DNA of 64,000 nt, from the NCBI GenBank assembly GCA_963666835.2, contig CAXXGO010000001.1, positions 192,001 through 256,000 of the forward strand, written 5' to 3'. The position numbers and the translations under genes are program-made. Positions within the stretch are counted from its first letter, which is position 1; each line of letters opens with the position of its first letter. Of this stretch, positions 1 through 64,000 are shown piece by piece. Origin of the DNA: Phycisphaerae bacterium (GTDB taxonomy: Bacteria; Planctomycetota; Phycisphaerae; UBA1845). A model generated the notes under the pieces. The model was not told the DNA's origin. It was given only the letters and a program-made list of their open reading frames with translations, and did not search any database.

Positions 1-216
1 CTCGTCCTCAACGGAAGCCAGAACGCGCGCGGTCAGGTCGCAACCCGAAACGTCCGGTTGCCAGCTATTCAGGGCGTTCCACGTTTCTGACATTTCAGCA
101 TAAGCGGCGGCACAGGTCGCACAGCCTTCGAGGTGGCTGCGGAAGTCCCGCTGCTCGGAAGGCGACAGGTCTCCCGAGACCAGCCGAAGTACCAGACATG
201 TCTGTGGACAAGTCAT
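1..216 (-). CDS. zf-HC2 (ZAS) anti-sigma factor, 3' part beyond window edge
   Basis: Own translation MTCPQTCLVLRLVSGDLSPSEQRDFRSHLEGCATC... has HxxxCxxC; GGAG upstream of ATG; directly downstream of an ECF sigma gene. Confidence 0.85.
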   Translation of the reverse strand, partial: MTCPQTCLVLRLVSGDLSPSEQRDFRSHLEGCATCAAAYAEMSETWNALNSWQPDVSGCDLTARVLASVEDE

Positions 217-271
217 CAGAACGATCTCCAAGACTGAAACGAGCCGCTTTCCCGTATCCTGCGGTTCATTC

Positions 272-829
272 TCACGGTTTTTTGTACTCCTTAAGGGCTT
301 TCCTGAGGTTCGCGTAACCTCGGGTGAGCAGCGATTCCACCGCCGATTCGGACCAACCGGTGGCCTCCACGACCGTCCTTTGGGGCAAACCCGAGAAACG
401 GTGCAGAACAACGGCGAGCCGCTGTCGTTCCGGTAATGCGGCCACCGCGGCGCGGACAGCCGCAGCGCGATCTTCCTGTTCCACCGTCGTGCTCGGGCAC
501 GCCGCCACCGGCTCCGCGACGTCGGGCGGGTCTCCCGAGAAGGGCCTTTGCTTCTTGAAGGCGTCCAGGCAGAGGTTCACGACAATGCGGTACAGCCAAG
601 TGGTGAACCGAGCGGTAGGGCGATAACGCTCCGCCGACCTCCACACGCGAAGAAAGACCTCCTGGCCGATATCCTCCGCCAGAGTCATGTCACCCGTCGT
701 CCGGCAGGCGATCTCCAAGACCCGGTGCTGATGCCGCTTGACGAGTTCGGCAAGTGCAGACCGCTCCCCCGCAGCCACTAAGGCCATCAGCGCCTCGTCA
801 CTCGGACCGTCGGTCAGCACATCTGACAT
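272..829 (-). CDS. ECF RNA polymerase sigma-70 factor
   Basis: Region 2 (AEDIGQEVFLRVW, FTTWLYRIVVNLCLD) and region 4 (LPERQRLAVVL...VESLLTRG); start chosen at MSDVL. Confidence 0.93.
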   Translation of the reverse strand: MSDVLTDGPSDEALMALVAAGERSALAELVKRHQHRVLEIACRTTGDMTLAEDIGQEVFLRVWRSAERYRPTARFTTWLYRIVVNLCLDAFKKQRPFSGDPPDVAEPVAACPSTTVEQEDRAAAVRAAVAALPERQRLAVVLHRFSGLPQRTVVEATGWSESAVESLLTRGYANLRKALKEYKKP

Positions 830-962
830 TATCGCATCGCCAGAAACCGGAGTCTCTCGAACGCATCCGCAGGATACCGCAAAGGTCACTCGTTATACAA
901 ACAGGGAGAAAGAACCCGAAACCACGCGCGGCGCGGGTGCCCACCCCGGCGTTTGTCGGGCG

Positions 963-1035
963 CGGGTGCCCCATCCATTCCGGCGTTTGTTGGCCAGGAA
1001 CAGCCGCGCCGATTCCCCGCCGGAATGGGTGGGGG
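963..1035. repeat. Palindromic repeat family CGGGTGCCCCATCCATTCCGGCG...CGCCGGAATGGGTGGG
   Basis: Inverted arms; related copy at ~6391-6460; partial copy at ~934-960. Confidence 0.65.
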
Positions 1036-1343
1036 AGAGACCAGCCTCCGGCAGGCACTCGCGTTCTGCTCGATTCCCCACCCTTCGCCTCGGGCGTGGC
1101 GCGCATGCCGCATGTTCACCTGTTTACGGGGCTCTTTTGTCTACTGCGATATCCCGCAAGGCGAAGGACGGGGCACCCTCACGGGCCGGTCGCCCTTTGA
1201 TTTTCGGGCTGCCGAGTCACCGCAACCATGAAAAAACCCGGCATCGACCGCAGGGCGGATCGGGCTCGGTCGTTCAACCCTCGGAAACGCAAGGAGCTCT
1301 CGCGATGGCGGCGAGCGGTTGGCAGCTTTGTTGGAGGAAGATC

Positions 1344-2255
1344 ATGAAAGGTATTTCGTTAACCTGTGCGGCGCTGGCGGCCTCAATACTCCTGACGGTC
1401 GGGCAGCCGACTCGTGCCACGGATGTGACGCCGTGCGGTCACGAGCGAATCGAAGGTGTGGTCTCTGCGGTAGACCTGGTAGCCCAGCGGCTGGTAGTGG
1501 ACGATGCGATAATTCAGATCTCGGACGAGACGAAGATCCACGGCACCCAGAACAAAGCGGATCTGGTCGATATCCGCGTCGGTCAGACCATCGTGGCGAT
1601 CGGAACAACCAAAGACGGCGTCCTGGCCGCCGCCCGGTTGAAGGTAAAACCCGGGAAAGGCCACCCCGAGTGCGGCGAATCCTGCGGTTTCGGCAAAGGT
1701 CCGTGTGCGAAGACCCCGCGTCGCAGCTCGGTCGACGATGTACGCGCGAACCCCTCGTGCCGGGGCGGATGCGACCGCTGCCCAAGCCAATGCGCGAAGG
1801 CTGAACGCCCGTGCGACGGCAACTGCCCCGGCGGTTGCACCTGCTCGGCGGCGAACTGTCACTGCGGCGGTGACTGCCGATCCGCGAAAGGCGGAAGCTC
1901 CTGCGATAGCGACTGTCCGTACTCGAAGGGCAAGTGCTCTTGTGAAGAAGACTGCCGTTGCTCAGAAGGCAAACGTCCCTGCAAAGGCGATTGCCACGGC
2001 GACTGCACCTGCTCAGCGGCGAAGTGTCAATGCGGCGGCGACTGCCGATTCGCGAAGGGCGGAAGCTCCTGCGATAGCGACTGTCCGTACTCGAAGGGCA
2101 AGTGTTCCTGTGAAGGAGACTGCCGCTGCTCAGAAGGCATACGCCCCTGCAAGGGTAATTGCCACGACGATTGCGCCAGCTCAGCGGCGAAATGCCACTG
2201 CGGCGGTAAGGGCAAGTGCCACCGGCACGGCGCGGCAAGACGATCTCGCGGTTAG
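1344..2255 (+). CDS. Secreted protein: DUF5666-like beta domain plus Cys-rich metallothionein-like tandem repeats
   Basis: GGAGG RBS; signal peptide MKGISLTCAALAASILL; IEGVVSAVD...VGQTIVAIG...LAAARLKV pattern; 56-aa repeat with 13 Cys. Confidence 0.8.
   Translation: MKGISLTCAALAASILLTVGQPTRATDVTPCGHERIEGVVSAVDLVAQRLVVDDAIIQISDETKIHGTQNKADLVDIRVGQTIVAIGTTKDGVLAAARLKVKPGKGHPECGESCGFGKGPCAKTPRRSSVDDVRANPSCRGGCDRCPSQCAKAERPCDGNCPGGCTCSAANCHCGGDCRSAKGGSSCDSDCPYSKGKCSCEEDCRCSEGKRPCKGDCHGDCTCSAAKCQCGGDCRFAKGGSSCDSDCPYSKGKCSCEGDCRCSEGIRPCKGNCHDDCASSAAKCHCGGKGKCHRHGAARRSRG
1806..2207 (+). repeat. Intragenic 168-bp tandem repeat, ~2.4 copies
   Basis: GGAAGCTCCTGCGATAGC recurs at 1893 and 2061 (168 bp apart). 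Confidence 0.9.
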
Positions 2256-2638
2256 ACTCGCAACCTGCCCAGGCTCCGGTCGCCGCAAGCGGCGACCGGG
2301 GCCTTTACTTATGCGCAACCGGACCCCACGCCGTTGCGGAAGCAGCGACGGATTGCCCTGCCGCGTCTTCCCCAATGAACCCCATCATAGAAGGCGTGAT
2401 CAAAGGGGCTCAATAACGAAGCCCCGAATAAGTTGGCCCGGATCATTCATCCCAGCGAAGTATGAGCCGCAAACCAATGTGGCGCCAGAGCTTGTTCCTG
2501 GCGTGGAAGCCGCTGTGTTACCGTTACGCCATCCGCGAGGGATGGCGCCACAGTGAGTTACGCGCGTTCATGCAAACGTCATAAGTGACTCGGGTCCGGC
2601 GCCGCCCACGATAATGGGCCGCACATCCCCGCCCACGC

Positions 2639-3538
2639 TTACTTGCCGCCGCGCTGCTCTAACAGGGCGGCAAGCTTTGTGCGGCCTTTCAGCTTCGCGT
2701 AATGCAGCGGTGTAAAACCGGCCTGGTCCGTTGCATTGACCGCAGCGCCGTTGTCCAGAAGGACCTCAGCCAGCGCGGTCAGCAGAGTATCCACTTCCGG
2801 CTCCGAGGGCCCCTGAGAAGCCGCAATGATAAGCGGCGTTGCTCCCGTCTCACTCCGGGCGTCCGCCTTCGCTCCATCGGCGATAAGCTGCCTGGCAGTA
2901 TCCACCTTGAACCGTCGGGCCGCAGCGTGCAGCGGCGTTTCGCCCATCGCATCGGTTGCGTTCACCTTGGCCCCGAGCTTCACTAGCTCTCCAACGAGCT
3001 TCTTGTGGTTGTTCATCGCGGCATGATGAAGCGGAGTGCGCCCCGCGTGATCCGCGGCCATGATGTCAGCCCCGGCTTCCATCAGCGGCGCGAGCAGCTC
3101 AGAACACCCTTTCACGGCCACAACATGAAGCGGGGTGAAGCGCTGGTCGTCGCGTGCATTCACCTCAGCCCCGCCGGCAATCAACATCCGGGCAGTTGCC
3201 GCGCGGGCTTGGCGTGCTGCTCCTGTCCGGTGGGCCGCGGCCAGCAGGTGCAGCGGCCGCTCGCCACGCTTATTCGACGTGTTCGGTGAAGCATCCGCGG
3301 CCAACAGACTCTCGACCGCCGCCGTACGTATCTCCGCAGCGGCGATGTGCAGCGGGGTATTACCGCGCTGATCCCTGGCAGATACCAGGTCCGGATTATC
3401 GACCAGCAAGGCGTTGATAGCCGGCGCATCTTCCGCCCGCACCGCGGCGAACAAATCGCCCGCACTATCGGCGAATGCCGAAGGACCCCCGACTATCGTG
3501 AAGACCACAGCTACAATGAGGAGTTCCGCCTTATTCAT
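2639..3538 (-). CDS. Ankyrin-repeat protein with own signal peptide (probable independent start inside the long ORF)
   Basis: MNKAELLIVAVVFTIVGGPSAFA followed by ~7 G-x-TPLH-x-AA type repeats. Confidence 0.7.
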   Translation of the reverse strand: MNKAELLIVAVVFTIVGGPSAFADSAGDLFAAVRAEDAPAINALLVDNPDLVSARDQRGNTPLHIAAAEIRTAAVESLLAADASPNTSNKRGERPLHLLAAAHRTGAARQARAATARMLIAGGAEVNARDDQRFTPLHVVAVKGCSELLAPLMEAGADIMAADHAGRTPLHHAAMNNHKKLVGELVKLGAKVNATDAMGETPLHAAARRFKVDTARQLIADGAKADARSETGATPLIIAASQGPSEPEVDTLLTALAEVLLDNGAAVNATDQAGFTPLHYAKLKGRTKLAALLEQRGGK

Positions 3539-5596
3539 CTTGTTCCGCCTGCGTAACCGGTCGGTAGTCCGCGGCGAAGATGCCGTTGCGCTGGCTATCA
3601 TCGGGAACCGGTGCCGGAAGATCAAAGTGCCCAAGGTCATAATCAGCAGGGCCATTGCCGCCGCTCCCCACTCGGAAACCGTTGGAACGGCCTCGCCGGA
3701 GTTCGGGAGAACCGTAAAGACCGCGTCACTCTCGTCCCAGCCCCCGAAGGCGCCGCCGCCGTACACCGTCCGGCACCGTACCTTGTGGTTCGCACCGTCA
3801 GTAGTCGGAACCCAGACCGTTGACGTGGCCCCGGTGGGGGACTCGACCGTAATGTCGAACCACGTCGTATTATCTTGCGTCAAGGTAAGATCGTCGATCC
3901 AGACCGTGTCCGGTTGCGTAGTCGTGTTGAAGTCCTTGTCGTATTCCCATTTCAGCGTGTGCGGACCTGCGCCCAAAGTCGTCGAATAGTAGGTCCACGC
4001 GACCGAGCCGGACTCCGAGAACTGCAGAATGTCGTCGATGTAGAAGTTGAAATCGTCGTAGCCGTCCTCGGTACCGACCCGATACCAGAAACTCACCTCG
4101 CCGCCATCGGCGGAGCGCGTCATCCAGCTCACCTCATCGTCGTCGATAGCACCCGAGCGGGCAGCGTATGTACCCCCGTGAGCGGTACCCGATGCCACAA
4201 ACCAGGGTACATCTCCGCCGGTTACGAACTCCGCCGCGAGGCTACCGCTCTCGAAGCCCTCGGTGGTTACCGTGTTCTCCCCGTAGTTGGACGAATACTG
4301 CACCTGGAACGCCGTACTGGAGTTGCCCGTCCAAGATACGGTTGACGAGACGCCAGCCTCCAAGGTCTCACCGCCGTTCGGCGATACTACGGTCGTAGCC
4401 GGCTTCGCCAACGCGACATCCCACCGCGTGGCGTCACCCGCGTGTACTACCAGATCCGGAAACACCGCCGTGTCGTAGCCCTTCGCCTCGACCGACACGG
4501 TGTACGTGCCCGGGAGCAGCATGCGGTGATAATCGCCCACGTCCGGGTCGGTGTATACCGCGTGATCCCGTCCTTCTATCGTGACAGTTGCCTGACGCGG
4601 CAGGCCGGTGGCAGCGTCCGTAACGATACCCCGTACACCGATGAGCGCCGTCGCCATGTAAGCCAACATGGAATCGCGGTTGTTATTCCAATAGGTCGGC
4701 AACTGAGAGGCCGCGGGGTACGGCGACTGATCGTTGCTTATCTCCAGCGTTACCTCGTTGCAGCCCAAGTAGTGGTAGTTCCAATCCTGCATTCCCTGAT
4801 CGATTCGGTACCATGCCGCCCCGTTCGTAATCCCGTGATACCACGACCCATTCCACATCGGCGAGTTGTGTTGAGAGTATTCTTCGCTGATGTAAACGAA
4901 CAAGTCTTCGTCCGGGGACGGCGTGAACACACTCGCCCCTTCAGGGTTGTTGTCAAGCGGATAATTGACCACCAGAGCTCCCGTGTGGATGTTGGCCGAA
5001 AGCGTGAACGATTCGCCGAAACACCAGTTCATCACGACTCCCGTCTCGGCTGCCCGGCCGGCCGGAGTGTTGTTCGGGCTGGTGTAGGGATCGGGGAAAT
5101 CGCGGTTCAAATCTACGCCGTTGGCGTTTCGCCTCGTGCGGGTGCCGGCCATGTACCCGTCGGGGTTCATCAGCGGCATGATCCAGATGTCCATCTCATC
5201 GACCAGGTGGGTGATGTCCGGATCGACGCCGTAGTTGTCTGTGAGATGGTCAATCAGATACAAGCACATCTCGTTACCGACGATTTCGTTGCCGTGCATG
5301 GTCGAGATGTACTTGAACTCCGGCTCATCCTCTTCTGCCGGCACGTTGTCGCTGATGCGCAAAGCCCAAAGCTCCCGGCCTTGCACACTCGAGCCCAAAT
5401 CGTAAAGCTGGCAGATTGACCCGTGATCCGCCACCGTGTCGGAGAGGAACTGGCCTATCTCGGTGTGGCTGCGGTAGGTCTGCGCCGTTACCGGCGCGGT
5501 CCCGCAGGCCATTACCGCCAAGCCCGCCAGAACGCGTATGCCCAGCGGGCACCGCTTACTCGTTTGTGCAAGATCTAGGGAATGACGAATATGCAC
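2639..5596 (-). CDS. M14 zinc carboxypeptidase (N/E type) with regulatory beta domain and IPTL-CTERM-like tail, read in frame into an ankyrin-repeat protein
   Basis: HGNE, RRNANGVDLNRDF, SANIHTG, VTLEIS motifs; GDYHRMLLPGTY; AVPTVSEWG+TM+basic tail at ~3610-3693; ankyrin repeats follow. Confidence 0.88.
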   Translation of the reverse strand: MHIRHSLDLAQTSKRCPLGIRVLAGLAVMACGTAPVTAQTYRSHTEIGQFLSDTVADHGSICQLYDLGSSVQGRELWALRISDNVPAEEDEPEFKYISTMHGNEIVGNEMCLYLIDHLTDNYGVDPDITHLVDEMDIWIMPLMNPDGYMAGTRTRRNANGVDLNRDFPDPYTSPNNTPAGRAAETGVVMNWCFGESFTLSANIHTGALVVNYPLDNNPEGASVFTPSPDEDLFVYISEEYSQHNSPMWNGSWYHGITNGAAWYRIDQGMQDWNYHYLGCNEVTLEISNDQSPYPAASQLPTYWNNNRDSMLAYMATALIGVRGIVTDAATGLPRQATVTIEGRDHAVYTDPDVGDYHRMLLPGTYTVSVEAKGYDTAVFPDLVVHAGDATRWDVALAKPATTVVSPNGGETLEAGVSSTVSWTGNSSTAFQVQYSSNYGENTVTTEGFESGSLAAEFVTGGDVPWFVASGTAHGGTYAARSGAIDDDEVSWMTRSADGGEVSFWYRVGTEDGYDDFNFYIDDILQFSESGSVAWTYYSTTLGAGPHTLKWEYDKDFNTTTQPDTVWIDDLTLTQDNTTWFDITVESPTGATSTVWVPTTDGANHKVRCRTVYGGGAFGGWDESDAVFTVLPNSGEAVPTVSEWGAAAMALLIMTLGTLIFRHRFPMIASATASSPRTTDRLRRRNKMNKAELLIVAVVFTIVGGPSAFADSAGDLFAAVRAEDAPAINALLVDNPDLVSARDQRGNTPLHIAAAEIRTAAVESLLAADASPNTSNKRGERPLHLLAAAHRTGAARQARAATARMLIAGGAEVNARDDQRFTPLHVVAVKGCSELLAPLMEAGADIMAADHAGRTPLHHAAMNNHKKLVGELVKLGAKVNATDAMGETPLHAAARRFKVDTARQLIADGAKADARSETGATPLIIAASQGPSEPEVDTLLTALAEVLLDNGAAVNATDQAGFTPLHYAKLKGRTKLAALLEQRGGK

Positions 5597-5727
5597 GGTT
5601 CAGTTTGCCTTTCCGGGGGCCCATCTACGGGCGTCAGGAGTGATCGGGCGGTTGGGCTGATCCTCCGCCGACGAATCGAATTCGCGCTCCCCCCAACTAT
5701 ACCAGCCCTTCCAAGAAACAAGTCCCC

Positions 5728-5736
5728 ATTGTAACA
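5728..5736 (-). promoter_or_regulatory. Putative extended -10 element (TGTTACAAT) for the carboxypeptidase gene
   Basis: TGn + TACAAT ~130 bp upstream of start. Confidence 0.35.
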
Positions 5737-5914
5737 AAGCGGCACACCTGTCGCAACGGTTGATTCTGTTGTAAAGGCATTCTTCCGTGCGCCAAACGGG
5801 CCTGGCGCTAGCGCCAGCGGGGGTGGTTTCGCTGGGAAGGTCAACGGGGGGACCCTCGCCGCCCTCCTCGCAACCACGGCTGGACGCGCGCCGGCGCAGA
5901 AATACGGACGTAGA

Positions 5915-6130
5915 TCAGCCGCTGGACGCATCGGCCCCGCCATCCGTTGATGCCGGCGAACTGCCGCCTTCGGCGAACCATCTGCGGACGTCATCCGCCG
6001 TCGCCGGCGGGATCTTCGTCAGGCTGTTCTGCACCCACAGACCCCGCTCGCGGCAGCGGTCGATGAGCTGTCGAGATGTTACGCCAAGCTCCCTGGCCAG
6101 CTCCTTGATTTTTACTCCGCTCTTTGCCAA
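5915..6130 (-). CDS. Stand-alone translation initiation factor IF-2 N-terminal domain protein
   Basis: VKIKELARELGVTSRQLIDRCRERGLWVQNSLTKI matches the IF2_N pattern; TTG start after GGAGAGG. Confidence 0.75.
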   Translation of the reverse strand: MAKSGVKIKELARELGVTSRQLIDRCRERGLWVQNSLTKIPPATADDVRRWFAEGGSSPASTDGGADASSG

Positions 6131-6251
6131 TTCCGGATCGTCCTCTCCGCACTTACCCACGGCGCCGGTGCTGGAACGTCACGCCGATCTTGGGTGATTC
6201 TTGGTTCAACATTTTTCGCCCCGTTCGCACGTCGGGCGACGGAGTTGGCAG

Positions 6252-6260
6252 ATTATAACA
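6252..6260 (-). promoter_or_regulatory. Putative extended -10 promoter (TGTTATAAT)
   Basis: Consensus TGnTATAAT upstream of the IF2_N gene. Confidence 0.45.
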
Positions 6261-6369
6261 GTTCACGAGATCGCGCCTCTGCAAGACGATGTCCTTCTGC
6301 CGCACAATGGCAGTTCCGTACGGCACGATCGAGGCCCTACGCCTACAGTCAACAGCGCGCAACCCCCTC

Positions 6370-6559
6370 GTAGGGCACGGTCGAGGCACGCGGGTGCCCC
6401 GTCCATGCCGGCGTTTGTTGCGCTGAAATGCCGCATCGCCCCGCCGTCGGCATGGGTGGGGGACGGATTGGGTAGGGCACGGTCGAGGTACGAGACCTGC
6501 CACGAAGGCCCGCGATGCGTGAAGACCTCGTAGGGCACGGTCGAGGCACGAGACCTGCC
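6370..6559 (+). repeat. Three GTAG-type REP copies (GTAGGGCACGGTCGAGGnACGAGACCTGCC); the first is truncated by another palindromic element
   Basis: Copies at 6370, 6472, 6530; GTAG plus imperfect hairpin GGCA-C-GGTC/GACC-TGCC. Confidence 0.9.
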
Positions 6560-6728
6560 GCAAAAACGCATGCTGTCCAAGCCGAACGCTGTTGTACGAC
6601 CCACTTCGGGGTTGGTGCGGAAGGGGGCTTTGTGTGCCCCAGGGTGGCACTAGAGCGGCTGCGCCGCTTCGTTTACCCTGGGCTTTGCTGTTCAACGCCT
6701 TGGCGTAGGTTCAAAAGGCGCAGATCGC

Positions 6729-7288
6729 GCGAAGACTCACGGCAGGTCTCGTTCCTCGACCGTGCCCTACACCCGCCGATGCAGCCCTACCCATACCGGC
6801 GGCGTTATCTGTCATACTGTAGGCAGGATGCCTGCGTTGCGCGAAGACTCACGGCAGGTCTCGTTCCTCGACCGTGCCCTACACCCGCTGATGCAGCCCT
6901 ACCCATACCGGCGGCGTTATCTGTCATACTGTAGGCAGGATGCCTGCGTTGCGCGAAGACTCACGGCAGGTCTCGTTCCTCGACCGTGCCCTACACCCGC
7001 TGATGCAGCCCTACCCATACCGGCGGCGTTATCTGTCATACTGTAGGCAGGATCCCTGCGTTACGCGAAGACTCACGGCAGGTCTCGTTCCTCGACCGTG
7101 CCCTACACCCGCTGATGCAGCCCTACCCATACCGGCGGCGTTATCTGTCATACTGTAGGCAGGATCCCTGCGTTACGCGAAGACTCACGGCAGGTCTCGT
7201 TCCTCGACCGTGCTCTACACCTGCCCGTGCAGCCCTACCCATAACGGCGGGGTTATCTGCCATACTGCAGGCAGGATGCCTGTGCTAA
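6729..7288. repeat. 112-bp tandem repeat x5, each unit with an inverted REP and a GTAGGCAGGATnCCTGC mini-hairpin
   Basis: Units start at 6729, 6841, 6953, 7065, 7177; last unit degenerate. Confidence 0.95.
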
Positions 7289-7345
7289 GCGAAAGACGCT
7301 GGTGCAGGCGGGATGCCTGAGTTACGCCGGCTGAGCAGGGCGAAC

Positions 7346-8383
7346 CTAAAACGGGGTCATTACCGGTTCACCGCGAACGGCTATGACCATTGCCACTGCC
7401 GCGGCACCGGTTAGAAGAGGGAGCACGACACCATACACGACGATAATGCCGGTGGCGTGCCACGGCGAGCGGACCAATTGCCGGGTGCGGTCGCTCAACA
7501 AAGACCCAATCCACCCGGCGGCCGTGAGCACCGCTACACCCACCACGGCCAGGTCGCGTCCCAGCCGATACTCCGGCGGAAGGCTGGAACGGAAGCTGTC
7601 CGTCAGGAACTCGTATCGGAGGAAAACCTCGATCCCCATACCGATTCCGACCAGGATCGCCATGTGGATAAGGCGATGGGCTTCGTAGTTTGCCGCGGCG
7701 ATAATCGTCCGCGGAACTCGGGCGAAGTCCGGCAAGCGGCGGCGCATCCGAAAGCGAAGTCCGATCAGGCCGGGACCGGCCCAGGCGGCTAAAGCCCAAG
7801 CCACAATGGGGCAACAAAACGACAGAAAAGTCCACGACGGCTCGAAACGCAACCGGTTGGTGGTTACGGTCGTCGGGGCACGCAGGCCTTTGGAATACAC
7901 ATCCTCGTCGATATGGTCTTCGTACCGGCAGAACCGTCCGCCGAATCCGGTAACGTAGATGAACACTCCACTGTCGATCCGGGCTCCGGAGACATCCGTG
8001 TGGAAGTACTGGGTCGAGGTTTGCACGACCAGTCCATCACAAACCGCGCCGCACCCCAGAATCATCGCAGTTGCGATAAGGGCGCAAAGGCCCGCGCGGT
8101 TGAGAGAGCGACGAAAGTCGCGCTCCCGGTCCAAAGCCCACCACCACCCCGGAGCACGCTTGCGGAGCGGAGCCCACAGGCTCGAAAAGAACCACTTTCC
8201 GGAGTCGACGGCCTGCCAGACCTGACGGCGGTAGTCGGCCGGGACCCCGCGCAGGCCGCACTCGGGGCAATCGGGCGGACCCTCCGGGTTAGGGAGATTA
8301 TGACCGCAAGCCGCGCACCGCCGGCGGGCCTCCGCCAGGAGTCGATTCACGGAAGCTCTCTTGTCGGCTTCGTCGATCGGCAT
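7346..8383 (-). CDS. Zinc-ribbon (CAACGHNL...CPECG) multi-pass membrane protein
   Basis: Paired CxxC motifs at the N-terminus followed by several hydrophobic segments. Confidence 0.75.
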   Translation of the reverse strand: MPIDEADKRASVNRLLAEARRRCAACGHNLPNPEGPPDCPECGLRGVPADYRRQVWQAVDSGKWFFSSLWAPLRKRAPGWWWALDRERDFRRSLNRAGLCALIATAMILGCGAVCDGLVVQTSTQYFHTDVSGARIDSGVFIYVTGFGGRFCRYEDHIDEDVYSKGLRAPTTVTTNRLRFEPSWTFLSFCCPIVAWALAAWAGPGLIGLRFRMRRRLPDFARVPRTIIAAANYEAHRLIHMAILVGIGMGIEVFLRYEFLTDSFRSSLPPEYRLGRDLAVVGVAVLTAAGWIGSLLSDRTRQLVRSPWHATGIIVVYGVVLPLLTGAAAVAMVIAVRGEPVMTPF

Positions 8384-8440
8384 CCCTCGGGCTCACCTAC
8401 TCGATCCGCGCGAGGCGGTTGCTCTCACGTTTCGCCGGGG

Positions 8441-9121
8441 TCACGCTGACCGAGGCTTGACACATTCGGGAGTATCGTTGGCCGGATTGCCGACCGCCCG
8501 GCCCACTGGATAGGCCGTCATCTCCTCGGCTGAATAAGGTACCAGCAACTCGCGCAATCCGGCACCCGGGCTCACCTTAGGGTCGAGCCAGGTTTCGAAG
8601 TCTCTTCGCCGCAAGATCACCGGCATGCGGTTGTGCAGCGGGCGTAGCAGCTTGTTCGGCTCCGTTGTTATTATGGTACACGAATCCAGCTCGGAGCCAT
8701 CCGCGCCCGCCCAGTGTTCCCACAGCCCGGCGAACCCCAGCGGGCCGCCGTCGCTCATCCGGATGTAATACGGCTGCTTGCCCTTCATCCCGGGCACCGC
8801 TTGCCATTCGTAGAAACCGTCGGCGACGACGAGACACCGGCGACGTTCGAAGGCCGCCCGGAATGACGGCTTGTCCGCAATGGTCTCGGCGCGGGCGTTG
8901 ATCATCCGCGCCCCGCTGCCCGGATCCTGAGCCCAGGAGGGCACCAGCCCCCAGAACAGCAAATCGAACCGCCGACGGGAACCATGCGGAGGTATCCGCA
9001 CTACCGGTGCCGGCTGGGTGGGTGCGATATTGTACCGGGGGACCACGTCGGGCGCGTCGGCCAGCTCAAAGAACTCCGCCAGCACCTCACCCGACGAAGT
9101 CAACGAGAACCGCCCGCACAT
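8441..9121 (-). CDS. SRAP family abasic-site protein (YedK/HMCES-like)
   Basis: MCGRF N-terminus, RYNIAPTQ, INARAET, GFYEW, HNRMPVIL. Confidence 0.95.
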   Translation of the reverse strand: MCGRFSLTSSGEVLAEFFELADAPDVVPRYNIAPTQPAPVVRIPPHGSRRRFDLLFWGLVPSWAQDPGSGARMINARAETIADKPSFRAAFERRRCLVVADGFYEWQAVPGMKGKQPYYIRMSDGGPLGFAGLWEHWAGADGSELDSCTIITTEPNKLLRPLHNRMPVILRRRDFETWLDPKVSPGAGLRELLVPYSAEEMTAYPVGRAVGNPANDTPECVKPRSA

Positions 9122-9185
9122 GTCTCAATCCTTATTGACTGGCTCCCGCTCCGGAGGGAGCCGCGGCCTCCGGCGCGTGGACCGT

Positions 9186-10859
9186 CTATTCCTGGCGGGT
9201 GACGCGCAGGGCTTCCTCAACGGTGGTCAGACCCTCACGGATCTTCTCGATGGCGTCATCCCGCAGGGTGATGGCGCCGTTTTTGATGGCATACTCCTGA
9301 AGTCGCTCCATCGAGGCCATCTCCATGACCAGGGCGGACAGCCCGGCGTCGAAGGGTACGAATTCGAAGACCCCGACCCGATCGAAGTATCCGGTCCGCA
9401 TGCACCGTGAACAGCCTGCCCCGCGGTAAATCTCAACACCCGTTCGATCCAGCGGGATGTTCATAATCTGTCGTTCGGTGCGGTTCGGAGTGTACGGCTT
9501 CCGGCAGTTCGTACAGATCTTTCGGACCAGTCGCTGGGCCATGACCCCGATCAAACCGCTCGCCACCAGGTACGGCTCACATCCCATTTCAAGCAGCCGG
9601 GTAACCGACCCGACGGCCGAGTTCGTGTGCAACGTGGCAAACACCAGGTGCCCGGTCAGAGACGCTTCTAAGGCAAGGTGTGCCGTCTCCTCGTCGCGAA
9701 TCTCGCCGACCATAACCACGTCCGGATCGTGCCGGAGAATACTGCGCAGCGCGCGGGCGAAGGAAACGCCGTACTCGGCATCCACGGAAACCTGATTTAC
9801 TCCCGGGATGTGGTACTCGACCGGGTCCTCCACCGTAATGATGTGTTTGTCCACAACGTTAATGCACTGCAGCGCCGCGTATAGTGTCGTGCTCTTGCCA
9901 CTCCCGGTCGGCCCGGTGAGCAGGATAATCCCGTAGGGCCGGCGGATCAGCCGCTCGAACGCCTGCCGGAGCTCCACCCCCATCCCGAGGTTCTCCAACG
10001 TGAGGCGTGAACGATCGGAGGATAACAGCCGCAGAGTCGCCCGCTCACCCCGGGCTACCGGAATGATGGCGACCCTAACGTCCACCTGCTGATCGAAACT
10101 GCGGTGGCTGAAACGCCCGTCCAGCGGCTTGCGCCGCTCCGTAATGTCCAACGAGCACAAGACCTTTAAACGCGACAATAACGCCGCCGAAACATCCAGC
10201 GGATAGGCCCGCACTTCCACCATCCGCCCGTCGATTCGCAGACGAACACGCAGCCGGTCGTCCTCCGGCTCCAGATGGATGTCACTCGCCCGGCGGTCCA
10301 CGGCCTCATCCAGAATGCTGTCCAACTGCTCGACCATGCTGAGCCCGGTCGCCGAGGTGGTGGCCACACTGGCCGAAGTGGGAGCCGTGGGGCGCATTCG
10401 CGCCCCCTGAGCGCGAGCCCCCCCATAAACTTCGTCGAGGGTCTCAACGATCTGATAACGCGGGCTCACCACCAGTTGCACCGGACGGTCGAAGCGAGAG
10501 GCTACCGCCGCCTGGACCGAAGGGTCCACCGGATCCGCTACCGTAGCAACAAGCTGTCCGGCCACCTCACCGAAGAGCAGGCAGATCTTCTGCCGGGCGA
10601 TATTTTCGGGGAAGGTAAGTGCCCACGCCCGCGATGGGCGGCGCCGCGTTAGATCCAAGTAACGAACGCCGCTCAAGTCCGCATAGACCCGGGCGACGTC
10701 TATCTCGCTTATCACGTCATGGGCTTGCAGAATCTCGACGATCGGCAGGCCCATTAACTCCGATTCTCGGCGCATCGCGGCCAGGCCGACGGGGGTCAAC
10801 GTGCCCTCGTCCAGCAAACTCGAGACAATTCGCTGCTCGGCAGACTCTGCGGCAATCAT
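9186..10859 (-). CDS. GspE/PilB family secretion/pilus ATPase
   Basis: ASDIHLEP, Walker A GPTGSGKSTT, TVEDPVEY, DPDVVMVGEIRD, TGHLVFATLHTN, CxxC zinc motifs. Confidence 0.95.
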   Translation of the reverse strand: MIAAESAEQRIVSSLLDEGTLTPVGLAAMRRESELMGLPIVEILQAHDVISEIDVARVYADLSGVRYLDLTRRRPSRAWALTFPENIARQKICLLFGEVAGQLVATVADPVDPSVQAAVASRFDRPVQLVVSPRYQIVETLDEVYGGARAQGARMRPTAPTSASVATTSATGLSMVEQLDSILDEAVDRRASDIHLEPEDDRLRVRLRIDGRMVEVRAYPLDVSAALLSRLKVLCSLDITERRKPLDGRFSHRSFDQQVDVRVAIIPVARGERATLRLLSSDRSRLTLENLGMGVELRQAFERLIRRPYGIILLTGPTGSGKSTTLYAALQCINVVDKHIITVEDPVEYHIPGVNQVSVDAEYGVSFARALRSILRHDPDVVMVGEIRDEETAHLALEASLTGHLVFATLHTNSAVGSVTRLLEMGCEPYLVASGLIGVMAQRLVRKICTNCRKPYTPNRTERQIMNIPLDRTGVEIYRGAGCSRCMRTGYFDRVGVFEFVPFDAGLSALVMEMASMERLQEYAIKNGAITLRDDAIEKIREGLTTVEEALRVTRQE

Positions 10860-10909
10860 GGCAACAACTGACCATAAGCGGGAGCCCTCACCTTACGCAG
10901 GGCGATCCC

Positions 10910-12520
10910 CTATCCGAAGCCGAGTACGAGAACCAAAGCGTCGTCGTCAGGCTGAGCCCCGGCCAGATGGTTCGACCACGTCAGCCCAATGCGCGACAGA
11001 ACGTCCATGGCCGTCCCCCAGGCGGCGCGATCCAGAAACGTATCGTGCAAGCGGTTATCGCCGAGCGTCTCTCCGGCGGAGTTAGTCGCCTCCACCAGGC
11101 CGTTGGTATGACACACCAGCCGGAATGAGTCCGGCAGATCCACCCGGGTGCCCTCATAGAGGTAATCCCGATCGATCCCCAGAACCAGCGAGGGCTGGTC
11201 CAGAGTTATCAACCGCCCCGGCGCTATCATCAACAGCGGCGCCATGCACCCGGCGTTGATGTACACCAGCTTCCCGGATGCCATGTCAATCCCGACGTAC
11301 GCACACGGAATCACCTGCCGGGCTCGCGAGGAAGCCACCATGTGGTTCAGCTCGTTGAAAACCGGGGCAGGGTCCATTAAGGACTCTTCCGCGACGGCCA
11401 ACGCCGCCCGAATCCCCGCGCGAATCGTAGTAGATTGCACGATACCGTTTATGCCCTGCCCGCCGCCGTCGACTACGAGACAACACGCCCGCTGTTCATC
11501 GAGGTGCAACACATCACCGAAATCGCCACAGCGCGCCCGGCCCGGATAGCACTTCAACGCCGTGTCGAACGAGTCGTTGGACGCGGCCGGATAGCTTAGT
11601 GACGCCTGCACGCGCCGCAGCATGGTCATCCACGCCACGCCCTCGCGCGCCGCCGACCGCACTAGCCGCCGAGAAGCTTCCCCGAGCATTGCCCCCAGTT
11701 GCGCCCCGGCCGCCATGCAATATTGCAGCGCGGAGGCTTGGAACGGCTTCTTCGCCGTCGGTCGGTCGACATACAACACCCCGACCACCTCACCCCGGAA
11801 CGTCAGCGGTGCGACGACGGCCGTCGCCGCAAAGCCCAGCTTCGGATTGATCTTCGACGCCGACTGCGGATACCTACCGGCCACCTGCTGCAGCACGGGA
11901 GCCATCAAGAAGGATTGACTCACCGATTTGGCCGAGCCATCCACCGGTCGGCGCATGGCTCGCTGGGCCAGCGGGCGCATGTCCGTCTTCTTCTCTCCGC
12001 GCAAAGCGATGATCGCCCGATCCGCCTGGACGTCCAGAACGATCTGCCCTAACGCCGCTTCCGCGATGTCTTCCGGGCGGGCCATCAACGCCTGATCGCT
12101 CCACAACAGCGCCAATTGCTCCATTTGCGCATTAGTCATGGAGATCGGGTGCCGGACCTTGGCCCAGTCACAATCCGGCGGGTCGGTTTGGTCGGTACTG
12201 ACGAAATCGGGATCGAGTTTCTCGGTGCCGGAATCGTCGAGGAACTCCAGTACGTGTTCCCCGACCCGGATCACGTCGCCCCCGATTAGCAGCGTCTCGG
12301 CGATGAGTTCACCGTTGACGTACGTCTTGTTCCGGCTGCCCAGATCGCGGATTCGGAATCGCCCGTCCGATTCCATATCGATGCGCACGTGCTCGCGCGA
12401 GATCAACTCACCATCGAAGACAATCTGACAGGTCGGGGCTCTGCCAATCACGAACCCTTCGGTATCAAGAGTACGCGTGACAAGCTGGTGCGATTCGTCG
12501 ATGTAGCGTAGCAGAGCCAT
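10910..12520 (-). CDS. FHA + GAF + SpoIIE/PP2C-like domain protein
   Basis: FHA (IGRAPTC, ISREH, DLGSRNKTYVNG); GAF (APLTFRGEVVGVLYVD); SpoIIE-like C-terminus (YINAG, HTNGLVEA, DDDALV). Confidence 0.88.
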   Translation of the reverse strand: MALLRYIDESHQLVTRTLDTEGFVIGRAPTCQIVFDGELISREHVRIDMESDGRFRIRDLGSRNKTYVNGELIAETLLIGGDVIRVGEHVLEFLDDSGTEKLDPDFVSTDQTDPPDCDWAKVRHPISMTNAQMEQLALLWSDQALMARPEDIAEAALGQIVLDVQADRAIIALRGEKKTDMRPLAQRAMRRPVDGSAKSVSQSFLMAPVLQQVAGRYPQSASKINPKLGFAATAVVAPLTFRGEVVGVLYVDRPTAKKPFQASALQYCMAAGAQLGAMLGEASRRLVRSAAREGVAWMTMLRRVQASLSYPAASNDSFDTALKCYPGRARCGDFGDVLHLDEQRACCLVVDGGGQGINGIVQSTTIRAGIRAALAVAEESLMDPAPVFNELNHMVASSRARQVIPCAYVGIDMASGKLVYINAGCMAPLLMIAPGRLITLDQPSLVLGIDRDYLYEGTRVDLPDSFRLVCHTNGLVEATNSAGETLGDNRLHDTFLDRAAWGTAMDVLSRIGLTWSNHLAGAQPDDDALVLVLGFG

Positions 12521-12616
12521 ACCCAATTACTATAGTCGGCCTCACTTCACTGGCAAGGGGGCTCCGCAAGACCGTTCTGATTGCGTTTCCCGCAAACTCG
12601 GCGCAGATTGGGGCTC

Positions 12617-13396
12617 ATGGCAACTGAACCTCCAATGAAAGACGTGCCGGACCTGTTCGATTCGGCAGAACGCTACGATAAGTCGATCAATTGGGAGGCC
12701 CGCTTTGGCCGTGAGCTACCCATGCTGCAAAAGGTGCTCGGCCCCCCGCGTGCGCAAGGCCTGCTGGATGCCGGTTGCGGTACGGGGCGACATGCCCGCG
12801 CCCTTGCCGGTCTCGGCTACACCGTCGTCGGGGCGGACCTCAGCGCAGACATGATCCGCATTGCCCGGCGTGACTCGGCCACCGCAGCGCCGTCGCCGGA
12901 GTTTGTCATCGCTGCCTTCGAGGGCATGCAGGATGTTGTCCAACGCGAGTTCGACGGGCTGTATTGTCTGGGCAACGCACTCGCCGCCGCCGGAACCCGC
13001 GAAGCGGTCCGCCGGGCGCTCGCGGAATTCGGCCTTTGCTTACGCCCGGGCGGACGTCTGTTCTGCCAAATACTGAACTTCGCCAGAATGCGGAGAGAGC
13101 AGCCTTGCGTACGCGGTCCGCGCCGAGCGGTCGTCGAGAATCGGGAGTATGTCTCCGTGCGGCTCTTCCACTTCCGTGAGGATCAGGCCGAGGTTACCAA
13201 TGTCACTTTGTGGCATGACGGCGATTGGCAGAAACGCGCCCACTGTGCGTATCTCTACCCGATGGAACTTGGCGAGTTCCGAGCGTTCTGCGAACAGGCG
13301 GGCATGCGGGTCGACTACGTCTGGGGAGACTACGCGCGAAGTCCGTTCGATCCGGAGCGTTCCGTGGATCTGCTATTAGCCGCTACGCGGTTGTAG
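12617..13396 (+). CDS. Class I SAM-dependent methyltransferase
   Basis: LLDAGCGTGRHA motif I; GADLSADM; FDGLYCLGN. Confidence 0.9.
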   Translation: MATEPPMKDVPDLFDSAERYDKSINWEARFGRELPMLQKVLGPPRAQGLLDAGCGTGRHARALAGLGYTVVGADLSADMIRIARRDSATAAPSPEFVIAAFEGMQDVVQREFDGLYCLGNALAAAGTREAVRRALAEFGLCLRPGGRLFCQILNFARMRREQPCVRGPRRAVVENREYVSVRLFHFREDQAEVTNVTLWHDGDWQKRAHCAYLYPMELGEFRAFCEQAGMRVDYVWGDYARSPFDPERSVDLLLAATRL

Positions 13397-15041
13397 GTGC
13401 CGCGGGGACCCGTTCGGGGACCGTACCGCGGGCTTGTCGAGCGACTCGAACGTTGTACGGAGCAACCGGGCCGTCGGACGAGTCGGACCGGCAATGCACC
13501 CCCAGCGACTCGGTCCGCTCCAGCGCGGACATCGCCACCAATCGGGCAACGGCGAGTTTGTTCTGCGTCTCCCAGCCGGTCCGGTCGTCGAAGGTCTTAT
13601 CCAGCGTGAAGCGCTCCCAGAACTTGAGGATATCACACGTCTCCGCCAGCCGTTCGCCGCTCCGGACGATCCCGACGTTACGCCACATCACGCTGCGAAG
13701 AGAGTGACAGATATCTGCCAGGTCCAATTCCGTGCGGGCGGATTCGGGGTTCTTGCTGACCGCATCGCGCACCGGCGCCGCCTGGGGTAGCTCGGCCCCG
13801 CGGCGAACCGCGGTTTGCCCCGCCAGCTTGCCGAAGACCAGCCCTTCCAGAAGCGAGTTGCTCGCCAAACGGTTCGCCCCGTGTACCCCGGTGGATGCCG
13901 CTTCTCCGCAGCAAAGCAGACCTTCTACGGAAGTAGTCCCGTCCACGCCGGCCTCTACCCCGCCGATCATGTAGTGCGCGCTGGGACGGACCGGGATCAG
14001 GTCACGAGTTACGTCAATATCGAAGTCGGCGCAGAGCTTGGCAATCTGAGGGAAACGATCGGCGAAACCGGACATGTGCCGGACATCGAGGAAGACGCAG
14101 TTCGAGTTCGTGACTCTGATGTGCTCGACAATTGCCTGGCTGACCACGTCGCGCGAAGCCAGCTCCGCCTCCGGATGATATCCGGGCATGAACCGGTCCC
14201 CGGCTCGGTCAACCAGATACGCGCCTTCACCTCGTACCGCCTCGGAGATCAACGCCCGCCCCGCACCCGCTACGTAAAGCGTGGTCGGATGAAACTGCAT
14301 TAAGTCCATATTGCGGAGGGCGGCTCCCGCCCGGTACGCCGCAGCCAGCCCGTCGCCAGTGGCCATCGGCGGGTTGGTCGTCTCCCGCCAGAGCTGCCCG
14401 CACCCCCCGGACGCCAGGATGGTTTGCTTCGCCCAAATCAACTGATGTCCGTGGCTGCGATGAAAGGTGACCGCACCCCGGCATACCCCCTCAGTGGTGA
14501 CCAGATCGATAAGGAAGCAATGCTCAAAAACGCGAATATTGGCGCTGGCGGCGATCCGCTCGGTGAGGGTGCCCACCAGAGCTTCCCCCGTCCGGTCGCC
14601 GTGGGCGTGCACTACCCGGTTAAGCGAATGCCCGCCCTCGCGTGTCAACGCCGGTACCGATCCGCAACGGTCGATCGGCAGCCCCCAATCCGCCAGTTCC
14701 TTGATACAGCTCGGCCCGTTGGTGACGAGGATCTCGACCGCCAGGGGGTCGTTCAGCCCGCAACCGGCGCGTATCGTATCGGCCGCGTGCCGCTCCGCAG
14801 AGTCGCCGGAGTCCAGCGCCGCCGCGACCCCGCCCTGAGCGTGACGGGTCGTGGAATCCTGCAGATCCCCTTTGGTGAGCATCACCACCGGACCGGATTC
14901 TGCGGCCTCGAGCGCCGCGCGCGCTCCGGCGACCCCGCTTCCGATAACCAGGACATCGGTAAGGGCATTGCCCGTGCGGGTCGAATCGAAGTCTGTCAGG
15001 TACCGTCGGATATCCAGTAGCTCGGCCATGGCGCGGCTCAT
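13383..15041 (-). CDS. nadB: L-aspartate oxidase
   Basis: VIGSGVAG, AQGGVAAA, REGGHS, QFHPT, LISEAVRGEG, HYMIGG, GVHGANRLASNSLLEG. Confidence 0.95.
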   Translation of the reverse strand: MSRAMAELLDIRRYLTDFDSTRTGNALTDVLVIGSGVAGARAALEAAESGPVVMLTKGDLQDSTTRHAQGGVAAALDSGDSAERHAADTIRAGCGLNDPLAVEILVTNGPSCIKELADWGLPIDRCGSVPALTREGGHSLNRVVHAHGDRTGEALVGTLTERIAASANIRVFEHCFLIDLVTTEGVCRGAVTFHRSHGHQLIWAKQTILASGGCGQLWRETTNPPMATGDGLAAAYRAGAALRNMDLMQFHPTTLYVAGAGRALISEAVRGEGAYLVDRAGDRFMPGYHPEAELASRDVVSQAIVEHIRVTNSNCVFLDVRHMSGFADRFPQIAKLCADFDIDVTRDLIPVRPSAHYMIGGVEAGVDGTTSVEGLLCCGEAASTGVHGANRLASNSLLEGLVFGKLAGQTAVRRGAELPQAAPVRDAVSKNPESARTELDLADICHSLRSVMWRNVGIVRSGERLAETCDILKFWERFTLDKTFDDRTGWETQNKLAVARLVAMSALERTESLGVHCRSDSSDGPVAPYNVRVARQARGTVPERVPAAPTTA

Positions 15042-15224
15042 GGTAGGCAGGGGGGGATTCCACCGCAATCCCACCCCACCGGGCACTTGTGCACGCCTGC
15101 TGACGTTCGGGGGCACCGAATCGGGCACACCACCTCTAAGACCGTCTTACCCAATGACCGATATTATGGGCGTGGGGAATCCCCGTACCGGCGGTCCGGC
15201 GATAAGCGATCCGGATGCGAACTC

Positions 15225-17885
15225 ATGACCACGACCGTGCGCACGATTGTCTGTCTAGCCTGGGCGATGAGTATCTGCCCGGGCACGCTCGGTGGAACAT
15301 CTGATGAAACCGAGCCGGCCTCGGCGCGCGTCGTTCACCGGTTCGATTTCGATGAGCGCGCCGCCGGGAACCTGGAGGACATTCCAAGATACTGGCTCCC
15401 GCTGCGCCCGCCGGGGTTTCCCAGGTTCGCCGTCGGGGAGTTTGACTTCGAAGTGGGGCGGGCGGCGCCCCCGTCGTTCTACTTGGGATGTAACGGGCGA
15501 CAAGTCGCATATCAATACAACGGCCCCGAAACACGCGTGCGGGCCAACAGCGCATACCGGATCGAGGCATTCGTTCGACCGGATCGCCTGGTCAGCGCCC
15601 GAGCGTGTCTCAGTGCCCATTTTCTGGACAAACACGGACGAATCCTCCTGGATACGATGGTGCGATCCCAACACGTCGGGGGTGCCTCGGGGCCGAGTGG
15701 ATGGTCTCGATTGGAACTGTATCTTCCGGCTGCCCCCAAGGAGGCTGCAAGGGTGGGGTTGGTCGCCTGGATCCTCCAGGAGCCGCTATGGGACACCGCG
15801 GCGCTTCCTAAGTGGCATATCCCCCGGGTCGACGTGCAGGCCGGGGCCTGGTTCGACGACATCACGATTCACGCCTTGCCTCAAGTGGAATTGGGCACCA
15901 GTGCCCCCGGCAATGTCCTTACGGCCGATGGTCCCCAAGAGCTTCGGATCGTCCTGGCAGACAATGAATCGGAGGGACTGACGGGGCTTCTCAAGATCCG
16001 AGCCGCGGATGGCGACCTCGTCGAGCGCCGTTCGTTGGTCGTCGTCACCGAAGAACATGTCGAGCCCACGGTTATTCCGGTGGACCATCTCGATCCGGGG
16101 CTCTACGTGGCTCAACTTCAAGTACTCTCAGGCGATACGGAAGTGATCTCGCGTAGCTTAGCCTTCGCCCGGCTGGCCCCGTCGTATCGCGTCGGGGACG
16201 GTAATGCCCGCCCGTTCGGAGTGGTAGTCGAGCCGGGCTCCCGGAGTGACAGCGAGACCGAGTTGAATCTGCTGCAGCGTCAAACGGTCCGTTCGGTTAA
16301 GTTGCCCGTGTGGACGGGTCTGGCGCAAGACCCGCCGACGCCGGCCCAGCGCCGCGCCGCGGACCATCTTATCCAGGAACTCGTCCGGGAGGGGTTCGCT
16401 CTGACCGGGGTGTTCTACGGATCCCCGAGCGCAATCATGCGCAACGCCGGCCCCTACCCGCGCCCGCTGCTCGACCTTCTCAGCGACAAACCCAGCTTAT
16501 GGCAAGAGCACATGGCTGCCGTCGTGGCTCCCAACGCCGGAACGTTTCGTTGGTGGCAGGTAGGCCCGGATGGTCCCGATGGGCCGGTGAACACGGAGAA
16601 GCTCTCAACTGCGGTGGGCCGGTTGCGCGAGGCGATGAGCCGGTTTATCACCGTGCCCCAACTGTCGACTTCGGCGGCCATGTCGGTCGAGCCGGCGTCG
16701 GAGAAACTGCCGGTTGAGCAGATCACACTGGCCGCCGGTGCGGAGATCCCCCCAGGCTGGCTGGCTTCCCAACTCGCCAGGTTCGCCGAACAGGGCTATG
16801 ACCGAGTATCGTTGTATATTGAGCCGCTTTCCGCCCAGGAGTATCGCCGTGTACCCCGACTGGCGGATTGGGCTCGGAGAATCCTCACCGCGAGATTCGC
16901 CGGGGTGGATACGATCTTTGTGCCACAAACCTGGCATGTACGGGACACGGCCTTCGGTCGGGTGACCGAACCCACCGAAGAGTTCATCGTCCTCCGCACG
17001 ATCGCCGATGTGATCGCCGATACGATTCCCGCCCAGCACGTTCGGCTCGGCTCCGGAATCGAGTGCTTCGCGTTCCGCGAGGGCGACTCGGTCATCCTGG
17101 CCGTCTGGGACGCTCAGGCTCCCCCCGAAGGTCGCAAGTTCCCGGTGCAACTGGGACAGGCTCAACGCCAGATCGATCTGTGGGGACGCTCGACCCGCTT
17201 GCACCACGACGAGCACGGTCGGCAGATTCTGCACCTGTCCTCCGCACCGATTTTCGTCGACGGCATCGAACGGTGGCTCATCGATCTGCGCACCTCCCTC
17301 AACATCCGACCCGACAAAATCGAATCCGGGACGGAACTCGCCCATCACCAGGTCGAGTTCGCTTACTACGGTTCCAAACCCGTCTCCGGAGACGTTTTTC
17401 TCGATGCCCCGGAACCCTGGGAGGTCAGCCCGCGGGCGCTTAGCTTCGCCATCATGCCCCAGCGAACCGAGACTCTGCCCATACAAGTCCGCTATCCCCA
17501 CAATGAGGTTGCGGGAGTCAGGGACGTGGTTGCCAAGCTGTCTTTGAGCAGCGACGACTACTACCTGGAGGTGCCGTTGTCGATTGAGATCGGCCTGGAA
17601 GCCGTCGAGGTCTCGGGGCTGGCGGTGATCGAAGGAACCGACCTGGTCGTCCGACACACGCTTACCAACCGTTCAGACGAGGTCATTCACTTTCGGGGCG
17701 CCGCCCAAGTCTCGGGTCGGCAACGGCAGTATCGCCCGTTCTCCAACCTCCAGCCGGGCGACACGCAGACCGCGGTCTATCGATTCGCCAACGCTCAGAA
17801 CCTGGCCGGGAGCACAGTCCGCGTCGGCCTGCGGGAAATGAACGACGGCCCCCGCACGCATACCTTGGAACTGACCGTTCCGTGA
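15225..17885 (+). CDS. Large secreted hypothetical protein (carbohydrate-binding-like N-domain, central alpha/beta region, Ig-like C-terminal domains)
   Basis: Signal-like N-terminus; AWFDDITI jelly-roll-type ending; long uninterrupted ORF. Confidence 0.7.
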   Translation: MTTTVRTIVCLAWAMSICPGTLGGTSDETEPASARVVHRFDFDERAAGNLEDIPRYWLPLRPPGFPRFAVGEFDFEVGRAAPPSFYLGCNGRQVAYQYNGPETRVRANSAYRIEAFVRPDRLVSARACLSAHFLDKHGRILLDTMVRSQHVGGASGPSGWSRLELYLPAAPKEAARVGLVAWILQEPLWDTAALPKWHIPRVDVQAGAWFDDITIHALPQVELGTSAPGNVLTADGPQELRIVLADNESEGLTGLLKIRAADGDLVERRSLVVVTEEHVEPTVIPVDHLDPGLYVAQLQVLSGDTEVISRSLAFARLAPSYRVGDGNARPFGVVVEPGSRSDSETELNLLQRQTVRSVKLPVWTGLAQDPPTPAQRRAADHLIQELVREGFALTGVFYGSPSAIMRNAGPYPRPLLDLLSDKPSLWQEHMAAVVAPNAGTFRWWQVGPDGPDGPVNTEKLSTAVGRLREAMSRFITVPQLSTSAAMSVEPASEKLPVEQITLAAGAEIPPGWLASQLARFAEQGYDRVSLYIEPLSAQEYRRVPRLADWARRILTARFAGVDTIFVPQTWHVRDTAFGRVTEPTEEFIVLRTIADVIADTIPAQHVRLGSGIECFAFREGDSVILAVWDAQAPPEGRKFPVQLGQAQRQIDLWGRSTRLHHDEHGRQILHLSSAPIFVDGIERWLIDLRTSLNIRPDKIESGTELAHHQVEFAYYGSKPVSGDVFLDAPEPWEVSPRALSFAIMPQRTETLPIQVRYPHNEVAGVRDVVAKLSLSSDDYYLEVPLSIEIGLEAVEVSGLAVIEGTDLVVRHTLTNRSDEVIHFRGAAQVSGRQRQYRPFSNLQPGDTQTAVYRFANAQNLAGSTVRVGLREMNDGPRTHTLELTVP

Positions 17886-18192
17886 GCACGAGGGCTCGCC
17901 GAGCGTGCCGTGACCGACTCGCCGCCCCGCCGTTTTCACAACGAACATCGCCCATTCGATTCCATTTGGACAGTATGATTAGCAGCACGCATTACATGGT
18001 GACGCTTGCGGAGGTCTGCAAAGAAAGTCGATTGTCCGCAATTGGTGACTGGCGTCTTGCCTTCGGTGATCCTATACTTATCGGCAGCGCTGTCGTGGGG
18101 GGCAGCGCGTGGTGCAAGATAGTTAACCCGCGGGGCATTTCACACAAAGCCGCCCGGCGGACGATTAACTAGTGAATGGAGGTACGCAGGTT

Positions 18193-19008
18193 ATGTCCAG
18201 ACGTGTCTTTGCGGTGGCGGTATTGGCGGCGGTATGGTTCGCGGCGGCGGCTTCGGCCCAGACGTTTACCAAGAGCTCCAGCCCCCTCGGCTCGGCAGCG
18301 CACACGAAGGCTCCGCAGGATGTCGCGAGGATGTTGCTTCGTCAGAAGGTTGATGTCATCGAGTGGGACGAGAAGCCCTTCGAAGAAGTAATCATGTGGC
18401 TGCGCGACGATATGGGCGACGACAAAGTCAATGTCATTCCTAGGTGGAATGCCCTTGACGTCGAGGGCGCCGATCGTGATGTCGCCGTGACTCTTACGCT
18501 CAAAAACGTCACCGTGGCGGTTGTGCTTGACGAAGTGTTGGATCAGTTGAGCGAGGACGGTCAGCTTACGTATCATGCATACGGCAACACCTTGAAGATA
18601 TCCACGAGGTCTGATTTTGATCGCAAGCTGGAATCGCGCGTCTATGAGGTATCCGATCTCCTCTTTGAGATTCCCGACTTCGGCCGTGATGCCCCGACCG
18701 TTGACCTGGAGGCCGCAGCCCGAGCCGGCGGTAGTGGTGGTGGCAGCAGTGGTCAGAGTATTTTCAGCGGAAGCAGCAGCGGTGGCTCAGAGGAACTCGA
18801 GCAGGAAGAACAGGCGCTTGAGGATCGGATCGCCGCTCTTCAGACCCTGATCCGGGACACAATCGCGCCCGAGTCCTGGGCCGGCGAAGAAGGACAGGCC
18901 GGCGGTGGCGGGCTGGGCCGCATCCGCGTCTTCGACAACCGGGTTCTTATTGTCCTCAACACTGTCGAGGTCCACGAGGAACTCGCCGGGTATTTCGTCC
19001 GGAAGTAA
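18193..19008 (+). CDS. Periplasmic protein resembling secretin N-terminal (STN/N3) domains, without a secretin barrel
   Basis: Signal peptide; VTLTLKNVTVAVVLDEVL; RVYEVSDLL; LIRDTIAPESW; LIVLNTVEVHEEL. Confidence 0.7.
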   Translation: MSRRVFAVAVLAAVWFAAAASAQTFTKSSSPLGSAAHTKAPQDVARMLLRQKVDVIEWDEKPFEEVIMWLRDDMGDDKVNVIPRWNALDVEGADRDVAVTLTLKNVTVAVVLDEVLDQLSEDGQLTYHAYGNTLKISTRSDFDRKLESRVYEVSDLLFEIPDFGRDAPTVDLEAAARAGGSGGGSSGQSIFSGSSSGGSEELEQEEQALEDRIAALQTLIRDTIAPESWAGEEGQAGGGGLGRIRVFDNRVLIVLNTVEVHEELAGYFVRK

Positions 19009-19108
19009 GGGCACCCCGAGGTATTGTTATCCTGCACGCGGTCGACCGGGGAATCTCGGTCCGGGGTCGGTTTGTGGGCTGACCGGTCTGCCGGCCCGAT
19101 CCGGCAAC

Positions 19109-19191
19109 TGGGCGAGGCGGGACTCGAACCCGCACGTCCTTTCGGACAAGGGATTTTAAATCCCTTGCGTCTGCCATTCCGCCACTCGCCC
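19109..19191 (-). tRNA. tRNA-Leu (TAA)
   Basis: GGGCGAG/CTCGCCC acceptor stem, AGGGA-TTTAAAA-TCCCT anticodon arm, long variable arm, GGTTCGAGTCC T-arm; CCA not encoded. Confidence 0.97.
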
Positions 19192-19429
19192 CGGCGGTTT
19201 GCCGGTCGAACAAACCGCGCCTACTCATCCGACCGTCCCGGCTATTGTTGTACGCCGTCCCATGCCTGGCAAGACCGCCGACCGCGCGGTCTGTCGACAA
19301 ACCGTTCCCCCAACCGGTCTCGACGTTCCGGGGCAGCTACATGACCGTTTTGCCATCGGGCGTTCGGCAGGTAGTATCAACCAGCAACGGAACTTCCCGG
19401 TCATCCGAGACCACCTTGGAGGAGGTTAT

Positions 19430-19807
19430 ATGCGATACGTGCTTGCCGTTGTTCTGATCGCGGCGGTTGCCATCGGGGTCTACGTCTACCGGCACGACGC
19501 CGCCAGCAGCCAAGTTAAGAATGCGACCTTGGGAATCGCCGACGACATGGCACTTTTCGAGCCGGAACGAGCCGAAGTCCGCATCTTGATAAGCCGTTAT
19601 CACGAGCAGGCCTTCAACAAAGCCCTGGACATCGTAAAGGACTCCGGGCACAAGTTCGACGCGGACGCCTATCTCGGGGAGATCTTCACCTTGATCACCG
19701 CCGATCTGCGGGAAAACGGGCGTGGTTCAATCGCCGACAAGATCGACGCCGAAAAGGGCACGTTCTCGATCGCGATCGGTGAGTACCATTGCAAGAGAGG
19801 CGGATAG
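19430..19807 (+). CDS. Small membrane-anchored hypothetical protein
   Basis: GGAGG RBS; MRYVLAVVLIAAVAIGVYVY N-terminal TM segment. Confidence 0.75.
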   Translation: MRYVLAVVLIAAVAIGVYVYRHDAASSQVKNATLGIADDMALFEPERAEVRILISRYHEQAFNKALDIVKDSGHKFDADAYLGEIFTLITADLRENGRGSIADKIDAEKGTFSIAIGEYHCKRGG

Positions 19808-19962
19808 GGAAGGTGTCAGGATGATCTTCCAGCCATCCGAAGAGTCATTCTGGCCGGGTGGCCCGTCCTTTTGTCTTTGCCGTACGGTCCGGACTTTTGC
19901 GGGCCGTTCAATGGCACTCCCGCCGGACGTGGGGGAGCCGATGACCAGCGGTCGACAATCGC

Positions 19963-20215
19963 GGCAGGTCTCGTACCTCGACCATGCCCTACGAACTAAC
20001 CTCGGCGGGTCGCCATGCGGGCAATCGTTCCGAAGGGGCGTAGGCGTGCAGCTACGGGTGGAGCGAAGCGGAACCCGTTGGTGAGATTCGCCCCTGCATG
20101 CTCCCGTCCCCAAGGGCCGGCGGAGGGTGGACCTCGAGGCAGGCTGGAAGCCTACGCTACGGGGTGTCCCGAAGGGCCGGCGGGCAGTCTCAGGGATCGC
20201 CCGCCAGCCTGAATG
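19963..20215. repeat. Mosaic palindromic repeat patch between convergent genes
   Basis: Inverted GTAG REP 19963-19992; GGAGCGAAGCGGAACCCG element ~20060; GCAGGCTGGAAGCCTACGCTAC ~20139-20160. Confidence 0.8.
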
Positions 20216-20249
20216 GACACTGAGTAGGTCGGACTCTCCCCGACGGAAG

Positions 20250-21806
20250 CTACCAGGAGTAATGAACCGTATAGTTGATGACCACCTCGCCGTCCGCTTT
20301 CACCGTGATGGGGAAGTGAATGGTGCGGGAGTCGATCTTCTCAAAATCCTGCGTATTCCTCGTGATTTTCCAGTTCGTCCAGCGATAGAGGTTCTCCTTG
20401 ACGATCACCTTGACCGCCTCCTCTTTGTGGTTGCGGACCTTGATCCTGATGGTCTCCTCCATCCAGTCCCGTTGATTGTCAACGCTGAAATCCACCTGCT
20501 GCCGCTCGCCCACCACATCAAAGGCACTGCCGAGCTTGATCAGAACCTCTTCGTCCTTGGGCGTGTGGTCGATGGTGTCCTCGCCGATGAACTCGAGGGT
20601 CTCGTCGGCCGGGTCGAGCTTGCTCACGCGAATGCGCCCGGACGGCAAGGGCATCCCCATCCCGATCTTCTTCTCGTTCTTGAGCCGCAGATAGACGTCC
20701 ACCTTCTTGTTACACTGGACGCCGAAGTTGCGATCCGTCATTGGCTGCCCGTAGTAGCCGTAGCGCGACTCTAAGCCGTAGTAAACCAGTACCTTCTCGC
20801 ACGGAACCTCGCGGGCGGTGGGGAACAGCTCGAGCTGCTTAGTGGAGTTGTCCGGCAGGCTCGTCGGCCGGCCGAGAGTGTACATGTGGTACTCAAAGAA
20901 GGACTTCTCCTCGAACCCGCCGTCCATGTCCGCCTCGGCCATCGCAAACCTGGCCTTCCCCGCAGGGTGCCGGCGGCTCGGCTGCGGAGCCCGATTTACA
21001 TCACCCGCGATCAGCTTCAACTTCGCATCGCGGTACGTCGCCCCGGATTGATTGACGATACTCACCCAAGCGCCGAAATCGAGCAGGCCGCTGTTGGCGT
21101 CCTTTCCCTCGGTAAACACGATGTTGTAGTCCGCCCACCACGTAACGGCCTTCGTCTCATACGTCACCCGGGCGCGATGCGTGCCCGGCCGGTTGGTGGC
21201 CACATCCCAAACCAGGGTCGGACGCGTGATCAGACCGCCCGGCAGCTCCGGAAACTGCACGTTCGAATAGCCGTTGATCACCTGCACGGCCCCGTCGTCG
21301 CCTTGCAGAATCAACCCGCCGGCCGCGCTCAACAGCTTCCCGGTGAATGTCGAGATCCTGTCACCTTGCGCCTGCTCGACCGTGATAACCCGATCAAGAA
21401 AACGCTCCATCAGCTTCTCGCTGCTGACCAGATCGAACTCGTAGTTCTGCTCCAACACCCGGGTCGTTTCCAGGTCGGTCAGCGACTCGAACGAAACGGT
21501 CGTCGGGTCAATCTGCGAGGCGACATCGACAAAACGGACTTGGTTACGCTTGCCGGCAAGCTCGATGTCCCGCTCCTGCTTGACGACGGCGTATCCGGGA
21601 ATCACCTGTCGATACTGCGAGGGAGAATACCCCGCGAGCAGGCCCGGCTGATAGACCTCCGCGGGAATCGCTCCCGGCCTGGCGGTGCTGTAGATGGTTA
21701 GATTAGTGGCTTCGTCCGTCGCCCGGGCATCCGCCGCCGTGGCCGCCGCGATCGCCAGAGCCAAAACAAACCGCACGCCGCATCTTCGGGAAGATCCGAG
21801 AATCAT
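20250..21806 (-). CDS. DUF4139 domain-containing secreted protein
   Basis: AAGGAG RBS; signal peptide; LTIYS, EQNYEFDLVS, KLKLIAGDVNR, FFEYHMYTL, IDHTPKDE. Confidence 0.88.
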   Translation of the reverse strand: MILGSSRRCGVRFVLALAIAAATAADARATDEATNLTIYSTARPGAIPAEVYQPGLLAGYSPSQYRQVIPGYAVVKQERDIELAGKRNQVRFVDVASQIDPTTVSFESLTDLETTRVLEQNYEFDLVSSEKLMERFLDRVITVEQAQGDRISTFTGKLLSAAGGLILQGDDGAVQVINGYSNVQFPELPGGLITRPTLVWDVATNRPGTHRARVTYETKAVTWWADYNIVFTEGKDANSGLLDFGAWVSIVNQSGATYRDAKLKLIAGDVNRAPQPSRRHPAGKARFAMAEADMDGGFEEKSFFEYHMYTLGRPTSLPDNSTKQLELFPTAREVPCEKVLVYYGLESRYGYYGQPMTDRNFGVQCNKKVDVYLRLKNEKKIGMGMPLPSGRIRVSKLDPADETLEFIGEDTIDHTPKDEEVLIKLGSAFDVVGERQQVDFSVDNQRDWMEETIRIKVRNHKEEAVKVIVKENLYRWTNWKITRNTQDFEKIDSRTIHFPITVKADGEVVINYTVHYSW

Positions 21807-21941
21807 GATCCTGCTCCTTGCTTCTGTGGTGACTTCGTACCACCCGCAACGAGAATCGCGGGCGGGATATGTCTTCTTTGACACGTCGGAAACGCCGCGG
21901 TTCCTAAGATCCCGACGTTTTCTCCACTTAGTCGGACGGCC

Positions 21942-21986
21942 TGCAGCGCAAGCTTCCAGCCTAGTAACGCAGGCTTCCAGCCTGCC
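21942..21986 (+). repeat. Two tandem copies of the GTAGCGCAGGCTTCCAGCCTGC-type palindrome
   Basis: GCAGCGCAAGCTTCCAGCCT then GTAACGCAGGCTTCCAGCCTGC; reverse-complement relatives at ~20139 and ~30120. Confidence 0.7.
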
Positions 21987-22034
21987 TCCCATGCTAAGGG
22001 GACAAGATCCTCACCGACCATTCCGGCAACCGTC

Positions 22035-23366
22035 CTACTGCTTCTCGATCCGCTCGCGCCCGCCCATGTACGATCGCAGAGCCTCGGGGATCGTCACGGT
22101 CCCGTCCGCGTTCTGGTACAGCTCCAAAACCGGAATCAACACCCGCGGCGAGGCGATGACCGTATTATTGAGCGTATGGCAGAAACGCACCTTCTTGCCA
22201 TCGTCACGATAGCGCAACTTCAGCCGGCGGGCCTGGAATTCGTAGAAACGTGACGCCGAGTGGGTCTCGCCGTAGCTATTCCGCGAAGGCATCCAGGTCT
22301 CGATATCAAACTTCTGCACCTGCCCCATGCCCAGGTCGCCCGTGCAGACATTCACCACCCGATAAGGTAGCCCCAGAGCCTGCATCACATCTTCGGCGTT
22401 TCGCAGGATCTCCTCATGGAACTTCTTGCTCTGCTCTACATCGTTGCGGCACACGACCACCTGCTCTACCTTGTCGAACAGGTGGATACGGTACAGTCCG
22501 TGAGTGTCCTTCCCGGCCGCCCCCGCCTCCCGGCGGAAACACGTACTCATCGCGCACGTCTTGAGCGGTAGCTCCTCCTCGTCCACGATCTCGTCGGTTC
22601 GATAGGCGGTCAACGGGACCTCGGCCGTACCGACCAGAGACTTCGTATCCCGCTCGCAAAGGTAGGCCTGGTCCCGCCCGGTCGGGAAGTACCCCGTGCC
22701 GTACATGACGTCCTCCTTTACGAGCACGGGCACGGTCATGGGCACGTAGCCGCGTTGCACCATCATGTCTTGGGCCAGACGCAGCACGGCCTGATGGAGA
22801 AGGGCACCGTCGCCCCGGAGGATGTAGTTCCGCGCTCCGGCCAGCTTCACCCCGCGCTCGATATCGATAATCCCCAACTCCTGCCCCAAAGCGACGTGAT
22901 CCAGCGGCTCGAAGTCGAACTTGCGGATTTCGCCCACCGTGCGCAGCTCGGTGTTCTCGGTATCGTCCTTGCCGATCGGTACGTCCGGATCGGCCGGCTG
23001 GGGGATGGTGAGCATAAGCTGCTCGAACTCTTCGAGGATCGGCCCCTCGGCGTCTTCCAGCTCCTTCATCTTCGGCTTCAGCTCGCCCAGCTCCGCCTGG
23101 ATCCGATCCGCCTCGGCCTTGATGTCTTCGGCGGACTTCCCGGCCTCCATTTCCTTCCGGTAGGCCGGAGACTTCGCGTTCCGCAGCATGCCGACCTTCT
23201 GCCCGCTCTCTTTGACGGTGGTCCGCATTTCGTCAAGCTGCTGCTGCAGCTCCCGCCGCCGCTGATCGACCTCGACAAGCCGATCTACATCGCACGTAAT
23301 GTGCTTATCGACCGCGGCTTGTTTGACCAGTTCGACGTTGTCTCGAATGAACTTGATGTCCAGCAT
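22035..23366 (-). CDS. serS: Serine--tRNA ligase
   Basis: MLDIKFIR start, GTAEVP, CFRREAG (motif 2), FDKVEQ, HTLNNT (motif 3). Confidence 0.97.
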   Translation of the reverse strand: MLDIKFIRDNVELVKQAAVDKHITCDVDRLVEVDQRRRELQQQLDEMRTTVKESGQKVGMLRNAKSPAYRKEMEAGKSAEDIKAEADRIQAELGELKPKMKELEDAEGPILEEFEQLMLTIPQPADPDVPIGKDDTENTELRTVGEIRKFDFEPLDHVALGQELGIIDIERGVKLAGARNYILRGDGALLHQAVLRLAQDMMVQRGYVPMTVPVLVKEDVMYGTGYFPTGRDQAYLCERDTKSLVGTAEVPLTAYRTDEIVDEEELPLKTCAMSTCFRREAGAAGKDTHGLYRIHLFDKVEQVVVCRNDVEQSKKFHEEILRNAEDVMQALGLPYRVVNVCTGDLGMGQVQKFDIETWMPSRNSYGETHSASRFYEFQARRLKLRYRDDGKKVRFCHTLNNTVIASPRVLIPVLELYQNADGTVTIPEALRSYMGGRERIEKQ

Positions 23367-23457
23367 AGATGCCGTGCCTCTCCGCGATAGACTCCTGTCG
23401 CAAAGCCGTATTTCGACGATGGGGTGGGTAATGTCAAGGGCGGCGGTGACGGGCGAC

Positions 23458-23924
23458 TCACCGCCTGTGCGAACGGCGCACCTCGCGCCATCTGTGCCAC
23501 CTGGCCGCAAGCTGGCGCCCGATTTCCGTGGACTCCTCGGTTGTGGCCCACTGGCGGGCGAGGGTGACAGCCTCGTAGGGCACGGTCGAGGAACGAGACC
23601 TGCCACAACGACTACGCCGCGCCGGTTTCGATCACTCACCGACCTTGTGAGGTGTGCGTCTTACGCCACTCGCGCCACCTAGCCGCAAGCTGCCTCCCGA
23701 TTTCCGTGGACTCCTCGGGCGTGGCCCACTGGCGGGCGAGGGTGACAGCCTCGTAGGGCACGGTCGAGGAACGAGACCTGCCACAACGACTACGCCGCGC
23801 CGGTTTCGATCACTCACCGACCTTGTGAGGTGTGCGTCTTACGCCACTCGCGCCACCTAGCCGCAAGCTGGCGCCCGATTTCCGTGGACTCCTCGGTTGT
23901 GGCCCACTGGCGGGCGAGGGTGAC
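23458..23924. repeat. 178-bp tandem repeat: REP plus copy of the last 36 codons of the neighbouring gene
   Basis: REPs at 23575 and 23753; minus-strand TGA stops at 23458, 23636, 23814 (178 bp apart). Confidence 0.93.
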
Positions 23925-24401
23925 GGAGCGTCTCTCGCCCTGGAAGTCGTATTCCGCCACCGGCGGCAACGCCTTCACATTCACAATGTCGGCGAAACGA
24001 ACGCACCGCGCCGGCCTCAACAACCGCCGATACGCCACCGCACCGTTACTTACGGCCACAAACGACGGCCGGTGGCGGGTCAAGTACCTCATACCCAGTG
24101 CCGCCAGAAGGAGCACTCCGCAGAACAACAGTGGCATGTATCGCTGGCTCGTACTAGTCGGCGGAAACGTCGGCCTGAACGTGGACATAGTCATGCCGAG
24201 AACCGACAAACCGATCCCCAAGTAACCCAACATCGCTCCATAGCGTGCCTGGCGCGTATCGTGCTGATTGGCATGTCCCTCCAGGGCCCGCGGGGTGGAC
24301 CAGACCATCATGGTCTCGTCGTACTCGAAACCGCACTCCGGACAAGCATGGCTCGCAGGAAGACCGGTCAGATCGTACCGACATACAATACACCGCGACA
24401 T
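23814..24401 (-). CDS. Zinc-ribbon (CIVCRYDLTG...CPECG) membrane protein
   Basis: Paired CxxC motifs, two TM segments, soluble C-terminal part. Confidence 0.8.
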   Translation of the reverse strand: MSRCIVCRYDLTGLPASHACPECGFEYDETMMVWSTPRALEGHANQHDTRQARYGAMLGYLGIGLSVLGMTMSTFRPTFPPTSTSQRYMPLLFCGVLLLAALGMRYLTRHRPSFVAVSNGAVAYRRLLRPARCVRFADIVNVKALPPVAEYDFQGERRSVTLARQWATTEESTEIGRQLAARWREWRKTHTSQGR

Positions 24402-24547
24402 TGGAATCTCGCCTATGCCCTAAACAGCTCAATCCGGGGCCATTCATACCCGAACTCATTCGGCCTCATTCGCTATTAGGAGGACACCGTACCGCTTAGG
24501 CCGCGTCGAGTCGAGTCGCAAGACCTGGCACCAAGCGTGGCACCGCC

Positions 24548-24781
24548 GTAGGGCACGGTCGAGGCACGAGACCTGCCACAACGGCGCGCGAAGACCTTGT
24601 AGGGCACGGTCGAGGCACGAGACCTGCCACAACGGCGCGCGAAGACCTTGTAGGGCACGGTCGAGGCACGAGACCTGCCACAACGGCGCGCGAAGACCTT
24701 GTAGGGCACGGTCGAGGCACGAGACCTGCCACAACGGCGCGCGAAGACCTTGTAGGGCACGGTCGAGGCACGAGACCTGCC
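24548..24781 (+). repeat. 51-bp tandem array of REP (30 bp) plus invariant 21-bp linker; five REP copies
   Basis: Starts at 24548, 24599, 24650, 24701, 24752; linker ACAACGGCGCGCGAAGACCTT identical each time. Confidence 0.97.
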
Positions 24782-25820
24782 ATCGAGGCCGCGATGGTTC
24801 GAGTCGCACGCATACGTGCCACACGTATGTCTCGCGGAACCAGCCCGTCAGGGCGGCAGCTCTGCGCAGCCCGCGGCGTCAGCCGCGGGATCGCATCGCA
24901 CGTCAACCCAAGCCCCCAGGGGCGGCACTTCGATGATCGAAAAGCTCCCGGTGGTCGGCAACGTGCTTCGCGTATGATGTTGAATAACCGATGTCCGATT
25001 CGAACCTCGATGCCCTCTGCCGCCCCCGAGGGGGCTTGGCGCGAAGTGACCGCACAGTTTCCCCAGGCTTACGCCCTGGGGCTAAAGAACCTGTCGCCCC
25101 AAGGGGCTTCGCTTACGACACGGTCGAGGCACGAGACCTGCCACAACGGCGCGCGAAGACCTTGTAGGGCACGGTCGAGGTACGAGACCTGCCACAACGG
25201 CGCGCGAAGACCTTGTAGGGCACGGTCGAGGCACGAGACCTGCCATCGAGGCCGCGATGGCTCGAGTCGCACGCATACGTGCCACACGTATGTCTCGCGG
25301 AACCAGCCCGTCAGGGCGGCAGCTCTGCCCAGCCCGCGGCGTCAGCCGCGGGATCGCGTCGCACGTCAACCCAAGCCCCCAGGGGCGGCACTTCGATGAT
25401 CGAAAAGCTCCCGGTGGTCGGCAACGTGCTTCGCGTATGATGTTGAATAACCGATGTACGATTCGAACCTCGATGCCCTCTGCCGCCCCCGAGGGGGCTT
25501 GGCGCGAAGCGACCGCACAGTTTCCCCAGGCTTACGCCGTGGGGCTAAAGAACCTGTCGCCCCAAGGGGCTTCGCTTACGACACGGTCGAGGCACGAGAC
25601 CTGCCACAACGCCGCGCGAAGACCTTGTAGGGCACGGTCGAGGTACGAGACCTGCCACAACGGCGCGCGAAGACCTTGTAGGGCACGGTCGAGGCACGAG
25701 ACCTGCCATCGAGGCCGCGATGGCTCGAGTCGCACGCATACGTGCCACACGTATGTCTCGCGGAACCAGCCCGTCAGGGCGGCAGCTCTGCCCAGCCCGC
25801 GGCGTCAGCCGCGGGATCGC
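24656..25820 (+). repeat. 463-bp higher-order tandem repeat (~2.5 copies) containing REP arrays and a multi-hairpin element
   Basis: CATCGAGGCCGCGATGG at 24781, 25244, 25707; diverged copy of the inner part at ~48030-48280. Confidence 0.93.
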
Positions 25821-25837
25821 GTGGCGCGAAGACCAAC

Positions 25838-26063
25838 GGCAGGTCTCGTACCTCGACCATGCCCTACACCCGCGTGCGGTGCCCTATCGGTACGGCGAGC
25901 GTCAGCGACCCGCCGCAATCGGTACGGCGAGCGTGAGCGCCCCGCCCTTGGCCGGCACGTAGCGATCTAGCCACACGGGATGGCCACTCCCTGACGGTCG
26001 GGGTACTGTTCCTCTCCACGCGCGAAGACCAACGGCAGGTCTCGTACCTCGACCATGCCCTAC
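25838..26063. repeat. Two inverted REPs flanking GGTACGGCGAGCGTnAGCG / CCACTCCCTGACGGTCG palindromic elements
   Basis: Inverted REPs at ~25838 and ~26033; related element at ~48310-48396. Confidence 0.8.
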
Positions 26064-26509
26064 ACCCGCGTGCGAGGCCCTGCAGGGAGGCGCGAGACCC
26101 GATGATCATTCACCAGACAACGACAAATCGGAGCGGATGACAACCATCCATCATCGGCTCCCCCACGTCCGGCCAACAATAGCTCGGGCGGTTCTCGACC
26201 GGGCCGGACATACGTCAACCTCAAGAGGACGTGGGCCACCCGGCCGGTAAGTAAAGGCAGGTGAATCACCTGCTCTACCCGTCGGCCTACCGGCCCGGGC
26301 GCGCTTCGCCTGCCTGCCCCGGCCTTGCCACCAATACCGTTGTATCCGCCTGGCGCATCTGGTAAACTGGGCAACTCGCGGGTCTGGAGGGAGCAAGCGG
26401 GGCACCCCGGGTATCGGACTGTAAGGGAGCCCCCCAACCCACAATCGACGGATGAGAAGACATCAGGCCGGGGCAGCAGCAACCTCGAACCACTTTGGAG
26501 GATTAAACT

Positions 26510-29500
26510 GTGCGTAGAGTATCCCACTCGAAGGTTCCGGTGGTTCTTGTGTTGACCGCTCTTACCGTTGCCGCAGCCCGTGGGGAAGTCGCCACGCAGC
26601 AGGAAGCAACTCAGGTTTGTCAGAACTGGTTAACTTACGCGACCGCTCAAAACGGGGGCTGGGCCAAGGCATCACAGCCGGAAATCACCGGTATTCAAGA
26701 TATCATCGCCAACGACGGGAGCACCGTCCTGGGCCGGTGCTTTTCGATCGCCCCAAGCGGGTTCGTAATTGTGCCTATCTTGAAGGAACTGCCACCGGTC
26801 AAGGCGTATTCCGACCGGTGCAATCTGGACGTCACCCAAACGGGGGGCATCGCTCAACTCGTCCGCGAGCTCCTCGAAGACCGCGTGCGCCTCTTCAAAG
26901 AGCGATACGGCAGCTTAGCCGCCGTCCAACCGGCCCGCGCGGAGGCGCTCTTCGGGCAACGGCACCGCCAAAGATGGGAACAGCTTCTGGTCAGCTCGGA
27001 TCAGTTCGATCCCAACCTCGGTCGCGAATCTGAAGGCACCTTCGCTCAAGCAGGTCCTATGCTGACAAGCAATTGGCATCAGAGCAGCCCGTACTACAAT
27101 TCGTGCCCATACGGCGACGGAGACCAGACCATCGTCGGCTGCGTGGCCACGGCGGCCTCACAGTTATTGCGATATCACGAATGGCCCCCTAACGGCGTAG
27201 GCAACCACAGCTATTACTGGGACGGAGACGATTCCTGCGGGGCGTCGGCGCCGTACCCGGGAGCCGGTATCGTCTCCGCAGACTTCTCCGACGACTACGA
27301 TTGGGCCAACATGCCCGACGACTGTTCCGGCGGCTGCACCGCCACCGAGGAAGACGCCCTGGCCGAGCTGTGCTACGAAGTCGGCGTGGCCTACGAGATG
27401 GACTACGGCGCGTGCGCCTCCGGCGCCTTTACGATGCAAGCGGCGGTGATCTTCCCGAGGTACTTCCGCTACGCTCCCGGAATCGACGTGGAAAACCGCT
27501 CCGATCACACGGCCGCTACGTGGTTTACAACCATCCAGGATGAAATCAACGCGGGCCGGCCCATGCTCTACGGCATCTCCAGGCACGCCATCGTCTGCGA
27601 CGGATGGCGCGACACCGGCGGGCAGGACGAGTATCACATGAACTACGGCTGGGGCGGATCACAGACTGCCTGGTTCGCGATTGACGATCTCCACTGCACG
27701 TGGGAGGGCTGCGACCCGATGGTCGAGAAACTGGCTCGATACATCGAACCCTGGCAGCCGGCCGATCCGGACTGCAACGCCAACACCATTCCCGACTACC
27801 AGGACATCTGGGACGGCACGAGCCTGGACTGCAATACCAACGCCATTCCCGACGAGTGCGATATCGCGGACGCTGCGAGTGCCGACTGCCAACCTAACGG
27901 CATCCCGGACGAGTGTGATATCGCGGATCTCGTCGTTCCGGAAACGGTTCCCGCTTGTGACGCCGGCGACGACGGCGAGGCCTGGTGTGATGACCTGGAG
28001 AGCTACGCGCTCGGCACGATCTTCGGAAACAACTGGGCCGGCTGGGGTGAAGACCCCGGCGCCATGGGGACCGTCACCGATGACCAGAACCACACGCCCG
28101 GCGGGTCCAAGTCGCTCGAAATCGCGGAACATGACACGGTGCGGCTCTTTCAGGGCTATGACCTGAGCGAATCGTCCGCCTGGATTCTGAGCTTCTGGGT
28201 TTACATCCCTTCGAGCATGACCGGCACGGCGCATTTCATTCTAAACCCCGATTACGTCGACGGCGGGGCGGGAACCACCTGGGCGATGAACCTCGAAATG
28301 AACACGGCCGCGGGGACCATTAACAGTAACGAGGCCTTCGCATCCCTGCCTTTGGCTACCGATGCCTGGGCCGAGATTCTCCTCGAGATCGACTTCGCTC
28401 ACGACTCTGTGGCAATCTACTACAACGACGTCTTCCTCGCCCGCCACACCTGGACCAACGGCGGCGGGTCGCTGAGCCTTTCCGCGATCGACCTCTGGAG
28501 CCCCGACTCCAGCGGGCACTACTACGATGATCTGGCCTTCTACGCCACAACCGGAGTGGACCTGAACGGGAACGGAACGCCCGACGAGTGCGAAGACTGC
28601 AACGACAACGGCATCGCCGATGCCGAGGACATCGCCGGTCTGACCAGTTCCGACTGCAACGGCAATAACACGCCCGATGAGTGCGAAGTGCCCCCGATCG
28701 ACCTATCCGGCGCAGACTGCAACGGCAATCTGGTTCCCGATGAATGTGAGCCCGACACGGACGGCGACGGGCTAATCAACGACTGCGAGACGGACGACGA
28801 CAACGACGGCGTGCTCGACGAAGATGATACGTTGCCGCTCAACCCCGACGTTTGCGAAGACGTCGACGGCGACGGATGCGATGACTGTGCTATCGGAACG
28901 GACGACTTCGGGCCCATGCCGGATAACGACCCGACCGCGGACGGGGCGGACGGCGACGGTGACGGGCTGTGCAACGTCGGGGACAACTGCAACCTTTACA
29001 ATCCCGACCAACTCGACTGTCAACCTAACGGCATCGGCGACGTCTGCGATATCGCCTATTGCACCGTCGAAGCCTGGTGCAACGACTGCAACGAAAACAA
29101 CGTACCCGACGGTTGTGACATCGCCGCCGGCACGTCCACCGACAACAACGCCGACGGGGTTCCGGACGAATGCGGCGCCAACCCACCCGCGGCGGCACCT
29201 TCACCGCACGATAGCCCCAAGAACCGCTATGTCTCCTTCGATCCGAACCATCCGGGAACTAACGTCGCATTCCGAATAGAGCTGACCGCCGGCGATTACT
29301 TCCCCGGCTCGGTCGGCACCGGAGGCTGGGTCGGTGAGCCGGACGGTGATGCCATTTCGCGCGTGGTTGACACCGCATACTTCAGCGACGCTTGGCCGGC
29401 GGTGGTTCATGTGGGCGACTGTCTGATCGGACCGGCGGCCACCTACGCAGTCACGGCCACCACCGACGCGGTCAACTTCTCCGACCCGCTGACCGTGACC

Positions 29501-29770
29501 ACCATCTCGCAACCGGGCGTGAAGTACTGGGCCGACGTGGTGGGGGATTTCTCCGAAACATGGACTGCGCCCAACGGTATCGTCAATATGAGCGACCTCC
29601 AGGCGGTTTTGCAGAGTTTCTCCGGGGCGGCTACCGCACCACCGCTGACCTGGGCCGACCTGGACGGCGAAGTGCCAAACGCAATCGTGAACATGACCGA
29701 CGTGCAACAGGCCGTGGGCGGGTTCAAAGGCGAGCCCTATCCGTTCAGCGATCCGGCGGATTGCCCATAA
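26510..29770 (+). CDS. C10 (streptopain-family) cysteine peptidase with prodomain, DCNxNxxPDEC repeats, ConA-like domain and dockerin-like C-terminal module
   Basis: GGAGG RBS + GTG; WHQSSPYYNSCP, VGCVATA, HAIVCDG, YHMNYGWGG; C-terminal ~195 aa paralogous to the next gene. Confidence 0.92.
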   Translation: MRRVSHSKVPVVLVLTALTVAAARGEVATQQEATQVCQNWLTYATAQNGGWAKASQPEITGIQDIIANDGSTVLGRCFSIAPSGFVIVPILKELPPVKAYSDRCNLDVTQTGGIAQLVRELLEDRVRLFKERYGSLAAVQPARAEALFGQRHRQRWEQLLVSSDQFDPNLGRESEGTFAQAGPMLTSNWHQSSPYYNSCPYGDGDQTIVGCVATAASQLLRYHEWPPNGVGNHSYYWDGDDSCGASAPYPGAGIVSADFSDDYDWANMPDDCSGGCTATEEDALAELCYEVGVAYEMDYGACASGAFTMQAAVIFPRYFRYAPGIDVENRSDHTAATWFTTIQDEINAGRPMLYGISRHAIVCDGWRDTGGQDEYHMNYGWGGSQTAWFAIDDLHCTWEGCDPMVEKLARYIEPWQPADPDCNANTIPDYQDIWDGTSLDCNTNAIPDECDIADAASADCQPNGIPDECDIADLVVPETVPACDAGDDGEAWCDDLESYALGTIFGNNWAGWGEDPGAMGTVTDDQNHTPGGSKSLEIAEHDTVRLFQGYDLSESSAWILSFWVYIPSSMTGTAHFILNPDYVDGGAGTTWAMNLEMNTAAGTINSNEAFASLPLATDAWAEILLEIDFAHDSVAIYYNDVFLARHTWTNGGGSLSLSAIDLWSPDSSGHYYDDLAFYATTGVDLNGNGTPDECEDCNDNGIADAEDIAGLTSSDCNGNNTPDECEVPPIDLSGADCNGNLVPDECEPDTDGDGLINDCETDDDNDGVLDEDDTLPLNPDVCEDVDGDGCDDCAIGTDDFGPMPDNDPTADGADGDGDGLCNVGDNCNLYNPDQLDCQPNGIGDVCDIAYCTVEAWCNDCNENNVPDGCDIAAGTSTDNNADGVPDECGANPPAAAPSPHDSPKNRYVSFDPNHPGTNVAFRIELTAGDYFPGSVGTGGWVGEPDGDAISRVVDTAYFSDAWPAVVHVGDCLIGPAATYAVTATTDAVNFSDPLTVTTISQPGVKYWADVVGDFSETWTAPNGIVNMSDLQAVLQSFSGAATAPPLTWADLDGEVPNAIVNMTDVQQAVGGFKGEPYPFSDPADCP

Positions 29771-29889
29771 CGGGTGCAGTTGCGCTTCTCGCTCGCGACG
29801 AGGCGGAATATGTATCAAACGTGTTTGGCATTGATCCCGAACGAGCCGGGCGCCGGCGCGGGAGTATCTCCATCGCCCCCACAGGCGTA

Positions 29890-30238
29890 CACCAGCGCGC
29901 AATGGCCCCGAAGGGGCCAGGGCGCGTAGCCACGAGTGGAGCGAAGCGCAACCCGTGGGGACGGTCGATTCTCTCGACATGCCGTCCCGAAGGGCCGGAG
30001 GATGGCAGTCTGTAGGGCAGGTCGAGGAACGAGACCTGCCGCAATGGCGCGTGTCGCGCGACGACCTGGGGACGATCGAGCCCACAAAGATGCCGTCCCC
30101 AAGGACGGCAGTTCTCGAAGCAGGCTGGAAGCCTACGCTACGGGGCGGAGGATAGCAGTGTTACGGCGCAGGCGTCCCCCACGGCGAAAGCCATGGGCCA
30201 CCCGTCCACAACTGGAGCGAAGCGCAACCCGTGGGGGC
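29890..30238. repeat. Mosaic palindromic repeat patch between two paralogous secreted-protein genes
   Basis: GGAGCGAAGCGCAACCCGTGG twice, REP at 30012, GCAGGCTGGAAGCCTACGCTAC, CCACGGCGAAAGCCATGGGCCACCCG. Confidence 0.82.
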
Positions 30239-30339
30239 AGCCGGGAATTCAATTGAATACGGCAAGCGGGAACGCTATGCTGGCACGTAACAGGTTCGCT
30301 GATCCGCGCCCATACCACGGGCACCGGGAGAGAACGATC

Positions 30340-31713
30340 ATGTTGCGTCAAACCGTATTGAGCGTTGTTTTCGTGGTCGGCACGAGCGCTTTTGGCCAGG
30401 AGATCAGATGGCAACCGGTTAGCGCAAGCGGTACCGGGTTGGTGTTCGACATTGTCGATCACGCAGCCCTCGAGGGCACTCCGACCGAAATCCGACTGAA
30501 CCTCAGCGGCAATGACGTTGTGGTGACGTTAGAGTTGCACCTCAGCGGCTGGGGCAGCGCCCCGGGGACACCGGATCTCATCTCATACCAAGGCACGATA
30601 GACTCGACCGGCTATGACAACGGCCTGGGGGCTGCCTTGAACCCCTTCGGCTGGCCGACTCCCGATCCCGAGCTGGGGGCTTTCATTGACACGCAGCACC
30701 TTGATTTCGTCTTCCCCGAGCAACCCCTGCAGGCCGTTGCGGTGGTAACGCTTGACTACGAATGGGGCGCCATGAGCATGTCCGGCCCCACCGTGGACGA
30801 CGGTGGCATCTACTACGGCGGCACGTTGATTATCGAGATCCCTGAGGGATCGCGCGGCACGTTCACTATCGACTGGAACCCGTCGGATGCGAAGACGTTT
30901 CTGGTCGATAGCGATGCCCAACTGATCCCCGGCCTGGTGAAAACGTCCGCTCTTATCACGGTGCTCGACTGCAACGAGAACGACGTACCCGATGGTCGCG
31001 ATATCGCCGAGGGAACCAGCGAAGACTGTAACGACAATTCCGTTCCCGACGAGTGCGACGTTGCCGAGGGCACCAGCCCCGACATAAACGGCGGCGGAAT
31101 TCCCGACGAATGCGAGATCGTCCCACCGGTTGCCGCCCCGCCGGAGCACGACGTTCGCAAGAATCGCTACGTGTCCTTCTCACCGGGGAACGAGGGCTTC
31201 AGCACGGCACTTCATATCGAACTTATCGCCAGCGGGGTGTATCCCGAGTCAATTGGGCGAGCCGGCTGGCTAACCGAGCCGACCGCCGAGCACGTTTCTC
31301 GCATAGTCGCAGAACCGTACTTCAACACCGCCTGGCCCGACGTGGTCCACGTCGGCGATTGCGAGATTGCCCCTGCGGCCACATACGCGCTTCGAGTCTC
31401 GGTCAACGGCACCGGCTTTACCGACTCGCTCGAACTGGACACTATCACCCGACCATTGCCGAAAAGCTGGGCGGACGTGGTCGGCAGCTTCGGCATCCAA
31501 GGATGGTCCGCCCCCGACGGCATCGTCAACATGAGCGACATCCAAGCGGTTCTGCAGTGCTTCACCGGGTCACCATCCGCCCCCCATAGAACCTGGGTCG
31601 ACCTGGACGGCGAGGTACCGAACATGATCCTGAACATGACCGACGTCCAGCAGGCCGTCAGCGGCTTCAAAGGGCTCCCCTACCCCTTTAGCGCACCCGC
31701 CGATTGCCCCTGA
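30340..31713 (+). CDS. Secreted protein: cohesin-like beta domain, DCN..PDEC repeats, dockerin-like C-terminal module
   Basis: Signal peptide MLRQTVLSVVFVVGTSAFG; GTLIIEIPEGSRGTFTIDW; KNRYVSF...GIVNMSDI...DLDGEVPN..LNMTDV...PADCP. Confidence 0.8.
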   Translation: MLRQTVLSVVFVVGTSAFGQEIRWQPVSASGTGLVFDIVDHAALEGTPTEIRLNLSGNDVVVTLELHLSGWGSAPGTPDLISYQGTIDSTGYDNGLGAALNPFGWPTPDPELGAFIDTQHLDFVFPEQPLQAVAVVTLDYEWGAMSMSGPTVDDGGIYYGGTLIIEIPEGSRGTFTIDWNPSDAKTFLVDSDAQLIPGLVKTSALITVLDCNENDVPDGRDIAEGTSEDCNDNSVPDECDVAEGTSPDINGGGIPDECEIVPPVAAPPEHDVRKNRYVSFSPGNEGFSTALHIELIASGVYPESIGRAGWLTEPTAEHVSRIVAEPYFNTAWPDVVHVGDCEIAPAATYALRVSVNGTGFTDSLELDTITRPLPKSWADVVGSFGIQGWSAPDGIVNMSDIQAVLQCFTGSPSAPHRTWVDLDGEVPNMILNMTDVQQAVSGFKGLPYPFSAPADCP

Positions 31714-31932
31714 CCACCTGCTGAAACCGTTACCCGTCGGGCACGAAGCCGCTTCGCCGGCGACGTCCACTTGAAACACGATCCACTTGCGTACCCGGGC
31801 GAAATCGGGCAAGGTGTTTGGTCGGTTGTGGGTGCTCCGACAAATGGAGCCGATCGGTACTCTCCGACCCTTCGCCGGGGACGGGTGTACCGCGTCGAAG
31901 GTAGCTGACGGCACGTTCGCGGAGTGATGGGA

Positions 31933-33954
31933 ATGCCGATTGTTGATTCACGGACAGGAAAGGCGACACGCGAGTATTCAACCGCCGAGCTGCGGGAAAC
32001 CGCCCGCCGAATGCGCGGCTGGGCGTTGCTCAGCCTGCACGCGGCGAGTTCGGGGCACTCCGGGGGCACGCTTTCGATCATGGACGTTGCGGCCGCTCTT
32101 TACCTGCAGGTCATCCGTCACGACCCACAGAACCCGCAGTGGAGCGACCGCGATCGGGTGTACTGGTCGGTCGGACACAAGGCTCCGGCTCTGTACGTAG
32201 CCCTGGCCTTCGCCGGGTACTTCGACCGGGCCGATTGTCTGAAACTCCGTCAATACGGCAGCGGACTCGAGGGCCATCCCAACCGTTTCGAGCTACCGGG
32301 TGTCGAAGTGTCATCCGGATCGCTCGGGCAGGGTCTGAGCATATCCGTGGGCTCGGCGCTTAGCGCCCGACTGAACGGGCAGGCGTACCGCGTCTATTGC
32401 ATCATGGGCGACGGTGAACAGCAGGAGGGGCAGGTTTGGGAAGCCGCCATGGCCGCCGCCCACTACAAACTCGACAACCTGACCGCCATTATCGACCAGA
32501 ACCACCTGCAGATCGACGGACGGGTCGAGCAGGTAATGAACGTCTTCCCCTTAGCCGAAAAATACGCGGCCTTCGGCTGGAACGTGATCGAAACGGACGG
32601 GCACGACCCGGATGAGCTGCTGTCCGCGTTCGAAAGTGCCGCCGCCGAAGTGGGCAAACCGACCCTTGTCATCGCCCAAACGATCAAAGGCAAAGGCGTG
32701 TCATTCATGGAGGACGTTGCCGGGTGGCACGGAAAGGCCCCGAACCGCGCAGAGTTGGAAACCGCGCTGGCGGAGCTGCAATGCTCGTGGGATATTGACA
32801 CTGAGCTGTCACAAACGCTTGAAGACCAAAAGCGGATCAGCGCTGAACTGCGCGCTGCGACCCCGTCTTTCAAAAACGACTATTGGTGGAACGCCGGAGG
32901 CGAAATGCAGGTCGATCTGGAGCCCACCCGGCTCGGGTTCGGCAGATGCCTGCAAGAACATGGGGACGATCCGCGAGTTTGCTGCTTGGGCGCCGACATC
33001 TCCGACTCCATAGCCATGAGCGGCTTCTATAAGAACCACCCCGAGCGGCGGAACCGCTGGCTCTCCATGGGAATCGCGGAACAGTCCGGAACGTGCGTGG
33101 CCGCCGGGCTCGCCCTGGAGGGTAAGATCCCGGTCTTTGGAACGTACGGCGTGTTCGCGGCCGGGCGAGCCCTCGACCAGCTCCGCACCACGGTGTGCTA
33201 CAACAACCTGAACGTCAAGATCGCCGGGGCCCACGGCGGCGTGTCCGTCGGCCCGGACGGGGCTACCCACCAAGCCCTGGAGGAGTTCTTTCAGGTCTGC
33301 GGGCTGCCGAACATGCACGTCGTCGCCGGAGCCGACGACATTGAAACCGAACGACTGACCAGAACCTGCCTGTTCGACATTGACGGACCCTGCTACGTCC
33401 GCTTCGCCCGCGAGGCTACCCCGACCGTCACCACGGTGGATACCCCCCTGGTGTTCGGCAAAGCCAACGTGATTCGGTTCCGCGGAGTACAACCCCGGTT
33501 CGCAGACGCGTTCGAGACCGTCCCGGCCGACCAATACACTTGTGAAAATGAGGATGTCGCCATCATTTCCAACGGTCCGGAGCTGGCGGAAGCCATGCGG
33601 GCGGCCTGGATCCTCAAACAGGAATTCAGGCTCGAAACGCGGGTGATCAACGCCCATACTATGAAGCCGTTCGATGAGCAAGCGGTCGTACGCGCCGCGC
33701 GCGAATGCCCGGTGGTGCTCACTGCGGAAGAGCATCAGACCGGCGGCTTGGGCAACATCGTGGCCGGGGCGATTCTTCGGGCGGGGCTCGATCGCGGTGC
33801 CGACACTCCGTCACCGATCTTCGATATGATCGGCATCCCCGACAAGTTTGGCTGCTCGGGCAAACCCTGGGAACTTATTCGGGCGTTCGGGCTCTCCGCC
33901 GAGCACCTCGCCGCCCGAGCCCGCGATCTGATCGATAGACAATCGTCCACCTGA
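31933..33954 (+). CDS. tkt: Transketolase (single chain resembling fused halves of the split type)
   Basis: SGHSGGTLS, LEGHP, SGSLGQG, ThDP motif GDGEQQEGQVWEA...N, GIAEQ, GPDGATHQ, TAEEH. Confidence 0.92.
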   Translation: MPIVDSRTGKATREYSTAELRETARRMRGWALLSLHAASSGHSGGTLSIMDVAAALYLQVIRHDPQNPQWSDRDRVYWSVGHKAPALYVALAFAGYFDRADCLKLRQYGSGLEGHPNRFELPGVEVSSGSLGQGLSISVGSALSARLNGQAYRVYCIMGDGEQQEGQVWEAAMAAAHYKLDNLTAIIDQNHLQIDGRVEQVMNVFPLAEKYAAFGWNVIETDGHDPDELLSAFESAAAEVGKPTLVIAQTIKGKGVSFMEDVAGWHGKAPNRAELETALAELQCSWDIDTELSQTLEDQKRISAELRAATPSFKNDYWWNAGGEMQVDLEPTRLGFGRCLQEHGDDPRVCCLGADISDSIAMSGFYKNHPERRNRWLSMGIAEQSGTCVAAGLALEGKIPVFGTYGVFAAGRALDQLRTTVCYNNLNVKIAGAHGGVSVGPDGATHQALEEFFQVCGLPNMHVVAGADDIETERLTRTCLFDIDGPCYVRFAREATPTVTTVDTPLVFGKANVIRFRGVQPRFADAFETVPADQYTCENEDVAIISNGPELAEAMRAAWILKQEFRLETRVINAHTMKPFDEQAVVRAARECPVVLTAEEHQTGGLGNIVAGAILRAGLDRGADTPSPIFDMIGIPDKFGCSGKPWELIRAFGLSAEHLAARARDLIDRQSST

Positions 33955-33972
33955 CCCGGGTTATTCACCCAA

Positions 33973-34121
33973 GTAGGTTGGGCTCTGCCCAACACCAAAC
34001 CAGCGTGAACAAGTAAGCCGCGCCGACCTCACGCCATCGAAAATGATTCGGTATACAAGAAGCATACTCCGCCCGTGGAAACAAACCGAGCCCACAAGGC
34101 GTCGGGCAAAGCCCGACCTAC
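33973..34121 (-). mobile_element. Miniature non-autonomous element: inverted GTAG REPs flanking the 5' remnant of a RAYT-like transposase
   Basis: GTAGGTTGGGCTCTGCCCAAC (33973-33993) and reverse-strand GTAGGTCGGGCTTTGCCCGAC (34101-34121); 34054->33995 reads IPNHFRWREVGAAYLFTLVW. Confidence 0.72.
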
Positions 34122-34138
34122 TTGCCTGACCGCGCCAA

Positions 34139-35752
34139 TCAGCCGGTTCGGGGCCTGATCAGAATTAACGAACCCACAACGAAGACAAGTAATGACATAT
34201 TTAAGACACCCCATTCAGAAACTGCCGGGACCGCGTCATCGCCGGGATCCGCCATTTCGAAGTCGTCCAGAATGGCCTTCGCCAAGTTGGACAGGGTGAC
34301 CGTGCTCACGTCTGCGTCGGCGAATACACTGACGGCCAAGTTGGCTTGCGGCCGGAGGACGAAACCGCTGGCAAACCCCGGTCGACTTCCTCCATGCCCC
34401 ACCTGAGCAACAGGTTCACCGGGCAAGGTATCGGTGAAGAAGCCAATACCGTAATAGGGCTCGTACGGACAACCGGGGGCACAGCCCAGATCGCTCGTCC
34501 GCTCCCAGAGGTCTCGGATCCCCTCTTGCGAAACCAACCCCCCAGGGCCGTGATACGCGGCCAGCAGAGCCTCGGCGAAATGGGCCAGGTCGACAACCGA
34601 GGCGATCACGCCGCCTGCCGGGTCGCGGGCTTCGGCATCCGCCTCATCCAGATGGTAGTATTGATACGAATACGGGTCGCCGGGCATGTCGTCACTACTG
34701 TAGAAGTTGTCTTCGCACCGTTCATCCACGGGGCTTACCTGGTTGATGTACGGACCAACGTGCATGGAGGACGCCTGCGCGACCGCGGCACCATCGCCGA
34801 TCGGCGTATTTCGCGCCCGAGCCCCATCAAGAGTCGCGGTGCACATACCCGCAGCGTCGAAGACGCGAGTCTGGAGAATGTGCTCGAAGCTCTGGCCGGT
34901 TCGACTGGCCAGGTAGGCGCCGGCGAGCGAGTAGTTGAACGCCGAGTACGCAAAGCCGCCTCCCAGGTTGCCGTACGTCGGACTATCGTAGTGAGGGGAG
35001 ACAAGATCGTCGGGTTCAAGCCAGAAGGCCGCCAAGTCATGCGGATAGCAGAACAAATGCAGAGCGCTGTCATCCAGACTGAACGCCCCCCGGTGACTGA
35101 GAAGCTGGCCCAGGGTCACCTCGCCATCAACGACGACCTGAGTCGCGTCGTCGTCATTAACATAATCCCCAAAGGAGAGCTCGCCGCTCTCTTCCAAGAC
35201 CTTCGCGGCGAGGGCCGCAACGGATTTACTGGTCGAACCCACACGATAGAGCCGGTTGACTCCGTCCGGATCATGTTCGTATTGACCTTGCCCCGTGTAC
35301 GTAAACGCATCGGCAAAATGCACGACACCGGACTTGACCACCGCAAACGCCACGTGGACGACGAACACCCCGTCGTTAGGATCCAGGAGCACCTGCACAA
35401 CTCTCTCCCGCGCCTTACATTCCGGTCGCGCGTCGTTGTCCGGGTCTTGATCCATCGGATCACAGGCACTCCAGTCGAATCCCGGATCGTAGATCACCGT
35501 CGGGCAGGTATCGTCGAGGTCGGGAATGCCATCTTCGTCGGTGTCGCTCTTGCCACCCCCCTCGGCGATCCGCGCGGCAGGACTCGCAATGTGTGGAATC
35601 GCAGTGCCCGGCGAGGGCTCCTCACTCCCGCCTGGCAGACGATCGCCCCGCCCGGAACGCACCACCACCGTAATTAGCAGAGCCGCGAGCACCGCTGACA
35701 GACGACTTTCACGTACAATCGCGGCCGATCTCGCCCTGAACACGCCCCGCAT
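34139..35752 (-). CDS. Serine hydrolase (beta-lactamase/peptidase S12 family) with IPTL-CTERM-like tail
   Basis: SxxK (GSTSKS), TLGQLLSHRGA, FAYS, HGGSRPGF; AVPAVSEWG+TM+RPR. Confidence 0.88.
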   Translation of the reverse strand: MRGVFRARSAAIVRESRLSAVLAALLITVVVRSGRGDRLPGGSEEPSPGTAIPHIASPAARIAEGGGKSDTDEDGIPDLDDTCPTVIYDPGFDWSACDPMDQDPDNDARPECKARERVVQVLLDPNDGVFVVHVAFAVVKSGVVHFADAFTYTGQGQYEHDPDGVNRLYRVGSTSKSVAALAAKVLEESGELSFGDYVNDDDATQVVVDGEVTLGQLLSHRGAFSLDDSALHLFCYPHDLAAFWLEPDDLVSPHYDSPTYGNLGGGFAYSAFNYSLAGAYLASRTGQSFEHILQTRVFDAAGMCTATLDGARARNTPIGDGAAVAQASSMHVGPYINQVSPVDERCEDNFYSSDDMPGDPYSYQYYHLDEADAEARDPAGGVIASVVDLAHFAEALLAAYHGPGGLVSQEGIRDLWERTSDLGCAPGCPYEPYYGIGFFTDTLPGEPVAQVGHGGSRPGFASGFVLRPQANLAVSVFADADVSTVTLSNLAKAILDDFEMADPGDDAVPAVSEWGVLNMSLLVFVVGSLILIRPRTG

Positions 35753-35955
35753 CTTCACCTTCCTCAGAGATTGCCCACCACCCAAGTGCGAAACCCGGAT
35801 TATACCCGAGGTGCCACCCTTAACTCCAGCCGGAACCTCGAGCCCTGGCCAGGAAGGGTGGCCGCACAATCGCCCACCCGGGAACAACGCCGGTTGGGTC
35901 TATGATCCGCGAGATTATAGGACTACGCGGCGAGTACGGCGCTATCGCCAGCGTC

Positions 35956-37407
35956 TCAATCACCGGAACCGCCGCCAAACCTCTGCCCGGCGGCATTGTT
36001 CGGTAGGACGGCAACGCGGGCAGCGTCCTTTTCCACGAGGATCATCCCGACCAGCATGCCATCGCGGCGCGCCAGCACACTCGCCCCGTGCCACGCGGGG
36101 TCTATCGATATGGCCGAATCGATCTGCCACCATTGGCCTTCAGGTGTCAATCTTGTGTCAGTCAAAGGCAACACGGCCCCCGCCGGGTCGGCTACGGCGA
36201 GGCAATCCTCCGGCTCGATGGGAAACCGCCGCGACGAAGCCGGCCACGAAACCGGCGTCACCCGCACGTCCAGCAGCGCTAGCCTGCCGTCGGTCCAAGC
36301 CGGACCGGACGTCAGCGGGACCGCACGGCCGGCAACTTCAAGCACTACGGAATCGGGATCGACCTTGTCTGACGGATTCAACAGATCCGCCGGACCGAGC
36401 AAGCCCCCCTCCGTTTGCAGCACCCAGCCCCGGCGAGATTGCTCGGATTTTATCCAACGACCTTGCTCCCAGCCGATTACCGCCCGCATCGGCGCCGGCA
36501 TGACCGCCCCGGCCGGAAGGAAGGAACTGCCGATTGCCGCCAGCGGCTCCCACTCCAACCAATCCTCCGGAGGATCCTCCGCTAAACGAAAGCGATGCCC
36601 GGTACGAACCACTTCTCCCGCGGCGCCCGGGGTCGCCAGGGCAATGCCCCCGGCCAGAAGCGCTTCGAGTGATTCAAACCCCAGCGAGACTCCACCGATC
36701 CCTAAGCGTGCTTCGAGCCCTCCAACACTCCAGAACTGCGTATCGGAACGAATCAGCTGGGAATAAGCCTTCTTGATATGCACCCGAGATTCCACCCCAC
36801 TGCCGTCTCCCGTCAAGCCGACAGATAGAACCGTTCCGACCGGCACTTGCCGGTATAACACTGGCACTCCGGGACGCACGCTACCGCGTTGCGCCGTCTC
36901 CAAAACAACCTCCAGATCTCCGGGATCAACAGGCTCGACAATCGGAGCACAATCCAATCCGATGAAATGCCGGCGCGGCGAACCCTCCCCCGGAAGCAAA
37001 GCCAAGTACCGCGGACCGATGAGAGTCTCCAGACCGGCAACTCCGGTGATGTCGAACTGCGGGCGGACGACCCAGATTCGAGTGCCCGCCCGGGCGAGCC
37101 GGTCGGCCTGCCCTTGCAGCGCGGCCGTCACGACAATCCCCGCAGAGTCTTCAGTCAGTTCGATCGCGCGCACCTGCCCTACCACGATCCCGCGATAGCG
37201 CACCTCGTCACCCGGACCAAGCCCATGCCCCTGCTCAAACTGAACGGTAATCAGCACCCCGCGCAACAGCCACGAATGATAACCCAGCCACCCAGCGAGA
37301 ATCACCGCTAATAACGGTATCAGCCAGGCGCGCGACAGACGCCGCTCCGGCCGAAGCACGGCCTGCGGCATGCTCTCGGTTTCTGCGGTCGGTTCCATAG
37401 GTCTCAC
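35956..37407 (-). CDS. pqiB: PqiB-like protein with two MCE domains and an extra C-terminal domain
   Basis: AWLIPLLA TM; GLGPGDEVRYRGIVVGQV; GSVRPGVPVLYRQVPVGTV; adjacent to pqiA. Confidence 0.85.
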   Translation of the reverse strand: MRPMEPTAETESMPQAVLRPERRLSRAWLIPLLAVILAGWLGYHSWLLRGVLITVQFEQGHGLGPGDEVRYRGIVVGQVRAIELTEDSAGIVVTAALQGQADRLARAGTRIWVVRPQFDITGVAGLETLIGPRYLALLPGEGSPRRHFIGLDCAPIVEPVDPGDLEVVLETAQRGSVRPGVPVLYRQVPVGTVLSVGLTGDGSGVESRVHIKKAYSQLIRSDTQFWSVGGLEARLGIGGVSLGFESLEALLAGGIALATPGAAGEVVRTGHRFRLAEDPPEDWLEWEPLAAIGSSFLPAGAVMPAPMRAVIGWEQGRWIKSEQSRRGWVLQTEGGLLGPADLLNPSDKVDPDSVVLEVAGRAVPLTSGPAWTDGRLALLDVRVTPVSWPASSRRFPIEPEDCLAVADPAGAVLPLTDTRLTPEGQWWQIDSAISIDPAWHGASVLARRDGMLVGMILVEKDAARVAVLPNNAAGQRFGGGSGD

Positions 37408-37510
37408 CTGATGGGCCTATATCCAGAATTCATCCCTTCTGCGCCGCAACGGACTCGGCCCCGCCGCGCCCCACTCCAACGGCCCGGATACGCCGTCGGT
37501 CAGTGTATCT

Positions 37511-38188
37511 CTACACCCTCTTATTCTGTTCTCCACCTGAGTCGGAAACTTGCGGCGAAGCGAAAGCTGCCACCTCCCAAAGACTGTGCGGGTCGAACGT
37601 CGCCGTCGCCAGCAGGCTCAATACTACGCAGCACGTAAACGCCAACGCGGCCGGGCCCGCGCCCACTTCCACCAAGTCGCCGATCTTCAAAACGGCCACG
37701 AGAATAGCTACCAACAGCACATCCAACATGCCCCAGCGTCCGGCCCACTCGACAACGTGGTAGGTCATTGCGCGGTGCGCATGTCTCAACCGCAGTCCCC
37801 CGGCCGACAGAACAAACAGCGCAATCAACTTCCCAAGCGGCAGCACAATCGAGCAGAGTAATACTACTACTCCAACAACGATGTGCCCGGACCCCAGCAA
37901 GGTGGCCGTGCCCTCGATAATACTCGCATCGTTATGGTGCCCGAACCTCTCAACGCGGATCATCGGAAGCGCCACGGCCAGCGGATAGAGGATCAGTGCC
38001 GCCAACGCGATCGCCGCGGTACGGTTGTTGCTGCGAAGAGCGGTCGACCGTTTGTGCAGGCTCGTGCCGCACCGGGCACAGCACGCCCGCATCCGCTGCG
38101 GTACCGGCGGGACCTTCTGGGTCAGCCCGCAGCACGGGCACGCCCGGATTGCAGCGGCAGACATTTCCATGACATCAGATTCAGGCAT
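37511..38188 (-). CDS. pqiA: Paraquat-inducible protein A (single PqiA domain); start uncertain
   Basis: CPCCG..CARCG; ALILYPLA; GRWGMLDVLLVAILVA; FDPHSLW. Confidence 0.88.
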   Translation of the reverse strand: MPESDVMEMSAAAIRACPCCGLTQKVPPVPQRMRACCARCGTSLHKRSTALRSNNRTAAIALAALILYPLAVALPMIRVERFGHHNDASIIEGTATLLGSGHIVVGVVVLLCSIVLPLGKLIALFVLSAGGLRLRHAHRAMTYHVVEWAGRWGMLDVLLVAILVAVLKIGDLVEVGAGPAALAFTCCVVLSLLATATFDPHSLWEVAAFASPQVSDSGGEQNKRV

Positions 38189-38638
38189 GACCATTTCAGT
38201 CAAGGCTACTCTCGTACCAGACCGCACAGTCGGCGCAAGCGCTACCGGCTGCGACTGTTCAGATTGTCCGTGTACCCGCCCGACCCTGCTCCGTCAAATG
38301 CCGGGTAGCCGCCGGATAGCGCGGAAGCTCAGAAAGCCGCTCTTCCGCAAGAGCAATGAATGGACCCGCGATCCGCTCCCGCAATATGGGACCTTCACAC
38401 CCGGGGGCGCGGCGCGGTAGCGATAAAACCCGGGGAAGCCCTGGCAGCAAAGGGGCCACCGGCCTCAAGCCTAGTTAATCTACTTAGTTGTCGATGTAGC
38501 GGTACGTGCAGACCGTCAGTTCCGCCTCGTCAGGCTGGTGGGCATCTAAGGTGCGCTTGGGCGTCGAAGAACGCGCACACACCGAATCGGGGCGGTCCGC
38601 GCGAATGCCAAGATGGTCCGTTCCGGCAAGGTGATTCG

Positions 38639-40531
38639 ATGTCGCTAAGATCGAAGGTGCTTGCGATCGTCATGGTCGTCGTTGTCTTATACGGCGGCAT
38701 GAGCCTCGCGATCCAACGGTTGATTGTCTATCCCAGCTTCGTCGCCCTGGAAAAGGCGGAGGCGGAAAAAGACATGATGCGCTGCGTGGAAGCCCTGGAT
38801 CGTGAGGTCCATCACCTCGACGCCTTCGTCCACGATTGGGCCGCGTGGGATGCGACGTACGAATTCATCGTGGAGCCGAACGAGGAATACCAGCAGGGAA
38901 ACTTGATCCAGTCAGCGTTCGTCGACAACTCCATCAATCTCATCTTTCTGGTGAATTCGGACCGAAAGGTCGTGTGGGGGCAGACTCTCGATCTGGACAC
39001 CGAGCAGCATATCGATCTTGGGGGCTTCCCGCCGGATCACTGGCCGGAGAACCACCCCCTGCTGCTCCGTGATTTCGCTGAAGATTCCCTTGCAGACACG
39101 AACATCGCCGGCATATTGCTCACCGAGCGAGCGCCGATGCTGGTCTCTTCCCGGCCGATCCTCACCTCGGAAAACACCGGACCTGTCCGCGGGCATTTAG
39201 TAATGGGGCGGTTCCTGGACGAGCCGCGTATCGCCGCGTTGGCCGAGCAGACTCGCGTGGACCTGGAGGTTCTAAGGATTGCAGATACCTCGCTGACGCC
39301 GGCCGAACATGAGGTCCTTGGAAGAGCATCGTCAGCGGGCTTTCCGCAGCTTCGCGAGGCGGGCGACGATACACTTTTCGTCTACGCCGCCCAGGCGGAC
39401 ATCCTCGGGGTCCCCGCGTTGCTTCTGCGGGCGCAGATTCCCAAGGAAATAACCGCCCGAGGGCGCGCGGCCGTGTGGTTCGCGATGATCTCCGTTTCCG
39501 TGATCGGTTTGGCGATCCTGTTGACCTTGGTTTGGCTGCTGCAGCGAATCGTGGTCGGACCGATCATCAGGCTGACCGATCACGCCATCCGTATCGGGCA
39601 AAACGACGATCTGACCACAAAGCTGCCGCTGCATACGGGTGACGAAATCGGGACACTGGCAACCGAGTTCAACCGGATGGTGGACCGGTTGGCGGATGCG
39701 CGGCAGCGACTCTCGGAACAGTCGTATCGTTCCGGGCTCGCGGAGATGGCCTCCGGGACCCTGCACCACGTACGCAACGCCCTGACACCGATGCTCGGCG
39801 ATCTCGAGAAACTCCGTCTGGAGTTCAAGAAGACCCCACTGGACCAGATTGAGAGGGCCAAACAGGAGCTGGCCGACGAGACTCTTTCTCCGGAACGTCG
39901 GGGCGATCTGTCGCGTTTCCTGGACTTAGCCGGGAACCAGTTGGTCTCCGTGGCCCGCCGCACCCAGCAGGACCTTGCGGACGCAACGGGACGGGCGCGT
40001 GACGTGGAGAAGATCCTCGCCGAGCAAGAGTCCGTCAGTCGCGCCGAGCGCCCTTTGGAAACAGTGCAATTGGACCGCTTGGTAGAACAAGCGGCAGCGT
40101 CATTCCCCGCCGACCTGCGGGAGGTTATCGAGGTGAAAGCCAGCGCATCCGTGGCGGAGACCGGCTCGATCCGCACGCATCGCGTGGTTTTCGCTCAAGT
40201 CGTCGCCGGTCTACTCACCAACGCCGCGGAATCGGCGCTTCGAAGCGAGAAGCCACACGGATGCGTTGGCATCGAAGCAGCTCCAGAAACGATCGACGGG
40301 GTAGACATGGTGCATCTGCAGGTACGGGACAACGGCGACGGCGCCACCCGGGAGCAACTCAACCGCATCTTCGAACGCGACCACGCACCGGAGAAGAGCA
40401 CTCGGACTCTCGGGCTGCATTGGTGTGCCAACACAGTAAACGCAATGGGCGGACGGATCTTCGCGGAAAGTGACGGACTGGGAAAAGGAACTTGTCTGCA
40501 CCTTCTGATCCCCCGGACGCTATCAGGATGA
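38639..40531 (+). CDS. CHASE4-HAMP sensor histidine kinase
   Basis: [11 protein letters not shown] (CHASE4); [13 protein letters not shown] (HAMP); [11 protein letters not shown]-box; [13 protein letters not shown]. Confidence 0.9.
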
Positions 40532-40544
40532 GAGGACTGCACGG

Positions 40545-42890
40545 TTGACGGGTAGGACGAACATCAACGAATACGGCCCGACTCGGATTCTCGTCGCCGA
40601 AGACGAACCGAGCATTCTGCGCATGTATGAGCAAGTGCTGGGCGAACCACAGACTTCGCCATCCGAATCGGAAATGGCGGACCTTGCCGGCAAGTTGTTC
40701 GGGGACACGCCGACGCCGTCACCGAGACCCTCTTTGTTTGACGTGGTCGCCTGTTCTCAGGGGGATGAAGCGGTGGACGCGGCGCGGGCGGCGATAGCGG
40801 AGGGCCGACCCTTTGCCGTCGCTTTTCTCGACATTCGGATGCCGCCGGGACCTGACGGGGTGTGGGCCGCGGAACATCTGCGGAGCATGGACGAAGATCT
40901 GCATATCGTCATCGTTACGGGATACTCCGACCTCGATCCAATGGAAATCGCCGAACGGATCCCGCCGGTGGATCGACTCCTGTACCTCCAAAAGCCGTTC
41001 AGCGATCACGAAATCCGCCAGTGTGCATACGCGCTCAGCGCCAAATGGCACCTGGAGCGGAACCTGCGCAAAGCCAATTCAGCTCTCGAAGCCCGTGTGC
41101 GCGAACGCACCGCCGAACTGGCCTCGGCGAACCGGCAGATGCTCCAAGAGATTGAACAGCGAAAGCGAATAGACGCCGAACTGCGGCAACATGCTGAGTT
41201 GCTCGAAAGCAAGAATGCGGAGCTGGAATCACAGAGCGAACGCCTTCAAAGGGAAGAGCAGAAACTCCGGGAGATCGAGGAGCATCAGCGGATTATTCTC
41301 GACTCCATCCACGCCGGGGTCGTGCTGATCGATGCGGAAACGCACCGGATAGTCGACGCCAACCAGGCCGCTCTGCGGATGTTCGAGGCCGACTCCGAGC
41401 AAGTCATCGGCAACATCTGTCACAAACACATCTGCCCGGCTGAACGGGGAAGCTGCCCGATTACCGATCTGCACGCGGAAGTAGACAACTCCGAGCGAGT
41501 CTTGCTCACCAGCGTGGGACAGTCGGTGCCGATCCTCAAGACCATTATCCCGGTTACTTTGGGCGGGCGGGCTATGCTGCTCGAGAGTTTCGTGGACATC
41601 ACTAAACGTAAGCGCCAGGAGCGCGAGCTGCAGCAGGCCAAAGAAGCCGCCGAGGCCGCCAGCCGAGCGAAAACGGAGTTCCTGGCCAATATGAGTCACG
41701 AAATCCGCACGCCCATGACCGCGATCCTGGGCTTCGCGGATGTGCTCATGGATCAGGCGGAATCCACGAAAGCCCCGCCGGATCACATCCAGGCCGTGAG
41801 CACCATCAAGCTCAACGGAGCCCACCTGCTGCGCATTATCGACGACATCCTCGACCTTTCGAGAATCGAAGCCGGCGAGATGCCGATCGAGCGGATTAGT
41901 TGCTCACCGTGTCGCCTCATTGCCGAGGTCGTGTCCTTAATGCAGGTCCGCGCTGATGCCAAGAACTTGGCATTTAATATCGAGTTCGGGGAAGGCGGAA
42001 TCCCCGAGACCATCCGGACGGACCCGACCCGCCTCCGCCAGATTCTGATCAACCTGATCGGCAATGCCATCAAGTTCACGACGCACGGCGGCGTGCGCTT
42101 GCTGGTTCGCCTGCTCAACGAGCGAAAGCCTCGCATGCAGTTCGATGTGGTGGACACGGGAATCGGGCTGACCGGCGCTGAAACCGCCCGGCTCTTCAAG
42201 CCGTTCTCCCAGGCTGATAGCTCGACGACCCGGCAGTACGGTGGGACCGGGCTCGGGCTTACCATCAGCAAACGAATGGCTGAGGCGTTGGGTGGAGACA
42301 TCGAAATCATCGATACCAAACCGGGGCTGGGAACGCGCTTCCGCGCCACCGTAACCACAGGACCGCTGGACGGAATCAAGTTCGTACAAGACCCCCTTTC
42401 AGTGACAATGGCCCCGGTCGACTTCTCCCCGGCGCCCAAACCGACAGAAGACAGCCTAACCGGCTGCCGGATCCTGGTCGCCGAGGACAACCCCACGAAC
42501 CAGATTGTCGTAAAAGGGATTCTGGAGAAGGCCGGGGCGGATGTCGCCGTGGTGGGAAACGGCAAACTCGCGGTAGAGACGGTGCTCGCAGCTATGCCGC
42601 CCAACTCCGAAACGCCGCCCTTCGATGTCGTCCTAATGGACATTCAGATGCCCGTGATGGATGGGTACGAGGCCACCACGCGCTTACGCCAAAGAGGATA
42701 CGCCGGACCAATCATCGCGTTGACGGCTCATGCCATGGAAATGGACCGGAAAGCGTGCCTCGACGCCGGGTGCGATGACCACGCGACCAAACCCATCAAA
42801 CGCCGGCAACTCCTCGGCAAAATCCGCGCGCTAGTGGATGCAAAAAACGCCGATGGTCAACCGAGACCGGCGGCCACCGGGGTTTCATAA
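40545..42890 (+). CDS. Hybrid histidine kinase (REC-PAS-HisKA-HATPase-REC)
   Basis: [51 protein letters not shown]. Confidence 0.94.
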
Positions 42891-43063
42891 CGCTCGTCCA
42901 AATCCTCAAGGCCCTGCCGGTGGAGAATCCACCGGCCAAGAGCCGATTATTCTGAATGGGGCTCGGGTGTGCGGATTGACCGATAGCCCCTCGCGGGAGG
43001 GTGGTTCGCCCCCAGGGCTCGTGAAGACAACTCCATGTGGCCAAGTGCAAGGAGGCGTGAATA

Positions 43064-44032
43064 ATGGCAAGAACTACAAGCCTGTTGCTCGTGCTGATTC
43101 TGGCGGCCTCCCTGGCGAACGCCGGGACCGTAACGCTTGAACCTGCGGTCGTCACCGTGGACCCGGGACAGCCGGCCGAGTATACGGTTACGGTGACCGC
43201 TGCCGAACAGGCCGAGTTTACCACCCTGGACTTGCTCTTTAGCTCCGATCGGGCGGACTTGGTCCTGTCCTTCACGTACAACGACGATTTCGCCGACGGC
43301 CTCACCCTTCCCGATCCGGTTTCGCTGGGGACTTTCGCGAGCGACCTCTATGTCGGAGGAGTGAATCCCGATTCCTGGCAGACCGGCGCGATCGTCGGAG
43401 TATTACGTATCGACACCACCGGGTTGGCTTCGGGTACCTACGATGACGTAATCGGAGCCCGGCCGGACGCCGAGGAGACCGCCTTGGGGGGCGCCGTCAG
43501 CCAGATCAGCGCCGGCACGACCGAAACCACGGAACAACTCGCCGGCACTGCCGGTCTGGTGATTACAGGAACGGTCTTGGACACGGACGGTGACGGAGTT
43601 GAGGACATCAACGATGCCTTCCCCGAAGATGCCTCGGAGACGACGGACACCGACGGCGATTCGATCGGCGATAACAGCGACGCGTTCCCCGAAGACGCCT
43701 CGGAGGATACCGACACGGACGACGACGGCATCGGCGATAATGCCGACGACAACGACGACAACGACGAGGCCTTGGATGTCGACGACGACTTCCCGCTCGA
43801 CCCGGCCGAGACCACCGACACCGACGGCGACGGAGTGGGCGATAACGCGGACGCCTTCCCGGAAGACTCCACCGAGACCGTGGACTCCGACAGGGACGGC
43901 ATCGGCGACAACGCCGATGTTGATGATACCGTCAGCGTCGTCACGCCCCCATGCGCCGCGGGCATGCTGGGCTGTTTTTTAGCCACCCTTGCGGGTCTGT
44001 CCACCCTGCGACTGCGCCGCCGAAAAGCGTAG
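43064..44032 (+). CDS. Surface protein: cohesin-like N-domain, TSP3-type Ca-binding repeats, Cys-TM-Arg C-terminal sorting signal
   Basis: AGGAGG RBS; signal peptide; DTDGDGVGDNADAFP repeats; PPCAAGMLGCFLATLAGLSTLRLRRRKA. Confidence 0.82.
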   Translation: MARTTSLLLVLILAASLANAGTVTLEPAVVTVDPGQPAEYTVTVTAAEQAEFTTLDLLFSSDRADLVLSFTYNDDFADGLTLPDPVSLGTFASDLYVGGVNPDSWQTGAIVGVLRIDTTGLASGTYDDVIGARPDAEETALGGAVSQISAGTTETTEQLAGTAGLVITGTVLDTDGDGVEDINDAFPEDASETTDTDGDSIGDNSDAFPEDASEDTDTDDDGIGDNADDNDDNDEALDVDDDFPLDPAETTDTDGDGVGDNADAFPEDSTETVDSDRDGIGDNADVDDTVSVVTPPCAAGMLGCFLATLAGLSTLRLRRRKA

Positions 44033-44058
44033 GGCACGGTCGAGGAACGAGACCTGCC
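44029..44058 (+). repeat. GTAG REP whose TAG is the stop codon of the upstream gene
   Basis: ...AAAGCG TAG GGCACGGTCGAGGAACGAGACCTGCC. Confidence 0.92.
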
Positions 44059-44169
44059 ACGAACTGCCCGCGAGCCCGGTTCTTCGCACGACCCGCGCCC
44101 TTGTGGGCACACCATGGCCACGCAAGCGTGCCACCCGTCGGTGCAGTTGCGTTGTCACATAGCGCCCCG

Positions 44170-47100
44170 TTAGTAGATCGGCGTGATCTCCCAGATAGAG
44201 CCCTCGAACCGGGAGGTCGGCTGGGCGCAGATCTCCTCGTCACTCTTGTCGTTATTCTCAGGGTTGCCCGAAGCTGATCCACCGGTAAGAGCGACCTTAA
44301 AGACGCTCTCCGTTTCCTCGCAGGAGGCGTCTTCCGCCCAAGGAGGTCCGGTGTCGGAATGTGACGTCCCGTACCAGAGAGTGTCATTAAATCCGTACCC
44401 TTCCAGTTGGTATTGCGTTGGCGCCGGCTCCGTCGTGACCTTATCAAACTCCACGTACACTCGGTAACGGTAGTGATACGTGTCGTAGTCGCGTGCTATC
44501 ACCTCACAAACGAGGGTGCCGAAGTAGGTGGAGGCGTCGCGTTCTCTGAACGTCACGGAGGCACTGCCACTCTCGCCGCTCTCGATCTCGGTCGCAGTGA
44601 CCGTGGCCACGCCGCCTTCGGACACCGTTACGGTAACGCTAGCCGTGCCCGATGAATCCGTGGTGACCGGATCCGTACTCCCCAGCGTTCCCATGGTTGT
44701 CGCGAACTGGATCTCTCGGTCGGCGACGACATCGCCGGTAGGCTCGGTCTCGTCGTCGTCCTGCCAGTATCTCACGGTAGCCGTGATCTCCGCACTGCCC
44801 TCTTGACCCGCGTCGAGAGAAACCGTTTCGGCACTCGCTTCGACGACTACACCGACCGGGGGCACGCCGAAACGAACACTCGCAGCGTTCGACTCGACCA
44901 AGTCTTCACTCACGAAAGCCATCAAACCGGCAACGCCCTCAGCCGTGCTGGCTAGCTCGACCGTGGCAATACCATCAGCGTCGCTTACTGCCCGGCTGAA
45001 ACCAACAAACGCGCCCAGGCTTGTGTCGAAATCAACCCGCTTGTCGGGCACCGGATCGCCCGTCGGCTCCAGCAGATCGTCCGCCGTGAGCCTCTTAAGC
45101 GTTGCCGTCACGACGGCAGTGGATGTGCCGTCGGCCAGCACAATGGAAGGGCTGACCTCGAGGATAATCCCGTAGTCGAAGAAGTCGAGGGCTACATCGT
45201 TCTCGCCGCACTCGATCGTGCGTACTACCGTCTTTGTGCCCTGTTCCTGCCCCACGCCGTTCTCGGCCGTGGCGGTAAACGTAACTTCAGTCCCGACGCG
45301 GAAGCCCACAATCGTCGCCGTCGAGCCCGGAGCATACTCCACAACAGCCGGTACGGTGAGGTCCGAATCCTCAAACTCCGTCTCCACCAGTACGTTGGTA
45401 CTGTCGACCGGAACCTCATCGGAGTGCACCGTCACCCAGCCGAAGCACAGAGCCACATCGTTGTCGCCGCAATCCAGGGATGCAGTCTGCTCGGACAAAC
45501 CGATGATCTCACCATCCGCATCCTGGGCTCGGGCCGTGAACGTCAAGTCGGAAGCCGGCAGATCATCAAGAACCACCGTCTGGTCGGGAGCCGTAGTGAA
45601 GGGCTCCGGCGCGACGGCACCGCTGATTGCATCGGAATACTCCAGGTCGACAAGAACCTCACTCACGGTTACGCCGGTCTGCGGATACTCGTCGACCGTC
45701 ACACTCGCCGAAGCCTGGCAAAACTCCATCGAGACCTCGTTCAGGCCCGCCAGCAGTTGCACGGTCTCCCGCCCGGTGGCCAAGGTATCGCCCGCTTCGT
45801 TAACGGCGATCAGATCGAACTGAACCTCGTCGGGCACCAGATCGTCGAACTGCACGGTTCCACCGGACGACGAGACGGTTTCGCTATGACTGTCATTCGA
45901 ATCGTAGCTATCTGCGGTGTAGCTCAGTTCGAGGGTAATCTCGGCCGTACCTTCCGGAGCCCCAGAGGTGTCCACAGTAACCTCCGCCCACGCCGGCATG
46001 TACAGCGGCCTGCGGGGATATAGGTCCAAACCGCAGGTACCGTCGGGGCAGGACGGCAGCGCGGCGAAGGCATCGGAATCGGAATGTGCCGGGTCGGAGG
46101 CCAGCATAAGCTGTAGCACCTCGAGCAACGCCGTATCGACCTGGGCCCAGGTGGGCTGTCCTTCCCAGCCGAAGAAATCGCCGCTGTTATTCTGCACGAA
46201 CGCGTATCTCGCGGCCCAGCTATAGGCGCCGCCCACATAGACAATGCCATCTTTGACGCTGCTCATCTCCTCGGCGAGCAGGTCCTGCCGCATGTACAGA
46301 TCGGAGCGATCTTGCAGATCCTCCTGCGTGTATATGACGGAGATGAGCTTGCCCTGATAGTACCAGTGATCGTAAATGGGGTCGTAGTCGACTGCGTCCG
46401 CCAGCTGGGTCTGTATCTTCTCCTCACCGACGCCGGCCTTCCAAAACGCATCGCCGGAAAGCGGAGGGGGAGGCCCCTCATAAGCATGCGACAGGATGTC
46501 CGAGCCACACAGGATGTAGTAATACTCATCAGTTGTCGTCGCCTGTCGGGTATCCGAACTCGTCTTCCATCTCGCATCAGAGTTGAGGACCGGTGGGGGG
46601 ATCACCGGCGGCAGGTCGGAAACATCCCCAAGAGGAACACCGTACAGGCCATGAGCCAGGATGATGATGATGCCGTACTCCTCCAAGTCCAGCAGGTGGT
46701 TCGGCTCCGGTTCCCAACTCGTGACCTTGGCCTGCAGCGCTTGCCCGGCAAGGACCGCCGATTGCTTCGACGAAGTATCATTGCCGGTAAATATCGCTAT
46801 CGGATCGTCGCCTTCGAACAGCGCAGGAGGATTGTACATGGAGTTGTGACGCATCACCTCGTCGAGTTTGGTGTCCGTGTCCCAACCCCTGCGGGCAAAG
46901 AGTATCTCTGCCGCAGTCATATGACCAATCGTGTCCGCGGCCAGCGAGGAGGCAGGATTGAGCAACAGAATCCGCGTCTCGTCCGGAATCCTCGCCGAGC
47001 TAATGGTATGGGATCTCGGCATTGTCTTCGCTGGTGACGGATCGGCGACGCTCTTGGCCGAGGCCGATTCGAGCAGCCCTTCCAGGTCGATGTCACCCGC

Positions 47101-47451
47101 CCCTTCCGCCAGAGCGCCGAAATCCGCCGTCACCAGCGCGCCGAAGGTGCCCCGCTCGAACTGGATGAAGATGGTCGAGCCATCCTCAAAGAGCCTCGCG
47201 GCCGCGATGCCGGGCGTGTCGTCGTTCAAAGCGTTGACCAGCGTGGTTCGCGCTTCCTCGGCAGATAGCGTTTCCTTCAGGGAGTTGTACTCCGTGCGGG
47301 CGTCAACCAAAACCGCGTACTCCGCCTCCGTCAGGCCCGCACCACCATCCGTGCCCCCCGTACCGGGATCGACAGCGCAACCGGTCATCACCGCGGCCGC
47401 CACGGCTACCGACAATACCAACAAGAACAACCTGCTTACATACGGGTGCAT
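44170..47451 (-). CDS. Large lipoprotein with tandem Ig-like modules, including two Big-1/invasin-like domains
   Basis: GGAGG RBS; lipobox VMTGC; ADGTSTAVVTATL, VDFDTSLG, TTDSSGTASVTV. Confidence 0.82.
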   Translation of the reverse strand: MHPYVSRLFLLVLSVAVAAAVMTGCAVDPGTGGTDGGAGLTEAEYAVLVDARTEYNSLKETLSAEEARTTLVNALNDDTPGIAAARLFEDGSTIFIQFERGTFGALVTADFGALAEGAGDIDLEGLLESASAKSVADPSPAKTMPRSHTISSARIPDETRILLLNPASSLAADTIGHMTAAEILFARRGWDTDTKLDEVMRHNSMYNPPALFEGDDPIAIFTGNDTSSKQSAVLAGQALQAKVTSWEPEPNHLLDLEEYGIIIILAHGLYGVPLGDVSDLPPVIPPPVLNSDARWKTSSDTRQATTTDEYYYILCGSDILSHAYEGPPPPLSGDAFWKAGVGEEKIQTQLADAVDYDPIYDHWYYQGKLISVIYTQEDLQDRSDLYMRQDLLAEEMSSVKDGIVYVGGAYSWAARYAFVQNNSGDFFGWEGQPTWAQVDTALLEVLQLMLASDPAHSDSDAFAALPSCPDGTCGLDLYPRRPLYMPAWAEVTVDTSGAPEGTAEITLELSYTADSYDSNDSHSETVSSSGGTVQFDDLVPDEVQFDLIAVNEAGDTLATGRETVQLLAGLNEVSMEFCQASASVTVDEYPQTGVTVSEVLVDLEYSDAISGAVAPEPFTTAPDQTVVLDDLPASDLTFTARAQDADGEIIGLSEQTASLDCGDNDVALCFGWVTVHSDEVPVDSTNVLVETEFEDSDLTVPAVVEYAPGSTATIVGFRVGTEVTFTATAENGVGQEQGTKTVVRTIECGENDVALDFFDYGIILEVSPSIVLADGTSTAVVTATLKRLTADDLLEPTGDPVPDKRVDFDTSLGAFVGFSRAVSDADGIATVELASTAEGVAGLMAFVSEDLVESNAASVRFGVPPVGVVVEASAETVSLDAGQEGSAEITATVRYWQDDDETEPTGDVVADREIQFATTMGTLGSTDPVTTDSSGTASVTVTVSEGGVATVTATEIESGESGSASVTFRERDASTYFGTLVCEVIARDYDTYHYRYRVYVEFDKVTTEPAPTQYQLEGYGFNDTLWYGTSHSDTGPPWAEDASCEETESVFKVALTGGSASGNPENNDKSDEEICAQPTSRFEGSIWEITPIY

Positions 47452-47795
47452 AGTAATCCTCCGATGGTCACATTCGTCTACGGGGAAACGGGACCGGTTC
47501 ATACGCCGTGCTCTGGCGGTCTACGCGTCGATAAGATGCTAAATGCCGACCGATTGTCGGATGAGGCCGCACCCCGAATGCCGCCTCTGCTCTGACACTG
47601 TACGATCTTCCACTCCGTCTGCAAGCCTGCCGTGCCGACTCGTGCCTCGACCGACCTCCAGACCTCGGAAGAAAGACGCAATCCCGCCATCATTCGCCCC
47701 GGCGCAGCCCAACGCCCCGCGCGCGAAGCCACTGGGCACCAGCCTGACTTCGTAACGGTCGCAGCGCAGAGTAGTGCCGGCGTGTGTTGACCAGC

Positions 47796-48510
47796 ATGGA
47801 GGAACGAGACCCGCCACGACTTCTGCCCAACCCGCCCCTCCGTAGGGCACAGCTTTGTAAGGCACGGTCGAGGAACGAGACCTGCCGCAACGGCGCGCAT
47901 TGTCCAAAGCCATGTCAAGGGAGCAACGTCGTTCCGTGCGTTGCGCCAGCTGCTGCAAGATGCCTGCGCTACGTGAAGGCGGCCTCCACGGCTGAAGCCT
48001 TGGGCCACCCGTCCGTCAAGGCAGCAGTGGTTCGAGTTGCACGAATATGTGCCACCCCTGTGGCTCGCGTTGCACGTCGGCCCCAGCCCCGTCGGGCGAA
48101 ACTCAAATGCCCCAAGAGGTCCCGGTGGTCGCCAACGTGCTTCCCGTATGATGTTGAATCACCGGTGTCCGATCCAAACCTCGACGCTCTCTGCCGCCCC
48201 CGAGGGGGCTTGGCGCGAACCGCATGATCAATCCCCCAGGCTTACGCCGTGGGGCTACATGCCTGCGTCCCTTCGGGACGATACGCCGGCAACGGCGGAG
48301 CGCGCAATCAGTACCGCAAGCGTCAGCGCCCGGCTTTCGCCAGCGGAGTGCCGAAGATCCGGCACACTACAGCCACTCCCTGACGGTCGCGGTACTGATG
48401 CGAGGCGACTCGTTGTCACACCGTGGAGTGGGCGATGCCCACGGGTTCCAATGCGCTCCACCCGCGGCTACATGCCTTGGTCCCCCTGAGGCGATACCGG
48501 CAGACCTGCC
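47796..48510. repeat. Mosaic palindromic repeat patch
   Basis: REP at 47857 plus fragments; CCACGGCTGAAGCCTTGGGCCACCCG; diverged copy of the 463-bp inner element; CCACTCCCTGACGGTCGCGG; CGCTCCACCCGCGGCTAC. Confidence 0.82.
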
Positions 48511-48554
48511 ACGAGTGACGACATGAGCGCGACACTGCACGCAACGACGTGCCG

Positions 48555-49604
48555 TTACGGTGTCGCGCCGGCGGCGATCAGGTTGCCGTGGTCCGGGCGG
48601 CGGGTGACGTCAGGCCAGGCGACGTTGGGGTCGTACCACTTGTCCACCACCGCCTCGAACCCCTCGGGACCGACCGCGGCCACGAAGGCGTCGCGAACCT
48701 GCAGAGCGCAGGGGTGGTGCTCGGCGTATTTGATTCCAAACTTACGCATCATCCGAGCCGCGTGCCGGCCGCCGTAGGCCTCGACCGCAGCCGCCCAATG
48801 CATCGTGAGAGCCTCGCGCTGCTGCGCAATCGACGGCGGCGCCGGCAACGGATCACCCTTGAGAAGTGCCCGGCATTCTTGAAAAATCCACGGGTTACCG
48901 ATACACCCGCGGGCGATACTGACCCCGTCCACCCCCGTCTCTTGCATCATTCGCAGGCAGGCCGTCGCACTGAACAGATCCCCACTCCCGAGGATGACCC
49001 GATCGCCGACATGCCGCTTCACCTTCGACAAGAACAACCACTCGCTCGGCCCGACGTAGCGCTGGCGAACCGTACGCCCGTGTACCGTCGCGGCCGCGAT
49101 GCCGAGTTCAAAAGCCCCGTCGAGAATCTGAAAAAACGCCCGTTCGCTCTCGGCCGTGTCGTCGAGTCCGCGGCGCATCTTCACGGTAACCGGGTGTGTG
49201 GTACCCACCGCATCGATTACCCGGCGAACGATCTCCAAGGCCGTGTTCGGTTGAGACAGAAGGAACCCGCCGCGGCAGCGCCCGAGCACTTTGCGCACCG
49301 GGCAGCCGAAGTTCAGGTCGAGCAGATCGTACCCGGCTTGGGCGAGGTCACGGGCGGCCGGTCCGAAGTCTTCGGGGTGGGCACCCATCAACTGCACGCC
49401 GATGGGATGATCGTCGTCGGCTACTTCTAAGATCTTGCGCCGGGTCTTACCGCGTTGCAGAACGAGCTTATCGAGTACGACTTCGCTCAGGGTGAGCGCC
49501 GCCCCGAACCTCCGGGCAAGACGGCGCATGGGCAAATCGCTATAGCCGCTTAGAGCCGCCTGGACAAAGGGTACTTCGAGCTGGATCGGGCCGATCCGCA
49601 GCAT
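48555..49604 (-). CDS. dusB: tRNA-dihydrouridine synthase
   Basis: LSGYSDLPMR, DLNFGCP, VTVKMRRG, VHGRT, GSGDL, ARGCIGNPWIF. Confidence 0.9.
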   Translation of the reverse strand: MLRIGPIQLEVPFVQAALSGYSDLPMRRLARRFGAALTLSEVVLDKLVLQRGKTRRKILEVADDDHPIGVQLMGAHPEDFGPAARDLAQAGYDLLDLNFGCPVRKVLGRCRGGFLLSQPNTALEIVRRVIDAVGTTHPVTVKMRRGLDDTAESERAFFQILDGAFELGIAAATVHGRTVRQRYVGPSEWLFLSKVKRHVGDRVILGSGDLFSATACLRMMQETGVDGVSIARGCIGNPWIFQECRALLKGDPLPAPPSIAQQREALTMHWAAAVEAYGGRHAARMMRKFGIKYAEHHPCALQVRDAFVAAVGPEGFEAVVDKWYDPNVAWPDVTRRPDHGNLIAAGATP

Positions 49605-49625
49605 GACCTCGACCGTGTATTCCGG

Positions 49626-51071
49626 TTAGAAAGAGCGCCGCTGGCGGGCGTTCAAAATTCCTAATTGCTGGCGATACTTCGCAACCGTGCGGCGGGAGAT
49701 CTCGATGCCCTCTTTTTTCAACAGCGCGGCAATCTGATCGTCATTGAACGGGCTCTTGGGGTCCTCGCCGTCGACCAACTCCCGCACGCGCACCTTGACT
49801 CGATCCCAACCCATGCTCTCGCCTTCTTCGTTTTCCGTACCGCCGGTGAAGAAGTAACGCAGCGGGAAGATCCCGCGCGGAGTCTGCATGTATTTCTCGG
49901 CGACCGTCCGGCTTACGGTGGAGGGATCGCACCCGAGTTCCACGGCCAGGTCACTCATGCGAAACACCTTCAGCCCCCGCGGTCCGACGTCGAAGAAGGC
50001 CCGCTGCCGCTCGACAATCGCCTTGGACACCTCGAGCAGCCGGCTTCGGCGGAAGTTGACCGCATCGATAAGCGCCGTAGCATCTTCGACCTGCTTGCGG
50101 GCGAAATCACGAGCTTCCTTCCCGTTGGCTTTCGATTTCGCGATCGTCATTACGTCCTTGCGAATGCACAGTTCCGGCATGTTCCCACGCGTCAAACGCA
50201 CGGTAAGCCCGCCGCCCGTCTCGGCATAGTCGATCACCACGTCGGGTCGAATCGTGGGCACGGTGCGGTCGCCCACCAAGAACCCCGGATGGAGGCACAA
50301 CATGGAACGCATCGCCCGGATCGCTTCGCTGATCTCCTCTACGGTATATCCCGTAGCTCTCGCCACAGCCGGTAGCCGGTTGTGCGTGATGTCGCTTAGA
50401 TGATGCTCGATCAATACGCGTTCGACTTCGTTATCTCCCGGTTGGGCGTCCAACTGCAAAAGCAGTGACTCGACCACGTCACGCGCACCGATACCGCGGG
50501 GCTCCAACCGATGCACCTCGGCCAAAGCGCGGTCCAGGCTCTCCAGCGTGAGCGGCGGACGGACGCGCTCTGCGAGATCCTGCATCGATACTCGCAGATA
50601 GCCGTCCGGATCGATGTTCGCGATTATCGTCTCTCCGGCTCGCTGGGTCTCTTCGTCCAAGTCGAGCAGAGCCCATTGCGCCAAGAGGTGATCGTGGAGA
50701 TTCGTCTCCCGTCCGGGCGTGTTGGCGATTGCGGCCATCTTCGGGTCACGCTCATCGCTCGAGACCGCGCGGCGCGCGGGAAACGGCCGGGCGTCGTTCA
50801 TGTCCAGATCGTAGTCACCGGAGAACCGATCCAGACGGGCAAAACTGTCCTCAACTTCGTTGGGGGGGCGTTGCTCCTCGTGGGCTTCGCTCTCGACCGG
50901 CTGCGGTTCTACGATCTCCAAAGCCGCGTTGCCCTCTAAGGCCTCGTTGATGCACGCCTCAAGATCCGCCACCGGTTTCTGCAGAATCGCCATGGACTGG
51001 ATGAGCTGCGGAGTGAGCCTCTGCTCCATCCGCATACCCTGCATCAGCGATTGTGACAGAAACTGGGACAT
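49626..51071 (-). CDS. rpoN: RNA polymerase sigma-54 factor
   Basis: LTPQLIQSMAILQ, STVSR, RpoN box SRRTVAKYR. Confidence 0.97.
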   Translation of the reverse strand: MSQFLSQSLMQGMRMEQRLTPQLIQSMAILQKPVADLEACINEALEGNAALEIVEPQPVESEAHEEQRPPNEVEDSFARLDRFSGDYDLDMNDARPFPARRAVSSDERDPKMAAIANTPGRETNLHDHLLAQWALLDLDEETQRAGETIIANIDPDGYLRVSMQDLAERVRPPLTLESLDRALAEVHRLEPRGIGARDVVESLLLQLDAQPGDNEVERVLIEHHLSDITHNRLPAVARATGYTVEEISEAIRAMRSMLCLHPGFLVGDRTVPTIRPDVVIDYAETGGGLTVRLTRGNMPELCIRKDVMTIAKSKANGKEARDFARKQVEDATALIDAVNFRRSRLLEVSKAIVERQRAFFDVGPRGLKVFRMSDLAVELGCDPSTVSRTVAEKYMQTPRGIFPLRYFFTGGTENEEGESMGWDRVKVRVRELVDGEDPKSPFNDDQIAALLKKEGIEISRRTVAKYRQQLGILNARQRRSF

Positions 51072-51204
51072 CGAATCCGATCTTCCCCTACCGGGTCGAA
51101 CAACTAATCCGCCGCGCTAGTCCGGGAAACCTCACCCCGGCTGCCGGCGCAGCCACCTTCACGACGATGGTTATAGGGCCCAGAACCACCTTGGCCTCCG
51201 TTCC

Positions 51205-51213
51205 ATTATAGCA
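51205..51213 (-). promoter_or_regulatory. Putative extended -10 promoter (TGCTATAAT) for rpoN
   Basis: Consensus TGnTATAAT in the recR-rpoN intergenic region. Confidence 0.5.
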
Positions 51214-51293
51214 TTACGCCGGTGATGTCACCCTGCGGAAAGCGCAATACCCCATATTACGGGCAGGTGTGTTTGCTGCAGGTGGGCCGTGCG

Positions 51294-51896
51294 TTACAGG
51301 GCGGACCGGCCGCGAATGGCCGACTCGAGCATCGCTACGGTGGCGTACTCGAGCTGCGAGCCGACGGCGAGTCCGCGCGCCGGTCGAGTAACAGTGACTC
51401 CGACTTCCCCCAGCATGCTGTGCAAATGCAGGGCGGTGCCGTCGCCGTCCAGGGTCGGATTGAGCGCCAGCACAACCTCGCGAACTTCCCCTTCCCGAAC
51501 CCGAGCGATCAGCGCGTCAATAGTCAGGTCCTCCGGCTCCACCCCGTCCAGCGGGGCGATGTGCCCCATCAGCACGTGATACACTCCACGGATAAGACCG
51601 GTTGCTTCCAGGGCGATTACGTCCTTGGGCTGTTCGACCACCCAGATCTCTCCGTGGTCGCGGCGCGGGTCGGCGCAGATCTCGCACGGATTCGTCTCCG
51701 TCAGGTTGAAACAGGTGCGACAATGAACGATCTTGTCTTTGACGTCGAGGATGGCCTGGGCCAAGCCGGCCGCATAATCTCGCGGCTCGCGCATGACGTG
51801 GAATGCCAGACGTTCGGCACTACGGGGACCGATCCCCGGCAGTTTCTGGAACTGCGCCTTGAGACGTCCCAGTGATTCGATCGGTTCGCCGCTCAT
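51294..51896 (-). CDS. recR: Recombination mediator RecR
   Basis: LPGIGPRSAERLA, C4 zinc finger, YHVLMG, Toprim EVVLALNP. Confidence 0.97.
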   Translation of the reverse strand: MSGEPIESLGRLKAQFQKLPGIGPRSAERLAFHVMREPRDYAAGLAQAILDVKDKIVHCRTCFNLTETNPCEICADPRRDHGEIWVVEQPKDVIALEATGLIRGVYHVLMGHIAPLDGVEPEDLTIDALIARVREGEVREVVLALNPTLDGDGTALHLHSMLGEVGVTVTRPARGLAVGSQLEYATVAMLESAIRGRSAL

Positions 51897-51928
51897 CGTC
51901 TTCGAATCCACTAAACTCCGTTACCGGC

Positions 51929-52267
51929 TCACTGTCCCCCGCCCATCATGTCAGTCAGCCCGGGGATGTTCATCCCCCCGGTCAGTGCAGCCATCTCCTG
52001 CTTCATTGCTTCCTGCGATTTCGCGGTCGCGGCGCCGACGGACGCCTTGACCAGATCTTCCAACAGCTCGACGTCCTTCACGGCCTCGGGGGCGATCTTG
52101 ACATCCACCAGCGTTCCTTTGCCATCCACCGTTGCGAGGACCATCCCGCCGCCGGCGTCGCCTTCATAACGCCGCTCGGCCAACTCCGCCTGGAGCTTCG
52201 CCATGTTGCCCTGCAGCTCCTTCGCCGATTTCATAAGCCCTGCCAAGTTGCCCAAACCGCCCAGCAT
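51929..52267 (-). CDS. ybaB: YbaB/EbfC nucleoid-associated protein
   Basis: AGGGMV, DVELLEDLV; lies between dnaX and recR. Confidence 0.95.
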   Translation of the reverse strand: MLGGLGNLAGLMKSAKELQGNMAKLQAELAERRYEGDAGGGMVLATVDGKGTLVDVKIAPEAVKDVELLEDLVKASVGAATAKSQEAMKQEMAALTGGMNIPGLTDMMGGGQ

Positions 52268-52346
52268 GAGTTCTTCTCCATTTGCGGGTCCTTACTCTCG
52301 GCGGTCTCTTTCGCCGGGAACCAAGCTCCCGCGGTCAGATTAGTTC

Positions 52347-53801
52347 CTAGTCGTCTTCCTCTTGCCCGTCACTTTGGTCCGGAGCAGGCTGATCCGCCGA
52401 CTTCACCGGTCGAACATCGAACAGAGTTCCATCGACCGCCTCGCGGACTCGCTCGACCGTAGGGTCCCGCGCTGCCCGTTGCCAGTCTTTTGAACTGACG
52501 CCGGCCGCCGGAGCCTTGGACGTCGTCGGCTTCTTCGTAGCCTTGGTCTTCGCCGCCGGGGTCTCCTTCGCGAGAGTCGTTGCGGCCTCGAGGTTCTTCA
52601 CGGCACCCGTGGCGGCGGGTTCACCGGTGGCCTTGGGCGCCGGCGGCGCGCTTACCTCGCCCTCCGGATCATCAAGTTGTCGGAGCAGCTCGTTGATGTC
52701 GGTGAACTGCCGACTCATCGCCAGACGGACAACCGCCGCATCCGCCAGCGGTCGCGCCGCCCCGCTGAACTTGACGTTGCGCCGCAGTTCCTCGAGCAGC
52801 GTGATCATGTACACGTAAGTCGGAGCGTCAAACCGCTGAGCCTGGGCTGCGAGAAGCGGACGAAGCTGCGCGGACACATCCACCAAGTCCGTATCCTCCC
52901 CGCATACCTGCAACAACAGCAACGCCCGAATGTGCTCGATCAGATGATCGCAGAATCGCTCCACGGTCCGCCCGGTCTGCAACGCGGTGTCCAGCGCTCG
53001 CAGGGCGCCGGCCGCGTCTTGCCCGGCGATGCACTCCACCACAGCGGCCGCCAGTTCGTCGTGCGGAGGCGGGATCACCTCATCCGCCACCGCGCTGGTT
53101 ATGTTCTTAGACTCGTACGACAGGACCTTGTCCAATAGAGACAGGGCATCGCGCATCGAACCGTTGGCCAGCCGGGCAAGCCGCTTGAGAACCGAATCCT
53201 CCGCCTCAATCCCCTCGGTGTCGACGATCTTCCGCAGATGTTGGGCGATCGCTTCGGCATCGATCGCCCTAAAGTCAAACCTCTGACACCGGCTTTGGAT
53301 TGTGGCCGGGACCTTCTCGGCCTCCGTCGTTGCCAAGATGAACTTCACATGGGCGGGGGGCTCCTCCAGGGTCTTGAGCAAAGCATTGAACGCACCCGTG
53401 CTCAACATGTGAACTTCGTCGATGATGTAGACTTTGAACCGGGAGCGCGCCGGCCGCAGAGTGGCGTTGTTACGCAGCTCGCGGATGTTGTCGACCCCGG
53501 TATTGCTGGCCGCGTCGATCTCAACCACGTCCACGTCTTCGCCTTCGGCAATCGCCCGGCATGACTCGCAGGTTCCGCACGGAGTAGGAGTGGCGGCCTC
53601 AGCCGACAGGCAATTCAGCGCCTTGGCGAGAATCCGAGCCATCGAGGTCTTCCCGACCCCGCGCGTTCCCGTCATTAGATACCCGTGGTGGACCCGACCG
53701 GTGTTGATCGCGTTCGTTAACGTGGTCGCGATGGCCTCTTGACCCACAACCTCGTCAAACGTGCGGCTACGGTAGGTGCGGGCAAGAACGCGGTACGACA
53801 T
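52347..53801 (-). CDS. dnaX: DNA polymerase III subunit gamma/tau
   Basis: MSYRVLARTYR, GTRGVGKT, EIDAAS, IIDEVHML, LLKTLEEPP, SRCQRF. Confidence 0.97.
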   Translation of the reverse strand: MSYRVLARTYRSRTFDEVVGQEAIATTLTNAINTGRVHHGYLMTGTRGVGKTSMARILAKALNCLSAEAATPTPCGTCESCRAIAEGEDVDVVEIDAASNTGVDNIRELRNNATLRPARSRFKVYIIDEVHMLSTGAFNALLKTLEEPPAHVKFILATTEAEKVPATIQSRCQRFDFRAIDAEAIAQHLRKIVDTEGIEAEDSVLKRLARLANGSMRDALSLLDKVLSYESKNITSAVADEVIPPPHDELAAAVVECIAGQDAAGALRALDTALQTGRTVERFCDHLIEHIRALLLLQVCGEDTDLVDVSAQLRPLLAAQAQRFDAPTYVYMITLLEELRRNVKFSGAARPLADAAVVRLAMSRQFTDINELLRQLDDPEGEVSAPPAPKATGEPAATGAVKNLEAATTLAKETPAAKTKATKKPTTSKAPAAGVSSKDWQRAARDPTVERVREAVDGTLFDVRPVKSADQPAPDQSDGQEEDD

Positions 53802-53993
53802 CCGAATCCTGTTCTCCTGGGGCGGGTCGAGGCCAAACAACGCAATCTCCGCGCGCCTGGCACAGCCTCTCGCCCCCAAAAGGCGCCTCCCGGAGGTCTG
53901 GGGGGGGGATAAATTCCTCCCCGGCCTTCCTGTTCGTCCGGGCAATCGCCCGGCAGGTTCTGCGGTTGCAGGAATCCCCTCCAAGCGGGGCGT

Positions 53994-54116
53994 CGGCCGT
54001 CGCTGACGGCCAGGTTGACCACGGCACCTGAATGAACCAGATGGGCTGCTCTGTCTCCAGCCTGACCCGTTGCCTGATTCAGCCACTGCATGGGACCTGG
54101 CCGTCAACGACGGCCG
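53994..54116 (-). ncRNA. ffs: Small (4.5S) signal recognition particle RNA
   Basis: Core GGGTCAGG-CTG-GAGA-CAG-AGCAGCCC inside a long hairpin closed by CGGCCGTCGTTGACGGCCAGG/CCTGGCCGTCAGCGACGGCCG; typical location upstream of dnaX. Confidence 0.9.
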
Positions 54117-54529
54117 CGCTGCTCGCTTGTTGCGCAAAGCGCACTCGAAGAGACGCCGCGCGGCGGCATGATAACCGCAATCGGCAAGGATTTGAACCGG
54201 GTTGCCACAGTGAAATATCCGGGGCACCGCACCGGGCCGGTCGGATGGGAGTGGTGGGCAGATGGGGACGCCCTGAGTGGTAGTCCTGGGGGTATCCCGT
54301 ACGGTTAACGACCAGAATTTCGCCCGAAAATGGGGGATATTCCCTACGGCCGCAGTCCGGCAAATGTAGTATATTATAATAGCGGCAGCGCAGGTGTTTC
54401 TGACCTACCCCGACCGCGCCTGCGCTGCCGCGTTACCTTCTTACGCACTCCTCGGTCTCTTCCGTTGGGCAGTTGCAGGTTTCTTCTTCAACAAAACCGG
54501 GGACAGCCACCGTTTTCTTGACACCACTT

Positions 54530-54671
54530 ACCGGTCGAGCCAAGACACCGCACAGGGTGCGTTAGCCTTCACAGGCGGAATACGCTTCCTGTATGCTGAA
54601 TCATGGTCGATGGCGCGAGGACGGTGCGTCCTACTTCACGGTAGTCTGACCTCGGGCAGAGCCCGGCCTGC
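54530..54671 (+). mobile_element. Second, more degenerate copy of the miniature RAYT-remnant element
   Basis: Aligns by eye with the reverse complement of 33973-34110; 54593-54649 reads MLNHGRWREDGASYFTVV*; REP-like CTCGGGCAGAGCCCGGCCTGC at 54651-54671. Confidence 0.65.
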
Positions 54672-54733
54672 CGGGCTGAATGCCAACGGTGCTCACGTTG
54701 CCTCGCTCAGGGTCCACGGTTTCACGCGAGAAT

Positions 54734-55159
54734 CTACCGGCGGGCAAGAAGCTCCATGACCCGGTCGTTTGTCTCGATGGCCGGGGTGATTGCTCGGATT
54801 TGCTCGGGAGTGAGCCAGCGGGCTTCAGCGACCTCCGCCTCGGTCGGCCGGATGGGCTGCCGGTCGTACTTCACCGTCCACACGTCCAGCAGGTAATCGG
54901 TGCCGGGCACGGGTATTCTCCCGAGCAACTTGTTGGCCGGCACGTCAATACCAAGCTCCTCGGCAAGTTCACGCTGGATAGCCTGGCGAGAGGTCTCTCC
55001 CGCTTCAACGTGCCCGCCCGGAAAACACCAACAACCGGCCCGGGCAAGCCCGGCCGCGCGGCGAATGAGGAGATACCGTTCGTTGTCCTGGAGCACTCCA
55101 ATCGCTCCGATCCGGTGACCGTCCGGAGGCGCTTCAGATGAGCCGTTGTTCATGGGCAT
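54734..55159 (-). CDS. NUDIX hydrolase (MutT-like)
   Basis: Nudix box GGHVEAGETSRQAIQRELAEELG. Confidence 0.92.
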   Translation of the reverse strand: MPMNNGSSEAPPDGHRIGAIGVLQDNERYLLIRRAAGLARAGCWCFPGGHVEAGETSRQAIQRELAEELGIDVPANKLLGRIPVPGTDYLLDVWTVKYDRQPIRPTEAEVAEARWLTPEQIRAITPAIETNDRVMELLARR

Positions 55160-55218
55160 GAATGCCGGGCGGCGTGGTCGGCCACGGTCCTGCAGGGCGT
55201 AGCATAGCGCGATTCCCG

Positions 55219-55257
55219 AAAAAGAAAACGGCGGGTGGGATCGAAACCCACCCGCCG
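55219..55257 (-). terminator. Intrinsic terminator after the prepilin-like gene
   Basis: CGGCGGGTGGG-TTTCGAT-CCCACCCGCCG followed by TTTTCTTTTT. Confidence 0.88.
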
Positions 55258-55283
55258 CTGTTCTCTACTATCGAGCAGTTGGA

Positions 55284-56213
55284 CTACGGATAGATGAGCG
55301 AGTCCGTTCCTGCGTAGTCAGTGTTCTCGGAGCCGAAAGCCTCTTGCCCCGGATATGGCGGTGGATCCCACTCGAGCGGGAGGTCGCCGTGAATCAGGTT
55401 CGTGTGATCCTGTGAAGTCCAGTCGTCGGTCATGAGCGTGTAGATGTTATCGTTGTCGATACCGGCACACGGGGTCCGAGCGAACTCGGCGTGGCCGTCG
55501 GCAACGAGGATGTTCTGGCCTTCACCATTATTGCGACCACCGTGGTTCGGGGAGTTGTACATCCTCCAGGCCTTGGGCGAATCCTCGATGGTCAGTTCCT
55601 CGTCTTCCGGATTCTTCCACTCAGGAGCGCTCTCTACCATATAGAACGGGCCCTTATCCGCTGCGACGACCTGGCGGTTATCCATGCCCTCGCGCGGCTG
55701 AGTGTCGCGGGGACCGAACGGAACCTGATAACCGTAGCTGATGTTCTCGTACCCCGTGAAGTCGTAGTACAGCTCAAGGTTCTCGGTCGGGTCCTGATCG
55801 TCACTTCCACTCGGGCATACAAACCCCTTCGCGGTGACGTTACCGGCCCGGACCAGCATCCAATAAGCCCGCGTCGTGGATACCTGCGTACTGGCGTTCG
55901 GGTCGATCGAGTAACTCGGCTTGTCCCGGTCCTCGCCCACGATACCGTCGCCCGAGCTGATCGCGTACGTGGCGGACTCGCCATCCGACATCATTTCCTT
56001 GTCGTACGGCGGGATCGGCCAACGGTCGTTATTGTCGTTGGCGTAGATCTTGCACGAAGTACCGATACCCTTCAAGTTCGACTGGCAGACCAGCCTCTTA
56101 CTCAGCTCCCGAGCACGGGACAAACTCGGCAGCAAGATCGAGATCAGCAATGCGATGATCGCGATCACGACCAACAGCTCAATCAGTGTAAAACCTCGAA
56201 TTCTTCTTATCAT
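55284..56213 (-). CDS. Prepilin-type N-terminal cleavage/methylation protein with H-X9-DG-like C-terminal motif (DUF1559-like)
   Basis: [28 protein letters not shown]...CQSNLK; NHGG...QNILVADGH. Confidence 0.93.
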
Positions 56214-56720
56214 GGCACCTTCTCCAAACTTCTGAACTAACACCCCGCTTGCCCAGCCGCTTGTCCCGCGAATGACGTCTAAGACCTATCCACCGGAACC
56301 GGCATCGGGTCAACCGGGCGGCGCCGCCACACACATCCCCCATGCGACACGCCGACCAAACCCAGCCACCAAAACTGCACGGAAAAAGCACGCTGCAGCC
56401 TGCTGACGAGCATTACGCACTTAAAAACAGCAGACACAAAAGCCACGGCCCTCGAGAACGCCCCGAGAGAACCTACGCGTTAACGCACGGCCTGCAATCT
56501 AGATACCACCAGCAAAGAAAACCGCGCCGGTTGGATCCTAACAGAACAGGAAACTCACGGCGCAAAACACTTTCGGTGGCAGTGGTGGGCTGGGACGGAA
56601 GGAGTAGTAATTCTTATGTAAGATAGCAAATACACGCTCGAAACCCGAGCGGATGAAACAGATAACCCCAACCGGGAATAAAACCCGGTGCGTATCTCCC
56701 TGCCACTACAACCTATAAGG

Positions 56721-56749
56721 AGTCTACCCGAGCCTAACTGCACTGTCAA
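56721..56749 (-). promoter_or_regulatory. Putative sigma-70 promoter TTGACA-N17-TAGACT
   Basis: Perfect -35, 17-bp spacer, 4/6 -10, about 500 bp upstream of the prepilin-like gene. Confidence 0.6.
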
Positions 56750-56808
56750 CATCGCGCGAAGTGTTTTTCGCAAGTTTGGGGTTATTCACCCAGCCGCCAC
56801 CCCGATCG

Positions 56809-57807
56809 TCACGGCATAAGCCGGATCACGTCGATTCCGTGGGGAATCGCAATACCGAGATTCGATCGGTGAGCTTCCGCCAAATAACCCAAATTAGCGG
56901 GCGCGGACGCGATCATCGGGAGCGAACGCCGCTTCCGTACATCGTTCAGCAACGCCAGGCCAACTGAGTCGATGGCCACGGGATCCGCAGAGACCAAAAG
57001 AGCGCCTTCGTCGCTGATTGTCTCCACCGACGCCTCCGGACCGCCTGCATACACAACGCGGAGGGCATCCACGATGCACAAGCGGAGCCGCGTCCGGATC
57101 GGAGGCGCGGACACTATGTCAGGAATGAACGGGCTGCACCTATTTCCGTGATACCGCGCCGGGTGCTTAACCAAACCGTGCGACAAGTTCTTAAGAGCGC
57201 ACGTTATTCCTGCGATATTGTGAGTTTTCAAGTAAGGTACATCGATCAGCGCGGAAACCTGCCCGAGCACCGCCGCGAATTGGTCCGCCCCGCTGCCGAA
57301 ATCAGTAACGGTTGTAGAGAAACCGCCGACGGCGGCGGTGGTCGAGTGCTTCGCGGTTGTCTCAGGTGGGGCCTCAATGAGGACGATTCGCTTACTAGCC
57401 CAACCCGCCGCTACCAAAGACTCGACAATCGCCCCCGCAATCGCATCCGTGGTAGAGATAACTTCCTGCGCGGAGCGGTTGAACTTGATCCCGATGACAT
57501 CGTCCGGTTTTAGTACTCTCTTCCACGCCAGGGAGGCATCCGCCACGTCGGGAACAAGCCCGGCCACGGCCTTGTCGAGCATCTCGCGCAACAGGACGCG
57601 ATGCACTACAGGTCCGTCTACCACGTACGGGGATTGCACGTGAATGACTCTCGAATTCGGCACTCCCGGAGGCATCAGGAGTTCAGAGCTCGGTTCCGCC
57701 GCCCGGACGCGCCCTAGGACTGACAGCCCGGCAGCGGCCGTGATCTCGAGGAACTTCCTCCGCGACAGCTCCCCGTCAGGGTCTGAATCGGTTCTTCGGT
57801 CGGACAT
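56809..57807 (-). CDS. Tat-exported DUF362 domain protein
   Basis: SRRKFL twin-arginine signal; VIGIKFN, PYLKTH, ALKNLSHG, DPVAIDS. Confidence 0.88.
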   Translation of the reverse strand: MSDRRTDSDPDGELSRRKFLEITAAAGLSVLGRVRAAEPSSELLMPPGVPNSRVIHVQSPYVVDGPVVHRVLLREMLDKAVAGLVPDVADASLAWKRVLKPDDVIGIKFNRSAQEVISTTDAIAGAIVESLVAAGWASKRIVLIEAPPETTAKHSTTAAVGGFSTTVTDFGSGADQFAAVLGQVSALIDVPYLKTHNIAGITCALKNLSHGLVKHPARYHGNRCSPFIPDIVSAPPIRTRLRLCIVDALRVVYAGGPEASVETISDEGALLVSADPVAIDSVGLALLNDVRKRRSLPMIASAPANLGYLAEAHRSNLGIAIPHGIDVIRLMP

Positions 57808-57936
57808 AGTGCGGGGGTCTCACTAGTAACGAGCAATCCTCACCGCGGTGATTATCGGCCTTAGCCTTTGGGTCTGCTCAGGTTTTCCGGATGTGGATCG
57901 TCCGCGGACGCGGTGTTCCAGGAGCCCGGCAACGCT

Positions 57937-58515
57937 CTACCAGCGAGGTGTCAGGATCGGCTTGCCGACCTCGAAGATCGATTGCGTCTTGAGCAGGGTG
58001 AGTTCCTCGGGGAACGCGTGAAAGGCATGCACATGAAACTCGTGATCACGGGCGTCGAAGTCAATGAACGTGAACGGGGCCAGCCCTTCGTAGCTCCACT
58101 CCGCGAACGGAACATAGAGCCCCCGGTTTTGCGCATAATGCACATAGTCGCGGTGCGTGGCGGGGAATAGTTGAGGCGTCATCCGCTCCACTTGTGTGGA
58201 GAGGATGTACTTCAGGTCATCGCTAAACGACTGGGAGTGATCCCGCTCTCCTCGGAACCTAAACGACGTAGCCAAGCCCGTCTTGGGCAACATATCCGTG
58301 TTTTCGGTTATCAGCTCGGTCATCACCTGATCCCCGGTCTGCACCGTGACCACGTGAGTCAGACCAACGACCCAGATCTCCGCATGATAGCGAGACTGCT
58401 CGATCCGCTTCACCCTCTGAATATGAAACAACTCCGGGTGAATCGCTCGCTGGTAGAGGCAGAAATGTAGGTCGTCGACGTGTTGCTGCTGCGGTTTTGT
58501 CTGTCCTTGTTCCAC
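57937..58515 (-). CDS. DUF2617-like protein
   Basis: LYQRAIHPELF, HAFPEELTLLKTQSIFE resemble the family as recalled; GAGG + GTG start. Confidence 0.75.
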   Translation of the reverse strand: MEQGQTKPQQQHVDDLHFCLYQRAIHPELFHIQRVKRIEQSRYHAEIWVVGLTHVVTVQTGDQVMTELITENTDMLPKTGLATSFRFRGERDHSQSFSDDLKYILSTQVERMTPQLFPATHRDYVHYAQNRGLYVPFAEWSYEGLAPFTFIDFDARDHEFHVHAFHAFPEELTLLKTQSIFEVGKPILTPRW

Positions 58516-58809
58516 GAAGCATCCTCAAACGAGAGAGAGCCCTAGCCAAAGCCATCTTCAGAATTATACGGTCGGTCAATAGTAAATCCATGAATTTATC
58601 CTGCAAAGGCAACTAATTCCCACCATCCTCCGGTTGAAGTTGCAGTTCTGTTACAATCGCAAGACCAGCATAATACTCCGGATTTCGAGACATGCATCGA
58701 CTAAGGGTGTATTTTTAGGGCTGAAGATTGGCAAGTTGCCGGACTGCCTGCGGCTGCCCGTCGGTTCGGTTTGTTCCAATGGCAGGTTCCATCTACAATG
58801 CCCCTTGTT

Positions 58810-59259
58810 ATGACCGGTGAACGACCAGGCATTCTGTTCATAGTGCTCCTCCTCTCGGCGTTGGTTATGCCCGACTCCGGCCTGAGGTTGGTTTACGAGC
58901 CGATGACGGATGCCGCGGTGCGGCAGAAAATCCCTGGCGACGATCTGCCAGATAGGACCCCGCCCGGTGATAAGGAGCAAGAGGATGGCGAGGAGAAGCC
59001 CAATCCGCTTGGCCAGATTGCCCCGCAGCCGGCCCCGTTGGAGCAGTTTCAGCGGTCCGTGCGTATCTCACCCGCCTTCAAGACCGTCGTTCGTCCGGTT
59101 CGTCGGCATGCCTTTAGGGTCTTGTGGGCGGTTCCCGGGCCCACGCGCATTGATCGCGTGGTTACCGAATCGCGGTGCGACACAGTGTCGTTCACGGCCG
59201 TCGCTACGAGCATCCGCTCTCATGCACCACCCCTGCTTGCTTCGATCCTGTATTGCTGA
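58810..59259 (+). CDS. secDF leader ORF; candidate translation-arrest (secretion monitor) peptide; start uncertain
   Basis: Hydrophobic N-terminus GILFIVLLLSALVM, Pro/charged spacer, C-terminal IRSHAPP nine sense codons before the end; 115 bp upstream of secDF. Confidence 0.65.
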   Translation: MTGERPGILFIVLLLSALVMPDSGLRLVYEPMTDAAVRQKIPGDDLPDRTPPGDKEQEDGEEKPNPLGQIAPQPAPLEQFQRSVRISPAFKTVVRPVRRHAFRVLWAVPGPTRIDRVVTESRCDTVSFTAVATSIRSHAPPLLASILYC

Positions 59260-59261
59260 TC

Positions 59262-59288
59262 GCCGCAGCGCAAGAGCGCTGGGCTTTT
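59262..59288 (+). promoter_or_regulatory. Hairpin plus U4 right after the leader ORF (possible attenuator)
   Basis: GCC-G-CAGCGC-AAGA-GCGCTG-GGC-TTTT. Confidence 0.4.
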
Positions 59289-59374
59289 GATGGGATTGCA
59301 GGGGGCGCTCCCACTAGAAACCGACATACAACCACGAACTAAGGCGGCATGCCGCCTCAAAGGAGATACAACTT

Positions 59375-62300
59375 ATGCATGATCCGAACCGGATGATGAA
59401 GTGGCTTCTGGTCATCGGCCTCGTCGTGTTATCACTGGTGATCCTCTATCCGCCCAGTCAGAAGCTCAAGGGCGGAATCGATCTCGTCGGAGGAACCAGT
59501 CTCATGTTTGAGATCGATACGACGGGGTTGGAGAAGGCGGGCCAGCGCGGTCTTTCCTCAAGAGTGATGGATATCTTGAAGAACCGGGTTGACCCTAAAG
59601 GCCAATTGAACCTCGAATGGCGACCGGCCGGCAACACCCGACTGGAAATTCGCATGCCGCGTCCGCCGAAGGCGGCTTTGGAGCGTCGCGCAGCTTACAA
59701 CGCCGCGGTCGACCGACTGAAAGCAAGAAACCTCTCTCGGTTTGAGGTCGAGTCGGCGTTGAATGCGCCGCCGGCCGACCGGCCCAATGTCCTGGCAGGA
59801 TTGGTCCGGAACGCGCCCGAGCGAACGCCGCTGTTCGAGACGCTGGTTGCGGCCTTCGATGAGTACCAAGCGGCTCAGGGCTCTGATGACCTGGCAGTCG
59901 CGGAAGCGGCGGGGGCGGCGTATGAAGAAGCTATGGCCGCGGTGCTTGCCACCTCGATGCCCATCAACCGGCTGACGGACGTGCTGGCCTTGCCGCAGGG
60001 CGACAAGCGCAGAGAAGAGATCGACAAGCTCCGCGACGAGTTCCGTTCCTGCGATGCCGGCGAGATGGGCCAGGAAAACGGCAAGCTTTTGACCAAGGCC
60101 GTATACGCCTATGACGCGTGGGCGCAGGATAAGGCCGATCTCGAAGATCCATCGGACCTGAAGCGACTCATCCGCGGCGCCGGCGTGTTGGAGTTCAGGA
60201 TTCTAGCGGAGCGTGACGCCGCCAGCCCGACGCATACGATTGGCCCGAATGCGCAGGAGATCAGCAAGTACACCGAGCAGCTTGCCAAGTATGGAGCCCG
60301 TCCTCGGGCGGGCGACGTTTTCGAGTGGTTCCCGATTGAGAACGTAGTTCGTTTCCTGCACGCCGATGACCTGGCTTCGGTTGATGAGATTAAGGACCTG
60401 CCGGGTCGCCCGGTTGTGGAGGAATACGCCGGGCGCTATTACGTGCTGGCACACTCGGGCTCTCAGTATGGTCTGCTGCGTTCGTCCGGGAAGGGCGAAG
60501 GCAAGTGGAAGCTGCGGTACGCACGCCCGGATCGGGATCCGTTGACCGGAGAGAATGCGGTCATTTTCCAGTTGGATCCGCGGGGCGGGCAGATGTTCGG
60601 CAACCTCACCGGTCCGAATGTGGGGCGGCAACTGTGCATTTTTCTCGACGGCACGGCCATGTCGCACGCCAACATCCGGACTCGAATCACCGATCGGTGC
60701 CAGATTAGTGGCGGCTTTACGTTCGAGCGCATGCAGGAACTGGTGAAGACCCTGGAAGCGGGTTCGCTGCCCGCCCGGTTGAAAGAGACTCCTCTGTCCG
60801 AGAAGACCGTAGGGCCGAGCCTGGGTGAGACCAACCGGCGACACGGCGTCCAAGCCGCGGTTCTGGGTGGCATCGCAGTGGCAGTCTTTGTGTTGCTCTA
60901 CTACGGGCTTGCTGCCGGGGGCATGGCGGATGTTGCCTTGGCGTTGAACCTGCTGTTCGTACTCAGTGCGATGGCGTTGATGCAGGCGACCTTCACGCTA
61001 CCGGGTATTGCGGCGTTGATCTTGACCGTGGGTATGGCAATCGATGCGAACGTCCTGATCTTCGAGCGAATTCGCGAGGAACGAGACCGCGGTATCGTTT
61101 TCAAAAAAGCGCTGAATACGGGTTACGACAAGGCCTTCTCGACCATCATGGACGCCAACCTGACCACGTTGATCACCTGTGTGATTCTCGGGTTCGTCGG
61201 CAGTGAGGAAGTCAAGGGCTTTGCCATCGTGCTCGGCATCGGCATTGTCACCAGTATGTTCACGGCGCTGTTCGTGACTCGTTTGGTGTTCAACACCGGG
61301 ATTGCGCAGGGAGTGCTCAAGGACTTCTCGATGCGCCGCATCATTAGCCGGCCGTCAATCGACTGGCTGTCGTTGCGGAAGACATTCTGGCCGGTTTCGT
61401 TGATTGCGGTCGTGCTGGGCATGGGGATTTTCGTCACTATGAGTTCGGTGGATCCCGAGGCGGTCTACGACATTGAGTTCCTCGGCGGCACCAGTGTGCA
61501 GATCGATTTCAAACCGGGCGTGGAGATGACGGACGAGCAAGCCCACGATATCGTCGCGTCCAATCATGAGGATTCGGCGGGAGCGTGGCTCAGGCAGGCA
61601 GCCGATCGCCTGGAAGAAGCCGAGGCGTCCATTGGGGAGACCCCCGGGGAATTCACCTTGACGGCTGCCGGATTGACCGGAGAGCAGACCGGCGTGCTGA
61701 TGCGGGCGACTATCGAGGATCTCGTGGAGCGCAACGGCATTTACGCGACCGGTGGCGTGGCGACGTTTGTAGGCAAGTCCGGTGAACTCACTTTGGAGAA
61801 GTTCAAGGACAAGATCGTGGTCGCGGCCGAGGCGGCGCGGGAGGCGGCGAACCGCCTGCGCGGCGCGCGGGTGCAGAGCGTCGGGGAGGCGGAGCCGGAT
61901 ACCGAGGTCGGCCCGTCCTACGAAGTCGTCACCGTCGAGACCAACACGGCTCTGGTGCAGGCGGCCCTCCTGGCGGTGCTGGGAGATCGCCTGGTTGTCC
62001 AGCGGGCTCTGAACTTCGCGACGGTTGTCGACGACAACCTGACGAGGGAGCCTTTCTTCGTTGTCGAAGAGGCGGACCATTATCTCTCCGACGTGATCGG
62101 GGGCGACGCTAACTTCGACATCCGCCGGTTCCGCGGCGGGGTTGCGATCGAAGTCGTCCTGGACGAACGGGAGGAGCCGGTAACCGTGGCCGAGCTGGAA
62201 ACCCGCCTACGCGAGATCGGGCTCCAGCCGGAGTTCGAGCAATACCGCACGCGCGATTCATCCGTGTTCCCGGCCGGGGAAGTTGTGACCCGAAAGGGCG

Positions 62301-63190
62301 GCGAGGACTTCTACAAGCACTTTGCGGTGTTAGCGGTTGACGAGACTCTTCTCTACGAGGACGACGCTGCCCAATGGACCGATGGACTGGCGACGAAGCA
62401 GCTCGAACAAGTGGAAGCAGCGTTGGGTAGCGAGAAATCGCTATCGAAGGTCGTGAAATTCGCCCCGCAGATTGCCGGGCAGACAAAGAACCGAGCGATC
62501 TTCGCAGTAGTTCTGGCCTTGGGTGCGATCGTCTCGTACCTGTGGCTGCGGTTCGGAACGAAGGAATACGGCTTGGCCGCCATCGTGGCTCTGGTGCATG
62601 ACGTTGGAATCACGCTGGGGCTGGTCACCGTGGGCCACTTCGTATACGCGAGCTTCATCGGGAAGGCGCTGGCCATCACCGATTTCAAGATCGACTTGCC
62701 GATGATCGCAGCGATTCTGACGGTCATTGGATACAGCCTCAACGATACGATCGTCGTGTTCGACCGGATCAGGGAGAATCGCGGTCGGATGGGCTCGCTG
62801 ACTCCGGCGCTAATCAACGACAGCCTCAATCAAACCCTGTCGAGGACGTTGCTGACGTCGATCACGACCTTCCTGGTCGTGATCATTCTCTATATCTTCG
62901 GGGGTAAGGGCGTACATGGGTTCAGCTTCGCCTTGCTCATCGGAGTTGTAGTCGGAACATACAGCTCGCTGGGGATCGCGACCCCGCTGCTGTACCGCCC
63001 GGTGTTGCTCCGGGCGGTGGTGGCCGTAATCGCCGCGAGCGTGCTGATCGGCATCGTTGTTGTCGAGACGGATGACATGACGGCACGGTTGGTGTTGACG
63101 GCTATCGTGGCGGTGGGCGCTATCGCCTATCTAATCCGAAACGCGGCCACAAATAAGTACGCGAACCCGCGTTCTGCGGGGCGCGGCTAG
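59375..63190 (+). CDS. secDF: Fused protein translocase subunit SecDF with large periplasmic insertions
   Basis: [69 protein letters not shown]. Confidence 0.97.
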   Translation: [1271 protein letters not shown]

Positions 63191-63259
63191 CCGGATCGCT
63201 CCGGCCTGCCGCGCGATTGCTCGGCATCCGGAGCGAGTATTGATTGAATGCGACCAGGC

Positions 63260-63302
63260 AAGGGTCGGCGGTTCGATGAGCCGCCGACCCTTGTTGTTTT
63301 TT
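63260..63302 (+). terminator. Intrinsic terminator after secDF
   Basis: AAGGGTCGGCGGTTC-GAT-GAGCCGCCGACCCTT then GTTGTTTTTT. Confidence 0.9.
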
Positions 63303-63524
63303 GTGTCGGCGTAGCCGTTTTTTTTGCCTTTGCTACCCAATCTACGGCGTTGACCGCGCTGCAGACGGTGCGTATACTGCGCACGTAAGTGCCGGTGTGT
63401 CTTAGTCGGCGCGGTGTCCTGTTCCACACGGTGGCTGGCTGGATGATGTTACCTGTGGATTAGAGACGCACCGGAGCAAGGGTGATTCCTACCTGTCGGT
63501 TGGTGCTACAAAAGGGAGTTTGTC

Positions 63525-64000
63525 ATGCGCCCAGACGTCAAGCTCGGGGTTGTCATTTCGCTGGTCATCGTTCTGGTAGCGGGCGGCTACTATCTCTATC
63601 GCGGAACGGATGAGGCCTCGATTCCGGTGGCTGGAAACCCGTCCGCCGGATCCGGTTCTCAGGCCGATTCGAGCCCGCCGGGGTCGACCAAGATTGCATC
63701 AGCAGACTCCCGTAAGAGTGCGGCCGGTCGTCCGAAGACCACGCCCGGTAGCGCAAAATCGCGAAAGAGCCCAGGGCGGGGCAATCCGGCTCCGAATGCC
63801 AAGCCGAAATCGACGGAATCGCCCGAAAGGCAGGTGAATCCGGCGTCAGAACGAGTGGCGGAGAAGCCGGCGGACGAGCCGGTGGTCACGCCACGGAGGG
63901 CGCGGCAATCCGGGAAAGCCGGCCAGACCGGGGCGAACAAGCCAGCAGCGGACAAGCATCCGAGGTCTCGTCGTACCGCTGCCGCTCCGAAGAATGACCC
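63525..64000 (+). CDS. Membrane-anchored protein with long low-complexity linker, truncated by window edge
   Basis: GGGAG RBS; MRPDVKLGVVISLVIVLVAGGYYLY then Pro/Ser/Lys-rich region, open to the window end. Confidence 0.8.
   Translation, partial: MRPDVKLGVVISLVIVLVAGGYYLYRGTDEASIPVAGNPSAGSGSQADSSPPGSTKIASADSRKSAAGRPKTTPGSAKSRKSPGRGNPAPNAKPKSTESPERQVNPASERVAEKPADEPVVTPRRARQSGKAGQTGANKPAADKHPRSRRTAAAPKND

What the first reader, a model, noticed from the sequence alone, without database searches (positions are those of the whole stretch)
58810..59377. Candidate secretion-monitoring ribosome-arrest peptide (IRSHAPP) upstream of secDF
Seen: a co-oriented ~149-aa ORF with a signal-like hydrophobic N-terminus, a spacer of over 100 residues, and HAPP (59221-59232) near the C-terminus. 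The 115-bp gap to secDF has a hairpin+U4 (59262-59288), a second hairpin AGGCGG-CATG-CCGCCT next to the AAGGAG Shine-Dalgarno, and short tracts (TGTAT at 59249, CTTTTGA at 59284) complementary to the SD region. Known: SecM (secA), MifM (yidC), VemP and ApdA/ApdP (secDF) share this layout, and several stall at RAPP-like motifs. Inference: this is a Phycisphaerae monitor with His in place of Arg that couples secDF expression to translocation force.
Basis: partly seen in the sequence, partly recalled or inferred. Interest (0 to 1): 0.85.

Follow-up and report, generated by a model that had tools for sequence, protein, structure and literature searches.

The report
HAPP arrest-peptide leader of secDF
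A small export-signal gene just ahead of the protein-export gene secDF ends in a ribosome-stalling-type motif (His-Ala-Pro-Pro) that relatives across this bacterial order keep; it looks like a new member of a published family of secretion-sensing peptides, but stalling is untested and how it would switch on secDF is unclear.

Summary
The ORF is real: 149 aa (58810-59259), hydrophobic N-terminus, H138-A-P-P141, 115 nt before the only secDF found in the genome. A matching ORF ending in X-[AG]-P-P (one R-P-P-P) precedes secDF in 49 of 53 genomes of this order. The rest of the class has it in 1 of 62, and yajC usually sits there instead. Codons vary synonymously. A -10 hexamer lies 7-11 nt before the ATG in 33 of 49, so the gene is nearly leaderless.

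HAPP is not new. It is a defining motif of the RQH arrest family (Fujiwara 2024), and a HAPP member and a Planctomycetota member were tested there. Their secDF list could not be read.

What differs: 48 of 49 lack the Arg that is irreplaceable in ApdA/ApdP. The proposed Shine-Dalgarno (SD) switch fails: the anti-SD tracts are at chance level, and masking the stall site does not open the ribosome-binding site (RBS) here or across 50 loci.

Side finding outside the window: the same order has a second leaderless signal-bearing ORF before secA ending G-G-L-Y-G-P-stop (60 of 201 genomes). I did not find that motif in print. Arrest is untested for both.

The parts
58771..58776 (+). weak -35-like hexamer TTGTTC, 17 nt before the -10 box
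   Evidence: sequence; 3 of 6 consensus; below the scan threshold; inference
58794..58799 (+). -10-like hexamer TACAAT, 10 nt before the ATG; implies a leaderless or near-leaderless transcript and picks ATG 58810 as the start
   Evidence: same arrangement in 33 of 49 order loci vs 1 of 98 off-frame controls; start site not mapped
58810..59259 (+). 149-aa leader ORF, candidate RQH-family arrest peptide
   Evidence: no Pfam match
58831..58869 (+). hydrophobic segment, residues 8-20 (signal peptide or signal anchor; type not determined)
   Evidence: KD 3.35; N-terminal peak exceeds rest of protein in 40 of 40 relatives with a promoter-defined start
59221..59232 (+). H138-A139-P140-P141; predicted stall with P140 in the P-site and P141 in the A-site
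   Evidence: P-P invariant in 49 of 49, A/G in 48, all four Pro codons used; register from PMC10987492 toeprints
59230..59304 (+). long hairpin starting at the predicted A-site codon; local to this genome
   Evidence: -34.2 kcal/mol, z -2.67, chosen post hoc; no such signal on average in 49 loci
59262..59292 (+). inner terminator-like hairpin plus U4
   Evidence: terminator-like sites in 8 of 49 gaps vs 3 of 33 yajC-secDF control gaps: not conserved
59308..59311 (+). CUCC, can pair with the SD or with 59292-59295
   Evidence: no net opening of the SD on masking
59342..59357 (+). 6-bp hairpin just 5' of the SD; does not cover it
   Evidence: mild excess structure 50-80 nt before the ATG across loci (mean z -0.3 to -0.7)
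59360..59365 (+). Shine-Dalgarno AAGGAG of secDF
   Evidence: sequence
59375..63190 (+). fused secDF, 1271 aa; the only secDF found in the 92% complete genome; not preceded by yajC
   Evidence: tgt-yajC lies on contig C6
57937..58515 (-). divergent DUF2617 gene, conserved neighbour
   Evidence: within the fetched flank in 24 of 53 order loci, 0 of 62 others

Best explanation
A secretion-monitoring ribosome-arrest peptide of the RQH (RAPP-like) kind that feeds back on the cell's secDF. (1) Shown by conservation: a promoter directly in front of the ATG makes a nearly leaderless mRNA carrying the leader ORF, and secDF is probably on the same transcript. (2) Inferred: the N-terminal hydrophobic segment sends the nascent chain to SecYEG; the ~120-residue unconserved spacer lets it engage while the ribosome is still on the motif. 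[quoted passage not shown] Because position 1 is His/Gln/Asn/Leu/Cys/Thr/Ile rather than Arg, the stall is probably weaker than ApdA/ApdP and leans on upstream residues (R or Q at -2 in 30 of 49). (4) Inferred, about 0.7 overall: pulling by Sec/SecDF releases the stall, and a long stall raises secDF output. The output step is the weak link. My first choice is refolding of the gap mRNA while it is being made, which equilibrium folding misses (about 0.35 of all outcomes). Transcriptional polarity is the main alternative (first rival).
For: Motif at the C-terminus in 49 of 53 order genomes in 10 of 11 families, against 1.5% background and 1 of 62 other class genomes; 11 of 12 named loci checked agree (several are the same species as handle loci). 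Synonymous codon variation shows selection on the peptide. The A/G exchange at position 2 (32 A, 16 G, 1 P) is the substitution that ApdA/ApdP tolerate (PMC12992588 section 7). Hydrophobic N-terminus in 40 of 40. Spacer about 100-160 residues, in the range given for SecM and VemP (PMC10987492). Almost no other conserved column, as for published RQH members. HAPP and QAPP members stalled in vitro and needed the His or Gln. Strict -10 box in only 1 of 49 gaps.
Against: No experiment on this peptide. Arg is irreplaceable by any of 19 residues in ApcA, ApdA and ApdP. The one tested HAPP member stalled E. coli ribosomes poorly in vitro and had a low in vivo index in B. subtilis; the authors suspect EF-P rescue. 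This genome has two EF-P-family genes. Masking the stall site does not lower the cost of opening the RBS: window 2.7 vs 2.9 kcal/mol; 50 loci mean 7.7 vs 8.0; more than 1 kcal easier in 5, harder in 10. The RBS region is less structured than shuffles (mean z about +0.5). Gaps are 75-426 nt (median 175), mostly out of a ribosome's reach. One family member (G157) keeps the promoter but lacks the ORF.
Confidence: 0.7

Rival explanations
1. Same arrest peptide, but the output is transcriptional. The first ribosome on the leaderless mRNA travels with RNA polymerase. When stalled it covers the C-rich motif codons and nearby RNA, blocks Rho loading, and lets transcription run into secDF (TnaC-like; TnaC recalled, not from a call). 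This replaces step 4 of the best explanation and keeps steps 1-3.
For: Leaderless layout at both the secDF and secA leaders, while the genome shows no general -10/ATG peak at that spacing. Long gaps with no SD switch. Rho is present. The 60 nt after the stop are more pyrimidine-rich than after long ORFs of this genome: 0.54 for secDF leaders, 0.60 for secA leaders, 0.49 control.
Against: The C-over-G skew in the secDF gaps is near zero beyond the first 15 nt. The skew at the motif follows from Pro codons. yajC-secDF gaps in the class are long too (median 90 nt, up to 284). The control is one genome and kin are not independent. An intrinsic terminator is not conserved (8 of 49 vs 3 of 33), and in this window its position would give the opposite logic.
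Confidence: 0.25
2. The peptide pauses the ribosome but does not set the secDF level. The pause tethers the mRNA at the translocon so SecDF is made next to SecYEG, or it shields the mRNA from decay.
For: No RNA switch found. The relaxed first residue suggests a mild pause. This is the sole secDF rather than an inducible second copy.
Against: The one RQH-secDF pair tested showed arrest-dependent induction (PMC10987492). SecDF is a membrane protein and would reach the translocon anyway (established knowledge).
Confidence: 0.17
3. An ordinary small exported protein whose X-[AG]-P-P tail serves another purpose, or an EF-P-rescued di-proline with no programmed arrest.
For: [quoted passage not shown]
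Against: Nothing but the signal and the tail is conserved. The profile finds one copy in this genome, at secDF. The motif lies 1-12 residues from the stop in all 49, partly by my selection cut-off.
Confidence: 0.12

Closest known systems
RQH family, uDF groups (Fujiwara et al. 2024, PMC10987492); closest tested members uDF_RQH_Lachnospirales (HAPP) and uDF_RQH_WSZJ01 (Planctomycetota, RAPP)
   Same: Small unannotated ORF upstream of secDF, N-terminal localisation signal, long unconserved spacer, C-terminal HAPP/HGPP/QAPP, shared within one order.
   Different: A Phycisphaerae order not named for secDF in the text I read (the secDF list was unreadable). Position 1 takes eight residues, including N, L, C, T and I, which are outside the published query list. 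Near-leaderless promoter. No SD-masking stem found, unlike uDF_RQH_Enterobacterales.
ApdA / ApdP (Sakiyama 2021 PMC7897499; Morici 2024 PMC10951233; Fujiwara 2025 PMC12992588)
   Same: Upstream of secDF, signal plus spacer, [AG]-P-P core with the same A/G tolerance.
   Different: Their Arg stacks on 23S nucleotide 2504 and cannot be replaced; 48 of 49 here lack it. They precede a presumed second secDF; this is the only secDF found.
uA_LPPP (Phycisphaerales, UBA1161, WQYP01; PMC10987492)
   Same: Same phylum and largely the same class; Arg-free, Pro-Pro-based arrest; signal-bearing leader of a Sec gene.
   Different: Upstream of secA with L-P-P-P. This genome's secA leader ends G-G-L-Y-G-P-stop instead.
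SecM, VemP, MifM
   Same: General layout and proposed feedback logic.
   Different: No sequence relation shown. Their SD-sequestering stem has no predicted counterpart here.

Membership tests
RQH arrest-peptide family | small (<300 aa) unannotated ORF co-oriented directly upstream of secA, secDF or yidC | tested here: met
   149 aa, no Pfam hit, 115 nt before secDF
RQH arrest-peptide family | N-terminal signal or TM segment | tested here: met
   hydropathy only; no SignalP or TMHMM available, cleavage and topology unknown
RQH arrest-peptide family | RAPP-like C-terminal motif shared by more than two ORFs of one order | tested here: met
   HAPP 22, HGPP 6, QAPP 5, QGPP 3, LAPP 3, others 10, of 49
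RQH arrest-peptide family | spacer over 30 residues between signal and motif | tested here: met
   118 residues
RQH arrest-peptide family | motif-dependent stall with the third residue in the P-site | not testable with these tools
   needs toeprinting or a peptidyl-tRNA assay
Monitoring substrates (SecM/VemP/MifM mechanism) | stem that hides the downstream SD and is broken by the stalled ribosome | tested here: not met
   equilibrium folding with masks shows no opening in the window or in 50 loci; kinetic switches not modelled
Monitoring substrates (SecM/VemP/MifM mechanism) | arrest released by translocation force | not testable with these tools
   experiment needed
Monitoring substrates (SecM/VemP/MifM mechanism) | co-transcription with the downstream gene | tested here: inconclusive
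   -10 box before the leader in 33 of 49 and in 1 of 49 gaps; no RNA data
ApdA/ApdP proper | Arg at motif position 1; Actinobacteriota or Alphaproteobacteria | tested here: not met
   His here; Arg in 1 of 49; Phycisphaerae

The most novel reading that the evidence does not exclude
This order independently built a matched pair of leaderless Sec monitors. One is an Arg-free X-[AG]-P-P elongation-arrest peptide that replaced yajC in front of the only secDF. The other is an undescribed R-[ILV]-G-G-L-Y-G-P-stop termination-arrest peptide in front of secA. Both control their genes at the level of transcription (lead ribosome coupled to RNA polymerase, Rho-type polarity) rather than by unmasking an SD, which no Sec monitor in the papers I read does.
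Probability: 0.2. Interest if true: 0.75.

Novelty: new member of a known kind. Interest (0 to 1): 0.5.

Why it matters
It extends Sec feedback by arrest peptides to a whole Phycisphaerae order and supplies 49 natural variants in which the supposedly irreplaceable Arg is gone. That set tests directly what the first residue contributes at the peptidyl-transferase centre and how stall strength is tuned; the same genome has candidate R[AG]PP leaders elsewhere, so Arg is probably usable by its ribosome. The missing SD switch and the leaderless promoter make it a test case for how most Sec/YidC arrest peptides control their genes, which the LudP preprint says is unproven for most candidates. The secA G-G-L-Y-G-P-stop leader is a ready candidate for a new arrest motif.

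Tried and rejected
Masked partition-function folding over five window sizes and 20 mask positions: no consistent opening; none across 50 secDF loci or 13 secA loci (mean 0.3 kcal/mol). Conserved hairpin at the stall site: mean z about -0.1. Conserved intrinsic terminator: 8 of 49 vs 3 of 33. Strong rut-like C skew in the secDF gap: absent beyond 15 nt. Origin of the leader from YajC, or kinship with the secA leader: no profile match. Profile search of 150 other phylum genomes: two marginal hits (E 2.5e-4 and 5.6e-4), not followed up; only 26 candidates per genome were scored. Consensus promoter scan found nothing at 9 of 12. ESM Atlas: recognition 1978, below the reliable level; hits are hypothetical proteins. 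No RNA holder listed. Longer starts (TTG 58771, ATG 58798) were rejected because the -10 box overlaps or follows them. Other frames over the locus were not examined for conservation beyond the three-frame listing. No structure or complex prediction was run, because the spacer is unconserved and would not decide the question. Whether Fujiwara 2024 already lists this order could not be settled: Supplementary Data 3, the supplementary figures and the source data were too large to read, and searches of the readable files and the preprint did not give the 11 uDF groups.
Full report
OBSERVATION. From ATG 58810 the ORF is 149 aa: residues 8-19 are strongly hydrophobic (KD 3.35), H138-A139-P140-P141 is at 59221-59232, and eight residues follow before TGA. 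The next gene starts 115 nt later, with an AAGGAG SD, and is a fused 1271-aa secDF. It is the only secDF found in this 92% complete genome: the two best matches are its two halves, and the six weaker ones lie in 1000-1090-aa frames that I take for RND transporters without testing. The leader has no Pfam match. A contig from a second study spans the stretch with 23 differences, 22 of them in secDF and none in 58498-59682; run X1 may be this DNA's source.

CONSERVATION. I located secDF in relatives and examined upstream DNA for 120 loci: 60 supplied by those searches and 60 fetched by my choice from the remaining listed matches. Four duplicate loci and one without a tblastn hit (L117) were dropped, leaving 115 genomes. 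Groups are taxonomic. In the window's order, 49 of 53 genomes (10 of 11 families) have a co-oriented ORF of at least 100 codons with X-[AG]-P-P (48) or R-P-P-P (1) within 12 residues of its stop. The four misses are two family-f4 genomes with yajC there, one contig end, and G157, which keeps the promoter but lacks the ORF. In other orders of the class the count is 1 of 62 (RAPP, G082); yajC stands directly upstream in 53 of them. In this genome tgt-yajC lies on another contig. Background for X[AG]PP in the last 16 residues is 821 of 54,882 ORFs, and 28 for H[AG]PP. Motif counts of 49: HAPP 22, HGPP 6, QAPP 5, QGPP 3, LAPP 3, NAPP 2, CGPP 2, TGPP 2, and NGPP, RPPP, IGPP, LGPP one each. All four Pro codons and both His codons are used, so selection is on the peptide. 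Named relatives with 57-70% identical SecDF are mostly titled Phycisphaerae, and 11 of the 12 checked carry the motif (L130 lacked upstream DNA; several repeat handle genomes). No tool named the order; UBA1845 is my recalled guess.

PROMOTER AND START. A TA[TC]A[AG]T hexamer lies 7-11 nt before an in-frame ATG in 33 of 49 loci (40 with a looser set), against 1 of 98 off-frame controls and 1 of 49 gaps; the pattern was chosen after seeing the data. Here it is TACAAT at 58794-58799, which supports ATG 58810. The transcript should start 0-4 nt before the ATG (inference from sigma-70 spacing). Genome-wide there is no peak at that spacing (24-35 at 7-10 nt, range 15-45 over 0-24 nt). In all 40 proteins with a promoter-defined start (127-186 aa) the N-terminal hydropathy peak exceeds the rest. 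Their alignment has only M1 and the two prolines invariant.

THE RNA SWITCH IS NOT SUPPORTED. One fold pairs CUCC (59308-11) with the SD, and a long hairpin starts at the predicted A-site codon (59230-59304, z -2.67, post hoc). But masking a stalled ribosome did not consistently raise SD accessibility over five window sizes. Across 50 loci (49 plus G082) the cost of opening the RBS was 7.7 unmasked and 8.0 masked, easier by over 1 kcal/mol in 5 and harder in 10. The RBS region is less structured than shuffles, and no hairpin is conserved at the stall site. Terminator-like sites occur in 8 of 49 gaps and 3 of 33 control gaps. Gaps run 75-426 nt, but yajC-secDF gaps are long as well (median 90). 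secDF starts were picked by a heuristic and some in other orders are wrong, which affects only controls. Equilibrium folding cannot exclude a kinetic switch. Hints for transcriptional control are weak: Rho is present, and the 60 nt after the stop are 0.54 pyrimidine against 0.49 after long ORFs of this genome (kin not independent).

MECHANISM. Shown: gene, motif conservation, hydrophobic N-terminus, spacer, promoter position. Inferred: Sec targeting, stalling at Pro140/Pro141, release by pulling, and feedback on secDF. I put the stall at about 0.85 and the full monitor model at 0.7. Position 2 varies exactly as ApdA/ApdP tolerate (A or G, rarely P), which argues for the same geometry at the peptidyl-transferase centre. 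Position 1 does not: Arg is irreplaceable in ApcA, ApdA and ApdP, where it stacks on nucleotide 2504. The tested HAPP peptide needed its His on B. subtilis ribosomes in vitro but arrested weakly in vivo, possibly through EF-P, and this genome has two EF-P-family genes. A weaker, tuned stall is therefore likely; R or Q two residues before the motif (17 and 13 of 49) may help. The genome also holds candidate R[AG]PP leaders before other genes (not checked in relatives), so the lack of Arg is probably not forced by its ribosome.

COMPARISON. Fujiwara 2024 (PMC10987492) defined the RQH family to include HAPP, HGPP and QAPP leaders of secDF and tested uDF_RQH_Lachnospirales (HAPP) and uDF_RQH_WSZJ01 (RAPP); WSZJ01 is a Planctomycetota order. 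All four bioinformatic criteria are met here, so this is an RQH member by the paper's own definition. It works like ApdA/ApdP but is not one. It does not meet the SD-masking feature of SecM, VemP and MifM by the tests I could run. Whether this order is among the 11 published secDF groups is open, because Supplementary Data 3 and the supplementary figures could not be read; I put it at roughly one in three. Literature searches.

SIDE FINDING, OUTSIDE THE WINDOW. This genome's secA has its own leader at G000:C1, ending at 1657191: TATAAT, 9 nt, ATG, 112 aa, hydrophobic N-terminus, ending R-I-G-G-L-Y-G-P-stop. The exact codon pattern occurs in 60 of 201 order genomes (f1 36 of 57, f2 21 of 39, f4 2 of 2, plus this genome; none in eight other families); the reversed control pattern hits 9 genomes, and 2 of the 61 matches end in TGG rather than a stop. 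Of 30 loci inspected, 29 have secA directly downstream (one contig too short) and 20 have the -10 box. Elsewhere in the phylum 2 of 300 genomes match, and the three of their four loci printed are not before secA. The motif is absent from the paper's secA list as held (cells over 400 characters are cut), and a full-text search gave one unrelated insect-silk paper. It resembles the published NSP-stop and NAP-stop termination arrests in ending Pro-stop. The 60 nt after its stop are 0.60 pyrimidine. It shows no profile similarity to the secDF leader. Earlier AI notes report other new stop-type leaders in other phyla, so such motifs are not rare.

PAPERS SEEN. PMC10987492: abstract, passages, sections 4 and 16, parts 1-3 of 4 of section 5, supplement 7 whole, term searches in the 12 readable supplements. 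Its preprint 10.1101/2023.09.02.556018: one passage. PMC12992588: abstract, passages, sections 7 and 9. PMC10951233, PMC7897499, PMC12856214 and 10.64898/2026.10.26.761930 (LudP): passages. TnaC and sigma-70 spacing are recalled.

VERDICT. Real and order-wide; a new member of a known kind, with an unusual Arg-free motif set, a near-leaderless promoter and no detectable SD switch. Interest 0.5, helped by the secA partner.

Noticed in passing
G000:C1:1656853-1657191 (+), outside the window; L137:1082-1420: Leaderless 112-aa signal-bearing ORF before secA ending R-I-G-G-L-Y-G-P-stop. Exact pattern in 60 of 201 order genomes; secA downstream in 29 of 30 loci inspected. Candidate new termination-arrest motif, not found in the searches run.
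   Followed up: partly
G000:C6 1044073-1044753, 908489-908815, 2268551-2269159, 759714-760430, 2329371-2329727 (+), 2006552-2006800 (-): Six more signal-bearing ORFs ending in RAPP or RGPP, mostly before secreted-looking proteins and one before a ferrochelatase-like N-terminus (recalled resemblance).
   Followed up: no
L032 (G157), about 255 nt before secDF: This relative keeps the TATAAT box and the divergent DUF2617 neighbour but has no leader ORF: a natural deletion. It retains the secA leader.
   Followed up: partly
L025, L026 (family f4): The only order members with yajC directly before secDF and no HAPP leader there, yet they have the secA G-G-L-Y-G-P-stop pattern. DNA upstream of their yajC operon was not checked.
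   Followed up: partly
L087 (G082, another order of the class): Lone RAPP leader with a hydrophobic N-terminus 194 nt before secDF.
   Followed up: no
window 59375-63190: SecDF is long (1271 aa; open frames mostly about 1100-1450 aa across the class), with large periplasmic stretches outside the Pfam matches.
   Followed up: no
window 58498-59682: A second strain shows no difference over 1185 nt (promoter, leader, gap, start of secDF) but 22 in the next 860 nt; purifying selection or a recombination tract.
   Followed up: no
G000:C6:58442-58603 and C1:2069912-2070073; C1:1169120-1169338 and C1:1093025-1093249: Two EF-P-family genes and two Rho RNA-binding-domain matches in this genome.
   Followed up: no
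window 56809-57807 (-) and 57937-58515 (-): Tat-signal-like DUF362 protein and DUF2617 protein upstream on the other strand; DUF2617 synteny is kept in 24 of 53 order loci.
   Followed up: partly
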